From: an uncultured Bacilli bacterium | Lineage (GTDB): Bacteria > Bacillota_I > Bacilli_A > RF39 > UBA660 | NCBI GenBank assembly: GCA_947626095.1 | Contig: CANQQV010000008.1 | Span: 11,906 to 75,905, forward strand | DNA length: 64,000 nucleotides | Direction of reading: 5' to 3' | Shown here: positions 1 to 64,000 of the stretch, piece by piece | Layout: every line of letters begins with the position of its first letter | How positions within the stretch are numbered: position 1 is the stretch's first letter | The notes under the pieces: generated by a model | What the model was told of the DNA's origin: nothing | Database searches by the model: none | What the model saw: only the letters and a program-made list of their open reading frames with translations | Program-made: the position numbers and the translations under genes

Positions 1-271
1 AAAAGTCATCATTAATAACTAAGATATAATAGTTGATAGAGCTAACGTTACAGCCGTTAAAGATAAATTTAGAACCATTAAGTTCTTCTTTATATTCGTA
101 AATACCATTATAATTATCATTGATAGCATTGTCATTCTTAAAGCCATCAATTATATTCTGAATAGGATTTTTACCACCTTTAACGAAGTAAAAAGCTAAT
201 ACTGACAAGCCAATAAGTAATACAATAATAATGATACCCATAACTATTTTTAAGGTTTTATGTTTGTTCAT
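1..271 (-). CDS. Partial membrane-anchored hypothetical protein (runs off window start)
   Basis: ATG at 271 with GGAG RBS; translates MNKHKTLKIVMGIIIIVLLIGLSVLAFYFVKGG..., open to position 1; N-terminal TM helix. Confidence 0.75.
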   Translation of the reverse strand, partial: MNKHKTLKIVMGIIIIVLLIGLSVLAFYFVKGGKNPIQNIIDGFKNDNAINDNYNGIYEYKEELNGSKFIFNGCNVSSINYYILVINDDF

Positions 272-348
272 AGTATACGCTCCCTATTCTTTAGATAATT
301 ATAACACATAAATAAAGTTTATTTTAAAAAAAAAGAATGCTAAGCATT

Positions 349-1455
349 CTATTTTTTATAATTATTATCTAAACCTGTATATACAAGTGAAAAAGTATCT
401 TCTTCATCTTCATTAAAGCTTGTACTACCAATATAATTATCTCTGCTAGTTATTAATTCACTTACTATGCTCTTTTGTTTATTAAATAATTGAGCGACAG
501 TATTATTGGCATTACTTATTTTATAGTTAGCTCTATTTACAATAGTTTGATCATAATAAATAATAAACTCGATTAACTTTTCTTTAAATAATTCACTAGG
601 TAATATTTCTAGAGATGGTAATTTAGCAAAGTCAATAAATGATTTATATAATTCTTCTTTATCAATATTAGCTAGTTCTTCAGGACTTGGTTCTTTTAAG
701 CCTAAATCTTCTTCATCTAAGTTAACACCTATTTTAGCATATAGACGATGAGACATATAAGCTCCACGACGAATAGTCATATTATCTAAAAATTCATAAA
801 ATAATTGTCTTAAAACTTCACAATATTTTTTTACTTCATCAGTATAGTCTTGATATGCTTTGTCAAGATTAGGAAGACTTGTCTGATTATGTTCAGCTAG
901 ACCAGCTTTTAACTTTTTCATTTTAGAGGCTTTTAATGCTCGTACAATAAAGCCACTTCTTTGAATGTCGCTGATGGCATCGGTGTATTTAGCACGGCCC
1001 ATGCCATCAATTGTTCTTGTGTGAATAAAATTATCTTTACGATTTTCAACATGAGAAAAGGCAATACTAGCTCTAATATAAGGAGCATTAATTAATACTC
1101 TATTTAACGTTTCAATTCTTTTTTGAGCAGAATTCTTAAGGTCAATAGAAATTTTTCGGGCTTGGTAAATACCATTAATTTCACCAGTTAAATCATTTAA
1201 ACTATCTAGTGTAACACCTATTTTTTCAGCATTACGAGCTTTAGCATAATCAAGATATCTTTGATAATACTTTAAATCTTCACCTGTTATAAAATGTTTA
1301 AAAATAAGTTCAAGCATTTCTTGACGTTCAAAATGAGTACCGCTTAAATTATTCTGTTTGATTATTTCTTTTAATTCACTATCATTTTTTTGATTTAGTT
1401 CTTCTAAAAATGATAAGGTCTTTTTTACACTATTTATCATTTTTTCATCTATCAT
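349..1455 (-). CDS. Hypothetical protein, helical/coiled-coil
   Basis: 368-aa ORF starting 1 nt after the upstream stop; terminator hairpin at ~326-350; no motif recognised. Confidence 0.75.
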   Translation of the reverse strand: MIDEKMINSVKKTLSFLEELNQKNDSELKEIIKQNNLSGTHFERQEMLELIFKHFITGEDLKYYQRYLDYAKARNAEKIGVTLDSLNDLTGEINGIYQARKISIDLKNSAQKRIETLNRVLINAPYIRASIAFSHVENRKDNFIHTRTIDGMGRAKYTDAISDIQRSGFIVRALKASKMKKLKAGLAEHNQTSLPNLDKAYQDYTDEVKKYCEVLRQLFYEFLDNMTIRRGAYMSHRLYAKIGVNLDEEDLGLKEPSPEELANIDKEELYKSFIDFAKLPSLEILPSELFKEKLIEFIIYYDQTIVNRANYKISNANNTVAQLFNKQKSIVSELITSRDNYIGSTSFNEDEEDTFSLVYTGLDNNYKK

Positions 1456-1456
1456 A

Positions 1457-2842
1457 TTAATTACCTGCTTTCATATTTAATTTTGGTCCATCTAATAATT
1501 CTCTAGTTATGTTACTTGTAATATAAATTTTTATATCTTCATATATTCTATTTATTTCTACTTCAGTAAAACCTAAGTCTAACAATGGTTTATCTATGGT
1601 ATTAAGGCTATTATCGTTTTCATCATAATATTTTCTAATTGAAGTATATCTTTTGACATTACTAACCTGTTCTTTTAAATTATCGGTTGTATTATTTAAA
1701 GAATCTTTAGCTTGTTGCATTTGTTTAGTTAATTCTTCAATTTCTTGTTTTAAATAGTTTATAGCATCTAATATTAATTTCTGTTTAAATTCATGAGGAT
1801 TAACGTAAGGACGATTGTTATAGTAATGAGCAAAATAAAGATTAAATGTATTAGTTAGATTAAATTCTTCATTTTGATTAAATTGTTCTAAGAATTTTTT
1901 AAAGATAGGATAATTCATATAATATGTAAATATTGTTAGTAATTCTTCTTTATTGCTTTTGCTTTTACGTTTAAATAAAGGTTTGTTTTGACGTTCTTGT
2001 TCAAGACTATCACCTATTATCTCGCCAATTAAAGAAGTAAGTAATAAAGATATCTCGACTACTTCTTGATGAATATCAGAAATTCTTGTATTTTTATCGG
2101 CCATATCACCAATGATAGTTTGAACTTTATCGACTTCACTTTCAGGATCAGTAGTTGTAAATTCTTTTTCACATTCTTCTTTAATGAATCTTTGTTTATA
2201 CCATTTATATATGTTTAAATCAATATCATAGAATTTACTTACTAAAGTCATGAATTCTTGGTATGAACAGTTTTCTAAAGTTTTAAAGTAACTATCTCTT
2301 TCTTTTATATTAGCTTGTAATCTATCGTTTATTTGATGATATTTTAAGCTAGCATAATAATTAGGACCTAAAGCTGTTTTTAAACGATTAATTTCAGTTT
2401 CATCTTCTTTAATTAATGGATTGTAATAGTTTTCTACAATTACACGAAACATATCTTTACGTCTTTTTTCATCAATATTGTCTAAGATATAGAATCTTCT
2501 TATGGTATCCCCTATTTGATTTAAAATATCTAGTTTCTTTTCAAATTGGTCTTTAATTACATAATTACTTAATTCATTGGTATTAGTTAAGTCAGCGTAG
2601 AATTTAATATAAGCTATTTCATCTTCAGTTAACATATATTTTGGATTAATCGATTTATCGTAAGTAATAAATGATAAACGTCTAGCACGACGATATTCTT
2701 GTTCACTTACTAAGCCATTAGCATAATCATAGTTTAATAGTGATTGACAATTATGATATTTTTCATATAAATGAAATAAATTGTTTTTTACTTCGTTAAT
2801 AGTATCCTGATATTCTTTAAAGATTCCCATTTCTATTGCCAT
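1457..2842 (-). CDS. Hypothetical coiled-coil protein
   Basis: 461-aa ORF with GAGGGG RBS and extended -10-like TGaTAGAAT upstream; no motif recognised. Confidence 0.75.
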   Translation of the reverse strand: MAIEMGIFKEYQDTINEVKNNLFHLYEKYHNCQSLLNYDYANGLVSEQEYRRARRLSFITYDKSINPKYMLTEDEIAYIKFYADLTNTNELSNYVIKDQFEKKLDILNQIGDTIRRFYILDNIDEKRRKDMFRVIVENYYNPLIKEDETEINRLKTALGPNYYASLKYHQINDRLQANIKERDSYFKTLENCSYQEFMTLVSKFYDIDLNIYKWYKQRFIKEECEKEFTTTDPESEVDKVQTIIGDMADKNTRISDIHQEVVEISLLLTSLIGEIIGDSLEQERQNKPLFKRKSKSNKEELLTIFTYYMNYPIFKKFLEQFNQNEEFNLTNTFNLYFAHYYNNRPYVNPHEFKQKLILDAINYLKQEIEELTKQMQQAKDSLNNTTDNLKEQVSNVKRYTSIRKYYDENDNSLNTIDKPLLDLGFTEVEINRIYEDIKIYITSNITRELLDGPKLNMKAGN

Positions 2843-2918
2843 ACAAAAGCCCCCTCTTTAATGGCGTTTATTCTATCACAACTTTAAAATAATAGCAAAT
2901 AAAAAGACCATTTTGGTC

Positions 2919-4376
2919 TTAACTACTTGAATGATATATATTATCGTTTAAAATATCATAAAATTCAAGGTCTTCGATATAGTATTCTTTTTCATCAATT
3001 AATACTTTAACATATTCATCATTAGTACCAACAATGGTTATTTCATCATCAATATTTAGCATTTTATACTCATTTTCCCATAAGAAGTCATATGGTTTAT
3101 AAAGTACTTGAACTGGTTTAGTAACTTTAACGGTTAAATTAACCTCAGTAAATGGGACTTCAGCTAGTTGCATAGCAAAACAATTTGGATCGTTTATATA
3201 ATAAGTATTATTTTCATATAATATTTTAACCCACTCTTTACCAAGACCAATTACTTTTATTTTAGTATCTTTGTTTAAAGTACCAGCTTTATTAGGAATG
3301 GTTGTATAGGGGCTAATTCTTAGATAAGAATCTTTAGTTAGAATAGTATCCATATCGATTGCTTTAAATTCGATTTCTTCAAGATCACCTGGTTTATAAA
3401 CGCCATTAACAATACTTCTTTTAGTAGCATCATTAGTGACACTAAAATATGAAACGTTCATATCAACTCGACCTTTTATACCTGGTACACTACCACTACT
3501 GGTATATTGCCACATATAATAACGGCCTTTATAAGTAGCTTCATCGTTGTATTGAGCAAGCCAGATACGATAATTATTAAATTTAGCAGTGTCAAAGTAT
3601 TGATTAAATGCACGAGCATAGGAATAAATCATAGGTGTATAACCTTTACTTTTAACATAATCACTAAAAGCAATGGCATTATTAGTTAATGTGCTATAAC
3701 TAACACCTTTTAAGCGATATTTATCAAAAATTTCAGTATCAATAGCTACAGGGTATGAAATATCATAATCTTTAATCAAATTAATTACCCATTTGGCTTC
3801 TTCAATAGCTTCAGTTTTATTTTTAGCCATAGAAAAGAAGTAAACACCAACATTTATATTATTAGCAATAGCACCTTTAATATTATTTAAAAAGTATGAA
3901 TCCAAAGTTATTTTACCAGAATCCATTCCTCTAAAGCCACATCTAATCATAGCAAAGTTAATACCTGAGGCTTTTACTTTTTTCCAATCGATTGTACCTT
4001 GCCAAGTTGAAACATCAATACCTAAACTAGTTTCATTGGTTTCATATTTAGCAACGGCTTTTTTGGCAGTTGTCTTTTTAGCTGTTCCTTTTACTTGATT
4101 ATTCTTTTTTATTTCTAAAGAAGGATCTTCTTTCATAACTTCTGGTTCAGTTAAAATGATATTTTTGGCTTCTGATGATAAATCGACATAAAAAGATGGT
4201 CCAGGAGCAGAAGACAAAAAGTCACTTATTTTTCGATCAACTGTATTATTGAATTTTTTATTTTCTTCTGAATCTTTTAGAGCATAGCTACGATTATTTA
4301 TTGAAGCAAAAGAAAGTATTAACATTATTAATACTAAACAGATAATAATTGATTTTAAAACATTCTTTTGTTTCAT
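2919..4376 (-). CDS. Glycoside hydrolase family 25 muramidase with N-terminal anchor and C-terminal SH3b-like repeats
   Basis: GIDVSTWQG, FAMIRCG, VAIDTE, WLAQY, WQYTSSG..VDMN GH25 motifs. Confidence 0.9.
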   Translation of the reverse strand: MKQKNVLKSIIICLVLIMLILSFASINNRSYALKDSEENKKFNNTVDRKISDFLSSAPGPSFYVDLSSEAKNIILTEPEVMKEDPSLEIKKNNQVKGTAKKTTAKKAVAKYETNETSLGIDVSTWQGTIDWKKVKASGINFAMIRCGFRGMDSGKITLDSYFLNNIKGAIANNINVGVYFFSMAKNKTEAIEEAKWVINLIKDYDISYPVAIDTEIFDKYRLKGVSYSTLTNNAIAFSDYVKSKGYTPMIYSYARAFNQYFDTAKFNNYRIWLAQYNDEATYKGRYYMWQYTSSGSVPGIKGRVDMNVSYFSVTNDATKRSIVNGVYKPGDLEEIEFKAIDMDTILTKDSYLRISPYTTIPNKAGTLNKDTKIKVIGLGKEWVKILYENNTYYINDPNCFAMQLAEVPFTEVNLTVKVTKPVQVLYKPYDFLWENEYKMLNIDDEITIVGTNDEYVKVLIDEKEYYIEDLEFYDILNDNIYHSSS

Positions 4377-4485
4377 ATACTAATACTAACTCCTATTTTA
4401 AATATAGCAGAGTTAAATATTTACTGCAATGAAACTGGATTAATTAATTTTTACTTAACGTCAAAAAAAAGACTTATAAAAGTCT

Positions 4486-5454
4486 TTATTCGGTAATATT
4501 GTCCCCTTCTTCTAACATTTTAATAATACTTATACCGTAGCCGTTAGTTACATCATCAACTAGAACTCTAGTAACAGCACCGATTATCATATCATTTTGA
4601 ACAATTGGGGAACCACTCATGCCTTGAACAATACCACCACTCATTTCGAGTAAAGTTTTATCTGTTACTTCAAAATAAATGTTTTTTTCATCATTATTGC
4701 GATTGATTTCAAGAATTTCAATAGCATATGGTTTTGTCTCGTTATTTTCATTAGTGGTATAGATATACGCTTTTCCTAATGATACTTCATCTAATGAAGC
4801 TACTTTGAGTTTTTGTTTATTTAAGTCTATCTCATTATATAAGCCAAAAATACCATAGTTACTATTTTTTTCAATTGTACCTAAAATTTGATTTTTATCA
4901 ATATTAGCGTTTTTACTACCAGGATTTCCATTGGTACTTCTAGTAAAACTGGTTACTTTGGCAGCGTAAGTATAACCGGTTCTAATATCAATTCTTTGAT
5001 TTGTTTCACTTAAGTTTAAACTATGACCTAAAACACCATATACTTTAGTAGCTGGATCAATATATGTTAAAGTACCAATACCAATAACATTGCCTTTAAC
5101 ATATAGTCCTGTTCGATAGGTGTCGTTAGATAAAACTAATTTTAAATTATCTTGATATGATTTATTGGCTCTTTCGTAGGTTATTAAGACTTTGTTCTTA
5201 ACCATATATTTATCAATAAGTTTAACTAAATTTTCCGTTGATGTTACCTCTTCATTATTAACTTTGGTAATCTTATCACCGATTTCTAAAAAGGTATTAA
5301 TATTATGACCTTGTACTTTATAAAAACCGATAACCATAATACCTTTACTATTTACTTCGATACCTAAGGTTTCACCACCAGGGATTATATAGTCACTATA
5401 GGCATAGACGATTAAAGGAAAAATTAAGATTATTAACCATAAGATTTTTTTCAT
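4486..5454 (-). CDS. spoIVB: SpoIVB peptidase (PDZ + S55 serine peptidase)
   Basis: IPGGETLGI, GIGTLTYID, LGHS, GIVQGMSGSPIVQ motifs; start placed at MKKILW behind AGGTG RBS. Confidence 0.92.
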   Translation of the reverse strand: MKKILWLIILIFPLIVYAYSDYIIPGGETLGIEVNSKGIMVIGFYKVQGHNINTFLEIGDKITKVNNEEVTSTENLVKLIDKYMVKNKVLITYERANKSYQDNLKLVLSNDTYRTGLYVKGNVIGIGTLTYIDPATKVYGVLGHSLNLSETNQRIDIRTGYTYAAKVTSFTRSTNGNPGSKNANIDKNQILGTIEKNSNYGIFGLYNEIDLNKQKLKVASLDEVSLGKAYIYTTNENNETKPYAIEILEINRNNDEKNIYFEVTDKTLLEMSGGIVQGMSGSPIVQNDMIIGAVTRVLVDDVTNGYGISIIKMLEEGDNITE

Positions 5455-5531
5455 TGGAATCACCTAATATTATTATTGGTAAGAATATAAAGAATATAAA
5501 ACCAATTAATACCAAGAAAAAAAAGAAAAAT

Positions 5532-6986
5532 TTATTTTTCCTTTTTAACTATTTCATAGATACCTTTATCAACAACGGCAAAGTTGCCTTTAACAGTAAT
5601 ACTTTGACCAGTAATACTATCTAGTAAATTTTCATTATTGTCAAAAATATTTAAAGATTTAATACCATCACTTTCTTTGATATAAGCAACATATTCTTCA
5701 TTTCTTAAAACTAGTTTGCCTTGATCAAAATTTACTTCTTCTCCGGTTTGATTATAATACTTATTAATTTCTTGTTCATCGTTTGAAGTGTAATTTATTT
5801 GGATAGTATTATTAGATACTAAGTTTATATTGTTGATTTTTTCTACGTCATTTAATTGAACGGAAAATAATAAATTAAAATCAGTATCATATATTTTTAA
5901 ATTGTAAGCTTTATCGTATAGGTAAATAATATTGTTAACGTCAAAACCTAGTTGAGTTATGGTTTCGTTTATTTTACCATTGCTAATAATATACAGATTA
6001 TGATTTTCATATTCCGTTTTATTGGCATCTTCCATATAGTTATTAACAATAAATAAACGACCACCGGCTTTGTATAAATGTAAGCTATTCATACTACTTC
6101 TTAAATCATAATCTAGTAAACTATCATATTTCATTTTAAAGCCAACTATTTCGTTATAGTCTTTACTATAAATGGCTAGTTTATTGTTTTTATTAACTAG
6201 TAAATAATAATTTTCGTATAAATCTATTACTTTATAATTAGGTTTAATTATGACCTCATTTTTATTAGATATAATGCCATATTGCTGTTTTTGATTTTCT
6301 ATAATAAAAGAATCATTATAAGTATTAATTATATTAGCATATTGATAAGGAATAACAACATAGCCATTGTAATCGACAGCTCCCATTAAGTTATCATTAT
6401 TTTTCATTATTAAGTATTTATTACTATGAACATAGTATTTATCTTCATCAACGCTATCGCCGACTAATAAAGCATTTTTAATAATTACAATATGTCCATC
6501 ATTAATATTATAAAGATAAGTATCATTATCATTAATACCTACAAAACCAACGATATATTCTTGATAAGAATTTTTATAAATAAGAGGTTTAAGGTTTTTA
6601 ACATCATTTAATTGATATAATTCTTTTATATTTTCTCCATCGAAAATATAGACATTAAGGTTATTATTATCTTGATAATAGATTAAATAGTTATCATCTT
6701 TTAACCTATAAATATGGTTATATGAAATATCTTCAATACTTTTGTATACTTCTTCGCCTTGTTTGTTTATAATGACACTAATTTTATCGTTATTATAAGA
6801 ACCGATGAAGTAATCACCCATTGGTTTTAAATTATAATCTGAAAGATATATTTGATTTATTTTTACTTTTATACTATCAGTTTGACTAGCATTAATAATA
6901 AATAGTATTGTTAGAGCAATAACGACTAATAAAAGTAGGACAACTATTGTTATAATGGTATATTGTGTTTTTTTTGTATTATCCAT
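5532..6986 (-). CDS. Membrane-anchored WG-repeat-like protein
   Basis: N-terminal TM; GAVDYNGYVVIPYQY and YGIISNKNEVIIKPNY repeats. Confidence 0.7.
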   Translation of the reverse strand: MDNTKKTQYTIITIVVLLLLVVIALTILFIINASQTDSIKVKINQIYLSDYNLKPMGDYFIGSYNNDKISVIINKQGEEVYKSIEDISYNHIYRLKDDNYLIYYQDNNNLNVYIFDGENIKELYQLNDVKNLKPLIYKNSYQEYIVGFVGINDNDTYLYNINDGHIVIIKNALLVGDSVDEDKYYVHSNKYLIMKNNDNLMGAVDYNGYVVIPYQYANIINTYNDSFIIENQKQQYGIISNKNEVIIKPNYKVIDLYENYYLLVNKNNKLAIYSKDYNEIVGFKMKYDSLLDYDLRSSMNSLHLYKAGGRLFIVNNYMEDANKTEYENHNLYIISNGKINETITQLGFDVNNIIYLYDKAYNLKIYDTDFNLLFSVQLNDVEKINNINLVSNNTIQINYTSNDEQEINKYYNQTGEEVNFDQGKLVLRNEEYVAYIKESDGIKSLNIFDNNENLLDSITGQSITVKGNFAVVDKGIYEIVKKEK

Positions 6987-7042
6987 ATATTTAATCACTT
7001 CAATAAAAATCATATCATAAAACACTAATAAAAAAAAGATGA

Positions 7043-8698
7043 TTATTCATCTTTTCTTATTGTGAAATAAGTATGATTATCCGCATAAATTACTCGGTCA
7101 TCAGCAATTTGAGTAAATAATTTATTATCTTCGTTTTCTTCATCATTATTATATTTATACTTAAAGATTTCTTTATCTTTTAAATATACTTTAGTTTCTT
7201 GATTTTCACCATTCATTTTAAAGACAATATCGTCTAAGATTTTTTCTTCATAGTCTAGAGCTTTGTCTAATTTTTCACCAGTTTTTATATTGTAATATAG
7301 ATTACTATTTAAGAAATTAGTTGATAATGTACCATAAGATATCTTGAAAGTTGGTTCTTGATCATAATCATAGTCTTTAAAATTAATCTTATATAATTCT
7401 TTAAAGTCTAAGTCATAGAATGTGTACTCTTTATTATCAGAATTATATAACCAAATTATATTATTGGAAAAATCGACTTCAATTTTATTTTCAGGTATAG
7501 TTTCATATTTACCAGTAGAATCGATTAAATAAGCTTCATTTTTATTATATTTAACTGCTTCTTCAGATTCATTAACATTAGTAACTAGTAAGTATTTATC
7601 ATTAAGATGATAAGAAGTAAAGGTATTATAGTTACCACAACATTCATGATATAAGTAACCATTATCTTCATTATCTTGAAAATCAAAGACAAAATTAGTA
7701 ACTAATTTATATTTATCATCCATTAAAGCTAATTTATCGTTTTTACCAACAATGTAATAACCGTCATTAACATCGATAAAGTCATAATTATAATCAACTA
7801 TTTTTCTTAAACTTGAATCGATGATTCCAGCTTTATTATTTTTGATAGCAACAAAGTTATTATTGTTTTTATCACGATATAAAACATCATAAGAAGCATC
7901 AATTACTTTAGCGTTATCAACAACATTATATACACCATACTTACCTGCTTCGTTAATATAGATAGCATACTTATTATTTTGAAGATAAATTGGATCAGTA
8001 ACAGCTAATTGAGAATAATCTGATACTAAGGAAATATTTTTTAACTCATATTCTTTACCATTAAGTAAATATATATATTCTTTAAAATCATCTTCTTCAT
8101 TTTCTCTTGTTGATATACCATCATAACCAAGGATAGTTTCTTTATTATCTATATCAAGATATATAGGTCTAAAATAAGTATTAGCTTGAGATAGTTTTTT
8201 TACTTCAGCTAAATCATTATTTTCTAAACGATATAGAGTTATTTCATTACCGTTTTCTATCTCCTCTTCCTTACAGAAATATAAATCTTTATTAGCATCG
8301 AGATAATAATCAGTAAAAGCTACTTCGTTTTCATAAATAGTATTTAAGTCTAAATCCATAACTTTTAATACGGAAGTATCATCATATAAAATAACGTATT
8401 TATCTTCTAAGACTTTTAGACTATTGCCATCTTCTGTTTCATAGCTGATATATTTATAACCATTTTCGTCGTTAACGCTAACTTGGCCTTTATCAGCTTG
8501 TTCTTTATTTTTAATTTCCATATACCAAATGCAACTGACAGCGATTACTGAACAAATAATGACAACTAAAATAATACAAGCTTTAAATTCATCCCAAAAA
8601 GCACCTTTTTTGGCTTTCTTTTCATTTTCTAGTAATAAATCTTCAGGATTAACTATTTCTTCTTTGGTTTCTATTTCCTTTTTTTGACGTTTACTCAT
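7043..8698 (-). CDS. Membrane-anchored WG-repeat-like protein
   Basis: Single TM; KYGVYN..VIDASYD and AGIIDSSLRKIVDYNYD repeats. Confidence 0.7.
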   Translation of the reverse strand: MSKRQKKEIETKEEIVNPEDLLLENEKKAKKGAFWDEFKACIILVVIICSVIAVSCIWYMEIKNKEQADKGQVSVNDENGYKYISYETEDGNSLKVLEDKYVILYDDTSVLKVMDLDLNTIYENEVAFTDYYLDANKDLYFCKEEEIENGNEITLYRLENNDLAEVKKLSQANTYFRPIYLDIDNKETILGYDGISTRENEEDDFKEYIYLLNGKEYELKNISLVSDYSQLAVTDPIYLQNNKYAIYINEAGKYGVYNVVDNAKVIDASYDVLYRDKNNNNFVAIKNNKAGIIDSSLRKIVDYNYDFIDVNDGYYIVGKNDKLALMDDKYKLVTNFVFDFQDNEDNGYLYHECCGNYNTFTSYHLNDKYLLVTNVNESEEAVKYNKNEAYLIDSTGKYETIPENKIEVDFSNNIIWLYNSDNKEYTFYDLDFKELYKINFKDYDYDQEPTFKISYGTLSTNFLNSNLYYNIKTGEKLDKALDYEEKILDDIVFKMNGENQETKVYLKDKEIFKYKYNNDEENEDNKLFTQIADDRVIYADNHTYFTIRKDE

Positions 8699-8757
8699 AA
8701 CCAACACCTCGTATAATCTATAATGTTATTATATCATAAATAATAAAAAAAGAAGAT

Positions 8758-8997
8758 TTATTCTTCTATTTCAAAATCTTCTAAAACGCCATTTTCTTTT
8801 AAAATCAAATTAACTTTTTCAGTAGCAGCATTTAATTTATCACTAGCATATTTAGCAAGTTTCATTGCTTCACTATATTTAGCAATTGCTTGGTCTAAAT
8901 CGACATTACCTGCTTCTAACTCTTTAACTATACTTTCTAATTCAGTTAAATTTTCTTCAAATGTTTTTTCGTTTTTTTCTTCAACTGTCTTGGCCAT
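8758..8997 (-). CDS. xseB: Exodeoxyribonuclease VII small subunit
   Basis: FEENLTELESIVKELEAGNVDLDQAIAKYSEAMKL; follows xseA. Confidence 0.95.
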   Translation of the reverse strand: MAKTVEEKNEKTFEENLTELESIVKELEAGNVDLDQAIAKYSEAMKLAKYASDKLNAATEKVNLILKENGVLEDFEIEE

Positions 8998-10327
8998 TTT
9001 TATCTATCTCCTTTACTATCGCCTTTACATTACCTTTATGCATTCTAATATCTAAGACATCGTTAACTTTTAAAGTATTTATATCTTTAATAGTTACGCC
9101 ATCAACCGTAACTAAACTGTAACCTTTACTTAAAATATTTAAAGGATTTAATAAATCTAATTTATTGATTAATAGTTCAAATTGATGTTTATCTGTAGAA
9201 ATCTTATTAATAATTGTTTGATTAAGAATTTTTTGGTAATTACCTATTTTTTCTCTTTTGATATCGTATGATGCTAAAGGATTTTTTAAAACATAAGCTT
9301 TTTTAATATTATCTATTCTAATTTTATATTCATTTATTATATTGATGATACGTTTATTTAATTGATCGATATAATGATCTAGTTTTTGTTCTTTAACTTC
9401 ATATAAAGCCATTGGATTTTTAAGAATATAAGAATTCTTTATATTATCTAATCGTTTGTTGTTAAAGTTAATAATACCTTTAATAACTTCATTAAGTCTG
9501 ATTGTATATTGAACAATTAATGTTTTTAAATCAACTAAGTTAGGAACAGCCATTTCGGCAGCACCGGTTGGAGTTGGAGCGCGTAAATCAGCGACAAAGT
9601 CAGCAATCGTAAAATCTATTTCGTGACCTACGGCACTAATAATAGGAATTTTAGAATCGTAAATAGCATGAGCGACACATTCTTCGTTAAAAGCCCATAA
9701 ATCTTCAATTGATCCACCACCACGACCACAGATAATAACATCTAAGTCAAAGTCTTGGGCACGATTAATTTGTTCAACAATGCTCTCTTTAGCCCCTACT
9801 CCTTGAACTAAAGCAGGAAATAAAATTGTTTCACATAGCGGGTAACGACGTTTAATGGTACTAAGAATATCTCTTATAGCAGCACCAGTTGGAGCCGTTA
9901 TAATACCAATCTTTTTAGGAAACTTAGGAATTGGCTTTTTATGTTCAGGACTAAATAGACCTTGAGCTTCTAACTTTTTCTTTAGTTTTTCGTATTCTAA
10001 ATATAAGTTACCTATACCATCTAAGTCCATTTGTTCAACGTATATTTGGTAACCACCAGTAGCTTCATAAACAGTAACACGACCACAAACTAAGACTTTC
10101 ATTCCGTCTTCTGGTTCAAAGGTCATTTTACTGGCAGAAGAAGCAAACATGACAGCGGCAATACGGCTATTTTCATCTTTTAAAGTAAAATATAAATGAC
10201 CACGTGAATGATGCTTAAAGTTACTTATCTCACCTTTAATATATACCCTATTAAGCTCAGGTTTACTATCAAACATGTTTTTTATGGCTCTATTTAAGGC
10301 CGTAATAGAATAATACTTTATATCCAT
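8981..10327 (-). CDS. xseA: Exodeoxyribonuclease VII large subunit
   Basis: GEISNFK, GHLYFTLKD, RGGGSIEDLWAFNEE, SAVGHEIDFT, RAPTPTGAAE. Confidence 0.97.
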   Translation of the reverse strand: MDIKYYSITALNRAIKNMFDSKPELNRVYIKGEISNFKHHSRGHLYFTLKDENSRIAAVMFASSASKMTFEPEDGMKVLVCGRVTVYEATGGYQIYVEQMDLDGIGNLYLEYEKLKKKLEAQGLFSPEHKKPIPKFPKKIGIITAPTGAAIRDILSTIKRRYPLCETILFPALVQGVGAKESIVEQINRAQDFDLDVIICGRGGGSIEDLWAFNEECVAHAIYDSKIPIISAVGHEIDFTIADFVADLRAPTPTGAAEMAVPNLVDLKTLIVQYTIRLNEVIKGIINFNNKRLDNIKNSYILKNPMALYEVKEQKLDHYIDQLNKRIINIINEYKIRIDNIKKAYVLKNPLASYDIKREKIGNYQKILNQTIINKISTDKHQFELLINKLDLLNPLNILSKGYSLVTVDGVTIKDINTLKVNDVLDIRMHKGNVKAIVKEIDKNGQDS

Positions 10328-10360
10328 AACATCACCATTAAGTAATATTATACCATTTCT

Positions 10361-11272
10361 TTATTGAGTTTTGAATTTCTTTTCTAATTTCTTTTTGATA
10401 TATAAGGTACTACGGTATAAGCCATTGGTAGCAAAACCTTCAAGGATTTGAAGAGCTTCTTCTTTTTTGTTATGTTCTTTTAAGAAATCAATAATACCAA
10501 TTCTAATACTATCAATATTATTAAAACTAATGTGATGATTAATAAAATAATCTAAGATACATTTAGGTAATATTGTAATATAGTTTAATTGTTTTTCACG
10601 ATCAATTAAAACAGTTCCGTCTTCACTAATAAAGATATAATCACGATAATTACGATAAACTTTTAATAAATCTAAATAGTTACCATTGACAATATTTTCG
10701 ACTTTACGTGGATTTTCAGCAATTTGCATTCTAATCGTGCCAATATAAGATAAACTGCATAATTTAGTAAGAACTTCTTTTTTAGTTGTAACTTCATCAC
10801 AAAATAAAGTAGCAATTAAAAAGGCTGCTTCACGATTTAAATTAATTGCTTCATCTAATTCATTAGTTGATTTTATTGGTAAAATAGGTTTTTGAAAACG
10901 ACCAGCCATAAAGAAAGTTGACCAAGTATTTAGTTCATCGATAAAATCATCAACTTCTTTAACACCATATTTAAACATACTACCATTTTCTTTAATATGG
11001 CTTAGATATGTTACTTTGTTATAACCTTTTAATCTTTTAGCAGGAGCAAATCTGATGTATAGTTTACCAGTTAAAGGATAGTCTTTTCTATTCATCTTCA
11101 TATTTTCTAAATGCCATTTTTTCATATCTTTAACAACAAATAACATGTCTATTTGAGGAGTATCAGATGGTAAATATGAATCTTGTTTAAAAACACCAGA
11201 GCCATAACAGAAGACTCCTAGAGCTTCTGGTCGATTACTGGCAAAAGCTTTAGTTTTTTCAATTAAATCCAT
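10361..11272 (-). CDS. Tam41/Mmp37-family phosphatidate cytidylyltransferase (CDP-DAG synthase)
   Basis: YGSGVFKQ..IDMLFVV..WH..N, KYGV, W.TFFMAGRFQKP, LSYIG.IRM..AENPRKVENIV match Tam41 family motifs. Confidence 0.85.
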   Translation of the reverse strand: MDLIEKTKAFASNRPEALGVFCYGSGVFKQDSYLPSDTPQIDMLFVVKDMKKWHLENMKMNRKDYPLTGKLYIRFAPAKRLKGYNKVTYLSHIKENGSMFKYGVKEVDDFIDELNTWSTFFMAGRFQKPILPIKSTNELDEAINLNREAAFLIATLFCDEVTTKKEVLTKLCSLSYIGTIRMQIAENPRKVENIVNGNYLDLLKVYRNYRDYIFISEDGTVLIDREKQLNYITILPKCILDYFINHHISFNNIDSIRIGIIDFLKEHNKKEEALQILEGFATNGLYRSTLYIKKKLEKKFKTQ

Positions 11273-11366
11273 CTAATCACCCTCTTTTTTTCACAAATAA
11301 GGTTTTATTATAGCACAAATTCAGTAAATTAATAAATTAAATTAAAAAGAAGCTATTTTTTAGCTT

Positions 11367-13913
11367 CTATTTAAGATTTTTTAATCTATCTAAAACAAGT
11401 TGTAATCTTTCTTCTTCACGAGCAAGATTTTCTTTTTCTTGATTAACGATATTAGCTGGAGCTTTAGCAACGTAATTTTCGTTAGCAAGTAATTTTTTTC
11501 TTCGATTGATAGAATTTTCTAAACTTTCTTGTTCTTTAGTTAAATTATCTAGTTCTTCGCCCTTTTGTTTAGAATCGTCAAAGCAAATAGTTGCTTTATA
11601 TTGATCTAACGATACTTCTAAACGACCAGTTAATTTACTATCTTTAACTATTTTATCAGTTAATTTTAACATTTTTAAGATTAATTCATTATCAATATCA
11701 GTTATTACTTCAAAATCACTACTTATGTTATTTTCAGCTTTTTTATTTCTAAAATAAGATATATATTCAATTACTACGTCGATTTCTTTTTTTACTTTAG
11801 TAAATACTTTAGTCTTATCATATTTTGGATATTCACTAATCATAATTGATTCGCTATCTTTAAATGGTAACATACTATATATTTCTTCAGTAACAAATGG
11901 CATAAATGGATGCATTATTTTAAGAATACCAGTTAAAACAGTATATAAAACACTCTTAGTTGTTTGACTATCTAAGTTGAATTTAGCAAATTCAATGTAA
12001 TTACTACAGAAGTCTTCCCAAATGAAGTTGTAGTTTTCAGCACCAACTAAGTTAAGTTCGTATTTATCCATATGTTTGATAGTTCTTTTTAAATTTTCTT
12101 CATATTTAGTTAAAATCCATTTATCGGCATCAGTTAAATTAGTAAAAGTTAATTCTTTTAAATCTTCAATATTAAGTAAAACGAATCTTGAAGCATTCCA
12201 TAGTTTATTAATGAAATTCCAAGTACTAGCTACTTTATCTTGGTCAAATCTTAAGTCAGTACCCATAGCAACATCAGTTGCAAGATAGTATCTTAAAGCA
12301 TCAGCACCATATTCATCGATTAAATCCATTGGGTCAACACCATTACCTAAAGATTTAGACATTTTACGACCATCTTTAGCACGAATAAGACCATGAATAA
12401 TACAATCTTTAAATGGTCTTACACCAGTAACATGTTCAGCTTGGAAAACCATTCTCGCTACCCAGAAGAAGATAATATCATAAGCGGTAACTAAAACATC
12501 GTTAGGATAGTATCTTGCCATATCTTCAGTTTTTTCTGGCCAACCTAAAGTACTAAATGGCCATAAAGCACTACTAAACCAAGTATCTAGAACATCTTCA
12601 TCTTGAACCCAACCATTACCTTCTGGAGCTTCCATTCCAACATATATTTCATCATCACGATACCAAGCTGGAATACGATGGCCCCACCATAATTGACGAG
12701 ATATACACCAGTCATAAGATATTTCCATCCAGTGATTTAAGATTTTTTCAAAACGTGGAGGAACAAAATTAACTTTTTCATTCTTTTTCTTTTGAGTTTC
12801 TAAAACGTGTTTAGCTAAATCACCCATTTTAACAAACCATTGTTTTGATAGATATGGTTCAACCATAACACCAGTTCTTTCACTATGGCCGACTGAGTGA
12901 GTCATTTTTTCAATACTAATTAATAATCCTTCTTTTTCTAGGTCTTTTAATAATTCTTCACGGCACATTTCACGGCTCATACCTTGATATTTACCAGCAT
13001 TAGAGTTCATTGTACCATCAGGATTCATAACAATTATACGTTCTAGATTATGACGATTACCGACTTCAAAGTCGTTAGGATCATGAGCTGGAGTTATTTT
13101 AACAACACCAGTACCAAATTCAGGATCAGCATGTTCATCAGTAATAACAGGTATTGGTTTACCAACAATTGGTAAAATAACATTTTTACCAACATACTTT
13201 TTATATCTTTCATCACTTTCATTAACAGCAACAGCAGTATCACCAAATAAAGTTTCAGGACGAGTTGTAGCAACATCTAAGTATTCATCAGTACCTTCAA
13301 TATAATATTTTAAATGGTAGAAAGCACCAGGAACATCTTTATAAATTACTTCTTCGTTAGATAAAGCAGTTTGGGCTTCTGGATCCCAGTTAATTATTTT
13401 CTCACCACGATAGATAATACCTTCATTATAGTAATCAACGAAAACTTTAGTAACAGCTTTATTTAAACCTTCATCTAAAGTAAAACGTTCCTTATTATAA
13501 TCAACAGAGATACCTACTTTAGCCCATTGGTCTCTAATACTTCCACCATATTCATGAGTCCAATCCCAACAAGCTTCTAGGAATTTTTCACGGCCATATT
13601 CGTATTTATCAATACCTTGTTCTTTTAATTTTTTAACTACTTTAGCTTCAGTAGCTATAGCGGCATGGTCCATACCTGGTAACCATAAGCAGTCAAAGCC
13701 TTGCATTCTTTTATAACGAATAATAATATCTTGGATGGAAACGTCTAGAGCGTGACCTAAATGTAATTTACCAGTAACATTTGGTGGCGGAATAACAATA
13801 CAAAATGGATCTTTGCTTTTATCTCCACAATTAAAGTAACCTTTATTTTTCCAATTTTCATATTTATTTTTTTCAATTTTTTTATGATCATATTTAGTTT
13901 CTATTTCTTTCAT
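11367..13913 (-). CDS. valS: Valine--tRNA ligase
   Basis: PPPNVTGKLHLGH (HIGH), DWCISRQLWWGH, KMSKS, C-terminal coiled coil. Confidence 0.98.
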   Translation of the reverse strand: MKEIETKYDHKKIEKNKYENWKNKGYFNCGDKSKDPFCIVIPPPNVTGKLHLGHALDVSIQDIIIRYKRMQGFDCLWLPGMDHAAIATEAKVVKKLKEQGIDKYEYGREKFLEACWDWTHEYGGSIRDQWAKVGISVDYNKERFTLDEGLNKAVTKVFVDYYNEGIIYRGEKIINWDPEAQTALSNEEVIYKDVPGAFYHLKYYIEGTDEYLDVATTRPETLFGDTAVAVNESDERYKKYVGKNVILPIVGKPIPVITDEHADPEFGTGVVKITPAHDPNDFEVGNRHNLERIIVMNPDGTMNSNAGKYQGMSREMCREELLKDLEKEGLLISIEKMTHSVGHSERTGVMVEPYLSKQWFVKMGDLAKHVLETQKKKNEKVNFVPPRFEKILNHWMEISYDWCISRQLWWGHRIPAWYRDDEIYVGMEAPEGNGWVQDEDVLDTWFSSALWPFSTLGWPEKTEDMARYYPNDVLVTAYDIIFFWVARMVFQAEHVTGVRPFKDCIIHGLIRAKDGRKMSKSLGNGVDPMDLIDEYGADALRYYLATDVAMGTDLRFDQDKVASTWNFINKLWNASRFVLLNIEDLKELTFTNLTDADKWILTKYEENLKRTIKHMDKYELNLVGAENYNFIWEDFCSNYIEFAKFNLDSQTTKSVLYTVLTGILKIMHPFMPFVTEEIYSMLPFKDSESIMISEYPKYDKTKVFTKVKKEIDVVIEYISYFRNKKAENNISSDFEVITDIDNELILKMLKLTDKIVKDSKLTGRLEVSLDQYKATICFDDSKQKGEELDNLTKEQESLENSINRRKKLLANENYVAKAPANIVNQEKENLAREEERLQLVLDRLKNLK

Positions 13914-14631
13914 ATTCTTCAATCCTCTCATTTAAATAATTTAATACTATTTTATGGATATCATCAAAAAGATGATTTTGATTAACGATTTCGTTATAAA
14001 CAAGATAATTCTTTTTGTACTCCGCTAGACAAATGTCATTGTATATTTCAAAAGCAAAAGCATACTGTGTACAAAGACGATCGTTAACATTACGACAAAA
14101 TAATCTATTTACTAGTTGATGTTTTTCGATGGCATCTATGACTTCTTTAGACATTTCTTCATCACTACTTTCGAAGTGCCATTCGTCAGGGATACTATAC
14201 ATAAACATAATATCTAGTTTATCAACATCTTTAATCAATTTAACATGTTTTAAAGTTCGTTCATCAGTTGTTTCGGGTAACTCAAATTTATTGTGATATT
14301 TAATAGCTGTTTTAATAATTGGATACCACTCTTCTTGGTTACAAAACGATTTAATCTTGCCTTTAGTAAATAATTCTTCGACACTTAAATCAGCATGATC
14401 GACTGTATCTTTATCAGAAAAGCTATCGTAGACTCGAGCTTGTTTGAAACGACCGATATCGTGTAATAAACCGATGATGGTAGCTAGCTTGATATCTTCA
14501 GCATTAAAGTTTAATAATTTAGCATATTTACTAGCTAGTTTCATCACTCGCATCGAATGATTATATTTTAATTTGATTTTAGGATTAGTTAAGTCATAAT
14601 TACTAACATATTGTTTAAATTCATCAAGCAT
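13894..14631 (-). CDS. HD-domain phosphohydrolase
   Basis: HSMRV...GLLHDIGRF...DHA...YHN...DVDKLD; overlaps valS start. Confidence 0.88.
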   Translation of the reverse strand: MLDEFKQYVSNYDLTNPKIKLKYNHSMRVMKLASKYAKLLNFNAEDIKLATIIGLLHDIGRFKQARVYDSFSDKDTVDHADLSVEELFTKGKIKSFCNQEEWYPIIKTAIKYHNKFELPETTDERTLKHVKLIKDVDKLDIMFMYSIPDEWHFESSDEEMSKEVIDAIEKHQLVNRLFCRNVNDRLCTQYAFAFEIYNDICLAEYKKNYLVYNEIVNQNHLFDDIHKIVLNYLNERIEEYERNRN

Positions 14632-14649
14632 GTTATCACCCTTTTTAAA

Positions 14650-14848
14650 AAATAAAAAATAGTTATAACTTAAGGACGAGTAAAACCCGCGGTACCACCT
14701 TAATTTATAACTATTGTTATACCCTTATAATATTTAACGCATATTAACGATTTACTCCCAAGCAACCTTCTTCTATTTTCCATATTCTTTTCCACCAACC
14801 AAGAACTCTCTTTAACTTCTAAATAGAATACTCCTCTTGTTCAACGTA
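14650..14848 (-). promoter_or_regulatory. T-box riboswitch, Val specifier GUU
   Basis: Minus strand: GA motif, AGUA bulge, AG box, GGUUGGUGGAA apical loop, GAAG-GUU specifier, T-box AAGGUGGUACCGCG, then hairpin + U-run. Confidence 0.9.
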
Positions 14849-14952
14849 CTTAAAAGTATTATAAAGCATTAGAAATTTAAAAGCAATAAAATTTTATTGA
14901 GTAAAAATAGTAAATACGTTATAATTATATAAGAATAAAGAGGATTGGTATT

Positions 14953-16944
14953 ATGGCATTACATGAGTTTAATTATGAAAAGGAAGCTACCGTAAGTATT
15001 GTAAAAAGTATTCTAACTGATGCGATTAAGATGAAAGCATCTGATATTCATTTTGACCCTGAACCAAACAAGTTAGTTATTAGATTTAGAATTAATGGTG
15101 ACTTAGTTGAATATACAACGGCTCCAGAAAATGTTAAAACGAATATTTTAACAAGAATTAAAATTCTTTCAGGAATGAATATTACCGAAGCAATAATTCC
15201 CCAAATTGGAGCGATTAATTTTGAATTAAGTAGTAGAACCCATAATATGCGTACAGCAACAATCCCAGTCGTTGATGGAGAAAAGATTGTCGTTCACCTA
15301 TCTAATTATGCAAGAAACTTAAAGAGCTTAGATAGTCTAGGTTTTGAAAAAGAAAATATCGATAAAATTATGACAATGTTAAATGATTCTGATGGAATTA
15401 TTTTAATTACAGGAACAAATTCATCTGGTAAAACTACTTCAATGTATGCCATATTGCAAGAGTTAAGTAAAAAACCAGTTAATATTATATCAGTAGAAAA
15501 TCCTATTAAAATGAAATTACCTAAAGTTAATCAAGTCCAGATTAATAACGAACGTGGAATTACATATAATAGTATTTTAAAATCAATTTTACTTTCAGAT
15601 CCTGATGTTATTGCGATTAATGAATTAATTGATGATGAAACAGTTCGTACAGCTTTACGTTCTTCTATTTCAGGACATTTAGTTATATCAACAATGCATA
15701 CTAAAACAGCTTTTACAACAATAAAGTCTTTACTAAATATGGATGTTGAAAACTATTTATTAGGATCTAATTTAGATGGAATTATTTCCCAACGATTAGT
15801 AAAAAAATTATGCCCTACTTGTCGTGAAAAGAAACAAGCTAGTGAATATGAAAAGAAAATTATCAAAGAAGTATTAGGTGAAGAGGTTGAAGAAATATAT
15901 GTACCTAAAGGTTGCGAAGAATGCCAAGATGGATATATTGATCAATTACCAGTTGTTGAAGTAGTTAATATAAGTGATGAGTTACGTCAAGCTATTTCTA
16001 ATCATCGTAATGAAGATTTAATATACAATATTATTTATAGTGAAAATGAATCGATTGTTAAAGATGCTTTTAAAAAGGTTGTAAATGGTGATACTTCTTT
16101 TGAAGAAGCCGTTAAAGCAATTGATGTAAAGACTGATTTAGGTTGTGATGATAAAAAAATAAAAGATTTACTACTAGGTAAAGAAGTAGATGACGATGAT
16201 ACTCAGATTAACGATGAGCATAAAGAAGATGAAGAAAAAGTTGATAAAAAAGAAAAAGTTGATAAAGAAGAAAAAGTTAATAAAGAGAAAAAAGATATAG
16301 TTACTAAAGAGAAAACTGAAGAAGGTTCAGACAAAGAAAAAAAAGACAAGGAAACTAATGATAATAAAAACGATATAAATGATAAAGAAAAAGATAAAGA
16401 TAATAAGAAGGAAGAAAAGAAAGATGATAGTGAAAAAATTCAAGAAGAACCTGTAATTGACAATAAAGAAGAAAAACATGATGAACAACAAGATAAACCA
16501 CAAGAAGAAAAGAAAGAACAACAAGAAAAAAATATTGAAAATAAAGAGGAAATAAAACAAGAAAAAGATAATGCTATAGATCAAGAAAAGAAAGAAGAAA
16601 CAGCCAAGGAAAAAGATCTTATAAATGATAATGAATTACTTCAACAAGCATTAAAACTAATTGAAAAACAATTATTAGCTAAAAAAGAAGAAACTAAAGA
16701 AAAGACAGTCACGGAAAGTGAACCTACGCCAATTACTGTTAAAAATGAAGAACAAAAAGTTGAAGAAGTTAAAGTCGAAGAACCTAAGGATGAAGGCATA
16801 AAAGTTGAAGATATTAAAGTTGAAGAAATCGCCCCTACTCCTGCTCCTGAACCAACACCAATTGTTATTCAAAAAGACGATGATGATAATGATGATGACG
16901 ATGACTCATTTAGTTATGATAATTCGTATGTTAATAATTTTTAA
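14953..16944 (+). CDS. GspE/PilB/ComGA-family ATPase-like protein with degenerate motifs and acidic low-complexity tail
   Basis: ASDIHFDP, RFRINGDL, GTNSSGKTT, SGHLVISTMH, SQRLVKKLCPTC...CEEC; last ~250 aa K/E/D-rich. Confidence 0.85.
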   Translation: MALHEFNYEKEATVSIVKSILTDAIKMKASDIHFDPEPNKLVIRFRINGDLVEYTTAPENVKTNILTRIKILSGMNITEAIIPQIGAINFELSSRTHNMRTATIPVVDGEKIVVHLSNYARNLKSLDSLGFEKENIDKIMTMLNDSDGIILITGTNSSGKTTSMYAILQELSKKPVNIISVENPIKMKLPKVNQVQINNERGITYNSILKSILLSDPDVIAINELIDDETVRTALRSSISGHLVISTMHTKTAFTTIKSLLNMDVENYLLGSNLDGIISQRLVKKLCPTCREKKQASEYEKKIIKEVLGEEVEEIYVPKGCEECQDGYIDQLPVVEVVNISDELRQAISNHRNEDLIYNIIYSENESIVKDAFKKVVNGDTSFEEAVKAIDVKTDLGCDDKKIKDLLLGKEVDDDDTQINDEHKEDEEKVDKKEKVDKEEKVNKEKKDIVTKEKTEEGSDKEKKDKETNDNKNDINDKEKDKDNKKEEKKDDSEKIQEEPVIDNKEEKHDEQQDKPQEEKKEQQEKNIENKEEIKQEKDNAIDQEKKEETAKEKDLINDNELLQQALKLIEKQLLAKKEETKEKTVTESEPTPITVKNEEQKVEEVKVEEPKDEGIKVEDIKVEEIAPTPAPEPTPIVIQKDDDDNDDDDDSFSYDNSYVNNF

Positions 16945-16969
16945 AAGAGCTTTTGAAAGCTCTTTTTTA
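16943..16969. terminator. Bidirectional rho-independent terminator
   Basis: AAAAGAGCTTT-TG-AAAGCTCTTTTTT between convergent genes. Confidence 0.85.
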
Positions 16970-17731
16970 TTTGAAAATAATAGTTAAAAAGGATTTGATA
17001 GGTTCCATAAAAATAAAGACTAAATATAAACCAGTAATAAGAAATGGACCAAAAGGTATTTCTTTATTTATTTTCGATAAAGTGTAATATACAGCGACAG
17101 GAAATGCTAAAAAAGAACCAATTACCAAAGAGATAATACTTAATCTAACACCTAAGACAAAGCCAAAAAACATGGCTAGTTTGATATCACCACCACCAAT
17201 TGAATCCTGCTTAAAAATCTTGTTACCTAAAGCACGAATTATTATCATAAAAAGAAAGATTAATAAACCACTACATAAGGATATTAAAAAGGTTTTAAAA
17301 CCGAAAAAGATAGCTTTAAAGAGTAAAATTAAGATAGATGAAATAATTAGTGGTTCATCTAAAATAACATAGTATTTAAAATCACTAACGTATATACTAA
17401 TTAGCAACAAACTTAAAATTATTGTAATAAGCATTTCATAGCTAAAACCATAAAAGATGTAAGATAAAGTAAATAATAAACCTGAAATAAAAGTTAATAT
17501 AGGATATAAAAGAGAAATGTGCTGATGACAGTATGGACATTTGCCATGATTAATTACATAGGAATACAAAGGAATTAGTTCATACCATTTGTACTTATGA
17601 TTACAATTATCACAAGCATTAACATATTCTTTTTTCTTTAAAGGTAGTTTTAAAGAAAAGATAGTACAAATGTAACCAGATACAAGGCCAACAAAAAATA
17701 ATAAGATTATAGTATAGACATCTATTAGCAT
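16967..17731 (-). CDS. comC: Type IV prepilin peptidase (ComC/PilD)
   Basis: CDNC...ELIPLYSY..GKCPYC Zn motif, SDFKYYVILD, GGGDIKL, IPFGPFL. Confidence 0.9.
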   Translation of the reverse strand: MLIDVYTIILLFFVGLVSGYICTIFSLKLPLKKKEYVNACDNCNHKYKWYELIPLYSYVINHGKCPYCHQHISLLYPILTFISGLLFTLSYIFYGFSYEMLITIILSLLLISIYVSDFKYYVILDEPLIISSILILLFKAIFFGFKTFLISLCSGLLIFLFMIIIRALGNKIFKQDSIGGGDIKLAMFFGFVLGVRLSIISLVIGSFLAFPVAVYYTLSKINKEIPFGPFLITGLYLVFIFMEPIKSFLTIIFK

Positions 17732-17781
17732 TGTATCACCTTTTCTAACCCCTATTATTATAAAATTATAACATATTATTA

Positions 17782-17808
17782 ATAAAAAGTAATTACTATT
17801 CATATAAT
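17782..17808 (+). promoter_or_regulatory. Possible sigma-E-type promoter of yqfQ-like gene
   Basis: ATA-N16-CATATAAT; it also contains TATAAT, so a sigma-A promoter cannot be excluded. Confidence 0.4.
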
Positions 17809-17823
17809 ATATTGGTGGTACTG

Positions 17824-18054
17824 ATGTATAATAATTTCTCCCTTTTAAGTATTGTAAGTGGTTTATCTAAAACATTAAATATCGCGAATCAAATGATTCC
17901 ATTGTATAAACAAGTTAAACCACTAATTGCTAATTCTAGTAAAATTTTAAGTAATCTCCAAAGTATTAAAGTTGGCAATAATAAACAAGTTAAGCAAGTA
18001 GTTAATAAGCAACAGCCTTATAAACAAATTAATATGCCAACATTCTTTCAATAA
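17824..18054 (+). CDS. Short VrrA/YqfQ-like protein
   Basis: LSKTLNIANQMIPLYKQVKPLI resembles the YqfQ core; near trmK as in Bacillus. Confidence 0.6.
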   Translation: MYNNFSLLSIVSGLSKTLNIANQMIPLYKQVKPLIANSSKILSNLQSIKVGNNKQVKQVVNKQQPYKQINMPTFFQ

Positions 18055-18060
18055 AAAAAG

Positions 18061-18711
18061 TTATTTCGTAGTTGAAATAGCTTTTTTTAGTTGCCATAAT
18101 TGATAATATCTTTTTACTTTGATATCTAGTTTAATAAATGGTATTTTTTTGATAATTTGTTTTACTTGATTAATTAAATATTTATTATATTCTTGATTAT
18201 TCAATAATCCGTAAGCAATTTCGGTCTTGGTATTTTTTTGCGGACTTTTAACAAATAAAGATGTTACATACCATTTCTTTTTATCATAAATATATTTTTC
18301 ATCTTTAAGGTAATAACCTTTATTATTTAATTCTTGACGTAAGATATGGTAATCATTATTGGATTGAATAATTAATTTATTGATATTTTTTAATTTTTCT
18401 TGATTACCTAGAATATGTAATATAGTAGCTGTGCCCATACCAGAAATAATTAACGTATTAATTTTTTTAACATCAATATTATCTAGGCCATCACTTAAAA
18501 CAGTTTTTATTTTAAGTTTACTATTTTTAATATTAGTAATGGCACTTTGTAAAGCATTAGGATTAATATCACTAGCAATAATGTCTTTAACTAATTTATT
18601 TTCTTTTAAATAAATACTTAAATAGCCATGATCACAGCCAATATCAACTACTTGATCATTTTCACAGACAAATTCGGCTAAAGTATGTAATCTTTTACTT
18701 AACTTAGTCAC
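18061..18711 (-). CDS. trmK: tRNA (adenine22-N1)-methyltransferase
   Basis: [26 protein letters not shown]; downstream of sigA. Confidence 0.93.
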
Positions 18712-19798
18712 TTAAGAAGTCTTTTAATTTTTTAGCACGAGATGGATGTCTTAGTTTTCTTAAGGCTTTAGCTTCGATTTGTCTTATTCTTTCTCTGGTA
18801 ACATTAAATTTCTTACCTACTTCTTCAAGAGTATGACTAGTTCCATCAACTAAACCAAAACGTAATTCTAGAACTTCTTGTTCTCTTTCTTGAAGAGTCA
18901 TTAAAACATTTTTAATTTCTTCTTTTAAGATTTCGTTAGTAGCATATTCTTCAGGGCTCATACTTCTTTCATCTTTAATAAAGTCGCCTAAATGAGAATC
19001 ATCTTCTTCACCAATTGGAGTATCTAAAGATACTGGATCTTGACTTATTTTCATGACTTCTCTAACTTTATCAACTGAGATACCCATTTTATCAGCTAAT
19101 TCTTCTTCACTTGGTTCTCTATTTAATTCAAGAGTCATTTGACGTTGAACACGAGCCATTTTATTAATTGTTTCAACCATATGAACTGGAACTCTGATAG
19201 TTCTCGCTTGGTCAGCTAAGGCTCTTGTTATAGCTTGTCTTATCCACCATGTAGCATAAGTACTAAACTTATAACCTTTACCATAATCAAATTTATCAAC
19301 AGCTTTCATAAGGCCGATATTACCTTCTTGAATTAAATCTAGAAATAGTAAACCACGACCAACATATCTTTTAGCAATTGAAACAACTAAACGTAAGTTA
19401 GACTCAGCTAAAATGTTTTTAGCATCTTCTTCACCATTAGCAATTCTAACAGATAAATCTAATTCTTCTTCAGAACTTAAAAGACTAATACGACCTATTT
19501 CTTTTAAGTACATACGAACCGGATCATTAATATTGATATCTTTAGTAATTTCTTCATCAGATAGAACAAGGTTTTCTTCTTCCATGTCCATCTTAGGTCC
19601 TTCGCCATCACTACCTTCAGCAACAACTTCGATACCATTTTCCATTAATAGATTATATAAATCATCTAAGGAATCATTATCAATATCTAAGCCTTTTAAA
19701 CTTTCAGCTAATTGTTCAAAAGTTAAAATATTATTATTCTTTTGTCCTAATTCAACTAGTTCTTTTTTTCTTTCTTCAAAACTTTTAATTTCTACCAT
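18704..19798 (-). CDS. rpoD: RNA polymerase primary sigma factor
   Basis: [57 protein letters not shown]. Confidence 0.98.
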
Positions 19799-19800
19799 AT

Positions 19801-21549
19801 CTACACTTCCTCTTTTTTTAATTCGGCAATCTGAGCTGCTAACTTCATCTTTTTATCCACATCTAGCTCTTTTTTCATTAATTCTTTTAAACGTTTTATT
19901 TCGTTTTTAGTCATTATTTTATTAAGTGCTAATATATATTCATCCATAGCTTCAATTGTTACTTCATCATTAACTGAATCATTAACAATTTCCATTACCT
20001 TGTCTTTTATATTTTCTTTATCATTAATATAAGTAATGAAATCAGCTACAGTAATTTTCTGATTATTTTCTAAAAAATAAACTATTTCATTGGCTATCTC
20101 ACGATATAAGCTATCACTAAAGAAACCTAATTTCTTTTGATACTCTTTTATATATTCTTCCCCATTCATCATAAAATAAAGAATTTTTTCCATCCCAATT
20201 ATATATGAATCTTTTTTGATAACTTTTTTTTCAACTTTTTCTTTTGGCTCTTTTACTTTAACTGGGGCTAAGAGTTCTAACTTACTTTTTAAGACATCTA
20301 GAGAAATATCATATTCTTTACTCATCTTAGTTAAGGTAAGTTCACGAAGAATAGCATCATCATTACTCGCTAAATCTTTTAAGACGTCATTAATATAAGC
20401 CGTTAAATCAGTTATATTATTTAAGTCTTTATTTTGTTTTAAATAGTTTATTTTAAATTCAAAGAACGTAAGAGGCTCAGAAACATTTTGAATAAAAGCT
20501 TCTTTGCCATTAGCTAAGATATACTCATCAGGATCTTTTTCACCGCTTAAGCGGATAACGTAAGTTTCAATGTTGTTCTTTTCTAATTCTTCACCATTAT
20601 TAACAGTGGCAGTTTCTCCAGCATTATCGTTATCTAAACAAAGAATTACTTTAACACGTAATTTCTTTAAAAGATTAATCTGCTCTTGAGTCATTGCTGT
20701 ACCTTGAAGAGCAACAACATTTTTAAGACCAATTGATGAAATACGAATCGCATCCATAAAACCTTCAACAACAATAATTTGCTTTTCTCTTTTGGCCGCA
20801 TCTTTAGCATTATGATAATTGTATAATGTTTCACCTTTTTTAAATAGTTTTGATTCACGACTATTCATGTATTTGGAAACATCTTTTTCACCACGATAGA
20901 TACGAGCACTAAAACCAACAATGTTACCATCCTTATCCCATAAGGGGAAAGTAATACGACGACTAAACATGTCATAAGTTTTATCGTTAATGATATTTAT
21001 TAACCCAATATCAGCTAATTTCTTTTGGTCATAGCCTTTCTTCTTTAATAAGTTATACAAAGTATCACTGGTATCTAAGCTTAAACCAATACCAAATTCT
21101 TTAATAATTTCATCATTTATGCCGCGCTCTTTTAAATAAGTTAAGGCTTCTTTACCAGAATTGGTACGAAGATTATTTTGATAATACTTTTGACTTAGTT
21201 CCATTATCTCGTATTCTTCTTTAAAAGATTTTGAGCTATGACTACTTAAGGTATCGACCGAAAAATTCATGCCACACTTATCAGCAACAATTTTAACAGC
21301 TTCAAGAAAAGAAACGTTTTCATATTCTTGAACAAAAGTAAAAACATTACCAGTGGCTCCACAGGAGAAACATTTATATATTTGCTTTTCACTAGAAACA
21401 CTCATACTTGGTGAATGATCATCGTGGAAGGGACAAACACCAATATAGTTCTTGCCTCGTTGAGTTAGAGGGATATAACTACCAATGATAGAAACGATGT
21501 CTGCTTTAGCACGAATGCTGTTAATTTCATCATTACTAACAAAAGCCAT
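19801..21549 (-). CDS. dnaG: DNA primase
   Basis: [10 protein letters not shown]...CFSC Zn finger, KYMNS.E, VEGFMD, DNDNAG TOPRIM. Confidence 0.98.
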
Positions 21550-21745
21550 AAAATCACCCCTCATATATAATTATTATAGGTAACTAGTCGATTTCCTTTT
21601 TTTTTCGTGAATTTTTTGCAAAAAACTTCAAAATTCGTGAATATTTTATCACATTTTGGCATTTTTGAGCAAATAATCCTTTAAATTTTGGAAAATCAAT
21701 TAAAAAAAACTTTACTATTATCTAGTAAAGCTTAATTAATTATTT

Positions 21746-23266
21746 TTATCTTTTTATTTTCTTTAATATTAGAGTAAGAGCAAAGCCAGCAATTAATGGA
21801 TCATAACATACAATTCCGGTAATTGGGGGATTGATTTCATCAACTGTTGGTTCTGGTTCAGGTTCTGGAGTTGGTTCAGGTTCAGGCTCAGGTTCAGGTT
21901 CTGGTGTTGGTTCAGGTTCTGGCTCAGGTTCTGGCTCTTTATAATAGTTATATAATGTTCTTTTATGTTCTGAAGTTTCATCAACTATTTTTTCTTGATA
22001 ACTTTCAGCTAAAGTATAATCTTCATTTGTTGCGACTTGTTCAACGGTATAAGTACCATAACCTATAGTAATACTTGCATAACCTAAATTACTTGTTTCA
22101 ATGGTATCAACATTATTACCTAGTTTATCGATAATAGCAAAGGCTGCTCCTCTTTCGTAAGCACAAACATTACTTCGACAAGCGTACTTGATAATTTCGA
22201 TAGTATTTCTGATAAGAAGATTTTCTAAAGTAACTTTAGGATGTTCATTCTTCTTGTTTATGGTAACGTCATAGGTCTTAGTATCTTCTTTATAACCGAT
22301 ACCAAAACTAACTTGTTTAACAACATAATCACCATATGGTAAATCTAATGTTTTATATATCATTTCATCTTGAGCACAAACTTTTTCGACTAAGTCGCCG
22401 CTTTTGGTTCTTATTTCATAACAAGTATTCGAAAAATCACTTTCAACCGTATAAACTGAAGTATCTTTTTGGATATCTAGAGTTATATCACCTTTAGTAA
22501 CGTTAATATTGATAGTATAGGAATCATTATCAATATTACCTGGTTTTAATAAATCTTGGTTGGCAAGGCTATCATATATAGCGATTTTATTTTGATAGTG
22601 GTTACTTTTCTTTTTAAAAACAATACTGCCACTTTTAGTTACTTTACTTAAATGAAAGCCATTACTTAAGTCATTATCATAGCTATTGCTAACAATTTCA
22701 TAGTCATTACTATTTAAAGCATTAATATCTAAACTCTCATTTAAGTTAACAGTATAATCTTTAACAAATGATGGCTTTTTATCATGGTTTTCAACATCTT
22801 TTTCCAAAGCACTTATTTCGGTAGTAAATTTAGTAATACGATTTCCACCTTTAGTATCCGTAAAATAAATATCACTATCTGGTTCAACGGTTTGCCAGAT
22901 TAGAAATTGAGTAACAATATACCAATCACTACTAGTACGATTATTATAGCCATAACCATAATAAGCTAAAAGAGATATTCTTCTAATCTGAGCTTTATTT
23001 AGTCTAGTATAATTATTTACATCGCCTACTTCACTATATGAAGGATCGTCATCTACTAAATTAACATATGGCTCAAGGCAATAAACAATGTTTCCTTTAC
23101 TATCTTCGATATATTGACCGTAAAATGGATCATCCTTGCCATTATGAACACGACTAATATAAATATCCTCAATCAAGTCGGTGGCTCTAAAAGTTTCGGC
23201 GTTAACAATAATCCTAATGGAAATTAAAGATAAAAATAAAATAAATAAATTTAATATTTTTTTCAT
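21746..23266 (-). CDS. Thioester-domain (Cys-Gln) surface adhesin with SpaA-like stalk, PE repeats and sortase-like tail
   Basis: Signal peptide; YCLEP and TQFLIW motifs; GDYVVKQ/GTYTVEQ stalk domains; (EP)n repeat; NPPITG + hydrophobic helix + KKIKR. Confidence 0.8.
   Translation of the reverse strand: MKKILNLFILFLSLISIRIIVNAETFRATDLIEDIYISRVHNGKDDPFYGQYIEDSKGNIVYCLEPYVNLVDDDPSYSEVGDVNNYTRLNKAQIRRISLLAYYGYGYNNRTSSDWYIVTQFLIWQTVEPDSDIYFTDTKGGNRITKFTTEISALEKDVENHDKKPSFVKDYTVNLNESLDINALNSNDYEIVSNSYDNDLSNGFHLSKVTKSGSIVFKKKSNHYQNKIAIYDSLANQDLLKPGNIDNDSYTININVTKGDITLDIQKDTSVYTVESDFSNTCYEIRTKSGDLVEKVCAQDEMIYKTLDLPYGDYVVKQVSFGIGYKEDTKTYDVTINKKNEHPKVTLENLLIRNTIEIIKYACRSNVCAYERGAAFAIIDKLGNNVDTIETSNLGYASITIGYGTYTVEQVATNEDYTLAESYQEKIVDETSEHKRTLYNYYKEPEPEPEPEPTPEPEPEPEPEPTPEPEPEPTVDEINPPITGIVCYDPLIAGFALTLILKKIKR
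21846..21938 (-). repeat. Pro-Glu/Thr coding repeat (EPEPEPTP)
   Basis: Degenerate 6-nt ggttca/ggttct units within the adhesin gene. Confidence 0.85.
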
Positions 23267-23339
23267 TTAAAACCCTCCTTAATTATTTTGTGTTAATTAT
23301 TTTTTACCTCATAGCTAATCTACTCCCTTCACTCTAATT

Positions 23340-23372
23340 ATTCGCGATTGAAAGCTGATTTCCTTTTTTTTA
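23340..23372 (-). promoter_or_regulatory. Sigma-H-like promoter
   Basis: A-run-AGGAAAT-N14-GAAT on the minus strand upstream of the adhesin. Confidence 0.6.
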
Positions 23373-23392
23373 TTGAATATTTTTATAAATAA

Positions 23393-24709
23393 TTAGTTAT
23401 TTCTTAATTTTCTAACAGAAACAACACTTGCACCGATTGCACTTAATGCTAATCCCATATATACAAGACCTGCATCATATGTGTTTGGAGCTTGTTCTTC
23501 TGGTTTAGCAGCAGGTTTCTTATCATCTTCTGCTTTTGTTGAAACTACTACTTTGTAGTTACCTTCTTCTTTTACTGTGTAACCTTCTGCAACTAATTCT
23601 TCTGAAACATCTACAGTTCCATGATCGGAATTTTCGATTTTAGCAATAATATTATTTAAATATCTACCACCTGTTAAAATACCTTTAATTGTAGAAACTA
23701 CATGAGTTTCTTTAGTATCTTTGTCAGTTTCAGTATATGCACCAACTAAATTAATAGCAGCTTTAACATCTTTTCCACTATTGAAAGTACCATCAGTTAC
23801 TTTAACAATAGCTTTAGGATTAGCTAACCATAATGCATAACCAGTACCAGTAGCTTCTTTAGCAGTAATTGTTCCGCCATTTACAGTTAATTTAGTATCT
23901 TCTGTAGTACCATTAACGATAAGAGCAGCATTTGTTTTAGCAGTTAAACTACCACCATCAACAGTTAATTCAGCATTATTGACTCTTGCAACAGCAGCGG
24001 CACTTTCAATATTAGCATTAACATTAACTTTAACGCCATTAGTAATAGTTAAAGCTTCAGCAGCAGTAGTATAAGTACCTCTAACACTTACTGTAGATGC
24101 TGGATTTGTATTACTAACTGCATCACCAGTAGTAGCAACAGTTAATATAGTTTTTACATCATGTGTACCTGCTAATGTTGTAGTTGAGTTTGCTTTTGCA
24201 ACTGTTACTAAAGCACCAGCTTTTAAAGTAGTAACAACATCACTAGCTACATCTAAAGTACCAGCATTATTAACTAATGAATGAGCAAAAGTATTATTAT
24301 TTACTTTTAATGAAGCTAAATTTAATCTAGCACCTTTTTCAACTGTAAAAGTGTCGTTACCAGCACCAGAATACATAGCTACTTCACCATTCTTAACAGT
24401 TAAAGATGCATCAGCTTTTACTGTTATTCCAGCAGCAGCTGTACTACCAACTGTAAGTTTATGACTGTTTAAGTCAATAACTAAGTTTTCAGTAATGTTT
24501 CTAGTACCTGAATCTATACCTGTGTCAGCATAAAGTTTAAATGTACCACCGTCTCTGTAAGCAACTGTCCAAGCATCACCCATGTTCCTGAAACCAACAT
24601 TATTAACTTCAGCTACACATTCGCCAGTTTTAGCAGTCTTACCATCTGCAGGTAAATCACATTCTGCACTAACAGTAACTACTGATAGTAATATTGCACA
24701 TAGTGCAAA
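23393..24709 (-). pseudogene. Surface protein (beta-helix-like, sortase-like APNTYD tail) lacking its start codon and signal-peptide n-region
   Basis: Frame stays open upstream of the 24583 ATG as FALCAILLSVVTVSA-ECDLP.. up to a TAA at 24710-24712, with no in-frame start or RBS; C-terminal APNTYD + TM + RKLRNN. Confidence 0.6.
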
Positions 24710-24739
24710 TTAAGGATTAAAAAAAGAAGGATTAACCTT

Positions 24740-25588
24740 CTATAGTATTGGCATACTAAGTCGTTTAGATAATTCTTCTTTAGTCATTCCACTTGATATT
24801 AGTTTATTGATAATACTATTTATACCGTCTTGTTTACCTTTTTTAATGCCTTCTTTAATGCCATCTTCTTTTGCTTCTTTTAAATCAGCTTCTAATACAT
24901 CTTTTAAGTATTTTTCTTCTTCGTATTCTCTTTGCATAGCTTTATATTGATTTACGATTTTCTCCATGTCTTTCATAACACTCTCCCTTTCTTTATTTCC
25001 TTTAGCATATATCGCCATCTCTTTAAAACTACTTGCATCAAACATCACATAATCTAATTGTTTTTCCATATCTTGATTATAGCACAAGTTAGATAATATT
25101 GGTATATAAATATTAATTATCTTAATACTATCTAAATCTAGATTATTCTTTCTATCTTTCATTGTATACTCTGATACTCCTATCTCTTTCCTATCTTTAG
25201 AATAGAAGTTATTTAAGTTTACTTGAATAACTTTTATTTTATCGATATAACTTGTTTGATTATCTTTAGCATAGTATTCTCCGGCTATCTTATATAGATA
25301 TGATTCATTACGATTACTAAGTCCTTTATTATACTTAGGATTTAATTCAATATTAATCTTAATCTTTTTATCTGGTGATTCTAATAAGATATCAACTATA
25401 TTACCTTTACTATCTTTTCTTTTAATAGGAAGTTCATTAGGTATTAAGATAAAACTACTAATATCGAAGTTAACAATATTGCTAATAAGGCGATTAAAAT
25501 AGTTTCTTGTTCCTTTACTACCTATTAACCATAAAGATTTAAATAATTTATCATAGGTTAAAGGAACAAATGGGTTTTCTATTTTCAT
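24740..25588 (-). CDS. Rpn-family PD-(D/E)XK nuclease / putative transposase
   Basis: LTYDKLFKSL, VDILLE..INIELN, KVIQVNLNNF, C-terminal GIKEGIKKG repeat. Confidence 0.8.
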   Translation of the reverse strand: MKIENPFVPLTYDKLFKSLWLIGSKGTRNYFNRLISNIVNFDISSFILIPNELPIKRKDSKGNIVDILLESPDKKIKINIELNPKYNKGLSNRNESYLYKIAGEYYAKDNQTSYIDKIKVIQVNLNNFYSKDRKEIGVSEYTMKDRKNNLDLDSIKIINIYIPILSNLCYNQDMEKQLDYVMFDASSFKEMAIYAKGNKERESVMKDMEKIVNQYKAMQREYEEEKYLKDVLEADLKEAKEDGIKEGIKKGKQDGINSIINKLISSGMTKEELSKRLSMPIL

Positions 25589-25616
25589 AAGGTATATACC
25601 TCCTTTCACTATAATT

Positions 25617-25650
25617 ATTCGCTACTCGAAGCTTATTTCCTTTTTTTTCT
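25617..25650 (-). promoter_or_regulatory. Sigma-H-like promoter
   Basis: A-run-AGGAAAT-N14-GAAT upstream of the Rpn gene, same architecture as 23340-23372. Confidence 0.6.
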
Positions 25651-25688
25651 TGAAAGTTTTTATTTTATGGCATAAAAAAGAAGTATTA

Positions 25689-27431
25689 TTACTCTAATAC
25701 TCCTTTAATTCTTCTAACACCTGCAGATGATGCTTCTTCTTTGATGATTCTAAAATGACCTAATTCATTAGTGTTTTTAACATGTGGTCCACCACATAAT
25801 TCTTTAGAAATATCACCAATACTATAAACAGTTACTATATCAGGATATTTTTCAATAAACATACATTCAGCACCACTTTTAATAGCTTCTTCTTTAGGCA
25901 TTTCTTCAACTGTTACAGGGATTCCTTCACTTATCCATTCATTTACTAGGTCTTCTGCACGTTTCTTTTCTTCATCACTTAGTTTATGGTCACAACTAAA
26001 GTCAAATCTCATTCTTTCGTCAGTTATATTAGAACCTTTTTGATGTACATCAGGACCAACTACAACTTTTAGAGCAGCATTAAGTAAGTGCGTTGCCGTA
26101 TGATATCTAGTTTCTACTTCACTATTACCAGCTAAACCACCTTTGAATTTACCAGCAGAAGCAGTACGAGATTTTTCTTGATGTTCCATAAATTTAGCAC
26201 GATATCCTTCTTCATCAACTTTTAAGTTTCGTTCACTAGCTAGTTCAATAGTTAATTCCAATGGGAATCCATAAGTATCAAATAGATGGAAAGCTGTCTC
26301 ACCATCAATATCTTTATTATCTTTAGCTACTTTTTCAAATTCTCTTAAACCTTTTTCTAATGTACGACCAAATTTAACTTTTTCATTCTTTAATACTTCT
26401 AAAACAACATTATAGTTATCTTCTAATTCTTTATAGTATTTTTTATATTTATCTAGTAGTAATTTAGCTATTTGTTCTTCCCAATCACTATTAATATCAA
26501 TACCTAATGTTTTAGCATGACGAATAGCTCTTCTAATTAATCTTCTTAAGATATAACCTTGATCTGTATTAGATGGTTTAATACCAGCAGGATCAGCAGA
26601 AATAAAGACAGCAGTTCTTAAGTGGTCAGCGATAATTCGCATACTCTTTTCATGACCTTCATATGGAACATTAGCTATTTGACTAATTAGTTCGATAACA
26701 TCTTTCCAAATACTTGATAGGTAGTTATCATTAACACCTTCTAAAATAGCAGTAGTTCTTTCAACGCCCATACCGGTATCAACATTTTTCTTAGGTAGTT
26801 CAGTAACAACACCATTACTATCTTTATGATATTGCATGAAGACATTATTCCATATTTCTACCCATCTACTATCTTCAGGATCAAAATTCTTTGGTATTTC
26901 ATCATTACTTCTAAAATAGAAGATTTCGGTATCACCACCACATGGACCGGTTTCACCAGCTATCCAGAAGTTATCTTCGACGGTTTTAGCAATTCTTTCT
27001 TTAGGAATACCTAAACTTAACCATTTATTATAACTAACTTCATCAAATGGGATATCATCGTTACCAGCAAAGACAGTTACACCTAATCTTTCTACTGGAA
27101 TATTTAAATGTTCAGTTAAAAATTCAAAGCTCCAAGCAATACTTTCATCTTTAAAGTAATCACCTAAACTCCAGTTACCTAACATTTCAAAGAATGTATG
27201 GTGTGTAACGTCTCCAACGGAATCTAAGTCATTGGTTCTAACACATTTTTGGTAGTCAACTAATCTTGTACCATATGGATGTGGTTGACCCATTAAATAT
27301 GGGATTAGTGGTTGCATACCAGCAGTATTAAATAATACTGATGGATCATTTTCAGGTACTACTGGAGCACTAGGTATTTGTTTATGGCCTTTTTCAATAA
27401 AAAAATTAATATATAAATCTTTTAAATTCAT
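25689..27431 (-). CDS. alaS: Alanine--tRNA ligase, short form lacking C-Ala
   Basis: LFNTAGMQP, HHTFFEMLGNWS, VDTGMGVER, HTATH...ELCGGPH editing site; ends at AGVRRIKGVLE. Confidence 0.95.
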   Translation of the reverse strand: MNLKDLYINFFIEKGHKQIPSAPVVPENDPSVLFNTAGMQPLIPYLMGQPHPYGTRLVDYQKCVRTNDLDSVGDVTHHTFFEMLGNWSLGDYFKDESIAWSFEFLTEHLNIPVERLGVTVFAGNDDIPFDEVSYNKWLSLGIPKERIAKTVEDNFWIAGETGPCGGDTEIFYFRSNDEIPKNFDPEDSRWVEIWNNVFMQYHKDSNGVVTELPKKNVDTGMGVERTTAILEGVNDNYLSSIWKDVIELISQIANVPYEGHEKSMRIIADHLRTAVFISADPAGIKPSNTDQGYILRRLIRRAIRHAKTLGIDINSDWEEQIAKLLLDKYKKYYKELEDNYNVVLEVLKNEKVKFGRTLEKGLREFEKVAKDNKDIDGETAFHLFDTYGFPLELTIELASERNLKVDEEGYRAKFMEHQEKSRTASAGKFKGGLAGNSEVETRYHTATHLLNAALKVVVGPDVHQKGSNITDERMRFDFSCDHKLSDEEKKRAEDLVNEWISEGIPVTVEEMPKEEAIKSGAECMFIEKYPDIVTVYSIGDISKELCGGPHVKNTNELGHFRIIKEEASSAGVRRIKGVLE

Positions 27432-27432
27432 T

Positions 27433-27951
27433 TTACTTCATTCCTTCCAATATTTTATCAACATCTTTTGCTAAGTTTTCATCAAAAGAATTATTAATTA
27501 TATAATTAAATTTATCATAGTTATCTAGTTCTAATTCTGTATGATGTAGTTTTTCAGTGGCTGTTAAATTTCGTTTAAATTCTTGAGCATTAACACGAAT
27601 AGTTATTACTTCATAATTAGTATTTTGCGTAAAATACTCTAGTTCATGGACTAAGCGAACATCAGATATAACAATATTTTTGATTCCTACTTGTTCATAA
27701 ACTTTAATATCTTCTAATAAACGATTAGTCATAAAGTTTTCATCAACCGCTCGTAAGGTATCACCCATATTTTGTAAGAATTCACGTGGCTTGTTTTCGT
27801 CTTTGCCATCCCAATTAGATAGTTCTAAAGCAAATAGTTTAATGTATTTGCTAAAGCTTGTAATGACTGTATTAGATAATTTTTCTTTAATTAGACGAGC
27901 AACTTCGTTTTTACCACTACCAGCTTTACCAGCTATTAAAAATATTCTCAT
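27433..27951 (-). CDS. P-loop NMP-kinase-fold protein (dNMP kinase / phosphomevalonate kinase-like)
   Basis: IAGKAGSGK, REFLQNMGD.LR, VISDVR..HE, H.TELELD; ATG at 27951 behind GGAGG. Confidence 0.7.
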   Translation of the reverse strand: MRIFLIAGKAGSGKNEVARLIKEKLSNTVITSFSKYIKLFALELSNWDGKDENKPREFLQNMGDTLRAVDENFMTNRLLEDIKVYEQVGIKNIVISDVRLVHELEYFTQNTNYEVITIRVNAQEFKRNLTATEKLHHTELELDNYDKFNYIINNSFDENLAKDVDKILEGMK

Positions 27952-27965
27952 ATGACCTCCTTCAA

Positions 27966-28148
27966 AATAAAAAACCACATTACTTGCAAGGAGCAAATAA
28001 TGCGGTACCATCCTTTATTTTACTTAATTTATGATAACGGTCTCCCGTTTAATCTCCGAAGGTAGCTATTTCATTTAATCTTCTCTTAGTTTCCACCAAC
28101 CACTAAGTCTCTATAAGAATTTTAAATTACTTTGTCTTCATCAACGAT
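27966..28148 (-). promoter_or_regulatory. T-box riboswitch, Ala specifier GCU
   Basis: Minus strand: AGUA bulge, AGAGA, GGUUGGUGGAA loop, GAAAUA-GCU specifier, T-box AAGGAUGGUACCGC, terminator GCAUUAUUUGC..GCAAGUAAUGU + U-run. Confidence 0.9.
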
Positions 28149-28226
28149 TAATAACAAATTCAATAAATAAATTATATAAAACTATTTTTAAAATGTAAAG
28201 AATTATTGTGATATAGAAGATGAAGT

Positions 28227-29240
28227 TTATTGACATTTTGCAATTGAAGTTTTTAAGTGAATTAAACAAACTTTAATAATGGCAATAACGGGAGTGGCTA
28301 GAATCATACCAATAATACCAAAGAGGTTACTAAATAGAAGTAAACCGATAATAACGATGATAGGACTTATTTTAATGCTTTTACTCATGATAACTGGTTG
28401 TAAGATATAGTTTTCAATACTTTGAACAACAACGCAGATAATAATGGTGATAATGCCTAAGGTTTTACTTTCGGTAAAGCCAACACAGACAGCGATAATA
28501 CCACCGATATATGGACCAATATAAGGAATTAAATCAGTAAGACCACATAAGATACCTAAAAGTAAGGAAGCGTCTAGACCTACTAGCAAAAAAAGAATTG
28601 TATCCATTAGAAAGACACAAAAAGCAACAAATAAAGTGCCATTAACACATTTTCTAACTTCGATACTAACGTCTTTAGTTAAATTGGTAAAGACACATTG
28701 AAATTTACTAGGAATAAGGTTATTAAGATTTTGAATAATTTTTTCATAATCCATACTGATATAAAGGCCTAAGATTAAACCAATGATGGTAATACCTAGA
28801 TATTTAAAGAGATTTTTAACTAAATTAACTAAATATAAAGGAATTTTATCCAGTAAAAAGTTTAAAATTTTATCTAAATATGTTCGTAATCCTAAATTAT
28901 TTATTTTACTAACAAGAATTTTAAAAAATGATGGCAAGATAGTACTTAATTCACTTATTTCTTGATAGATAGTAGGAATTAGTAAATAAAAAAAGAAGAA
29001 GATAAGTAATATGATAGATAAGAATAAAGCGATACAAATGAAGTTACGTTTATGATTTTTACTTAATTTATTGATTAAAGGATTTAATAACCAGGCATAA
29101 ATAAAGCCAATAAATAAAGGAATTAAAAGACAGATAAGAGTTTTTAGTATAGGAATTATTTTTAAGTATTTAATGATAAAAAGGCTTAAGATAACTGCTA
29201 TTAAAAGTAAGACTAGTTCTTTAAGTTTGTCAATTTTCAT
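28227..29240 (-). CDS. AI-2E family transporter (YrrI-like)
   Basis: AWLLNPLI, LIPYIGPYIG, QSIENYILQP.IM. Confidence 0.9.
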   Translation of the reverse strand: MKIDKLKELVLLLIAVILSLFIIKYLKIIPILKTLICLLIPLFIGFIYAWLLNPLINKLSKNHKRNFICIALFLSIILLIFFFFYLLIPTIYQEISELSTILPSFFKILVSKINNLGLRTYLDKILNFLLDKIPLYLVNLVKNLFKYLGITIIGLILGLYISMDYEKIIQNLNNLIPSKFQCVFTNLTKDVSIEVRKCVNGTLFVAFCVFLMDTILFLLVGLDASLLLGILCGLTDLIPYIGPYIGGIIAVCVGFTESKTLGIITIIICVVVQSIENYILQPVIMSKSIKISPIIVIIGLLLFSNLFGIIGMILATPVIAIIKVCLIHLKTSIAKCQ

Positions 29241-29274
29241 ATATCACCTTGGAAAAAGGACCTAATAATAGGTC

Positions 29275-29418
29275 CTACATTTCATCTATGATACAACATG
29301 TGTCCATATTTTTCATTTTTTCTTTTAAACAACCAAGCATTAAGCCAGCCGCCATTGACACCATACTAGCGCCGACGATGACCATGATATTAGAGTTATC
29401 TTTTAACATTTTTTTCAT
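29275..29418 (-). CDS. 47-aa small membrane protein (YrzQ-like position), absent from ORF track
   Basis: GAGGTG RBS; MKKMLKDNSNIMVIVGASMVSMAAGLMLGCLKEKMKNMDTCCIIDEM; followed by terminator at ~29252-29278. Confidence 0.75.
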   Translation of the reverse strand: MKKMLKDNSNIMVIVGASMVSMAAGLMLGCLKEKMKNMDTCCIIDEM

Positions 29419-29430
29419 TTAATTTCACCT

Positions 29431-31644
29431 CTATAAGGTATTATGGTCATTATTTAAGAATTTATTCACTAATTGGGTTTTTAAATAAGTTTTACGATTA
29501 GTGGAATAATCATTATTAGTTGCTTGTAAAAAGCTTTCGATTTCACCAATTAAAACTAAACTCTTTTTAGCACGAGAAACACCAGTATAGATTAGTTTAT
29601 TGTATAACATTTTATAATAACTTTTAGAGATTGGCATGATAACATGAGCAAACTCGGATCCTTGGCTTTTATGAATTGATATCGCATAAGCATGTTTAAT
29701 ATTAATTAATTCTTCTCTACTATAGATAACTTCATTACCATCAAAATCTATAGTAAAAACTTCTTTTTTCTTAGGATTCATTATTGTACCTATACTACTA
29801 ATATATCCAATATCACCATTAAATATGTTATTATCAGGATCATTTACTAGTTGTAAGACTTTATCATGTTCACGGTAGATTATGTCCCCTACTTTTACTT
29901 CATGTTTATCTTTAGATTTTGGATTAAAGATTTCTTGTAATAAGATGTTTAAGTTATCAATACCATTTTCACCTTTATACATTGGAGCAAGAATTTGAAT
30001 ATCTTCTTCAGTTAATCCTTTTTCTTTACTCATTAAACAGATTTGTCGAATCATTTCTTTAATAGCTAAACCACTAGCTCTTAGGAAGTTATAGTCATCA
30101 GTTTGAGTCGTAAAGTCTTCTCTTAGGTTATGTTCTTTGATTTCTTTAGCTAAAATAGGAATATATGAGTTATCACTTTGACGATAAATTTGTTCTAAGA
30201 CAGTATGAGTAAACATATCACTATCAATTAAGTCATTTAGAATTAAACCAGGACCAACTGATGGTAATTGGTTAGCATCACCGACTAAAACTAAGGTAAT
30301 ATTATGGCCGATACCTTTAAGTAGAGAATCAAATAAATAGGTATCTATCATACTGGTTTCATCAACAATAATTAATTTATGATAGTTTTTATTATATTCA
30401 TTTATTTGAAATTCATTTTTTTCTTTATTCCATTTTAAGTAACGGTGAATAGTCATAGCTCCAAGACCAGTTGAATCACTCATTTTTTTAGCAGCACGAC
30501 CAGTTGGCGCAAGTAAAGCTATTTCGTTGATGATATCTTTATAATTTAAATTATGAATGCGAATATATAGTTTAACGATGGAATTAATAATTGTTGTTTT
30601 ACCTGTTCCAGGGCCACCAGTAATAATACTTATACGATTAGTTAAAGCATTTTTAATCGCTTTTTTCTGATTAGAATTGTATTTGACACCATATTCTAGT
30701 TCAATGCCGGACATTAAAGCATCAAAGTTATCAACTTTAGTTTTAGAATGACGTGATATAAGTTCTAAGTTAAGGGCGATATCTTCCTCATAATCATAGT
30801 ATTCTTTTAAAAATAAGTCATTGCCGTTAATTATGATTTCTTTTTTTTGACTAAGTTCTAATAAGTAATTATCGAGTTCACTTTCGGTAATAAATATTTT
30901 AAATTCATTTCTAATATTACTAAATAGTTCTTCTTTATAAATATAAGTATCACCGTTTTTAAAACCTAAACGTTTAAAAGATTCAATAATACAAGCTAAG
31001 ACACGTTCGTGACTATCAGCTTCTTTCATGGAAAGAAAGACTTTATCTAATTTATTAAAATCAATAATATCGATTAAAGAATATATATTTTTATCAACTA
31101 TTTCTAGGGAACTTTCACCCCATTTATTTAAAATGGATAAAGCTTCATTGATTGTAAAACCTAATTTTTTAAGTTTAACGATTATTTCATCAGTACTTTG
31201 ATACTTAACTATTGAATTATATATTCTTTTAGCTTTTACTTCAGAAATACCAGGAACTTTTAGAAGTTCTTGAAAATCATTTTTTATTAAAGATAAGGCA
31301 TCTTCACCAAGAGTTTCAACAATAGCAGTGGCAGTTTTTTCACCACAACCTTTAACTAAGGAACTAGATAGAAAATCAATGACAGCATCTTTACCTTTAG
31401 GTTCTTCTCTTTCATAAGATGAAACTTGAAATTGATTACCATATCTTTCATTAAAAATATAATTACCAGTTAACTTGTAGTAATCTTCATTATTTAAATT
31501 AGCAAAATAACCAGTAAAAGTAATGGTTTTATTTTCATATTCAGATAGGCCTTTTGAAGCTTCTTTAATTCTAAAGAGACCGACTTTATAACCATTATCT
31601 GATTCAAAAATCATTTGCTTAAATTTTCCTCTTATGCATTCCAT
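29431..31644 (-). CDS. recD2: ATP-dependent RecD2 helicase
   Basis: YGNQFQV, GCGEKTA, ITGGPGTGKTT, LAPTGRAAK, VDETSMID, SIHKSQGSEF. Confidence 0.96.
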   Translation of the reverse strand: MECIRGKFKQMIFESDNGYKVGLFRIKEASKGLSEYENKTITFTGYFANLNNEDYYKLTGNYIFNERYGNQFQVSSYEREEPKGKDAVIDFLSSSLVKGCGEKTATAIVETLGEDALSLIKNDFQELLKVPGISEVKAKRIYNSIVKYQSTDEIIVKLKKLGFTINEALSILNKWGESSLEIVDKNIYSLIDIIDFNKLDKVFLSMKEADSHERVLACIIESFKRLGFKNGDTYIYKEELFSNIRNEFKIFITESELDNYLLELSQKKEIIINGNDLFLKEYYDYEEDIALNLELISRHSKTKVDNFDALMSGIELEYGVKYNSNQKKAIKNALTNRISIITGGPGTGKTTIINSIVKLYIRIHNLNYKDIINEIALLAPTGRAAKKMSDSTGLGAMTIHRYLKWNKEKNEFQINEYNKNYHKLIIVDETSMIDTYLFDSLLKGIGHNITLVLVGDANQLPSVGPGLILNDLIDSDMFTHTVLEQIYRQSDNSYIPILAKEIKEHNLREDFTTQTDDYNFLRASGLAIKEMIRQICLMSKEKGLTEEDIQILAPMYKGENGIDNLNILLQEIFNPKSKDKHEVKVGDIIYREHDKVLQLVNDPDNNIFNGDIGYISSIGTIMNPKKKEVFTIDFDGNEVIYSREELINIKHAYAISIHKSQGSEFAHVIMPISKSYYKMLYNKLIYTGVSRAKKSLVLIGEIESFLQATNNDYSTNRKTYLKTQLVNKFLNNDHNTL
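29439..29467 (-). promoter_or_regulatory. Sigma-G-like promoter of the small ORF
   Basis: GAATA-N17-CATAATA inside the 3' end of recD2. Confidence 0.55.
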
Positions 31645-31710
31645 AGTAAGTATCACCTTTTTTTATTTTATCACATACCATTATAAAAAGCGAATATTTT
31701 TTCGCTTTTT

Positions 31711-31938
31711 TTAATTGTCATTTTGATGTTTTTTAGTAAAGTAAAGTAAGGCTTTATCAAATTCGTTAGCATTATCTAATTTTAGAACTTCATTATCTTG
31801 ACCCATTTTACGAATACAAAAATCTTTTTCATCATTTTCATTAGTTAAATATAAGTATGTTGTATTATTTTCAGTTATTTCATCAATAATAAAATAATCA
31901 ATACCATTTTCTAATGTTATATATTCTAAATCTTCCAT
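31711..31938 (-). CDS. Small acidic hypothetical protein (DUF1292-like)
   Basis: 75 aa with AGGTG RBS; YFIIDEI..YLYL..EFDKAL. Confidence 0.6.
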   Translation of the reverse strand: MEDLEYITLENGIDYFIIDEITENNTTYLYLTNENDEKDFCIRKMGQDNEVLKLDNANEFDKALLYFTKKHQNDN

Positions 31939-31945
31939 TTCACAC

Positions 31946-32599
31946 CTACTTACCTTGTTTAAAGCTTTCTACTTCTTGTTGTTTTTCTTCAAGTTCATTT
32001 AATGTTTGAATATAATCAATAATGATTTCTTTATATTTATCAGTATCAACTACTAGTTTGCCATCAACAACTTTACAAGCACCTTTAGCAGAACAATAGC
32101 TATCAAAACTGGAATATTCTGTATAACCTAGTTGGTGTAAATCAGAAAATAAATGATTCATACAGTTTAAAGTACTACTTTTATTCCAACCAATTTTATT
32201 AAAGGCGCCATAAACGAATGAATCAAAATCCATGTTTTCACTATCGTATTCACTAGCGATATCATAATAATCATACCAATAAGCGCCAGGTTCTTGAGCT
32301 GGACGCGTACCACTTCTTACAGCATTGTATCCATATTCAACGGAAACATTTGAAGTATTAATGTCTTCAACAAATCCTTTAACACCATTATAACCTAATA
32401 CTAGAGTGCCACTTAATAAAATAGTCGCAATAGCTCCAGCAATAAAGCCTTTTTTTAAGCCTTCAAAATGTCCTTTGTTAAAACCTTTGCGATAACCTTT
32501 ACGATATATTTTTTGATTATTTTCTTTTTGCTGTTCTTCAGCAATACTAGCTTCACGTGCTTTTAAATAATCTTCCATAGAAACTGTATTTCCTGCCAT
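31946..32599 (-). CDS. Hypothetical membrane-anchored protein
   Basis: GxxxG-rich segment then a single TM; start at MAGNT behind AGGA. Confidence 0.7.
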   Translation of the reverse strand: MAGNTVSMEDYLKAREASIAEEQQKENNQKIYRKGYRKGFNKGHFEGLKKGFIAGAIATILLSGTLVLGYNGVKGFVEDINTSNVSVEYGYNAVRSGTRPAQEPGAYWYDYYDIASEYDSENMDFDSFVYGAFNKIGWNKSSTLNCMNHLFSDLHQLGYTEYSSFDSYCSAKGACKVVDGKLVVDTDKYKEIIIDYIQTLNELEEKQQEVESFKQGK

Positions 32600-32695
32600 G
32601 TAATCACATCCTATTATTAATATACTACACTTAAAAATAAGTGTCAAAATGTTTTATTGAGGAATATAAAAAGAAGGATTAACCTTCTATAATTT

Positions 32696-33703
32696 TTATT
32701 TCATTCCAGGGCTTGATGGGTTGATTCCATTAAGATAATCTTCAGATACATAGACTTCGTTATTATAGATAACAGCATCTTCTGGAAGATTATCAATACT
32801 ATAATTGTTGTTGGTATCAGTTGCTTGAATAAATATTGTATAATTAGCATCAGTATCATCAAGAATAACTTTATTGTTTTGATCAACTAATTCACCTTCG
32901 TATTTGCCTTTACCAAGATTTTGACCTGCTTGAGTTAATATAGCGGCATCAGCATATGGAGATTGAGAAAATACTTCTTCAGAAAACATACTTTTTTTGA
33001 TAGCTTCATTGTAAGCGGCGGCAGCATTTCTAAATTCTTTGTGATATTTTTCGATTAGCGATCCGACAATTTCTTGTGGTAAACCAGATTCTATTTGATC
33101 AACATAATTATAGTAATTAATCATAACTTGAGTAAACGCTTCATATAATTCATTTCTTTGGGTATGAACATAATCATAACTACTCTTTTCTGCTTTACTA
33201 CTTATTTCGCCAATTGCGTAGTTGGCCCATGAAACAAGAATTAAATCATCAGCACTATCAATAGTGTTTAAATGTTGTTCAACAATAGGAATTGGATCTT
33301 TAGCTGGAGGATTTTTAGGTAAGGCTTTAAATATACCAATAGCAACGAAAAAAGCTATAGCAGCAGCAGTTAAACGCCAAAGGGTTTTTCTTCTTTGCAG
33401 TTTAAACTTACGACTTCTTTCATCACGAATTTCTTGACGATGAGCAATTGTTTCATTTTCAATTACACCGTTATGAAAATAAAATTCATTATAGTGACCA
33501 GCTTGAGGGTTATAGGAAATATCACCGATAGTATAACCATGTTTTGAATAAAAAACATAGCCATTTTCATTTTCTTCGACTCTACCTACTTCTAAGCCAT
33601 ACTTTCTTTTTATAGAATCACAAATATTTTGTAAGACTCTTTCAGTTAAAGGATATCTTTTTGTGTATACAAAGTTAATTTCCCTATTATCTGGATTTTC
33701 CAT
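32696..33703 (-). CDS. Hypothetical single-TM protein
   Basis: Long ORF with a central TM helix; no recognised motif. Confidence 0.7.
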   Translation of the reverse strand: MENPDNREINFVYTKRYPLTERVLQNICDSIKRKYGLEVGRVEENENGYVFYSKHGYTIGDISYNPQAGHYNEFYFHNGVIENETIAHRQEIRDERSRKFKLQRRKTLWRLTAAAIAFFVAIGIFKALPKNPPAKDPIPIVEQHLNTIDSADDLILVSWANYAIGEISSKAEKSSYDYVHTQRNELYEAFTQVMINYYNYVDQIESGLPQEIVGSLIEKYHKEFRNAAAAYNEAIKKSMFSEEVFSQSPYADAAILTQAGQNLGKGKYEGELVDQNNKVILDDTDANYTIFIQATDTNNNYSIDNLPEDAVIYNNEVYVSEDYLNGINPSSPGMK

Positions 33704-33752
33704 AATATCACACGCTTTCATCTATTATTCAAATTATATAATATTTTTCTTA

Positions 33753-35033
33753 TTATTTCAATATTGCTAAGACGTCACTGACATGAGCTTCAGTTACTAA
33801 AGCATCGTAGCTTTGATTTGGTTTTAATGCTTCATTAATTATAACTTTTAAGAAATTTTCGGTATGACCAGTTGACACTCCATTATTAACTTCTTCTATT
33901 AAGACTTTTACTTCTTGGTTAATAAATTCTTGGTTATATGCTAATTGTAGTTCTTCATCGATTTTAATTAGGTGACGAGCACGTTCTTTTTTGATATTGT
34001 TTGGTATTTGGTTAGGCATAGTAGCGGCTTTAGTCCCTTCTCTTATACTATAAGGGAAAACATGAATTTTACTAAAACGAACTTTTTGACAAAACTCAAT
34101 ACATTCTTTAAAATCTTCTTCAGTTTCACCAGGAAAACCAACTATAACATCTGTGGTAAGATTAATATTAGGACGAGCTGCTCTTATCTTATTAATTTTA
34201 GTTAAGTATTCTTCTTTAGTATATTTACGATTCATTAGTTTTAAAATTCGCGCACTACCTGATTGTAGAGAAACATGTAAATGACCACAAAGTTTAGGAT
34301 TGTTTTGCAGTTCTTCAATAAATTTATCGGTTATTTCCGTTATTTCAATACTAGAGATTCTGATTCTTTCTAAAGAAGGTATTTTAGATACTTCTCTTAT
34401 TAAATCAGTTAGATCATATTGACCTGTTTCTTTGCCATAGGCACCAGTATTAATACCTGTAAAGACAATTTCTTTATGACCTATATTAACAAGATCTTTA
34501 ACTTCTTTAATGACTTCAGAAAATTCTTTACTTCTAATACTTCCTCTTACATAAGGAATAATACAGTAAGCACAATAGTTATTACAACCATCTTGGATTT
34601 TAACGTAAGCTCTAGTTAAATCGTTAAATTCAGCAACTTGCATATTTTCAAATTCAAGATGACGAGTATTATAAAATTTAACATATTTTTCATTATTTAA
34701 TTTATAGTCTTCGATTAGTTTAACAACAAGAGATTTTTCTTTATTACCAATTAAAATATCGATATCTAAATCATTTAGAGTTTCGCGTTTGTTTTCAGCG
34801 GTACAACCACAAACCATTAAAATAGCTTGGTTATTATCTCTTCTAACGTCACGAATCATTTTCTTACATTTATTATCAGCTGTATTAGTAACGCTACAAG
34901 TATTTATAATAACAATGTCACTAGTTTTGTAGTCGTCATTATAAACGTAATGGCTTTTTAAAAGTTGTTCTTTCATATATTCAGATTCATAAGAATTAAC
35001 TTTACAACCAAATGTAATAATACTAAATTTCAT
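33753..35033 (-). CDS. mtaB: tRNA t6A37 methylthiotransferase
   Basis: TFGCKVNSYES, INTCSVT, QDGCNNYCAYCIIP radical SAM motif, IHVFPYS.REGT. Confidence 0.95.
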   Translation of the reverse strand: MKFSIITFGCKVNSYESEYMKEQLLKSHYVYNDDYKTSDIVIINTCSVTNTADNKCKKMIRDVRRDNNQAILMVCGCTAENKRETLNDLDIDILIGNKEKSLVVKLIEDYKLNNEKYVKFYNTRHLEFENMQVAEFNDLTRAYVKIQDGCNNYCAYCIIPYVRGSIRSKEFSEVIKEVKDLVNIGHKEIVFTGINTGAYGKETGQYDLTDLIREVSKIPSLERIRISSIEITEITDKFIEELQNNPKLCGHLHVSLQSGSARILKLMNRKYTKEEYLTKINKIRAARPNINLTTDVIVGFPGETEEDFKECIEFCQKVRFSKIHVFPYSIREGTKAATMPNQIPNNIKKERARHLIKIDEELQLAYNQEFINQEVKVLIEEVNNGVSTGHTENFLKVIINEALKPNQSYDALVTEAHVSDVLAILK

Positions 35034-35089
35034 AAACATCACCCGGTTTTAAATTATAACACAAATAAAACTAATCGCAAATGATTAGT

Positions 35090-35827
35090 CTATTTTACAA
35101 AAATAGCAAGGATGGCATCAATTAAAATGATAAGGCCAAAGAAGATAAAAAATAACCAGCTAGTCTTGGAAATTGTCACTTTTTTAGCTTTTTCTTCAGT
35201 TATTTCTTTATCATCAGTAACTACTTTTTTTAGTTTGACACTTAAGTATTTTTTAGTACTTAAGTCATCTTTAGTTTTTAAACAGAAAGTTGTGGAATCA
35301 CCTAGTTCTTTAAATTGAAGATTATTATCTTGTTTAATAAAGAAACCAAACATGGCTAAATCCCCAGCTGCGCCGGAAATATTAATTACAGATAAAGCAA
35401 TTAATAGAAAGGAATTAATTAACCAACCAATTATTAGAGTTATAACACCGATTATCATAAATGGTGATAATAAAGAAATGATAATATTTTTCTTATTAAT
35501 AAATTCACCACATTTACAATAAAATACACCTTTTTCTAAAGCAGCACCAAAGGTAATATTTTCGTTTTTAGCACCATTTAAATGATAAGCTATACCATGA
35601 ATTATTTCATGAAGAATCATCCATAAAAACATTAATACGCAGATTACAATACAATCAAGTAAACTTGATGATTCTATAATATTAATATTTAATGTAGTAT
35701 TACTTAATTTATAGTAAGCCCAAGTAAGTAAAACAGGTATTATAAATAAGATAAGTGATATAAAGGTTATATAACCCATTTTATATTCAAAAATATAAGT
35801 ATTTACTTTTTTATCTTCTTTTTTCAT
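35090..35827 (-). CDS. DUF3267-like membrane zincin
   Basis: LHEIIH HExxH inside TM segments, GAAGD motif. Confidence 0.8.
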   Translation of the reverse strand: MKKEDKKVNTYIFEYKMGYITFISLILFIIPVLLTWAYYKLSNTTLNINIIESSSLLDCIVICVLMFLWMILHEIIHGIAYHLNGAKNENITFGAALEKGVFYCKCGEFINKKNIIISLLSPFMIIGVITLIIGWLINSFLLIALSVINISGAAGDLAMFGFFIKQDNNLQFKELGDSTTFCLKTKDDLSTKKYLSVKLKKVVTDDKEITEEKAKKVTISKTSWLFFIFFGLIILIDAILAIFVK

Positions 35828-35837
35828 AACTACCCTC

Positions 35838-36284
35838 TTAATTTAAACTATTTTTTAATTGTTTTAATTGAGCTAGGAAATCCTCTTCATGTTGATATTC
35901 ATTATGATAATTATGATTACTAACAATAGTATTATTTATTTCTTGTTCATTTTGGGACTGTTTTACTAATTCATCATAACTTATGATTGCCGTTTTTTCC
36001 TGCTCTATTTCATACTCTGTATAATCAACATTATGCTCTTTTGGTAATTGTTCTAGTTCTTTACTTAAATTTTGTAAATCAGTAGGACTATCATTTAATT
36101 GGGTGATATTGTTATTGCTATCAGGACTGATATTATTTGGTTGTGATGTTTGACTGACGTTATTATTTATTTCTTTGTTTTGAAGATATAAAAGTAATAA
36201 GATAGAAATAATGACAACAAACAATAAAGCAAATAAGATGTAGATAATAGGATTACTATTATTTACATTATCAAGTAAGAACAT
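35838..36284 (-). CDS. Hypothetical membrane-anchored protein
   Basis: N-terminal TM; EQEKTAIISYDEL and FLAQLKQL segments. Confidence 0.7.
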   Translation of the reverse strand: MFLLDNVNNSNPIIYILFALLFVVIISILLLLYLQNKEINNNVSQTSQPNNISPDSNNNITQLNDSPTDLQNLSKELEQLPKEHNVDYTEYEIEQEKTAIISYDELVKQSQNEQEINNTIVSNHNYHNEYQHEEDFLAQLKQLKNSLN

Positions 36285-36305
36285 AACTATCACCTCGATT
36301 CATGT

Positions 36306-37592
36306 TTAAGAAACAATTATATATGGATTTTCAATAGTTCCATCGCCTTTTATTTTAGCATCAGTATTAATATTAATAACTGGTCTAATATAAGTATTAG
36401 TAGATACTAGGGTTCCATCACCTATAGCACCATCTTTAGTAACGTTTATCATAGATACATTGTTGTCTTGATTTATAAAGTAACTACTACTAGTAATATA
36501 ACTACCTTCAATATCTTTATTATATAAATAATAAGATTGATTAGGCGTATTTTTGTAAGCACCAGCAAGGACTACTTCATCGACACTTAGAAGACCTACT
36601 TTGCCAGTATAGATTGTAGCATTACAATATAAATCTGGCGCTGTATCAACAAATATTCGTTCATAAGAACGTGAATAATTTAAATTATTAAAGTTATAAG
36701 TAAAGTTATTATCAGTACAGAAATCACTACTAGCTAAATAAGCGTCATAATTTTTTAATTTAGTATCAAGCCAAGTATTTAGAGTATTAATGATAGATGC
36801 TTCTTGTAATAAAGCTAAATCTTGATAATTACTTAATGTATTAGTGTTATAAGGATATTCGTTTTCTAAGACATCGTTTAAAACAAGTCTAACTGAACCA
36901 TCACCGTTTATTCTAACTATTCTAAATAATAAATCACCTAATCTAACATAGTTATTATCAATATTACCTCTAAAATAGTAAGTTGTTCCTTTATTATCAC
37001 TAGAACTAATTAGCCCTTCATTAAGAGTGGCTATTTCATTACCAATACGAGTTTGAGGACTATTAATAGTATTGTTAAGTAAGATAAGATCATCAAAGGA
37101 ATTAGTTGATAATGATTCATTTTCAACTTTTATGGTTCCTTTAAAATTGATAATAGTATTATTAGCTATTTCAATAGTAAAACGAACAGTATCTTCGCCT
37201 TCAATGGTAAATAAGTTTAATAGTTTAACTGTATTAGATTTAGTGGTTACTTCATCGATAACATTACCACTATAATCTTTTATTTTTACTTTAATATTGT
37301 TGGTATTTACGTCATTTAAATATAGTGAATAGTATACTCTATCAACAGAAGTATTGGTAATAGTTACTTTATATTCATGGGTTTTATTATCAATAAAGTT
37401 AATATCTTGACCATCGACATAGTTTATAATTAAATCCCCTTCATTAGATACAATAGCAACTGGACCTTCATCACTAAAAAAATCTTTAATTTTACTGCCA
37501 ACTAAAGCGGCAGCCACAATTAAAAAGAAAATAATGATTAGAGTCAAAATTACAATTTTATATTTGACATCTATATCTAGAATTCGAGCCAT
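36306..37592 (-). CDS. Membrane-anchored extracellular protein (DUF6273-like C-terminal domain)
   Basis: TM; YYFRGNIDNNYV..FRIVRINGDGSVRLV, VGLLSVDE, IRPVINI, GDGT.ENPY. Confidence 0.65.
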   Translation of the reverse strand: MARILDIDVKYKIVILTLIIIFFLIVAAALVGSKIKDFFSDEGPVAIVSNEGDLIINYVDGQDINFIDNKTHEYKVTITNTSVDRVYYSLYLNDVNTNNIKVKIKDYSGNVIDEVTTKSNTVKLLNLFTIEGEDTVRFTIEIANNTIINFKGTIKVENESLSTNSFDDLILLNNTINSPQTRIGNEIATLNEGLISSSDNKGTTYYFRGNIDNNYVRLGDLLFRIVRINGDGSVRLVLNDVLENEYPYNTNTLSNYQDLALLQEASIINTLNTWLDTKLKNYDAYLASSDFCTDNNFTYNFNNLNYSRSYERIFVDTAPDLYCNATIYTGKVGLLSVDEVVLAGAYKNTPNQSYYLYNKDIEGSYITSSSYFINQDNNVSMINVTKDGAIGDGTLVSTNTYIRPVININTDAKIKGDGTIENPYIIVS

Positions 37593-37734
37593 AGAACTTC
37601 TCACCTTTTCAGTATTTATTATATCAAAAAATAGATAACTCAACAATATTCTTTAAAAGTAATAAATAATTTCAGAATTTGTTTATAATAACTGTTTAAT
37701 AATTATTTTACTGTTTTTTCGTATATCCCATAGA

Positions 37735-37748
37735 AATCGAATTCGATT
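37735..37748. promoter_or_regulatory. Perfect 14-bp palindrome, probable operator
   Basis: AATCGAATTCGATT just upstream of the XRE regulator. Confidence 0.5.
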
Positions 37749-37782
37749 AATTTTAAATGGAATAATTATTTTGGTGATATTA

Positions 37783-38223
37783 ATGATTGTTGAGAAGTTA
37801 AGAGAAAGTCGTGAATCACTAGATATTAAGCAGAAAGATATTGCCAAATTATTTAGTGTTCATTTTACAACTGTTTCTGGTTGGGAGAACGGAAATGATA
37901 CAATTCCTTTAGCAAGACTGATTATTTACGCTAATTATTTTAATTTTAGTTTAGATTATTTATATGGACTTACAAAACATAATCAAAAATATGAGAAGAT
38001 TATTGTTAATCTTGATAATATTGCAAAAAATTTAAAAGCATTAAGAAAAGCTAATAATATGACGCAGACAGAAGTATGTAAAAGATTAAATATTGCTCAT
38101 AGTTCTTATTCAGATTATGAAACTGGCAAACGATTAATATCAACAACGACTTTATATGCTTTAACAACAATCTATAAACCATTTTCAATAGATGCAATAT
38201 TTGATAGAAAAAAGGTAAAATAA
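37783..38223 (+). CDS. Tandem double-HTH XRE-family regulator
   Basis: Two Cro/C1 HTHs: QKDIAKLFSVHFTTVSGWENG and TQTEVCKRLNIAHSSYSDYETG. Confidence 0.9.
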   Translation: MIVEKLRESRESLDIKQKDIAKLFSVHFTTVSGWENGNDTIPLARLIIYANYFNFSLDYLYGLTKHNQKYEKIIVNLDNIAKNLKALRKANNMTQTEVCKRLNIAHSSYSDYETGKRLISTTTLYALTTIYKPFSIDAIFDRKKVK

Positions 38224-38250
38224 AGGAGAATCAAAAATGATTCTCTTTTT

Positions 38251-39360
38251 TTATAAATATTTTTTAAAGTTTTTAAATGAACTACCTGTTTCTAAATCTG
38301 TTTTATCAAGTTCTTTAAATAGTTCTTTTTGTTTACGATCTAGTTTATCAGGAATAACAACGTCGATAACAACGTACATATCACCTTTTTTATTACGTGT
38401 TGGATCTTTTACTCCTTTACCACGTAATCTTAGTTGATCACCTGGCTGAGTACCAGCGTCAATATCTAATATAACTGTACCATCAATTGTTGGAATTTCT
38501 TTCTTACAACCTAGAACAGCTTCGGTTATTGTTAGAGGAACATCAATGTATATATCATTTTCTTTTCTTTCAAATAATGGATGATCTTTAACAATGAACT
38601 CTATATAAATATCGCCGTTAGGTCCACCATTGTAACCAGCGGCTCCCTTACCAGATATTCTTAGTTGGTAACCGGTATCAACACCTTCAGGAATAGTGAT
38701 TTCAATTTCTTTATTTTTAACAACGTGACCTGTTCCACCACATTTTTTACATGTGCTTTTGAAGGTTTTACCACGACCACCACAGTTAGGGCATGTACTT
38801 TCAGCTTGGAAGACACCAAACATGGTTCTTTGTTCAGTAATTACTTTGCCATGGCCACCACATGTACGACATGTTTCTTCGCCACTACCACCTTTGCCAT
38901 CGCATTCTTCACATTCAGAATCTAAATCAATATTGATGGCCTTTTTACAACCGAAAACGGCTTCTTCAAAGGTTAAATTAACTTTAACTAAGGAATCACG
39001 GCCTTTTGTAGGACGGTTGCTTCTTGTTCTTCTACTGCCGCCAAACATACTACCACCAAATAAGTCTTCAAAAATACTTGATAAATCAATATCATCAGCA
39101 GAGAAACCACCAAAGCCACCTTGAGCAGCACCGTTTGTATAAGCCTCATGACCTAATTGATCGTATTGACGTCTTTTATCTGGATCAGATAAAACGGCAT
39201 ACGCTTCACCTATTTCTTTAAATTTAGCTTCAGCCCCAGGTTCTTTGTTAATATCAGGATGGTATTTTTTGGCCATTTTTCTAAAAGCACTTTTTATTTC
39301 GTCTTCAGTGGCATTTTTAGAAACGCCTAATGTTTCATAATAATCTTTACTGCTAGCCAT
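38251..39360 (-). CDS. dnaJ: Chaperone DnaJ
   Basis: J domain HPD, G/F region, four CxxCxGxG repeats. Confidence 0.98.
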
Positions 39361-41159
39361 TATTTCACCTCACCCTCATATATTTCTTTAAATTTAGTGA
39401 TTAAAGAATCAAAGTATTTAATGGCATCTTCATACACTTTTTGATCTTCTAAGTTAACACCTAAAATAGCAAAAGCTTCACTCGGCCATTTATCAGAACC
39501 ACACTTTAAGAATTTTAAGTAATTAGTAAGCATAGCTTGGTCACCAGCTAAGATTTTAGAAGCAACTGATGAAGCTACACTAATACAGATGGCATAACTA
39601 TATAAATAGAAATTCATATAATAATGACTTCTAGTTATCCATTTATTCTTGGCATATTTATCGATTTTAACAGCTGGGCCATAATATTTTTTTAATGATG
39701 CTTTAGTTTTTTTATCCATAAATTCTTTAGTGATTGCGCCACCTTTATGAACTAAGCTATACATTTCTTGTTCAAGCTTTCCTTCTCTTACAGCACCGAA
39801 TAAATTAGAGGTGATTACTTCTAGGATATTAGCAATACCAGCTAGTTTTTCTTCTTTATCTTGACTATTACTTACAAGATAACTAGAAAGTAAGCATTCA
39901 TTAGTTAAAGAAGCTACTTCAGCTACTAAACTAGGAACAAAGCGATATTGATATGGATTATTTTCGTTTTCATATTGGTGATGAACGTTATGACCTGATT
40001 CATGAGCAATAGTTGAAACAGAGTCTAAATTACCATTAAAGCTTAATAAAATACGTGAGTCTTGATTAAGAGATGAGGCAGAATACCCACCACTACATTT
40101 ACCTTTATATTGACAATAATCGATATAATGATTATCAATAATTTTAGCGTATTTTTTACTATAATCTTCACCTAATGGTTTAATAGCTTTTCTTATTAGT
40201 TCTTGTGCTTCAGGAATAGTATATTCTTTATCAGAAGCAGCTATTTCTAAGTTTAAATCATACATTTTTAATTTATCTAAACCTAATACTTCTCTTTTTA
40301 AATCAAAATAACGATGTAATGAGTCTAAATGTTCTTCAGTAGTTTTAACTAAAGTTTTAAAGACTTTGTCACTTAGATTTAAATTAAATAATTTTTGTGA
40401 CCATGAATCTTTAAAATGATATATTTGCGCCAACTTATCATTCATACTTACATAACTATTTAAATATGAAGCATTACTACTACTATATTGTTCAAGTTTT
40501 TTATTAAATAAGTTATATACTCTTTTACGAATATTTTCGTCTTTATTTTTAGTAAGTAAACGATAGTTAGTTGTGGCGATAACGACATTTTCACCATCAA
40601 CTTTTACTTTACCATAATCATGTTCATTATTAAGTAAATTAGAAGACATATCATCGTAATGATTCATCGCTGTAGTTAATTCATTAACAATTACTTCTTC
40701 ACGTTCTGGTAAAACATGATCTTTATTACGATATATTTTATCAAGAAGAGCTTTATACTCTAATAGTTTATCATTACTTTTGAATAAAGCTTCGTATTCT
40801 TCTTTACTTAATTTAAGTAATTCAGGTTCGAAGAAACTAGTATTATTGGAAAGCATAGCACCTAGTTGTTCAGCTTTATTTTTACGGATTATATTTTCTT
40901 CTTTACCTAGTTCTTCATCATCTTTTAAAAAGGCATAAACATATAAGTCCTCAAAATGAACTAAGGTTTCATATTGAAGATGTAAAAATTCATATAATTT
41001 ATGAGCATCTTTAGTACAACCAATATATTTTTTTAAATCATTAACTTCTTGCAAGGTTGTGGTATATGTTTTATTGTATTCTTCTTCATTTTTAAAGAAG
41101 GGAGTTAAATCCCATTTGTATTCTTCTGGTACTTCACTACGGTTATTATATTTTTGCAT
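39360..41159 (-). CDS. pepF: Oligoendopeptidase F (M3B)
   Basis: [42 protein letters not shown]. Confidence 0.93.
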
Positions 41160-41180
41160 GACTTCCTCCTCTATATCAGT

Positions 41181-41207
41181 TAAAAGTTCTAGTTTCCTAG
41201 AACTTTT
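41181..41207 (-). terminator. Hairpin after dnaK
   Basis: AAAAGTTCTAG-tttc-CTAGAACTTTT inverted repeat. Confidence 0.7.
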
Positions 41208-41219
41208 ACTAATACTTTA

Positions 41220-43593
<2,374 letters not shown>

Positions 43594-43594
<1 letters not shown>

Positions 43595-44244
43595 TATTTA
43601 CTAACCTTTACCATTGCATGGCGAATAACTTTTCCTTTATATGTATAACCTTTTTGAAGAACATCAACAACTGTATTTGGTTTTACTTCAGGGGCTTCTT
43701 CCATTAAAACGGCTTCCATCGTATTTGGATCAAATGGTTTATTTAGGATATCCATAACTTCGACTTCATACCCTTTTAAGGTATCACTTAAATTACCATA
43801 GATCATTTTAAAGCCACTTAGGAATTTACTAACTTCATCTTCTAAATTAGTATCATCCATTTGAATAGCTCGTTCAAAGTTATCAACAATTGGTAATAAC
43901 TTTTTAATTAAATCTTCACCTTCGTATTTTAAAAGATTAGCTTTTTCCTCTTCCATACGACGACGCATATTTTGCATTTCAGCGTTTGCTCTTAAATATT
44001 TGTCTTTTAAAGAATCAATTTCAGCTTGAAGTTTTTTCTTTTCTTCATCGTCTTTTTTCTTAAAAAGGCCTTTTTTCTCTTCTTTTTTAGCTGGTTCTGG
44101 TTCTTTTGGCATTTCTTTTGGCAGATCAGCTTCAGTTACTTCAGGAACTGGTTCTTGAGGAGTTTCTTCTTTTATTTCTTCTTTTATTTCTTCTTTTACT
44201 TCCTCAGTTGGAGCCGTTTCTAAATTTTTATTTTCTTCAGACAT
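43594..44244 (-). CDS. grpE: Nucleotide exchange factor GrpE
   Basis: LRANAEMQNMRRR, LLPIVDNFERA, FDPNTMEAV, QKGY..VIRHAMVKV. Confidence 0.97.
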
Positions 44245-44300
44245 AAGTCATCTCACTCTCTATCTAAAATCTATAGTAAGTATAATATTACTCACATAAA

Positions 44301-45299
44301 TTATTTGTCTCTTTCTTTTAGTTCTTGATTAATGTATTCAAGTAAACCTACTACTTTGTCATATTCCATTCTCTTTGGACCAACAATCGCAATAGTTCCT
44401 TCTTCACCATTAATTTTATATTTACTTTTGACAACGGTAACATTTGGATCAAATTCAGATTGTTCACCAATATAAACGTTAACGCCATCGCCTGTTTCTT
44501 CGATTTTTCTAACTAAGGATTCATCTTCAAATTTATTAACAATCCTTTTTATTTCATCAATGTTATTATATTCAGGTTGTTTTAAAATATTAGTTTTACC
44601 ACTGAAGAAGACATTAGGACTATTTTTAGTAAAGTCATTAAAGGCATCGTGGAATATTTCATAAACAGTTTCATATTGTTTAATAGTTTTACTAATAACT
44701 GGCTTTACTTCAAATTCTAGTCTCTGACTTACTTCGTTAATTGGTGTACCAATTAGCATCTTATTAATTATTTCACAGGTCTTAACTAATTCAACCATAT
44801 AAATATCTTGGGGAATAGTAAATTTTTTATTTTCAACTATTCCTTTGTTAGTACAAACCAAGGCGATTATTTGATTATTTTCTAAAGGTATAATACTTAC
44901 TTGTTGCAAAGTATTATCACTAGAGTTCTTACCTAAAACAACGCTTGTATAATTAGTTATTTCGGCGATTATTTCCATACATTTATTAATGGCATCGCTT
45001 ACTTGTAGTTGTTGGTTATGGAAGATAGTTTGAAGTTTTAACATTTCTTCCCCATTTAACTCTTTAGGTTTCATCAAATGATCAACGTAATATTGGTAAC
45101 CTAGTTCGGAAGGAACACGACCACTAGAAACATGGTTTTTTTCTAAGTATCCGAGCTTTTCTAAAGCAGCCATTTCATTACGAATAGTGGCTGAGGAAAG
45201 CTTAAATTTTTTACATAGAGCTTTGCTCCCGACTGGCTTAACGAATTTAATATAAGACTCAACTATTTCTTTTAATAGTTTTTCTTGTCTTTCATCCAT
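44301..45299 (-). CDS. hrcA: Heat-inducible transcription repressor
   Basis: PVGSKAL, SSATIRNEMA.LE, HVSSGRVPS, VGPKRMEY; start at MDERQ. Confidence 0.97.
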   Translation of the reverse strand: MDERQEKLLKEIVESYIKFVKPVGSKALCKKFKLSSATIRNEMAALEKLGYLEKNHVSSGRVPSELGYQYYVDHLMKPKELNGEEMLKLQTIFHNQQLQVSDAINKCMEIIAEITNYTSVVLGKNSSDNTLQQVSIIPLENNQIIALVCTNKGIVENKKFTIPQDIYMVELVKTCEIINKMLIGTPINEVSQRLEFEVKPVISKTIKQYETVYEIFHDAFNDFTKNSPNVFFSGKTNILKQPEYNNIDEIKRIVNKFEDESLVRKIEETGDGVNVYIGEQSEFDPNVTVVKSKYKINGEEGTIAIVGPKRMEYDKVVGLLEYINQELKERDK

Positions 45300-45312
45300 T
45301 CTATCACCTCTA

Positions 45313-45386
45313 TTAGCACTCACACTTTTTTAGTGCTAAATAAATTATAGCGATATTGTTAGCACTTGTCAATGGTAAAGTGCTAA
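45313..45386 (-). promoter_or_regulatory. Sigma-A promoter with two CIRCE elements
   Basis: TTAGCACTC-N9-TAGTGCTAA (45313-45339), TTAGCACTT-N10-AAGTGCTAA (45359-45386), TTGACA-N17-TATAAT (45372-45344). Confidence 0.92.
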
Positions 45387-45498
45387 TTTTTTTATACTTA
45401 ATTAAACAATCACATTCAATATTTAACAATAAATAAATGAAAATTATTTATTTAACCTAAAAATTTGCTATAATAAAAATAAGAAAAGATGTGAGGCT

Positions 45499-46485
45499 AT
45501 GAAATCGTCGGTTAAACGTCGAAAACGCTATCGTTTAAAGTCTGGAGTGACGAGATTTTTAATTTATGCAGCTTTCTTTTTAGGATTATTTATTTATGGT
45601 TATATTGGAATAAGTAATGCGATTAAAAATATTAATTATCGTGAAACATATGAATATAAATTAACGAATTTAGGATATTCAATGGATGATACAAGAAAGC
45701 TAATTGCCATTTTAAAACCAGAACGATTAGATGAAATATTAAAAGAAGAACAATATAATGAGATATATCATAATATTCTTCAACAAAAGTATTTTATTGA
45801 TAAGAATTTTGAAGATTATGTAACTTATAAAGTATCGCATTCTGATGTTTCATATGAAGATACCATTGCCATAGTTAATGTTCATGCAAATAATGGATGG
45901 TATAATACTTCTTTTGAAAGTAATATTGATGATGGTTATTTGGTATTAGTAAATAAGTTTTATCATTTAAATAAAGATTATAAGAGAGTTGATTTAGAAA
46001 AAGCTAATTTAGCATATGCTTATGCAGATAATCAAGCTGCTAGTATTGTTTTAGAGAATTTTGAACAAATGCGTGATGATGTTTTTAATGAATTAAATGT
46101 TAAATTGATGATTAATTCATCTTATCGTTCATATGAAAATCAAGAAGCAATATATAATGATTATAAAAATATTAGTTTGAAGTATGCTGATCAATATGCA
46201 GCAAGACCAGGTTATTCAGAGCATCAAACAGGTTTATCTTTAGATATTACTTCGTGGGAACATCCTGGACAAAAGGCTTTTACCGAATCAGCTGAATATG
46301 AATGGTTAAAGAATAATGCTTATAAATATGGTTTTATCTTAAGATATCCCGAAGGTAAAGAAAATATTACCGGGTATAATACTGAGAGTTGGCATTTTAG
46401 ATATGTTGGTAATGAAGTAGCTAAACAAATATACAATGAAGGAATTACTTTTGATGAGTATTATGCTTATTATATAGAACAATAA
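45499..46485 (+). CDS. M15B D-Ala-D-Ala carboxypeptidase (VanY-like), membrane anchored
   Basis: SSYRSY, ARPGYSEHQTGLSLD, YGFILRYP, ESWHFRYVG. Confidence 0.92.
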   Translation: MKSSVKRRKRYRLKSGVTRFLIYAAFFLGLFIYGYIGISNAIKNINYRETYEYKLTNLGYSMDDTRKLIAILKPERLDEILKEEQYNEIYHNILQQKYFIDKNFEDYVTYKVSHSDVSYEDTIAIVNVHANNGWYNTSFESNIDDGYLVLVNKFYHLNKDYKRVDLEKANLAYAYADNQAASIVLENFEQMRDDVFNELNVKLMINSSYRSYENQEAIYNDYKNISLKYADQYAARPGYSEHQTGLSLDITSWEHPGQKAFTESAEYEWLKNNAYKYGFILRYPEGKENITGYNTESWHFRYVGNEVAKQIYNEGITFDEYYAYYIEQ

Positions 46486-46513
46486 AAAAACTCTAGTTTA
46501 CACTAGGGCTTTT

Positions 46514-48793
46514 TTATTGTTCTTCTTCAGGTTGTGGTGAAGATACTACTCCACTTGAATCAATTAAGTGTTTGTCATAATCAGTTCCATTGTATATAGA
46601 AATGATATAATCACTGCCAGTTTGTGATACTTTAAAAGCAGGATTAGCAGTATTACAATAAGGATAGTCTTTGACTTTGATGCCAGTATTATTTATTTTA
46701 CTACCATAATAATTGTAGATATAAAGTTCTTTATTATTATCGATACCAGCATAGTAAGTGTCATATAATTCAACATAAGCAAAGTTATCACTACTAACTG
46801 GCGTACCATTGTAATCATAGATATGATAGCTATCACCAACTTTTACTTTAAAGTAATTTAGATTCTCACTATATCCTCTAATTTTACTATCAAAGCCAAT
46901 TGATTCTTTTGAATCATCAAAATGAATTTTCCATTTATTAGTTGTATCTAAAGTTAAAATATAGTCACCGATTTTTTCCATTTTATTATAGTTAAATTGA
47001 TATTTAGGAATTACTTTATCTTCATCAATAGTTATCATACCGTATTTACCTTTTTTACCTAAGGCGATGACATCAAGAGTACCTTCATATAATGTCACTT
47101 TATTATCGTTGTTAGGAGTATTTGAATTAATTGTTGTATAACCATTATCAACAAGAGATTTATTAGCTTTTAAATCATATAAAATAATATTATTTAAGCC
47201 ATCAGCAATAAAGACATATCTTTTATTAACAATTGGAACACGGCTATTACGGTTCATATCTTCAGGTTTAACCATATCGTTATCTTCATAAACAGTATCT
47301 GTTGCAATAAAACACATTGTATAGTCATCATCTTCAGATGAGACATCGTTATTATTTGAACATTTATATGATCCTAATAGTTGTTCTTTAGTTGAATCTT
47401 CGTAAAAATATAACATACCATCAAAATAATTAACATATTCATATTTAGCATTAACTAATGACTCAGCAACGTTTACTGTCTTAGTTTCAGGGTTAGTAAT
47501 ATCATTATCATAAACTTGAATTTGAATAGTAATTTTATCAGGAATATTTATTTCAAAGCTAGCTTTAGTTTCGGCTAGTTCACCATCATCATTATAAATA
47601 AATGTTTTAACATAGTTTTTATTTTTTAATTTAATATTACCTTCATTTATTTTATTTTTGTCTTTATCTTTAATATATAGATTATTGTCTTTAACTAAGA
47701 AAATATAATTATCTTTAATTGTAATGTAGTCATACTCTTTATCTAGTAAAGTAGCTTTATAATCATATATTGTATAAACACCAGAGACTTTGGCAACAAC
47801 AAAATTGTCATTGTAATTGGTTATTTCATAACTAGAACTAAAATTACCACTTAAGCTTTTATTATTCTTATCAATAATTTTATAACCTTTATTATATTTA
47901 GCTAATAAATTATTTTCACCATTTATCATACCTAAATAGTCGTATTGTTCTTCAATTAAGCTTGTGATACCATCTTCAACTTTAATTAAACCATATTTTT
48001 TATCAGTAGCAACAATAGCATAGTTATCATCATAAGCTTTGACAGATTGATATTCTTTTAAAACTTTATTGTCTTTGATTGAATATAATTTTATTTTAGC
48101 ATTTGCTTCTTCTTTGTTATCAACAACATATGCATATGCATCGTCAACAATTGGATAACGTTGATCTTTTGGTTGACCCTTCTCATCTAATAGAGTTGGA
48201 ATATCAAAGGTATCATCAGTCTTGTTAAAGCCTACATAACATAAAGAAGCAGATTTATTTTCACATTCATAAGTTCCTACTTCATTACCATCAGCACCTA
48301 AAAAATGAAGTGTACCATCTTTATAATAAAAATTATCAGCTAAAACTGGTGGTTCTTCTACTGATGGGGTTTGATTGTCTGGATTTTCATCATTACGATT
48401 TTTATTTAAAAAGACAACTAAGAAAACGATAAGAGCAGCGATTAAAACGACAACTAAAACGGCAATAGTAATAAAGAGAATCTTCTTTTTCTTATCTAAA
48501 GATTGCCATTTATCTTTTATCTTGGTAAAGATACTAACCTTTTCAGGGTCTTCTTCAGATTCTTCAGAATCTTCATCTTCATTTTCTTCTTCAATTATTG
48601 CTTCAGCCATAGCAATGTTCTTTTCCGCTAAGGCTTCTTCGGCTTCCTCTTCTTTTTCTTTATTTAAACTTTCTTCTAAAATATCTTTATTCTTTTCAAC
48701 TCGACTTAAGCTTTCTTCTATTTCCTCTTCATTCTCTTCGAGATCTTTCAGTGTAGTAATGGGTTTTGTTTTTTCTAAATCTTCATCCATCAT
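46514..48793 (-). CDS. Large membrane-anchored WG-repeat-like protein with acidic cytoplasmic N-terminus
   Basis: E-rich N-terminus, one TM, KYGLIK..LIEEQYD and GKYGMI..VIPKYQF repeats. Confidence 0.7.
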   Translation of the reverse strand: MMDEDLEKTKPITTLKDLEENEEEIEESLSRVEKNKDILEESLNKEKEEEAEEALAEKNIAMAEAIIEEENEDEDSEESEEDPEKVSIFTKIKDKWQSLDKKKKILFITIAVLVVVLIAALIVFLVVFLNKNRNDENPDNQTPSVEEPPVLADNFYYKDGTLHFLGADGNEVGTYECENKSASLCYVGFNKTDDTFDIPTLLDEKGQPKDQRYPIVDDAYAYVVDNKEEANAKIKLYSIKDNKVLKEYQSVKAYDDNYAIVATDKKYGLIKVEDGITSLIEEQYDYLGMINGENNLLAKYNKGYKIIDKNNKSLSGNFSSSYEITNYNDNFVVAKVSGVYTIYDYKATLLDKEYDYITIKDNYIFLVKDNNLYIKDKDKNKINEGNIKLKNKNYVKTFIYNDDGELAETKASFEINIPDKITIQIQVYDNDITNPETKTVNVAESLVNAKYEYVNYFDGMLYFYEDSTKEQLLGSYKCSNNNDVSSEDDDYTMCFIATDTVYEDNDMVKPEDMNRNSRVPIVNKRYVFIADGLNNIILYDLKANKSLVDNGYTTINSNTPNNDNKVTLYEGTLDVIALGKKGKYGMITIDEDKVIPKYQFNYNKMEKIGDYILTLDTTNKWKIHFDDSKESIGFDSKIRGYSENLNYFKVKVGDSYHIYDYNGTPVSSDNFAYVELYDTYYAGIDNNKELYIYNYYGSKINNTGIKVKDYPYCNTANPAFKVSQTGSDYIISIYNGTDYDKHLIDSSGVVSSPQPEEEQ

Positions 48794-48887
48794 TTTGATC
48801 TACCTTTCTAATCTAAGAAGATTATATCATATTTCATTTTAATACAACATATTTTTTAAAAAGGAAAAAAACTCTAAAGAGAGTTTT

Positions 48888-49970
48888 TTATAATATTTTA
48901 ATTAAAATTTCATTCATTACATAAATATATTCAGGATTTATATAAATATACTCACCATCAACAATTAGCTCTTCTTCTTTTAAAGCTTCTTTTAAATCAA
49001 AGACTTCTTGCATATTTACTTCATATTTTTTAAAGAATTCTTTTAAACTAATTCCTTCCATCTTTCTAAAGCCAAGCATTAATTCATTATACATTTTATC
49101 ATCTTTACTTAAGACTTCTTCTTTAAGAAGGAATTCACCATTTATATATTTAGTTAAATTACGTGTATTTTCATATCTTACACCATGAATATATCCGGAA
49201 GCACCTAAACCAAAGCCAAAGTATTCGTTGTTATTCCAATAATTTAAGTTATGACGACTCTTCTTACCTTTTTTAGCAAAATTAGATACTTCGTAATGTT
49301 CATAATTTTTTAGTTCTAGTTTTTCACAGATGTATTCATACATGGATGCATCTAGTTCTTCAGGAATTGGTAAAATACCACTAATACCTATTTTGGTATT
49401 ATCTTCAACTATTAAGGAATAAGTACTAATATGATCAGGATTTAATTTTAAGATTAAATCTAAATCTTTTTTCATATCTTTCATACTCTCTTTAGGAAGA
49501 CCATAGATAAAATCGACATTAATATTATCAAAACCCATTTTACGCATTAATTTCATTTTATTAGCTGCATCTTCAAAGGTATGACTTCTTTCCATAAATT
49601 CTAGCTTTTTTTGATTAAAGGATTCAATACCTATACTTAAGCGATTAACATTGTATTCTTTTAAAAGGGTTAGTAATTCTTCAGTAATATCGTTTAAATT
49701 ACATTCAAAGGTAAATTCTAGATCTGGTGATAAGTTAAATTTATTAACAGTTTCAAATAGATATCTTAAATATTTAGCATCTAAAGATGATGGGGTTCCA
49801 CCACCAATGTATACTGTTTTAATAAGTTCACCATCATATTTATCTTTGATTTCTTCAACTAAAGCATTTAAGTATGGGACTATCCAAGGTTCATGATATA
49901 GAACCTTACAAAAATCACAGTAACTACAAATACTTTTACAAAAAGGAAGATGAATATATACACTTTCCAT
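48888..49970 (-). CDS. hemW: Radical SAM heme chaperone HemW (HemN-like)
   Basis: YIHLPFCKSICSYCDF, YIGGGTPS, HYEVSNFA, HNLNYW; lepA-hemW-hrcA synteny. Confidence 0.92.
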   Translation of the reverse strand: MESVYIHLPFCKSICSYCDFCKVLYHEPWIVPYLNALVEEIKDKYDGELIKTVYIGGGTPSSLDAKYLRYLFETVNKFNLSPDLEFTFECNLNDITEELLTLLKEYNVNRLSIGIESFNQKKLEFMERSHTFEDAANKMKLMRKMGFDNINVDFIYGLPKESMKDMKKDLDLILKLNPDHISTYSLIVEDNTKIGISGILPIPEELDASMYEYICEKLELKNYEHYEVSNFAKKGKKSRHNLNYWNNNEYFGFGLGASGYIHGVRYENTRNLTKYINGEFLLKEEVLSKDDKMYNELMLGFRKMEGISLKEFFKKYEVNMQEVFDLKEALKEEELIVDGEYIYINPEYIYVMNEILIKIL

Positions 49971-50007
49971 AAAATCACAACCTTATATCATTATTATATC
50001 AACCAAA

Positions 50008-51567
50008 TTATTTATTTTCTACTTCTTTACTAATTAAATATTCAAGATTAATTTTTTTATTTTCTTTGATTTTTTTTAGATTATTTTCAATATCTTTACG
50101 AAGATTATCGTTATATTCATTTGAATCTTCAAGACGTTTTTTATAAATTAAAAGCGTATTATAAATATCATTATCTTCACTATCGCGATATTTAAGACAA
50201 TATATATAGAAAAGTTCTAAAGTAGCAAGAAAAATGTTATGTTCACTAGCTATATCTAAATATTCTAATGCTTTTGGTTCATCTTTTTTAACACCAATAG
50301 TAATATTACCATTCATATAAAAGTATTTAGCTAAATTATAGTAAGCATAATAACAAAGAGTACGATAGTTACTATTTAGGGCTTCGTTATAGAAATAATA
50401 AGCTTTTTCTTCATCTTTATCAATTATTCCTTGGCGATAGTATTCCCCTACTTTATTACAAGCCCAGCTTTCGCCTAAAGTAGCAGAATTTAAATAATAT
50501 TTAAAAGCAGTCGAATAATCTTTTTGTTGTTCAGCTAGTTTACCTAAGTTATTTAAAGCAAAAGCATAGGAACTATCTGCAGCTTTAGTAAAGTATTTAA
50601 TAGCTTCTTTTTGATCTTTTTTTAAAGGATAAATACCTTCTAAGTACATATTACCGATTTGATTACAAGCAGCTATATTACCAAGATCATATGATTTAAG
50701 TAAGAATTCATAACCTTTAGCTAGATCTTCATTAGTTTTTTGACCTAGTAAACCTTTAATATACATATTACCTATCATGTAATTAGCACTAGCATGGTTC
50801 ATAGAGGCGGCTTTAATTAAGTAATTATAAGCTTCTTCATAACGAGGAAATCCTTTAACATAACCATAATATTCATTAGAACCCAATTCAAAATTGGCAT
50901 AAGCATTACCTTTAGCAGCTAATTCTTTCATGGAATAATCAAAGTTAATACCTTCTCTTAGTTTTAAAGATAAATACTCTTGTAAATCTAAAGAACTAAT
51001 ACTAGTATCATTTAAAACGTTATCGATAACTTCTTTTTTTAATTCATCTTCATACAATGGTTGACGTTTATATAAAACGATATAGATTAATAATTCGACT
51101 AAAGCTTCATAATAGTTATTATTATCAATTAATTTTCTAACTTTATTAGTTAAGTCTTCTTTAACTAAGCGATCGTTTTTAGCAATATTATACAGTTTAT
51201 TAGTTAAGTATTTTAAACTATCGTTATTATTGATAAAAGCGATTTTATTTTCTTTGACATTGTATAAGACACCATCGATTATTTCACTTAAACCAATTAA
51301 GTTGTCAGTAAATTCCGTTTTATCTTTAGCATATCTTTTAACTTTATTTAAGTATATTTGTTTATAATCACTACCAATACTACGGCAACCAACACAATAG
51401 TTATTAACAGTGGTATCATTAATGCCTTCTATTTCAAATAGGATACAAAATAATTCGCTTTGTAAGGCAGAAGTTTTATTTTTAGATATTTCTTTAATTA
51501 AACGAAATAAGTTACCAATACTTAGGTGTTCATCATTATTATTTAAACGAATAAATTGTTTTTTCAT
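50008..51567 (-). CDS. Sel1-like repeat protein with possible N-terminal HTH
   Basis: Repeats such as ANYMIGNMYIKG, ACNQIGNMYLEG, ACNKVGEYYRQG. Confidence 0.8.
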   Translation of the reverse strand: MKKQFIRLNNNDEHLSIGNLFRLIKEISKNKTSALQSELFCILFEIEGINDTTVNNYCVGCRSIGSDYKQIYLNKVKRYAKDKTEFTDNLIGLSEIIDGVLYNVKENKIAFINNNDSLKYLTNKLYNIAKNDRLVKEDLTNKVRKLIDNNNYYEALVELLIYIVLYKRQPLYEDELKKEVIDNVLNDTSISSLDLQEYLSLKLREGINFDYSMKELAAKGNAYANFELGSNEYYGYVKGFPRYEEAYNYLIKAASMNHASANYMIGNMYIKGLLGQKTNEDLAKGYEFLLKSYDLGNIAACNQIGNMYLEGIYPLKKDQKEAIKYFTKAADSSYAFALNNLGKLAEQQKDYSTAFKYYLNSATLGESWACNKVGEYYRQGIIDKDEEKAYYFYNEALNSNYRTLCYYAYYNLAKYFYMNGNITIGVKKDEPKALEYLDIASEHNIFLATLELFYIYCLKYRDSEDNDIYNTLLIYKKRLEDSNEYNDNLRKDIENNLKKIKENKKINLEYLISKEVENK

Positions 51568-51694
51568 GTTTTCTCACCACTTTCATTTTAACATACTGTG
51601 TGGTTTTTTAAAATATAATTTCTTTGTTCTGTGGATTATTGCTGCTTTATATTTACATTAAATAAGCATATGCTTTTATTAAGGAGGAAAAATT

Positions 51695-52948
51695 ATGAAA
51701 AAATTCTGGACAAATTATAAGCAAACAATAATCCTGTTAGCGTCTTTAGTAATTGGAGCGATTGTAGGATTAATATTTAAAGAAAAGACGGAGGTATTAA
51801 AACCATTTGGTGATTTATTTATGAACTTAATGTTCGTAATAATCATTCCTTTAATCTTTTTAACAATTACAACATCTATAGCTAAGATAAGTGAACCAAA
51901 AAGATTAAGTAAAGTTATTATTACTATATTTGGCGTATTTATCGTTACATCATTAGTCGCAGTTATCGTTGGATTAGTATCAACCTATTCAATTAAATTA
52001 GTTAATCCAAGTGACTCAGAAGCGATTATGGAAACATTAGGTGAAAGTGCTGAATCTGAGAAAGTTGAATTAAATATTCTAGAAAGGACAGTTCAAGCAA
52101 TTAGTGTTAGCGATTTTAAAGATATTTTATCTAAAGATAATATTATCGCTTTAGTAGTCGTTTCAATTCTAGTTGGTTTAGCTATTAGTAAACTTGGAGA
52201 TGAAGCTAAAGCTTTTAAAGATGTTTTAGAAGCAGCTAATAAAGTAGTACTAAAATTTGTAGACTTTGTCTTCTTATATGCTCCTATTGGTTTAGGTTGC
52301 TATTTTGCTTCACTAATTGGAACATTTGGGGCATCAATTGCTGTAGGTTATGCTAAAACATTTGTTATTTATACAGTTGTATCAATCTTATTTTACTTTA
52401 TTGTTTATTCACTATATGCTTTTATAGCTGGTGGTAAAAAAGGATTTATAGCATTCTGGAAGAATGTTTTACCAGCAACAGCAACATCTATTTCAACTTG
52501 TTCATCAGCAGCATCTATTCCAGCTAATATCAAATGTTCTAAAGCAATGGGTGTATCTGATGATATCGCTGAAACAATGATTCCATTAGGTACTAGTTTC
52601 CATAAAGATGGTTCTATAATTGGTAGTGTCTTTAAGATTATGTTCTTAGTATACTTATTTGGAACTCATCCTAGTATTTGGCAAGTTATTGGGGTTGCAT
52701 TAATCGCTAATTTACTTGTTACAGCTGTACCTGTTGGTGGTGGTACTATTTCTGAAACGTTAATAATTACAATGATGGGATTCCCATTAACCGCCCTACC
52801 TATTCTAACTATTATCGCAACAATTATTGATCCACCTGCGACAATGTTAAACGTAGTTGGTGATACATCTTCTTCAATGTTAGTTGCAAGAATTATTGAT
52901 GGTAAGAACTGGCTTTTAGGTAAAAATAAAAAGAATAAAAAGGCTTAA
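51695..52948 (+). CDS. Dicarboxylate/amino acid:cation symporter (DAACS)
   Basis: KPFGDLF, YAPIG, STCSSAASIP, PLGTSFHKDG, TMLNVVGD. Confidence 0.92.
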   Translation: MKKFWTNYKQTIILLASLVIGAIVGLIFKEKTEVLKPFGDLFMNLMFVIIIPLIFLTITTSIAKISEPKRLSKVIITIFGVFIVTSLVAVIVGLVSTYSIKLVNPSDSEAIMETLGESAESEKVELNILERTVQAISVSDFKDILSKDNIIALVVVSILVGLAISKLGDEAKAFKDVLEAANKVVLKFVDFVFLYAPIGLGCYFASLIGTFGASIAVGYAKTFVIYTVVSILFYFIVYSLYAFIAGGKKGFIAFWKNVLPATATSISTCSSAASIPANIKCSKAMGVSDDIAETMIPLGTSFHKDGSIIGSVFKIMFLVYLFGTHPSIWQVIGVALIANLLVTAVPVGGGTISETLIITMMGFPLTALPILTIIATIIDPPATMLNVVGDTSSSMLVARIIDGKNWLLGKNKKNKKA

Positions 52949-52960
52949 TAAAAAAGGAAG

Positions 52961-54058
52961 TTACTCAGTAACTTCTTTCTTTTTGTTAACATATATTTTA
53001 AGTAAGTTATAAATAACAGACATGGTAGGAACACCAAATAGCATTCCAAAGACACCACCGACACTACCACCAATTACAACAGCTACAAAAACCCATAAAC
53101 CAGGAAGGCCAACTTTACCACCTACTACTCTTGGATAAATAAAGTTAGTTTCAATCTGTTGTAAAATAATAAAGAAAATAATGAAGATAAGGCTTTCTAG
53201 AGGGCTTACCATAAAGATTAGGAAAGCCGCAATGAAACAACCAATGAAAGCACCAAAGATTGGGATTAAAGCAGTTATACCGACTAAAACAGAAACAGTA
53301 GCAGCATATGGCAAACCAAGAATTAACATACCAGCAAAGCAAAGACTGCCTAAAACGCAAGCTTCAAAAACTTGAACTTTAATAAAATTACTAAAAGCTT
53401 GGTATGACATTTGGCCTAAGTTAATGACAAAATTATAAGTTTTAGTATTACATATTTTTTTAAGAAGCTTTTTAATTTGTCTAGTGAGACGTTCTTTATC
53501 TAGTAAGACATAGATAGCAAAGACAATACCAACAAAGAAATTGCATAATGTACTAAATAAAGAGTTAGCAAAACCCATTGAGAAATTAATTATACGATCA
53601 TAATTTTGAGAGATTAGATTAGTTATCTCCTTTCTTAATTTATTATTTTCTAAATTAAGAATTTCTAATGTTTCTTCTTTTAAACCAATTTTTTGACCTA
53701 AGGAATAAATATTTTGTTGATATTCTGGAATATTTTCGATAAATATTTGACTAGCATTTTTAATCTGAGGAATTAAAATAAAGGACATTATAGCAATAAA
53801 ACCGATAATAATACCAAAAGATAAAATAATACTAGTAACTCTTTTACCTTTATTCATTTTTTTTAATAAACCATCTTCTATCATTTTAAGTAAGACATTT
53901 ATAATAAAAGCGACTATGCTACCTATAATAAATGGCAAAAATAATTTAAAGACAAATTTAAGAATATTACCTATCCAATTGTAATTCATTAAACAGACAA
54001 ATAAAATAATAGCATAGGTAATTAATAATAGTTTATCTTTCATTTCTTTTTTTATCAT
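52961..54058 (-). CDS. AI-2E family transporter
   Basis: LIPIFGAFIG, QQIETNFIYPRVVG, GMLFGVP. Confidence 0.9.
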   Translation of the reverse strand: MIKKEMKDKLLLITYAIILFVCLMNYNWIGNILKFVFKLFLPFIIGSIVAFIINVLLKMIEDGLLKKMNKGKRVTSIILSFGIIIGFIAIMSFILIPQIKNASQIFIENIPEYQQNIYSLGQKIGLKEETLEILNLENNKLRKEITNLISQNYDRIINFSMGFANSLFSTLCNFFVGIVFAIYVLLDKERLTRQIKKLLKKICNTKTYNFVINLGQMSYQAFSNFIKVQVFEACVLGSLCFAGMLILGLPYAATVSVLVGITALIPIFGAFIGCFIAAFLIFMVSPLESLIFIIFFIILQQIETNFIYPRVVGGKVGLPGLWVFVAVVIGGSVGGVFGMLFGVPTMSVIYNLLKIYVNKKKEVTE

Positions 54059-54780
54059 AATACTTCATCCTTTTCTAAAAATAATATCTTATTAACAATT
54101 TTTTTGATAAATACATTATTTATTAATATATATAATACCATAGTTCCAATAATATTTAATAAATAATCGTCAATATCAAAGGCTCCACTATTCATTAAAA
54201 ACTGGCAAAATTCAATACCTATTATAAAAAGGCTACATATAATAAAGAATTTATACCATTTATTAATAAATTTGGTAATTCGTGGTAAGAAAAGGGCTAA
54301 CGGGGTAAAAGCAATTAAATTACCGACAATATTACGCAAAAAGTATTCTAAGCCAACATTACCATTTTGATAACCAATATATAAATTATTAATAGTTTTA
54401 AATGGCGTGGTATTAGCGGTAATTAGAAACTCATTCTTCATAGCTTGATAATCCAAAAGATCACTAAGACTATGATGAATTAAGTAATTACGACCAAAGT
54501 ATTTATCAAATAAAGTTAAATTAAGAATCATGATTAAATATAATATAAACCATATAGTTAGGTTAATTTTAGGTAATTTATGAAAAACCGGATTGTTAGT
54601 CTTCTTTAAGATTAAGCAACCTATATACATAAATAAAACAGCTAAACAAACTATTTTTATACGTTCGGCTGGAGATGAAAGATGAAAAACAGAGAATTCT
54701 AAGAATAAATAGTTAGTTATCAAGATTGTCGCAATAACATAGCAAATTATTCCTAGACAATATTTAATTTTATTGCTCAT
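54055..54780 (-). CDS. VanZ family membrane protein
   Basis: N.TPFKTI, NIVGNLIAFTPL, IEFCQF, FDIDDYLLNIIG. Confidence 0.88.
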   Translation of the reverse strand: MSNKIKYCLGIICYVIATILITNYLFLEFSVFHLSSPAERIKIVCLAVLFMYIGCLILKKTNNPVFHKLPKINLTIWFILYLIMILNLTLFDKYFGRNYLIHHSLSDLLDYQAMKNEFLITANTTPFKTINNLYIGYQNGNVGLEYFLRNIVGNLIAFTPLALFLPRITKFINKWYKFFIICSLFIIGIEFCQFLMNSGAFDIDDYLLNIIGTMVLYILINNVFIKKIVNKILFLEKDEVL

Positions 54781-54821
54781 ATTACACCTCCACTATTATC
54801 AGTATAACAAAAAATTAAGCC

Positions 54822-54856
54822 AAAAAAAAGATATAGCATCTGTCAACGCTATATCT
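54822..54856 (-). terminator. Intrinsic terminator of the putative ncRNA
   Basis: AGAUAUAGCG-UUGACAGA-UGCUAUAUCU followed by a U-run. Confidence 0.85.
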
Positions 54857-55143
54857 CTGGTGGAAAATATCACTAAAGCTATTTGACAGAATAACTTTGA
54901 TGATACTCACTGATCTAAAATCCACCATCGTACGTACAACCTGATAGTTCAGCGATTCATAGACTAGCAATTATTCTTTAGAAAAAACTTATTAAAAATA
55001 AGTTATGGATAACAAATCATTTTTCAGATTGTTATAAGTAATAAATAATTATTACCTGGATATTATTAAAAAATAATATCAATACTATAATAGATTATAG
55101 TATATAAAGAAATAATAACAATATGTCTACTTTACTATCAGGT
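54822..55143 (-). ncRNA. Putative novel structured non-coding RNA (~320 nt)
   Basis: Own promoter and terminator, no ORF in the supplied track; nested long-range stems, five internal hairpins, two loop-loop complementarities (see findings). Confidence 0.75.
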
Positions 55144-55149
55144 ACTACT

Positions 55150-55178
55150 ACTATATCAATTTTTTTGTTTTATGTCAA
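55150..55178 (-). promoter_or_regulatory. Sigma-A promoter driving the putative ncRNA
   Basis: TTGACA-N17-TATAGT with extended TG; predicted +1 near 55143. Confidence 0.8.
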
Positions 55179-55188
55179 TAGGTTTTTA

Positions 55189-55494
55189 TTAATTAATTTC
55201 ATTTTCACGTATTTCTTTAAGACGAGCTTTGACAAGAAGAACTAATTCCATTGGGGCATTGACCTTAGGTAAGACAATTAAGCTATCTTGTAATTTGGTT
55301 TTTAAACTTTTCTCATCGTTTACAAGATCGGCTTCTTTTCGGTAATCAAAATCAGTAATGGGATTATCCTTAATAAAAGATTTGATATATTCTTCAATGT
55401 CTTTTAAGATATACTCTTTTAATTCGTAATTATCCATATCTCTAATACCGTAGTAAGCTCCAACCAAATATCTATATGTATCTTTTAAATCCAT
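55189..55494 (-). CDS. Small helical hypothetical protein
   Basis: 101 aa with AAGGA RBS; lies directly upstream of the ncRNA promoter. Confidence 0.75.
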   Translation of the reverse strand: MDLKDTYRYLVGAYYGIRDMDNYELKEYILKDIEEYIKSFIKDNPITDFDYRKEADLVNDEKSLKTKLQDSLIVLPKVNAPMELVLLVKARLKEIRENEIN

Positions 55495-55565
55495 GTAATC
55501 ACATCCTTTTTTATTATAGCATAATTTTAGAAGAGAAATATGATATACTATTAATGGTGATAGAT

Positions 55566-56564
55566 ATGTTAATTAGAATATTGTTATTAGCTATTCTAAT
55601 CTTTATAAATGGAGTTTTATCAGCTAGTGAAATAGCTTATTTATCGTTAGATAAGTATGCGATAAGTCGTAAAAGAGACAGGAAAGCGAAAAAAATATTA
55701 AAGACGTTAGATGATGAAAGCAAGTTTTTATCAACCATTCAAATTGGTATAACCTTAGCTGGTTTTTTGGCAAGTGCTTTTGCATCAGAGACATTTACAG
55801 ATATATTAATTGAAGATTATGGAATTTATTTTGTAAGTGTTAACTTTACAGAAAATGTCTTAATGATAGTTATTACATTAATTTTATCTTATATTACTTT
55901 AGTGTTTGGTGAATTAGTGCCAAAGAAAATTGGGCGTTCTAATCCACTTAAAGTCGCTTACTTAACAATTGATTTAATTTCTTTGATTGCTAAATTGTTC
56001 TATCCTTTAATTATTTTATTAACCTGCTCTACCGAGTTAATATGTAAGATATTACATATTAAAGAACATGATGATTCGTTAACAGAAAAAGATATTAAAA
56101 GAATGATAATTACGGGTAGTAAAGAAGGAATCGTTGAAGAAAAAGAAAAAGAATATATTTTAAATATCTTTGAATTTAATGATAAGAAAGCTAGTAAGAT
56201 TATGACACCAAGGGGTGAAATAACTTGTTTAGATATTAATGATACTAAAGAAGAAATAATTAAAAAAATTAAAAATCATCATTATACACGTTATCCGATT
56301 TTAAAAGATAATGAGGTTGTTGGGTATATTAATATTAAAGATTTTATTTACCTACATCAAAATAAGAATTTAAAAATAAAAGATATTTTACATAATGCTT
56401 TGTTTTTTGATAAGAATGAAAAGATAGATGATATTTTTAGAATGATGCAAGAGAATCATGAAACGTTTTCAATTATTACGGATGATGATGAATTTATCGG
56501 CATTTTAACAATGGAAGATGCAATTGAAGAAATCGTTGGAAATATTGAAGATGAGTACAATTAA
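55566..56564 (+). CDS. CNNM/HlyC-CorC family protein (DUF21 + CBS), lacking C-terminal CorC domain
   Basis: NGVLSASEIA, STIQIGIT, VFGELVPKK, IMTPR, YTRYP, GILTMEDAIEEIVGNIEDE. Confidence 0.9.
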   Translation: MLIRILLLAILIFINGVLSASEIAYLSLDKYAISRKRDRKAKKILKTLDDESKFLSTIQIGITLAGFLASAFASETFTDILIEDYGIYFVSVNFTENVLMIVITLILSYITLVFGELVPKKIGRSNPLKVAYLTIDLISLIAKLFYPLIILLTCSTELICKILHIKEHDDSLTEKDIKRMIITGSKEGIVEEKEKEYILNIFEFNDKKASKIMTPRGEITCLDINDTKEEIIKKIKNHHYTRYPILKDNEVVGYINIKDFIYLHQNKNLKIKDILHNALFFDKNEKIDDIFRMMQENHETFSIITDDDEFIGILTMEDAIEEIVGNIEDEYN

Positions 56565-56572
56565 AAAAGCTG

Positions 56573-56956
56573 TTATTTATTAACAGCTCTTTTATTTTCT
56601 CTTTTTAGCCATTCCATGATTAAAGCGACAATGTAGTTTTGTTCATTAGAAGTTAGTTCACGACCTTTCGGAATATGATGCCATTTGGCTAGACAACTAC
56701 GACAACAAGTAGCAGTAGCATGCTGAGCAATAAAGACAGGATGGTTTTTCATTGGTGTTTGGGCCCCATCATTAAGAGGATTCGCTGGTGCTAACTTGTT
56801 AAGAATAAAGTCTTTAGCATGATCTTTGATGACGTTATAACCTTTATCATTTAAGTAAGCTAGTTCTTTTTTACGCAGATGAAAACTACTTCTAAACTTA
56901 GACTTACTTAATACTTCTAGTTTGTTAGCAATAATCGATGCAGCTTGATTATTCAT
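56573..56956 (-). CDS. DUF4186 family protein
   Basis: SKFRSSFHL, NDGAQTPMKNHPVFIAQHATATCCRSCL.KWH. Confidence 0.88.
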   Translation of the reverse strand: MNNQAASIIANKLEVLSKSKFRSSFHLRKKELAYLNDKGYNVIKDHAKDFILNKLAPANPLNDGAQTPMKNHPVFIAQHATATCCRSCLAKWHHIPKGRELTSNEQNYIVALIMEWLKRENKRAVNK

Positions 56957-57362
56957 CTTTACTACCTAAATCTTCTGCAAATCTAAGTAAATAACCATCT
57001 GGATCAGTGACTAAGAATTCTTTATTACCTAGTAGTTTATCATCTTCTCGATACCAGTTTTCTTCGATAGGAAATGCTATTTTATAACCACTTTTACTTA
57101 AATTATCGTATATTTCTTGGACATTTGAAACTTCTAGTTGGAAATTAATCCCACGACCAAATGGATATTCTAACTTACCTATTTGCCATTTATCATTGGG
57201 AGTTATCTCTTGAAGCATAAATTGAATCTCACCTAAAGAGATAAAAACAAATAAATCTTCTTTTCGCTCATATTCAATCTTAAAGCCGCATGTTTGATAA
57301 AACTTAAGAGAAGCTTGTAAGTCGCTTACTGATAACTCGGGAATATTTTTATTAAAATACAT
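56949..57362 (-). CDS. VOC/glyoxalase/bleomycin-resistance family protein
   Basis: PELSVSDL..SL.FY, PFGRGINFQ, EFLVTDPDGYLLRF. Confidence 0.88.
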   Translation of the reverse strand: MYFNKNIPELSVSDLQASLKFYQTCGFKIEYERKEDLFVFISLGEIQFMLQEITPNDKWQIGKLEYPFGRGINFQLEVSNVQEIYDNLSKSGYKIAFPIEENWYREDDKLLGNKEFLVTDPDGYLLRFAEDLGSKDE

Positions 57363-57364
57363 CT

Positions 57365-57727
57365 CTATAATTCTTTTTTCCAAAGACCATGTTTATTGCA
57401 GTATTCATAGATTGTCATTCCTTTTTCATAGTCAAAAACAGCTTCAGGGCTTTCGCTTGGTTTAAAGTAATATTTTATAATAGAGTCACTGTATTCAGCA
57501 GCAATAAAGTTAATGTAATGGTCTTCTTCCATTGGATGAGGTACTTCTCCTACTCTAACATATACTGTGTCATCTTCAATTTGAACATAGGGTACATGTT
57601 TTTCTTTAGCAGCATCAACAGTATTAGCTACAACTTCATCCATAGCTTCACCACAGCACATAACAGTGCAATTTTCTTCTAACATTTCAATAAGTGTTCC
57701 ACACTTGGCACATTTAAATAATTTCAT
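57365..57727 (-). CDS. Desulfoferrodoxin / superoxide reductase
   Basis: CxxC...CCGE, EKHVP, HPM..DHYI, YCNKHGLW. Confidence 0.93.
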   Translation of the reverse strand: MKLFKCAKCGTLIEMLEENCTVMCCGEAMDEVVANTVDAAKEKHVPYVQIEDDTVYVRVGEVPHPMEEDHYINFIAAEYSDSIIKYYFKPSESPEAVFDYEKGMTIYEYCNKHGLWKKEL

Positions 57728-57765
57728 TTTAATCCCTCCTCTTTTATTTTATCACAAAAAAGATT

Positions 57766-58644
57766 CTATTTTGTAGAATCTTTTTCAATTGGATTAACGT
57801 GAATTACAGTCAGGTATATTTCAGGTATTTTTTTATCTATTTCTTTTTCTAAATCATTAGCTATTTTATGGCTTTCATAGGTAGATAGATTACCATCGAC
57901 AAAGATGGAAAAACTTACTTGATATAAATAACCAACTGGGGTGGCGTTAAAATGATTTATTTTAACAATATCTTTATATTCTTTAATAATTTCTAAGACT
58001 TTATCTTTAGTATCGTTAGATATAGTTTTATCCATTAGAACATCATAACTAGCAATAAAGATTTTAAGACCAGTAAAGATAATCCATAATGATATTAAAA
58101 TACCAACGATACTGTCAACAAAGTAGATACCAGCTAATGAGAATAAAGTAGATATTAAGTTGAAAGTAGTCAAGAAGATGTCGTTACGATGATCTTTACT
58201 ATTAGCTTCAACTAGTAAATTATTATATTTTTGACTAACCTTTTTGGTATATAAAAATAATAATAACTTAGTAATAATAGTTATGATGCAGACAATGACT
58301 AACCAAATGGTAAATTCATAATTACTCTTAATGAATAAGGCAATAACAGAGTCCCAAAGAATTTTAAGCCCTAGAACAATCATGGTTATACTTATTAGCA
58401 TCGAATAGATATATTCAGCTTTACCATGACCTAAGTTATGATCTTCATCAGCAGCTTTACTAGATACTTTAGTACCAATGTATGTCATAATAGAACTTAA
58501 AATATCAGATGCACTATTAAAAGCATCAGCAAGCATAGCTTGACTAGAAGATATTAAACCAACGATTATTTTAATTATAAATAAAAAGATATTGCCAACT
58601 ATTCCTAAAATACTGGCTCTTTTAGCTTCTTTAAAACGATTCAT
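57766..58644 (-). CDS. Cation diffusion facilitator transporter
   Basis: AMLADAFNS.SD, HNLGHGKAE, DHRND, VIHVNP. Confidence 0.92.
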   Translation of the reverse strand: MNRFKEAKRASILGIVGNIFLFIIKIIVGLISSSQAMLADAFNSASDILSSIMTYIGTKVSSKAADEDHNLGHGKAEYIYSMLISITMIVLGLKILWDSVIALFIKSNYEFTIWLVIVCIITIITKLLLFLYTKKVSQKYNNLLVEANSKDHRNDIFLTTFNLISTLFSLAGIYFVDSIVGILISLWIIFTGLKIFIASYDVLMDKTISNDTKDKVLEIIKEYKDIVKINHFNATPVGYLYQVSFSIFVDGNLSTYESHKIANDLEKEIDKKIPEIYLTVIHVNPIEKDSTK

Positions 58645-58684
58645 ATTAACACCTCTTTTAAGGACTTATTAATTATATCATATA

Positions 58685-59416
58685 TTAACTTAGTGCAACA
58701 TCTAAAATCATCATAATGATAAAACCAAGGATAAAACCAAGAGTATTGATATGGTTATCTTCGGTTGATTCAGGGATAAGTTCAACGATAATAACGTAAA
58801 TCATCGCACCAGCAGCAAAAGCTAATAAATATGGTAAGATAATACTGACGATATTAGAAAATATTAAAGTAATAATAGCGCCCATAAATTCAAATAAAGC
58901 AGAGATAATCCCATAGAAGAAAGCTTTACTTTTACTCATTCCTTTATTTTTTAAAGGTAAGGATACAATTAAGCCTTCGGGAATATTTTGAATAGCAATA
59001 CCAATAGCTAAAGCATAACAAGAAGTTAGAGTTACGTTATGGTATAACATAAAGCTTGCAAAGATAATACCGACGGCACAACCTTCAGGAATATTATGTA
59101 AGGTAATGGCTAACATTGTTTTATCAAGATTCTCATTAATATTTATTTTTTGTTTATTAAGTAAAGAGTCGATAAAAAAGAAAAAGATAATACCAATAGC
59201 TAAACCAATTGTAGCTGGTAACCAAGTAGGACTTTTACTCATTTCAATAGCAGGAATTATTAAAGACCAGATAGAAGCGGCCATCATAACACCGGCAGCG
59301 AAACCCAAGATTATTATTTCTAATCTTTTGGATAATTGATTTTTAATAAAATAAACCATTGCGGCACCTAGTGTAGTACCTAGAAAAGGTATTAGTATTC
59401 CAATTAATACATTCAT
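58685..59416 (-). CDS. ZIP family metal transporter
   Basis: GFAAGVMMAAS, TLHNIPEG, QNIPEG, AAGAMIYVI..ELIPE. Confidence 0.93.
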   Translation of the reverse strand: MNVLIGILIPFLGTTLGAAMVYFIKNQLSKRLEIIILGFAAGVMMAASIWSLIIPAIEMSKSPTWLPATIGLAIGIIFFFFIDSLLNKQKININENLDKTMLAITLHNIPEGCAVGIIFASFMLYHNVTLTSCYALAIGIAIQNIPEGLIVSLPLKNKGMSKSKAFFYGIISALFEFMGAIITLIFSNIVSIILPYLLAFAAGAMIYVIIVELIPESTEDNHINTLGFILGFIIMMILDVALS

Positions 59417-59492
59417 ACTATTCTCCTTACATTATAATAGTTTATGATGTATTAAATTATTGGTAACAGCTAAAGACCAAGAAAAAAGTAGA

Positions 59493-60065
59493 TTATTCAT
59501 CTACTATATTATTATTTTCATCAAATTTAATATTAATTACTTTACGGGAAGCTAAATAATCACACATATGAACAAATTTCTGTTCAGGTGTTTTAGGAAC
59601 AGGTAATATAACATCACTATAAGGACTAGTATTAAACTTACCCATATGACTACTTATACATTCACAAAGAAAGTTAATATCATCATTATTTAACTTTAAT
59701 TCGTTACGATATTTTTTTAAAAATTCACAAGCGACTAATGGATGATCAAATAAAGTATATTGCGTCTCTTCTTCACCCTTTTTTACGCTATCATGTAATA
59801 CTAAAGCCATGATAATCAAATCTTTAGTTCTTTGTGGAAATTTATAGATACCAAATAATTCATAAGCCATTCTAACAGCTGATTTAGTATGTCTTACTAA
59901 GCCACCTTCTCCTTGGGTATAAGCTGGATGATATTTACCAGTTGAAGAAGCAGGTATTTTAAAAAAGTAATCAGGTATTTTTTCAATCATCGTAGCTAAA
60001 GACTCTCTTATTTCTTCATCAACTATATAAGATAGTTCTTTTGTAAATACATCTTTCTTATTCAT
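59493..60065 (-). CDS. HD-domain protein
   Basis: PASSTGKYHP, GGLVRHT, LHDSVK, SHMG, HMCDYLASR. Confidence 0.85.
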   Translation of the reverse strand: MNKKDVFTKELSYIVDEEIRESLATMIEKIPDYFFKIPASSTGKYHPAYTQGEGGLVRHTKSAVRMAYELFGIYKFPQRTKDLIIMALVLHDSVKKGEEETQYTLFDHPLVACEFLKKYRNELKLNNDDINFLCECISSHMGKFNTSPYSDVILPVPKTPEQKFVHMCDYLASRKVINIKFDENNNIVDE

Positions 60066-60081
60066 ATCATCACCATTTTAA

Positions 60082-60708
60082 TTATAACACATTTTCAGGA
60101 TTCTTGGGACCGTAAGTTAAAGAGATATCTTTATCTTTTATTCCCTCTTTTTTAAATTCAGTTACTAGACTACTTATTTTTTCTAAAGTTTCTTGAGTTA
60201 AATGGCATTTATCAATATCTTCAATAGGTACGATATAACCGTTTTCACCTACTTCTTGATCATAATATTTAAATTGATTAATATTTTGTAGGTAGTAATC
60301 TGTAGCAAATATTTCACTTAAATCATCAGCTAAAACAGCTAGATAAAGTTCGTTGTATAAATAATATAAGACTTCACCTAATAATATTAATAAAGTTAAA
60401 ATAATTTTGATTATGATGTGAATATCAACATTAAAAACAACAATACTTGAAATAATGCCACCAATAATAGCTAAAAAACGTTTTAAGTAGACTTTAAAAC
60501 TATCTTTAGCAATTGTATCATATGCGTAATCCATATTGTCTTCAGCTTGTTTTTCCATACGGATACGATAAAAATTCAAATTATGACGACTTAGTTTTTC
60601 TGTGGATTCATGACCATCAGCATATTTAATAGTCATTGTATCGGCAGCTGTGGTAATGTCAATAATAAAATCTTTTTCTTCTTGTTCATTTCTAGCAAAA
60701 TCTATCAT
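60082..60708 (-). CDS. Hypothetical 2-TM protein (paralog of downstream-numbered neighbour)
   Basis: Shares MID..N..E.KD.FI, IKYA, MEKQ and TM hairpin with 60713-61345. Confidence 0.75.
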   Translation of the reverse strand: MIDFARNEQEEKDFIIDITTAADTMTIKYADGHESTEKLSRHNLNFYRIRMEKQAEDNMDYAYDTIAKDSFKVYLKRFLAIIGGIISSIVVFNVDIHIIIKIILTLLILLGEVLYYLYNELYLAVLADDLSEIFATDYYLQNINQFKYYDQEVGENGYIVPIEDIDKCHLTQETLEKISSLVTEFKKEGIKDKDISLTYGPKNPENVL

Positions 60709-60712
60709 TTTA

Positions 60713-61345
60713 TCAACTCAATTTCATTCTCTTTTGTAAAACTTCCATAGTCATTTTACTCTGTTCTTCTTTGACCTCATCATTTAAACCTTTAGCTAAT
60801 TTACCAACTAACTTTGGTTCGTAGACCATTTCAATATTAGACAAGGTAAGTAAATACCAATCTTTTTCTTCACCACTTACAGGGTCAGTTATTTTGATTT
60901 TAAATTCTTCTTTGTGTTTTAAAAACTCATCGGCTGTAGCTATAACACGTAAATTATTTTCATTATTTTCAGCAAGGTCAGCTTGGCTTTTTTGGTAACA
61001 TATGGAAATAACGGCAATAATAGCTATTATAAGAATTTGAAGAAATCTTGGCATTTCTATTTGACAAGTTAGATAAAGACTAGCGACAGCAACTAAGGCT
61101 TCAATTAGTTTATTAACAGTTGTTCTTTTTATTTCTTTAAAGGACTTTTCAGCACATGAATCACGATATTCTAAATATTGTTTTTCCATTTGCGTAAGAG
61201 TTTCATTTAATTTTTCAATAGAAAATGGAACAACTTCGAGACGATCAGAAGCATATTTAATAACGTAATCATTAGAATTTTCTTTTAAAGCTACACATAA
61301 TATAAATTTATCTTTATCTTCTTCTTTATTTGTAATATCAATCAT
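60713..61345 (-). CDS. Hypothetical 2-TM protein (paralog of 60082-60708)
   Basis: GAGG RBS; same architecture as neighbour. Confidence 0.75.
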   Translation of the reverse strand: MIDITNKEEDKDKFILCVALKENSNDYVIKYASDRLEVVPFSIEKLNETLTQMEKQYLEYRDSCAEKSFKEIKRTTVNKLIEALVAVASLYLTCQIEMPRFLQILIIAIIAVISICYQKSQADLAENNENNLRVIATADEFLKHKEEFKIKITDPVSGEEKDWYLLTLSNIEMVYEPKLVGKLAKGLNDEVKEEQSKMTMEVLQKRMKLS

Positions 61346-61412
61346 ATTGTTTCCTCTTTTTCACTAAGTTACTATTCTATCTTTATAAATATAAAAAAGC
61401 AAGTATTATTAC

Positions 61413-63209
61413 TTACTTTTCAGACTTTAAAACAGCTAAGAAGGCTTCTTGTGGTACTTCAACACGACCAACCATTTTCATACGCTTTTTACCTTCTTTT
61501 TGCTTTTCTAGTAATTTCTTTTTACGAGAGATATCACCACCATAGCATTTGGCTAAAACATTCTTTCTCATAGCACTAATATTTTCACGAGCAATTATTT
61601 TACTACCAACGCTAGCTTGAAGTGGGACTTGGAATAATTGACGAGGAATTATTTCTCTTAAACTTTCAACTACTTTTTTACCACGACCATAAGCTTGATC
61701 TTTATGAACGATAACACTTAGAGCATCGACTATTTCTCCATTAATAAGAATATCCATTTTAACTAAATCAGATGGTTTATAACCACATAGTTCGTAATCA
61801 AATGAGGCATAACCTTTAGTCATACTTTTAAGTTTATCAAAGAAATCATAAACTATTTCAGCTAAAGGAATTTCATAATGGATATTAACTCTAGTTGGAT
61901 CAATATAATCCATACTTTTATAAATACCACGTTTATCTTGGCATAATTCCATAATTGGACCAATATATTCACTTGGAACAAAGATATTAGTTTTAATATA
62001 TGGTTCTCTTATTTCTTTTATTAAACCACGTTCAGGCATTTTAGTTGGACTATCGATTAAAATTGTTTCATTGTTAGTTAAATCAACTTCGTAGATAACA
62101 GATGGACTAGTAGCGATAACATCTAAGTCAAATTCTCTTTCTAATCTAGTCATAATGATATCCATATGAAGTAAACCTAAAAAACCAGTACGGAAACCAA
62201 AACCTAGAGCTTCACTAGTTTCTGGTTCGAATGATAAAGATGCATCGTTAAGTTGAAGTTTTTCTAAAGCTTCACGTAGCTGAGGAAATTTATTTGGCTC
62301 AACGGGGAAGATACCACTATAAACCATTGGTTTCATTGGTTGGTAACCTGGTAATGGTTCAGTAGCTTCGTTATTTAAAACAGTTAAAGTATCACCAACT
62401 CGTACACTTCGAATATCTTTAATAGAACCACTTATCCACCCTACTTCACCGGATACTAGTTCTTTTTTTATTTCTTCTTTAGGATGATTAACTCCTAATT
62501 CGACGACTTCATAACTATCTTTAGTCGCTAGCATTTTCATAGTATCTTTATTAGTTATCTTACCATCAAAGACTCTAACTAAAGCAATTACGCCACGATA
62601 TGGATCAAAATGACTATCAAAGATTAAGGCTCTAGTTGGGGCATTATTATTTATTTTAGGAGCTGGAATACGATCAATAATAGCTTTGATTAAGTCTTCT
62701 ACTCCTTCACCAGTTTTACCACTACATAGTAAGACTTCATCTTCATTAAAACCTAAAACTTCTTTTAGTTCTTTTAAGACTTTAGGAATATCAGCGTTAG
62801 GTAAATCAATTTTATTGATAACAGGAATTATGACTAAGTCGTCATTCATTGCTAAGTAAAGATTAGCTAGAGTTTGAGCTTCAATACCTTGCGCAGCATC
62901 GACTACTAAGATAGCTCCTTCACAAGCAGCTAGACTTCTAGATACTTCATAACTAAAATCGACATGACCAGGGGTATCAATTAAATGAAGAGTATATTCT
63001 TCATTATTATACTTATATTTAAGTTGAACAGCATTTAACTTGATAGTAATACCTCTTTCTCTTTCTAAGTCCATACTATCAAGGATTTGATCTTTCATCT
63101 CATGTTTATCAACGCCACCAGTTATCTCTAAGATACGATCAGCTAAAGTACTTTTACCATGATCAATATGAGCAATAATGGAAAAATTACGAATATTTTC
63201 TTGACCCAT
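61413..63209 (-). CDS. lepA: Elongation factor 4
   Basis: [53 protein letters not shown]. Confidence 0.99.
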
Positions 63210-63272
63210 AAATATCACCTAAGTAGGATTATATCAAAATTTAAGCATAAAAAAAAGATTATATAATCTTTT

Positions 63273-64000
63273 CTATGTTTGGCAAAGATAATGACCTGTT
63301 TCAAAAGTATATTTGAAAGAATCATAGGTCTTAGTTTCTTTGACATAACCTTTATAGTAAGTTTGATAATCTAAATTCTTTAAATTAATGTAAGCTTCAG
63401 TTGGTGAAGTAAAAACTGATTCATATTTATCAATACCAAAATAACCAGCATATTTACTAAAGTGTTGCTCATAGATGCTTTGTAATGTTTCTAAATCACT
63501 AACAGATGATTTAAGGCTATAAATAGCAATGGAAACATCTGCTTGATAAAATAATTTGGTTTCTGCATCAAAACGAGCAGTAATTTGTTCAACAACACTA
63601 GCAGGATAATAGGTAACATCATCTTTAGTAAGATTTTTTTTGGCGGATGATGAACAACTAATAGTAATTATTTTTTCTGGTGGGGTTATAGTTTCGGGAG
63701 TCATTGGATTTTCAACTCCGGGATTTTTTGGCTTTTCCTCTCCTCCATTTGAAGAATTGTTATTAATTCCATTATCTGAGTTATTGTTAGAGTTATTGTT
63801 GGAGTTGTTGTTAGAATTGTTATTAGAGTTATTGTTGGAATTGTTATTTGTGTTGTTATCTGGTTTAGTTGTTGAACCACCATTACTTGAATTATTATTT
63901 GTATTTGGTTTGTTGTTGTTAGAATTATTGTTATTATTGTTATTATTGTTATTATTGTTATTATTGTTATTATTGTTATTATTGTTATTATTGTTATTAT
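63273..64000 (-). CDS. 3' part of a protein with a long Asn-rich linker (start beyond window)
   Basis: Frame of the 63273-63704 ORF stays open upstream (NNNSNNN...NGGEEKPKNPGVENPMTPE) to the window edge. Confidence 0.8.
   Translation of the reverse strand, partial: NNNNNNNNNNNNNNNNNNNNNNNNNSNNNKPNTNNNSSNGGSTTKPDNNTNNNSNNNSNNNSNNNSNNNSNNNSDNGINNNSSNGGEEKPKNPGVENPMTPETITPPEKIITISCSSSAKKNLTKDDVTYYPASVVEQITARFDAETKLFYQADVSIAIYSLKSSVSDLETLQSIYEQHFSKYAGYFGIDKYESVFTSPTEAYINLKNLDYQTYYKGYVKETKTYDSFKYTFETGHYLCQT
63921..64000 (-). repeat. 9-bp tandem repeat (AATAACAAT)n encoding poly-Asn
   Basis: ttattattg repeated about 8 times up to the window edge. Confidence 0.9.

Follow-up and report, generated by a model that had tools for sequence, protein, structure and literature searches.

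Among the bacterial noncoding RNAs with which the RNA described here may be compared, ROOL and GOLLD are much larger and often associated with phages. 6S RNA (RF00013), a stand-alone and abundant transcript running from promoter to terminator, has its 5' and 3' ends joined in a single long helix that a central bubble interrupts. Another stand-alone, abundant RNA is raiA (RF03072), which, as outlined in PMC12968392, has a conserved closing P1 helix, a compact core with two pseudoknots, and peripheral stems that are variable. Some of the described RNAs self-associate: OLE (RF01071, to which a short 'variant 2' from the RF39 clade also belongs), an ornate noncoding RNA of Bacillota found in the same reduced-genome gut lineage as our locus, forms homodimers via kissing loops (PMC11332333, PMC12990946), and the large, ornate ROOL and GOLLD are reported to assemble into RNA-only homo-oligomers (PMC12286853). 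As far as it is set out in PMC12990946, the motifs behind natural RNA homodimers include palindromic base-pairing and kissing loops, with HYER1, the L5-L13 contact of cobalamin riboswitches, OLE and ARRPOF as examples. According to the same source, HYER1 (a group IIC-derived ribozyme) and ARRPOF dimerize by palindromic pairing of an internal segment, HYERs without a palindrome remain monomers, and the L5-L13 contact, a kissing interaction of a sensing-domain loop with that of a 3' regulatory hairpin, can also form between molecules.

The stretch of DNA that we analysed, called the window hereafter, comprises 64,000 nucleotides from the genome of an uncultured Bacilli bacterium (G000), and the RNA coordinates given below are on its minus strand. 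The first-pass annotation had drawn attention to the largest intergenic gap of the window, and indeed the ORF-free gap at 54781-55188, at an ORF cut-off of at least 90 amino acids, is the longest with 408 nt, the runner-up (321 nt) being the one that contains a T-box leader. The near-consensus promoter and the strong terminator attributed to this gap are both present. The promoter (55150-55178, minus strand) consists of a -35 TTGACA (55178-55173), a 17-nt spacer and a TG-extended -10 TATAGT (55155-55150); it scores 11/12 in addition to the upstream TG and is the sole site to reach 11/12 among the 21 promoter-like sites found between 54000 and 56000. The intrinsic terminator (54858-54827, minus strand) has a stem of 14 pairs followed by a U-run, and is the one found where shuffled sequences would give 0.5. 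TTGACA and TGnTATAnT are kept in the close relatives of the locus, and each of the other copies for which upstream sequence was read is preceded by a similar promoter; in every such copy, the -35/-10 pair ends 6-7 nt 5' of a conserved ACUURAUAG and a terminator lies at the far end. The unit is flanked upstream by a 101-amino-acid ORF, which matches no Pfam or NCBIfam family, and downstream by genes for a VanZ-like protein and an AI-2E transporter; a CNNM/CBS gene is divergent.

The predicted transcript is 322 nt long, from the +1 at 55143 to the end of the U-tail at 54822 (minus strand). Its minimum free energy (MFE) is -91.9 kcal/mol, as against -54.4 +/- 4.7 kcal/mol for 100 shuffled versions, none of which is as stable (z = -7.99). 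A 10-bp closing stem beginning exactly at the +1 had been proposed, and it is found in the MFE fold as P1: the 5' strand ACCUGAUAGU (55134-55143, RNA nt 1-10) pairs with ACUAUCAGGU (54939-54948, nt 196-205). Within it lies P2, formed by GUAGAC (55125-55130, nt 14-19) and GUCUAU (54959-54964, supported by both fold and alignment), and replaced by GUAAAA/UUUUAU in one relative (G008) and by GUGGAAG/CUUCUAC in a small group of others (the G004 group). P2 encloses an insert (54965-55124, nt 20-179) that differs in length and sequence between family members and forms five AU-rich hairpins in G000. All elements named in the first-pass annotation are in the sequence, and GUAGAC/GUCUAU and the five hairpins are in the MFE fold just as drawn there, but the five hairpins are restricted to G000 and its nearest relatives, and the hairpin loop UUGAAAGAUA of the insert occurs in one subclade only. 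The AU-rich hairpin junction, on which the first-pass annotation had laid weight, is therefore not a feature of the family.

On the 3' side of the insert, the first strand of a helix that we call Px, UCGCUGA (54949-54955, nt 189-195), abuts the 3' strand of P1 without a spacer in G000. A self-complementary linker follows P1 (54927-54940; core GUACGUAC at 54930-54937, 14 nt if G-U pairs are counted). The second domain, present in the MFE fold as it had been described, begins with P3, in which GGUGGA (54921-54926) pairs with UCCACC (54859-54864; fold and covariation agree on it). The internal loop of P3 holds the second Px strand, UCAGUGA (54907-54913), with a conserved GAG next to it, and the P4-P5 hairpin (54867-54906) carries the apical loop K1, UCUGUCAA (54883-54890). 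The terminator hairpin (54822-54857), with its U-tail at 54822-54829, exposes the loop K2, UUGACAGA (54839-54846). The order of elements in the family, from 5' to 3', is P1 5', P2 5', variable insert, P2 3', Px 5' and P1 3' for the first half, and self-complementary linker, P3 5', Px 3' with GAG, P4-P5 (K1), P3 3', an A-rich linker and the terminator (K2) for the second. The three features that we judged the most informative, i.e. the Px pseudoknot, the K1/K2 loop pairing and the palindromic linker, were absent from the first-pass annotation.

Within the genus, BLAST recovered three homologues in synteny, with identities of 86, 82 and 73%, along with two weak matches, and nothing was obtained with the 3' domain in 400 other genomes of the family. 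Further homologues were reached only through synteny and covariance models. The 101-amino-acid gene is present in 23 of the 27 genomes of the genus, and the RNA lies directly downstream at 19 of these 23 loci. R1, a covariance model built on the 3' domain, matches 24 of the 27, including four genomes with extra ORFs between the 101-amino-acid gene and the RNA (those of about 520 and 154 amino acids, seen in G007-type loci, match no family); the three negative genomes are only 65-88% complete. By R1, copy number rises to five, in tandem, in G007, with three copies each in G011 and G026 and two each in G003 and G019; G012, too, has a second copy, in tandem. The RNA is 262-590 nt long among 38 aligned copies from 27 genomes, the shortest member being that of G155 (262 nt).

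A second model, R2, built from the 38 copies, detects the RNA in 14 of 151 sampled genomes of the family, i.e. in 13 of 150 genera, leaving 137 genera without a match, and gives a single marginal match (28.7 bits, E 0.0075) in a class-wide sample of 137 genomes from 25 other families. A pattern search derived from one subtype of the RNA, with R2 as confirmation, led to 63 loci in a collection of species genomes, 51 of which were confirmed; the other 12, about the number expected by chance, bear titles of unrelated phyla or groups. Most confirmed loci belong to records titled uncultured Bacilli or Tenericutes, Mycoplasma sp. CAG:956 or Candidatus Coprovivens; for several, the name of the isolate suggests an animal gut as source. 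In metagenomes, 23 of 45 pattern loci were confirmed, three of them with human-gut metagenome titles. The RNA was found neither in viral contigs (pattern scan) nor in phage records (BLAST). A plasmid BLAST returned 23 Borreliella records, which align over 69 nt at 76.8% identity in the AU-rich variable part, and these were discarded as AT-rich chance matches. Among the genomes sampled, the distribution is thus narrow, with matches in only part of one family of gut Bacilli.

Covariation was assessed on alignments of two kinds: MAFFT alignments of the 38 copies, which are not fitted to any structure, and an alignment of 23 sequences fitted to R1, which is biased towards the structure of the model. 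For the 38 full-length RNAs aligned by MAFFT, the pairs of P1, Px, the four inner pairs of the palindrome and K1/K2 are 93.9% paired and have a covariation score of 0.307, compared with a mean of 0.194 for shuffled alignments (0 of 500 reach the observed value) and 0.061-0.082 for slid controls. The 38 3' domains, also aligned by MAFFT and scored for Px, K1/K2 and the terminator, give 89.0% paired and a score of 0.419 (shuffle mean 0.247, 0 of 500 as high; slid controls at most 0.170). In the R1-fitted alignment, P3, P4, P5 and the terminator are 89.7% paired with a score of 0.568, against a shuffle mean of 0.220, again with 0 of 500 reaching the observed value, and slid controls at 0.093-0.166; double changes affect 30 of the 35 pairs of these helices. 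Since subgroups that diverge most are misaligned when fitted to R1, the figures for P1, Px, K1/K2 and the palindrome are those of the MAFFT alignments.

Helix by helix, eight of the ten pairs of P1 are standard in all 38 sequences, and one pair shows a compensatory exchange (AU:30/GC:8). Px, which was detected by RNAalifold, has 90.6% of its cells paired and double changes at five of its seven pairs (e.g. CG:17/UA:14 and CG:19/UA:16); because it crosses both P1 and P3, it constitutes a pseudoknot that links the two halves of the RNA. P3 and the common architecture of the 3' domain appear in the MFE of each of 22 members folded individually. The check for homologues and covariation that had been suggested was thus answered by conserved relatives and by strong covariation in P1, P3-P5 and the terminator. 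G-U pairs occur at several covarying positions in 9-20 of the 38 sequences (P1 UG:20; Px GU:10 and UG:9), as the first-pass annotation had read them in one sequence; since a G-U pair would be C-A on the opposite strand, they fix the minus strand as the one transcribed and disfavour a reading at the DNA level.

The apical loop of P5 (CUGUCA) and the loop of the terminator hairpin (UGACAG) are complementary and covary. In G000, K1 and K2 are exact reverse complements, with a computed duplex energy of -10.7 kcal/mol. The core CUGUC/GACAG is near-invariant (CG/UA/GC/UA/CG in 35-38 of the 38 sequences), and compensated versions of the pairing are found in lineages separate from one another: CUGACA/UGUCAG in both G003 copies, in G061 and in two more genera, CUAUCA/UGAUAG in one genus, CUGAUA/UAUCAG in one genus and UCGUCA/UGACGG in G024. 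Among 87 unique 3' domains, 80 have at least six contiguous Watson-Crick complements between the K1 and K2 regions. The pairing could be purely intramolecular, as K1 and K2 are separated by a median of only about 42 nt in one molecule. The correlation of hairpin arm lengths, considered as an indicator of intra- as against intermolecular kissing, was noisy and is confounded by the way in which it is calculated.

The linker between P1 and P3 changes its sequence from member to member and keeps its symmetry, as in GUACGUAC, GUGUACAC, UUGCAUGCAA, AUGUAAUUACAU, AUAACUAGUUAU and GUAUGCGCAUAC, or, with G-U pairs, AUGUACGUGUAU and CACGUAUAUGUG. Its inner four symmetric pairs are 92.8% paired over the 38 sequences, with pair types such as GC18/AU8/GU5. 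Shuffling the linker window sequence by sequence was unimpressive as a control, a median of 0.106 of the shuffles reaching the observed palindrome length; since the base composition of this window by itself favours palindromes, the shuffles were replaced by other windows of the same RNAs. Palindromes of at least 10 nt are present in the linker of 85% of 87 unique members, as against 5-23% in five such control windows, and those of at least 12 nt in 75%, as against 1-9%. The self-duplex of the G000 palindrome has a computed energy of -18.5 kcal/mol. There are deviations: in one subgroup the palindrome is of odd length, centred on an unpaired U, and fits a small hairpin equally well, and in G007 palindromes are weak or lacking in four of the five tandem copies.

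A linker of 8-14 nt cannot pair fully within one molecule, and most likely it does so with a second one. Its four middle bases are Watson-Crick self-complementary in 74 of 86 members, a property that, by our count, no more than 16 of the 256 possible tetramers (6%) have, and as the central bases of an even palindrome are unpairable in a hairpin, a duplex of two molecules is the best explanation. In the mechanism that we propose, the linker would pair with the identical segment of a second RNA to give a homodimer, the K1 and K2 loops would possibly kiss across the two protomers, and the terminator hairpin would be, beyond its function as a stop signal, a working part of the mature RNA. Our confidence in such a homodimer, with or without the kissing between protomers, falls somewhat short of even. 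The motif type of the self-assembling RNAs OLE, ROOL, GOLLD, HYER1 and ARRPOF, i.e. a conserved palindrome or kissing loops through which molecules may pair, is present here. Palindromic pairing of an internal segment, through which HYER1 and ARRPOF dimerize (PMC12990946), would be the feature shared with these two; our RNA carries neither a group II intron signature nor a match to an Rfam intron model, and its context and size are different. It may even be the first representative of a new class of bacterial RNAs that self-assemble, two or more copies being joined by an antiparallel palindrome duplex and by reciprocal K1/K2 kissing; this is a more speculative proposal still, which we put forward as a possibility and not as an expectation.

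The alternative to be taken most seriously is a compact monomer, in which the palindrome would be a local hairpin or would be held in the P1/Px/P3 junction, K1 and K2 would pair within the molecule and lock the terminator hairpin beside P3-P4-P5, and the RNA would bind a protein or behave like a ribozyme. We would not bet on it, and yet it may well be right. The odd palindromes suit it, since AUAUGC-U-GCAUAU, which covaries to GUAUGU-U-ACAUAU, fits a triloop hairpin; so does the short distance from K1 to K2. The example of raiA, similar to our RNA in its general build and compact with two intramolecular pseudoknots (PMC12968392), points the same way. What a monomer accommodates poorly is the self-complementarity at the very centre of the even palindromes, at four bases that no hairpin could pair, and the fact that most of the linker hairpins it implies would consist of just 2-4 AU-rich pairs.

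Another possibility is that the RNA is a base-pairing sRNA or an RNA sponge, with the loops CUGUCA and UGACAG, or the linker, as its seeds. In its favour, families of sRNAs that exist as multiple copies in tandem are known, and the two loop sequences are near-invariant. But each loop complements the other and the two covary; mutual pairing accounts for this, whereas it would be an odd coincidence if they were independent seeds. We regard this reading as unlikely.

The position of the RNA upstream of the vanZ and AI-2E genes calls for consideration of a cis-regulatory leader, riboswitch or attenuator, which would control these genes through the terminator. The terminator ends 41 nt 5' of the vanZ start codon, and in cobalamin riboswitches the expression platform is known to take part in a kissing loop (L5-L13; PMC12990946). 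However, as had been suspected from the start, the vanZ-like gene retains a separate extended -10 (TGTTATACT, 54801-54809, minus strand) outside the RNA, a motif kept as TGnTATAMT in six of six aligned species, also where a 20-nt insertion comes between it and the terminator. Moreover, the gene found 3' of the RNA varies: it is vanZ for most copies, and directly AI-2E, unknown genes or the rpsL-rpsG-fusA operon (G087) for others, while in G022 and G024 it is an SDF symporter gene on the opposite strand, convergent with the RNA. Second copies are located after alaS in three genomes, and the tandem arrays comprise two to five complete units, each with its own promoter. A same-strand position 5' of a functionally related gene, general for riboswitches and leaders, is not conserved among the copies. 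Cobalamin riboswitches are cis leaders with a conserved B12-related gene, whereas the genes downstream of our RNA vary or converge, and no Rfam model of a riboswitch family, cobalamin included, matches the locus. Downstream genes that vary or are convergent argue for a trans-acting RNA, and a leader is strongly disfavoured. The proposal of a stand-alone noncoding RNA, possibly of a new class, agrees with all of this: own promoter and terminator, variable neighbours, tandem arrays and no Rfam match.

Two other ideas about the locus were considered and rejected. A small protein is not encoded by the RNA in any consistent manner, since no ORF is conserved and the longest sense ORF (12-93 amino acids) shifts its position between members. 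The product of the 101-amino-acid gene was a candidate for the protein partner of a ribonucleoprotein, but the gene adjoins the RNA only within the genus: in G061 and G155 it is on other contigs than the RNA, G087 yielded no copy of it, and of the 21 family genomes (out of 151) in which it occurs, 14 have no RNA match; G000 apart, only six of 13 genomes positive for the RNA possess it. R2 run with filters off on 14 loci around the gene in RNA-negative genomes gave nothing better than E = 0.32.

As to expression, an index search located the stretch in DNA runs from rabbit gut and from gut metagenomes, and small shares of it in three RNA or RNA-like runs of three studies, one of which is RNA by guess only. 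The contigs of these three runs that fall on 54400-55600 are all within 54870-55125 and none touches the flanking genes, whereas a DNA run covers the entire 54400-55600 region. The check in metatranscriptomes proposed by the first-pass annotation is thus answered in part, by library contigs confined to the RNA; as contigs are uninformative about ends, strand and level, and as DNA carry-over into such libraries is possible, the support for a discrete transcript from this source is weak to moderate.

Relatedness to a known family such as 6S, OLE, raiA, ROOL or T-box, in a divergent form, is even less probable than a leader. The closing P1, the variable peripheral stems, the two pseudoknots and the abundance are reminiscent of raiA, but the five corresponding covariance models are silent at the locus (that of ROOL being silent also on its positive control), and the genuine 6S, OLE and T-box RNAs are recovered by their models at other places in the genome. 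At the gathering score, Rfam 15 identifies only a T-box in the window (RF00230, 14669-14853, 127.6 bits) and nothing at the RNA locus; at E <= 10, only six matches, all with E between 3 and 10, fall in 54700-55300. Twenty homologous loci gave no match at the gathering score, and 18 of them examined at E <= 5 gave three, unrelated ones. A divergent 6S RNA had been named as the result that would remove the novelty of the RNA. The 6S model has no match in the window, either at the gathering score or at E <= 10, and the genuine 6S RNA of G000 lies on another contig (C12:13036-13221, 48.2 bits). In addition, the 5' end of our RNA pairs with nt 196-205 of 322 and nt 206-322 form the separate domain of P3-P5 and terminator, an organization unlike the single long helix of 6S. 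OLE is likewise represented by a genuine copy on a different contig (C5:43457-43942, 239.1 bits), and its model is silent at our locus. Type B RNase P (C24), SRP RNA (C5) and tmRNA (C1) were also recovered in G000 by their covariance models, none of which matches at the RNA locus, so that the absence of hallmarks of RNase P, tmRNA, SRP, T-box and common riboswitches, noticed by eye in the first-pass annotation, is borne out by Rfam.

The raiA model has no match in the whole G000 genome at E <= 10; the helices, the conserved nucleotides and the pseudoknot topology of raiA differ from those of our RNA, and raiA, recorded in more than 2700 species, contrasts with an RNA that was found only in part of one family of gut Bacilli. 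The ROOL model also gave nothing at E <= 10, a result to be read with the silence of its positive control in every genome. Compared with ROOL and GOLLD, our RNA is smaller and occurs in none of the viral contigs or phage records searched, and its oligomerization is what we infer from the palindrome and the loops. Per these model tests, and with the same reservation on the ROOL control, it is a member of none of raiA, OLE, ROOL and GOLLD, although it resembles these orphan structured RNAs, raiA in build and the other three in its possible self-assembly. We found no description of it in the literature on noncoding RNA of RF39, on structured RNAs of the human microbiome or on CAG-956, Coprovivens and UBA660, nor by a motif search in eight of the ten supplementary files of PMC8040213; large lists of unnamed motifs may still contain it.

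Least probable of all is that the palindromes work at the DNA level, as operators or as a replication or recombination site, with no RNA involved, for although inverted repeats are many and the K2 loop reads TTGACA in DNA, the helices keep G-U pairs (in P1, in Px and in palindromes like AUGUACGUGUAU), the pairs covary while the sequence changes, and a promoter and a terminator frame the unit.

We conclude that the product of the locus is very probably a real RNA, structured and stand-alone, whose family is new to the catalogues consulted. Of the outcomes that the first-pass annotation had listed as speaking against a new functional RNA, none was encountered: there is no Rfam hit, the relatives are conserved and the helices covary. 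About its cellular role we may only speculate, and our best guess is that it acts as a scaffold or binds protein, as an RNA of a kind with raiA or OLE.

Large, intricate bacterial RNAs of unknown role are rare, and OLE, raiA, ROOL and GOLLD have each opened new biology or revealed new structural principles. The present RNA has a double-pseudoknot core backed by covariation, and it occurs widely among uncultured, reduced-genome bacteria of one lineage that live in animal and human guts; its palindromic linker and complementary loops make self-assembly a hypothesis open to direct test. It also indicates that small genomes known only from metagenome assembly still contain unclassified RNA classes that are missed by Rfam-based annotation. 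At about 260 nt, its shortest member is small enough to suit chemical probing and cryo-EM in practice. If the self-assembly proposed here is true, the terminator hairpin would double as an interface of quaternary structure, and RNA-only assembly of the kind seen in OLE, ROOL and GOLLD would be achieved by a transcript of 260-590 nt, encoded by up to five tandem genes, and would be specific to reduced-genome gut Bacilli, species of the human gut included.

The gene neighbouring the structured RNA encodes a protein of 101 aa belonging to no known family (window 55189-55494, minus strand), which is present in 23 of the 27 genomes of the genus and in 20 of the 150 genera sampled. It invariably forms a divergent pair with a CNNM/CBS (MpfA-like) gene (55476-56564, plus strand), the start regions of the two genes sharing 19 nt. 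In four genomes of the genus (G007, G002, G022 and G024), the 101-aa gene is separated from the RNA by additional ORFs; the source genome, G000, does not have them. For G007, the regions concerned are found at two loci, L040 (3-1484, minus strand) and L073 (2285-2749, minus strand), and the inserted ORFs, as read, are of about 520 and 154 aa, neither of them matching a Pfam or NCBIfam family. The same genome carries a tandem array of five divergent copies of the RNA (L073 193-2240, contig C37:9645-11515, minus strand), spaced by about 420 nt, every copy having a separate promoter and terminator; the palindromic linker, i.e. the self-complementary segment between helices P1 and P3, is degenerate in four of the five.

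Among the contigs aligned to the RNA region, the one of greatest depth (22) is a 288-nt RNA-library contig, record 10 of run X7, which aligns to window 54871-54963. It matches the conserved 3′ domain and then, from the point where the variable insert starts, diverges over 195 nt; in that sample, the RNA was thus apparently expressed by a related strain or species whose insert is different.

The only Rfam match at gathering score in the whole window is a T-box leader (RF00230, 127.6 bits; 14669-14853, minus strand); the ORF-free gap that holds it (14632-14952) ranks second in size. Further gaps at 31657-31945 (289 nt), 8708-8980 (273 nt) and 17804-18060 (257 nt) gave no match at that score. Elsewhere in the genome, an OLE RNA of 486 nt was found (contig C5:43457-43942, locus L170, minus strand; 239 bits). 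This agrees with PMC11332333, which describes short OLE variants as typical of RF39, a clade of gut bacteria with reduced genomes. G000 carries both OLE and a CNNM/CBS (MpfA-like) gene, despite the anticorrelation between MpfA and OLE reported in that paper.

Four loci confirmed with the covariance model built from 38 copies of the RNA (L107, L119, L149 and L163) belong to MAGs of which two bear the title Muribaculaceae, one Erysipelotrichaceae and one Eubacteriales. This implies either erroneous titles or mixed bins; mislabelled bins of this kind could be recognised by the presence of the RNA.

What the first reader, a model, noticed from the sequence alone, without database searches (positions are those of the whole stretch)
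54839..54955. Two pseudoknot/kissing-loop pairings in the RNA, one involving the terminator loop
Seen: the internal-loop strand UCGCUGA of domain 1 (54955-54949) is complementary to the bulged UCAGUGA of domain 2 (54913-54907), which would lock the two domains together. The loop region UCUGUCAA (54890-54883) is the exact 8-nt complement of the terminator loop UUGACAGA (54846-54839). Inference: either a compact tertiary fold protecting the 3' end, or a switch that modulates termination and read-through into vanZ and the AI-2E transporter (riboswitch or antiterminator-like).
Basis: partly seen in the sequence, partly recalled or inferred. Interest (0 to 1): 0.7.

Follow-up and report, generated by a model that had tools for sequence, protein, structure and literature searches.

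The report
New self-pairing dimeric bacterial noncoding RNA
The two pairings are real, but they belong to a stand-alone noncoding RNA of gut bacteria that matches no catalogued RNA family and appears to assemble as a pair of molecules, with duplicated copies having evolved into matched partners that fit each other rather than themselves.

Summary
Both complementarities are present and conserved. They lie in a ~322-nt minus-strand RNA (55143-54822) with its own promoter and terminator, no Rfam match, found in 24 of 26 other genomes of the genus and in 12 other genera of the family (order RF39). It is not a riboswitch for vanZ: downstream genes vary or are convergent, copies occur in tandem with separate promoters, and no antiterminator competes. 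In genomes with several paralogs the linkers lose their symmetry and match another paralog, and 'pseudoknot 1' follows: in 18 of 18 such copies it pairs better with the partner than with itself. So pairing 1 is most likely an intermolecular bridge of a domain-swapped dimer; five-copy genomes encode two heterodimers plus one homodimer. Pairing 2 is a 5-6 bp kissing loop with three kinds of compensatory change, cis or trans unresolved. Dimerisation is inferred from sequence only; biological function is not shown.

The parts
55150..55178 (-). sigma70/sigmaA-type promoter, TTGACA-17-TG-n-TATAGT
   Evidence: 11 of 12 consensus matches, best site of 21 in the region; a like promoter precedes the homologous units
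54822..55143 (-). whole predicted ncRNA, ~322 nt; start inferred 7 nt after the -10 box, at the first base of P1
   Evidence: fold z = -8.35; longest ATG-started frame 37 codons; homologs about 290-595 nt
55134..55143 (-). P1 5' strand ACCUGAUAGU (family consensus ACUUAAUAG)
   Evidence: 10-bp helix with 54948-54939; two-sided changes at 2 of 10 pairs in 4 close homologs; consensus 9-mer in 35 of 54 units with a called start
54956..55133 (-). domain 1: AU-rich multi-hairpin insert (five hairpins here), variable in length and sequence between lineages and paralogs
54949..54955 (-). pairing 1, 5' strand UCGCUGA (internal loop above P1)
54939..54948 (-). P1 3' strand ACUAUCAGGU
54928..54939 (-). 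self-complementary inter-domain linker UUGUACGUACGA (WC core GUACGUAC 54937-54930): predicted intermolecular duplex
   Evidence: self-duplex -15.3 kcal/mol
54858..54927 (-). domain 2: P3 (54927-54921 with 54864-54858) and P4 (54906-54867)
54907..54913 (-). pairing 1, 3' strand UCAGUGA (bulge between P3 and P4)
54884..54889 (-). P4 loop CUGUCA, kissing partner
54822..54856 (-). P5: intrinsic terminator hairpin with loop UGACAG (54845-54840) and U8 tail
   Evidence: the one terminator-like site in 54000-56000
54801..54809 (-). extended -10-like element TG-T-TATACT, probable separate promoter of vanZ (54780-54055)
   Evidence: sequence; kept in the 3 close homologs; such a motif within 120 nt downstream in 38 of 56 copies against a shuffled mean of 9 (promoters of tandem copies count among the 38)

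Best explanation
A stand-alone, separately transcribed structured noncoding RNA of RF39 Bacilli that assembles as a domain-swapped dimer. Shown from sequence: promoter, P1 closing a variable domain 1, a self-complementary linker, domain 2 (P3/P4), terminator hairpin P5, and two conserved long-range pairings. Inferred: two molecules anneal through their linkers (8-14 bp, antiparallel), which places domain 1 of each beside domain 2 of the other, so pairing 1 forms twice, in trans. The P4-P5 kiss packs the 3' hairpin, or links molecules further. After duplication, linker and pairing-1 strands co-diverged into mutually exclusive codes giving heterodimers. Most likely role (a guess, about 0.4): an abundant stable scaffold whose conserved core displays two variable domain-1 arms to proteins or other ligands. 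Confidence: stand-alone ncRNA with both pairings 0.95; dimer with pairing 1 in trans 0.85.
For: Linker: WC palindrome of 8 nt or more in 23 of 26 single-copy genomes (18 of 21 distinct linkers) against 4.4% in shuffles and 6.5% in domain-1 windows, but in only 9 of 30 copies from multi-copy genomes; perfect central tetramers ACGU, GUAC, GCGC, AUAU, AAUU (UAUA once) in 28 single-copy genomes, which a hairpin loop would not need. In the five genomes with 4-5 copies the best partner by summed duplex energy is mutual for 23 of 24 copies (the exception is in a 64%-complete genome); the partner chosen by linker alone equals that chosen by pairing 1 alone in 21 of 24; for all 18 copies whose best linker partner is another copy, pairing 1 is better in trans than in cis. 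Example: G011 L109 x L110, 11 WC bp in the linker, 10 and 9 WC bp in the two reciprocal pairing-1 helices, while L110 with itself scores -8.0 against -36.2 kcal/mol. A partner predicted in writing for G021 and G026 was found. Kiss: 5 or more WC bp in 73 of 81 distinct cores, with compensated variants at three positions. Context and terminator tests.
Against: No experiment; energies are for isolated strands. In single-copy genomes such as this one, sequence cannot tell cis from trans for pairing 1. The heteropairs trace to at most five origins, since the paralog types of G011/G016/G021/G026 form shared clades, and the confirmed prediction reflects that shared descent. A stricter test (three separate best-partner calls all agreeing) held for 9 of 24; Mantel tests gave p = 0.008, 0.017, 0.017, 0.15, 0.42. 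One G007 copy has a better linker with itself (-16.3) than with its partner (-11.5). In G012 and G019 only the linker, not pairing 1, discriminates. No protein partner or function was found.
Confidence: 0.8

Rival explanations
1. Monomeric structured ncRNA with two intramolecular pseudoknots; the linker symmetry has another cause (small hairpin, or a palindromic DNA site for a protein).
For: In single-copy genomes pairing 1 is self-compatible (mean -8.0 kcal/mol) and looks sterically possible in cis if the linker stays single-stranded (inference). A monomer may be the folding intermediate.
Against: The central four bases stay self-complementary while changing identity; many variants are symmetric only with G-U pairs; paralogs that lost symmetry gained complementarity to a sister copy in both linker and pairing 1. 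A hairpin or a DNA site explains none of this.
Confidence: 0.1
2. Cis-acting riboswitch or attenuator controlling read-through into vanZ and the AI-2E transporter.
For: Promoter upstream, terminator 40 nt before the vanZ ribosome-binding site; VanZ follows in 11 and AI-2E in 4 of 42 downstream ORFs; 4 of 56 copies have an alternative fold within 5 kcal/mol.
Against: Unrelated or convergent downstream genes, tandem arrays with separate promoters, a likely separate vanZ promoter, no antiterminator in the window (+12.8 kcal/mol), kiss confined to the loop and relocated off the terminator in five copies.
Confidence: 0.03
3. The dimer is only the first layer: the P4-loop kiss is also intermolecular and builds higher oligomers or cages, as in ROOL and GOLLD.
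For: In subtype B the UGACA partner lies 1-2 nt from the base of the P4 stem whose loop it should pair with, which looks impossible in cis (inference). Kissing loops first read as tertiary proved intermolecular in ROOL and GOLLD (PMC12286853, passages).
Against: The kiss shows no paralog-specific code; subtype B could refold instead; only two or three interfaces per chain are visible, against five or more for the cages.
Confidence: 0.3

Closest known systems
ARRPOF RNA (RF02933)
   Same: Similar size (255 nt), several pseudoknots, domain-swapped homodimer with a 12-bp intermolecular helix and pseudoknots that alternate between cis and trans (PMC12990946, section 5).
   Different: No match to RF02933 at this locus; ARRPOF is plasmid-borne in Fusobacterium (PMC5737381, passage), whereas this RNA lies among chromosomal-type genes and had no homolog in the plasmid collection; the passages read describe no paralog heterodimers.
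OLE, ROOL and GOLLD RNAs
   Same: RNA-only multimers of Firmicutes held by kissing loops; switching between palindromes in OLE L9.3 is the published form of the argument used here (PMC12286853, passages).
   Different: Those are 550-830 nt homo-oligomers. OLE is a separate gene in this genome. No Rfam match here.
Transcriptional riboswitches with kissing loops (cobalamin L5-L13)
   Same: A loop-loop contact involving the 3' hairpin; dimers through that kiss are described.
   Different: No consistent downstream function, no competing antiterminator, no Rfam aptamer match.
Retroviral dimer initiation site; phi29 pRNA (recalled, not tested)
   Different: Those are viral; no match in viral or phage collections.

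Membership tests
Any Rfam 15 family | Covariance-model score at the gathering threshold | tested here: not met
   Window: only a T-box at 14669-14853; region and homolog loci gave nothing at threshold and only chance-level E-values
ARRPOF | Match to RF02933 | tested here: not met
   4 sub-threshold matches (best 12.8 bits, cut-off 127), none at this locus
ARRPOF | Domain-swapped dimer with an intermolecular helix | not testable with these tools
   Supported indirectly
OLE RNA | Match to RF01071 | tested here: not met
   The genome's OLE match is on another contig
RNase P, 6S, SRP, tmRNA | Being the genome's housekeeping copy | tested here: not met
   Each found elsewhere in the genome
Transcriptional riboswitch/attenuator | Always 5' of co-oriented, functionally related genes | tested here: not met
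Transcriptional riboswitch/attenuator | Antiterminator competing with the terminator stem | tested here: not met
   +12.8 kcal/mol in the window; median 9.1, 4 of 56 under 5 (pseudoknots not modelled)
Transcriptional riboswitch/attenuator | Ligand-dependent termination | not testable with these tools
   Needs in vitro assay
RNA-only multimers (OLE/ROOL/GOLLD kind) | Conserved intermolecular interfaces with palindrome switching | tested here: met
RNA-only multimers (OLE/ROOL/GOLLD kind) | Oligomer observed physically | not testable with these tools
   Needs mass photometry or cryo-EM
Guide/template RNAs of RNA-protein systems (OMEGA, retron, DRT; recalled) | A linked nuclease or reverse transcriptase gene | tested here: not met
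   None among the 53 of 89 flanking ORFs scanned with Pfam or 14 window ORFs; neighbours differ between loci

The most novel reading that the evidence does not exclude
A new class of bacterial ncRNA that works as an obligate dimer and whose paralogs have evolved an orthogonal base-pairing code (linker plus two swapped helices) that sorts them into specific heterodimers, each bringing two different variable domains together: the RNA counterpart of homomer-to-heteromer evolution in protein complexes, seen in up to five origins, with two lineages both showing 'two heterodimers plus one homodimer'.
Probability: 0.55. Interest if true: 0.92.

Novelty: new variant of a known kind. Interest (0 to 1): 0.84.

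Why it matters
Natural RNA quaternary structures are few and almost all homo-oligomers; the review passages read list as heterodimers only RNA-ligand, splicing-intermediate and in vitro evolved cases (PMC12990946). Here comparative sequence alone points to paralog-specific heterodimers, which gives genetic evidence that the assembly is under selection in vivo, a contested point for OLE/ROOL/GOLLD-type RNAs. The family is small (300-600 nt) with a ~135-nt core and natural orthogonal interfaces, so it makes testable how RNA homomers turn into heteromers and offers ready-made programmable RNA dimer modules. It is also a caution that covarying 'pseudoknots' can be intermolecular.

Tried and rejected
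Known families: Rfam, RNase P, 6S, SRP, tmRNA, OLE, ARRPOF. Upstream 101-aa orphan gene (55494-55189) as protein partner: adjacent in much of the genus, but present in 21 of 149 family genomes, only 5 of them among the genomes where the RNA was found, and no RNA in any of 20 loci around it; confident helical model (pLDDT 95.7) with no clear fold match (best Foldseek E 0.89, best Z 6.1). Mobile location: no match in viral contigs with two patterns or in phages; plasmids gave 23 short AT-rich Borreliella matches over 21% of the query, in domain 1, taken as chance. Antisense target of domain 1 in the own genome: only 14-22-nt AT-rich matches. Exact pattern from the closest homologs: 0 of 300 family genomes, too strict. 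Outside the family: 2 marginal hits in a class-wide sample of 150, rejected by eye as ORF ends with ordinary terminators; 2 further marginal family hits (E about 0.09) were not inspected. Two of 27 metagenome loci were not members. Expression: two runs with small shares; the near-identical contigs laid fell only on the RNA (54908-55125 in X1; 54889-55082 in X2, with three contigs of relatives on the 3' core), none on the flanking genes; contigs show neither strand nor level and X1 may be DNA, so this is a weak hint only. Earlier scan notes: nothing found.

Full report
Observation. They lie in the intergenic region between a 101-aa orphan gene and vanZ, on the minus strand, between a near-consensus promoter (55178-55150) and the only terminator-like hairpin in 54000-56000. 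The region folds far better than shuffles (z = -8.35) into P1 closing a five-hairpin domain 1, a single-stranded linker, domain 2 (P3, P4) and the terminal hairpin P5. Taken alone, pairing 1 could be chance (6.6%) and pairing 2 hardly (0.2%).

Family. BLAST over 60 relatives gave three full-length homologs and a fourth, diverged and syntenic. Covariance models built in three rounds found the RNA in 24 of 26 other genomes of the genus, in 1 to 5 copies, and in 10 of 148 genomes of other genera in each of two overlapping family samples, 12 genera in all. These are lower bounds: only 21 candidates per genome were scored there, and default filters missed both copies in one true locus (against 96, 105). 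A class-wide sample gave no credible member outside the family. A metagenome pattern scan returned 27 loci, 25 of them members. A record title names Candidatus Coprovivens for a sequence identical to one copy of the same genus, a genus placed in order RF39 (PMC8035907, one passage). Units with a called start begin with a promoter and the consensus ACUUAAUAG; lengths run from about 290 to 595 nt, the difference lying in domain 1. Several genomes carry tandem arrays of complete units, up to five.

Pairing 2 (kiss). Of 81 distinct cores, 73 have 5 or more WC pairs between the P4 and P5 loops: 64 keep CUGUC(A)/(U)GACAG, 6 have CUGACA/UGUCAG, one CUAUCA/UGAUAG, one CGUCA/UGACG, one UGUCA/UGACA. The conserved count is inflated, because the metagenome pattern and the models contain this motif; the compensated variants, at three different positions, are the unbiased evidence. 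Three cores keep 4 contiguous pairs. In five (subtype B) the terminator loop has lost the match, and UGACA appears instead just 3' of P4, so the P4 loop keeps a partner even when the terminator is not involved.

Pairing 1 and the linker. On 35 copies pairing 1 has two-sided changes at 5 of 7 pairs (related sequences, so shuffle counts are not probabilities). The linker after P1 is a WC palindrome of 8 nt or more in 23 of 26 single-copy genomes, against 4.4% of shuffles, and in 9 of 30 copies of multi-copy genomes. With G-U allowed the count is 27 of 28, but the background is then about 25%. The central tetramer changes while staying symmetric; the same reasoning was used for the OLE L9.3 bridge (PMC12286853, passages). 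In multi-copy genomes the asymmetric linkers match sister copies, and the two strands of pairing 1 match crosswise between the same sisters. Numbers: mutual best partner 23 of 24; linker-only and pairing-1-only partners agree 21 of 24; trans better than cis 18 of 18; Mantel p 0.008-0.42; the strict three-way test 9 of 24. The two-copy genomes G012 and G019 show the switch in the linker only; the two copies of G003 share one palindrome; the two of G107 carry different self-complementary linkers. A written prediction of unseen partners in G021 and G026 was met, but the tree shows these paralog types are inherited together with those of G011 and G016, so at most five origins are in hand: two in that clade, two in G007 (whose five copies were neither shown nor rejected as one clade, p-AU 0.156), one in G012/G019. 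G007, G011, G021 and G026 each resolve into two heteropairs and one self-pairing copy, one G007 pair only narrowly.

Mechanism. Inference: an antiparallel linker duplex puts P1 of one molecule next to P3 of the other, so pairing 1 forms across the dimer, twice. The window's genome gave one copy (91% complete), so it would form a homodimer. Whether the kiss is cis or trans is open; subtype B geometry hints at trans. Function is not shown. The invariant P1 sequence and the variable, subtype-specific domain 1 suggest a stable scaffold presenting two arms; that is a guess.

Not a leader of vanZ. Downstream ORFs (42 scanned; three listed downstream ORFs and most upstream ones were left out, 53 of 89 in all) include 11 VanZ, 4 AI-2E, and DnaE, S12, RNase J, NUDIX, a P-type ATPase and others; four genomes have a convergent gene next. 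A separate extended -10 element follows the terminator. No antiterminator competes (three of the 56 units were folded with a truncated 5' part).

Comparison and novelty. It works most like ARRPOF (PMC12990946, passages and section 5) but is not a member, nor OLE (RF39 OLE variants in PMC11332333, passages). I found no description in print with these searches: (listings); 10.64898/2026.07.01.735769 (first of five parts); 10.64898/2026.10.21.760802 and 10.64898/2026.09.22.753630 (term passages); PMC8040213 (motif search in 8 supplementary files, 2 further files not searched); PMC5737381 (one passage). The library lacks most subscription papers, and preprint supplements were not seen; the core motif may sit unnamed in such large catalogues. 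The dimer code is the part least likely to have been noted.

Verdict. Observation confirmed; riboswitch reading rejected; a new ncRNA family with strong comparative evidence for domain-swapped homo- and heterodimers, untested at the bench. Interest 0.84.

Noticed in passing
L079:5527-5880, L081:7584-7943, L084:5929-6290, L086:7727-8080: Subtype B copies share a conserved domain-1 sequence (GAGUGGUGC...GGUCCUCA...CUCAGUACUUU...GCUAAUGACUAAAUU) unlike the AU-rich domain 1 of other copies; it may be a functional module. No Rfam match.
   Followed up: partly
L070-L075, L078, L083, L085 domain 1; window 55026-55019: A UUGAAAGAUA motif recurs in the long domain 1 of this subgroup, and a UGAAAAAU loop in the window; resembles a T-loop (recalled).
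   Followed up: no
L080, L087, L105 versus L103, L104, L106, L107, L109, L110, L111: The A' P4 loop CUGUCC (L080, L087, L105, L108) matches the GGACAG terminator loop of types C/C' better than its own AGACAG; a possible link between different dimers.
   Followed up: no
window 55494-55189: Conserved 101-aa orphan protein, 336 relatives, no Pfam family, confident five-helix model without a clear fold match.
   Followed up: yes
window 55476-59416: Cluster of metal- and stress-related genes: CNNM/CBS, DUF4186, glyoxalase, desulfoferrodoxin, CDF and ZIP transporters.
   Followed up: no
window 60082-61345: Two adjacent ~210-aa membrane-type proteins with similar N-termini and no Pfam match; a look-alike follows vanZ in G018 and G023.
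   Followed up: no
window 14669-14853: T-box leader on the minus strand.
   Followed up: no
L090: OLE RNA in this genome, 239 bits over 486 nt, in the score range of the short 'variant 2' of PMC11332333.
   Followed up: no
G194:C5:13818-14114, G195:C1:106985-107269: Homologs of the orphan gene with internal stop codons.
   Followed up: no
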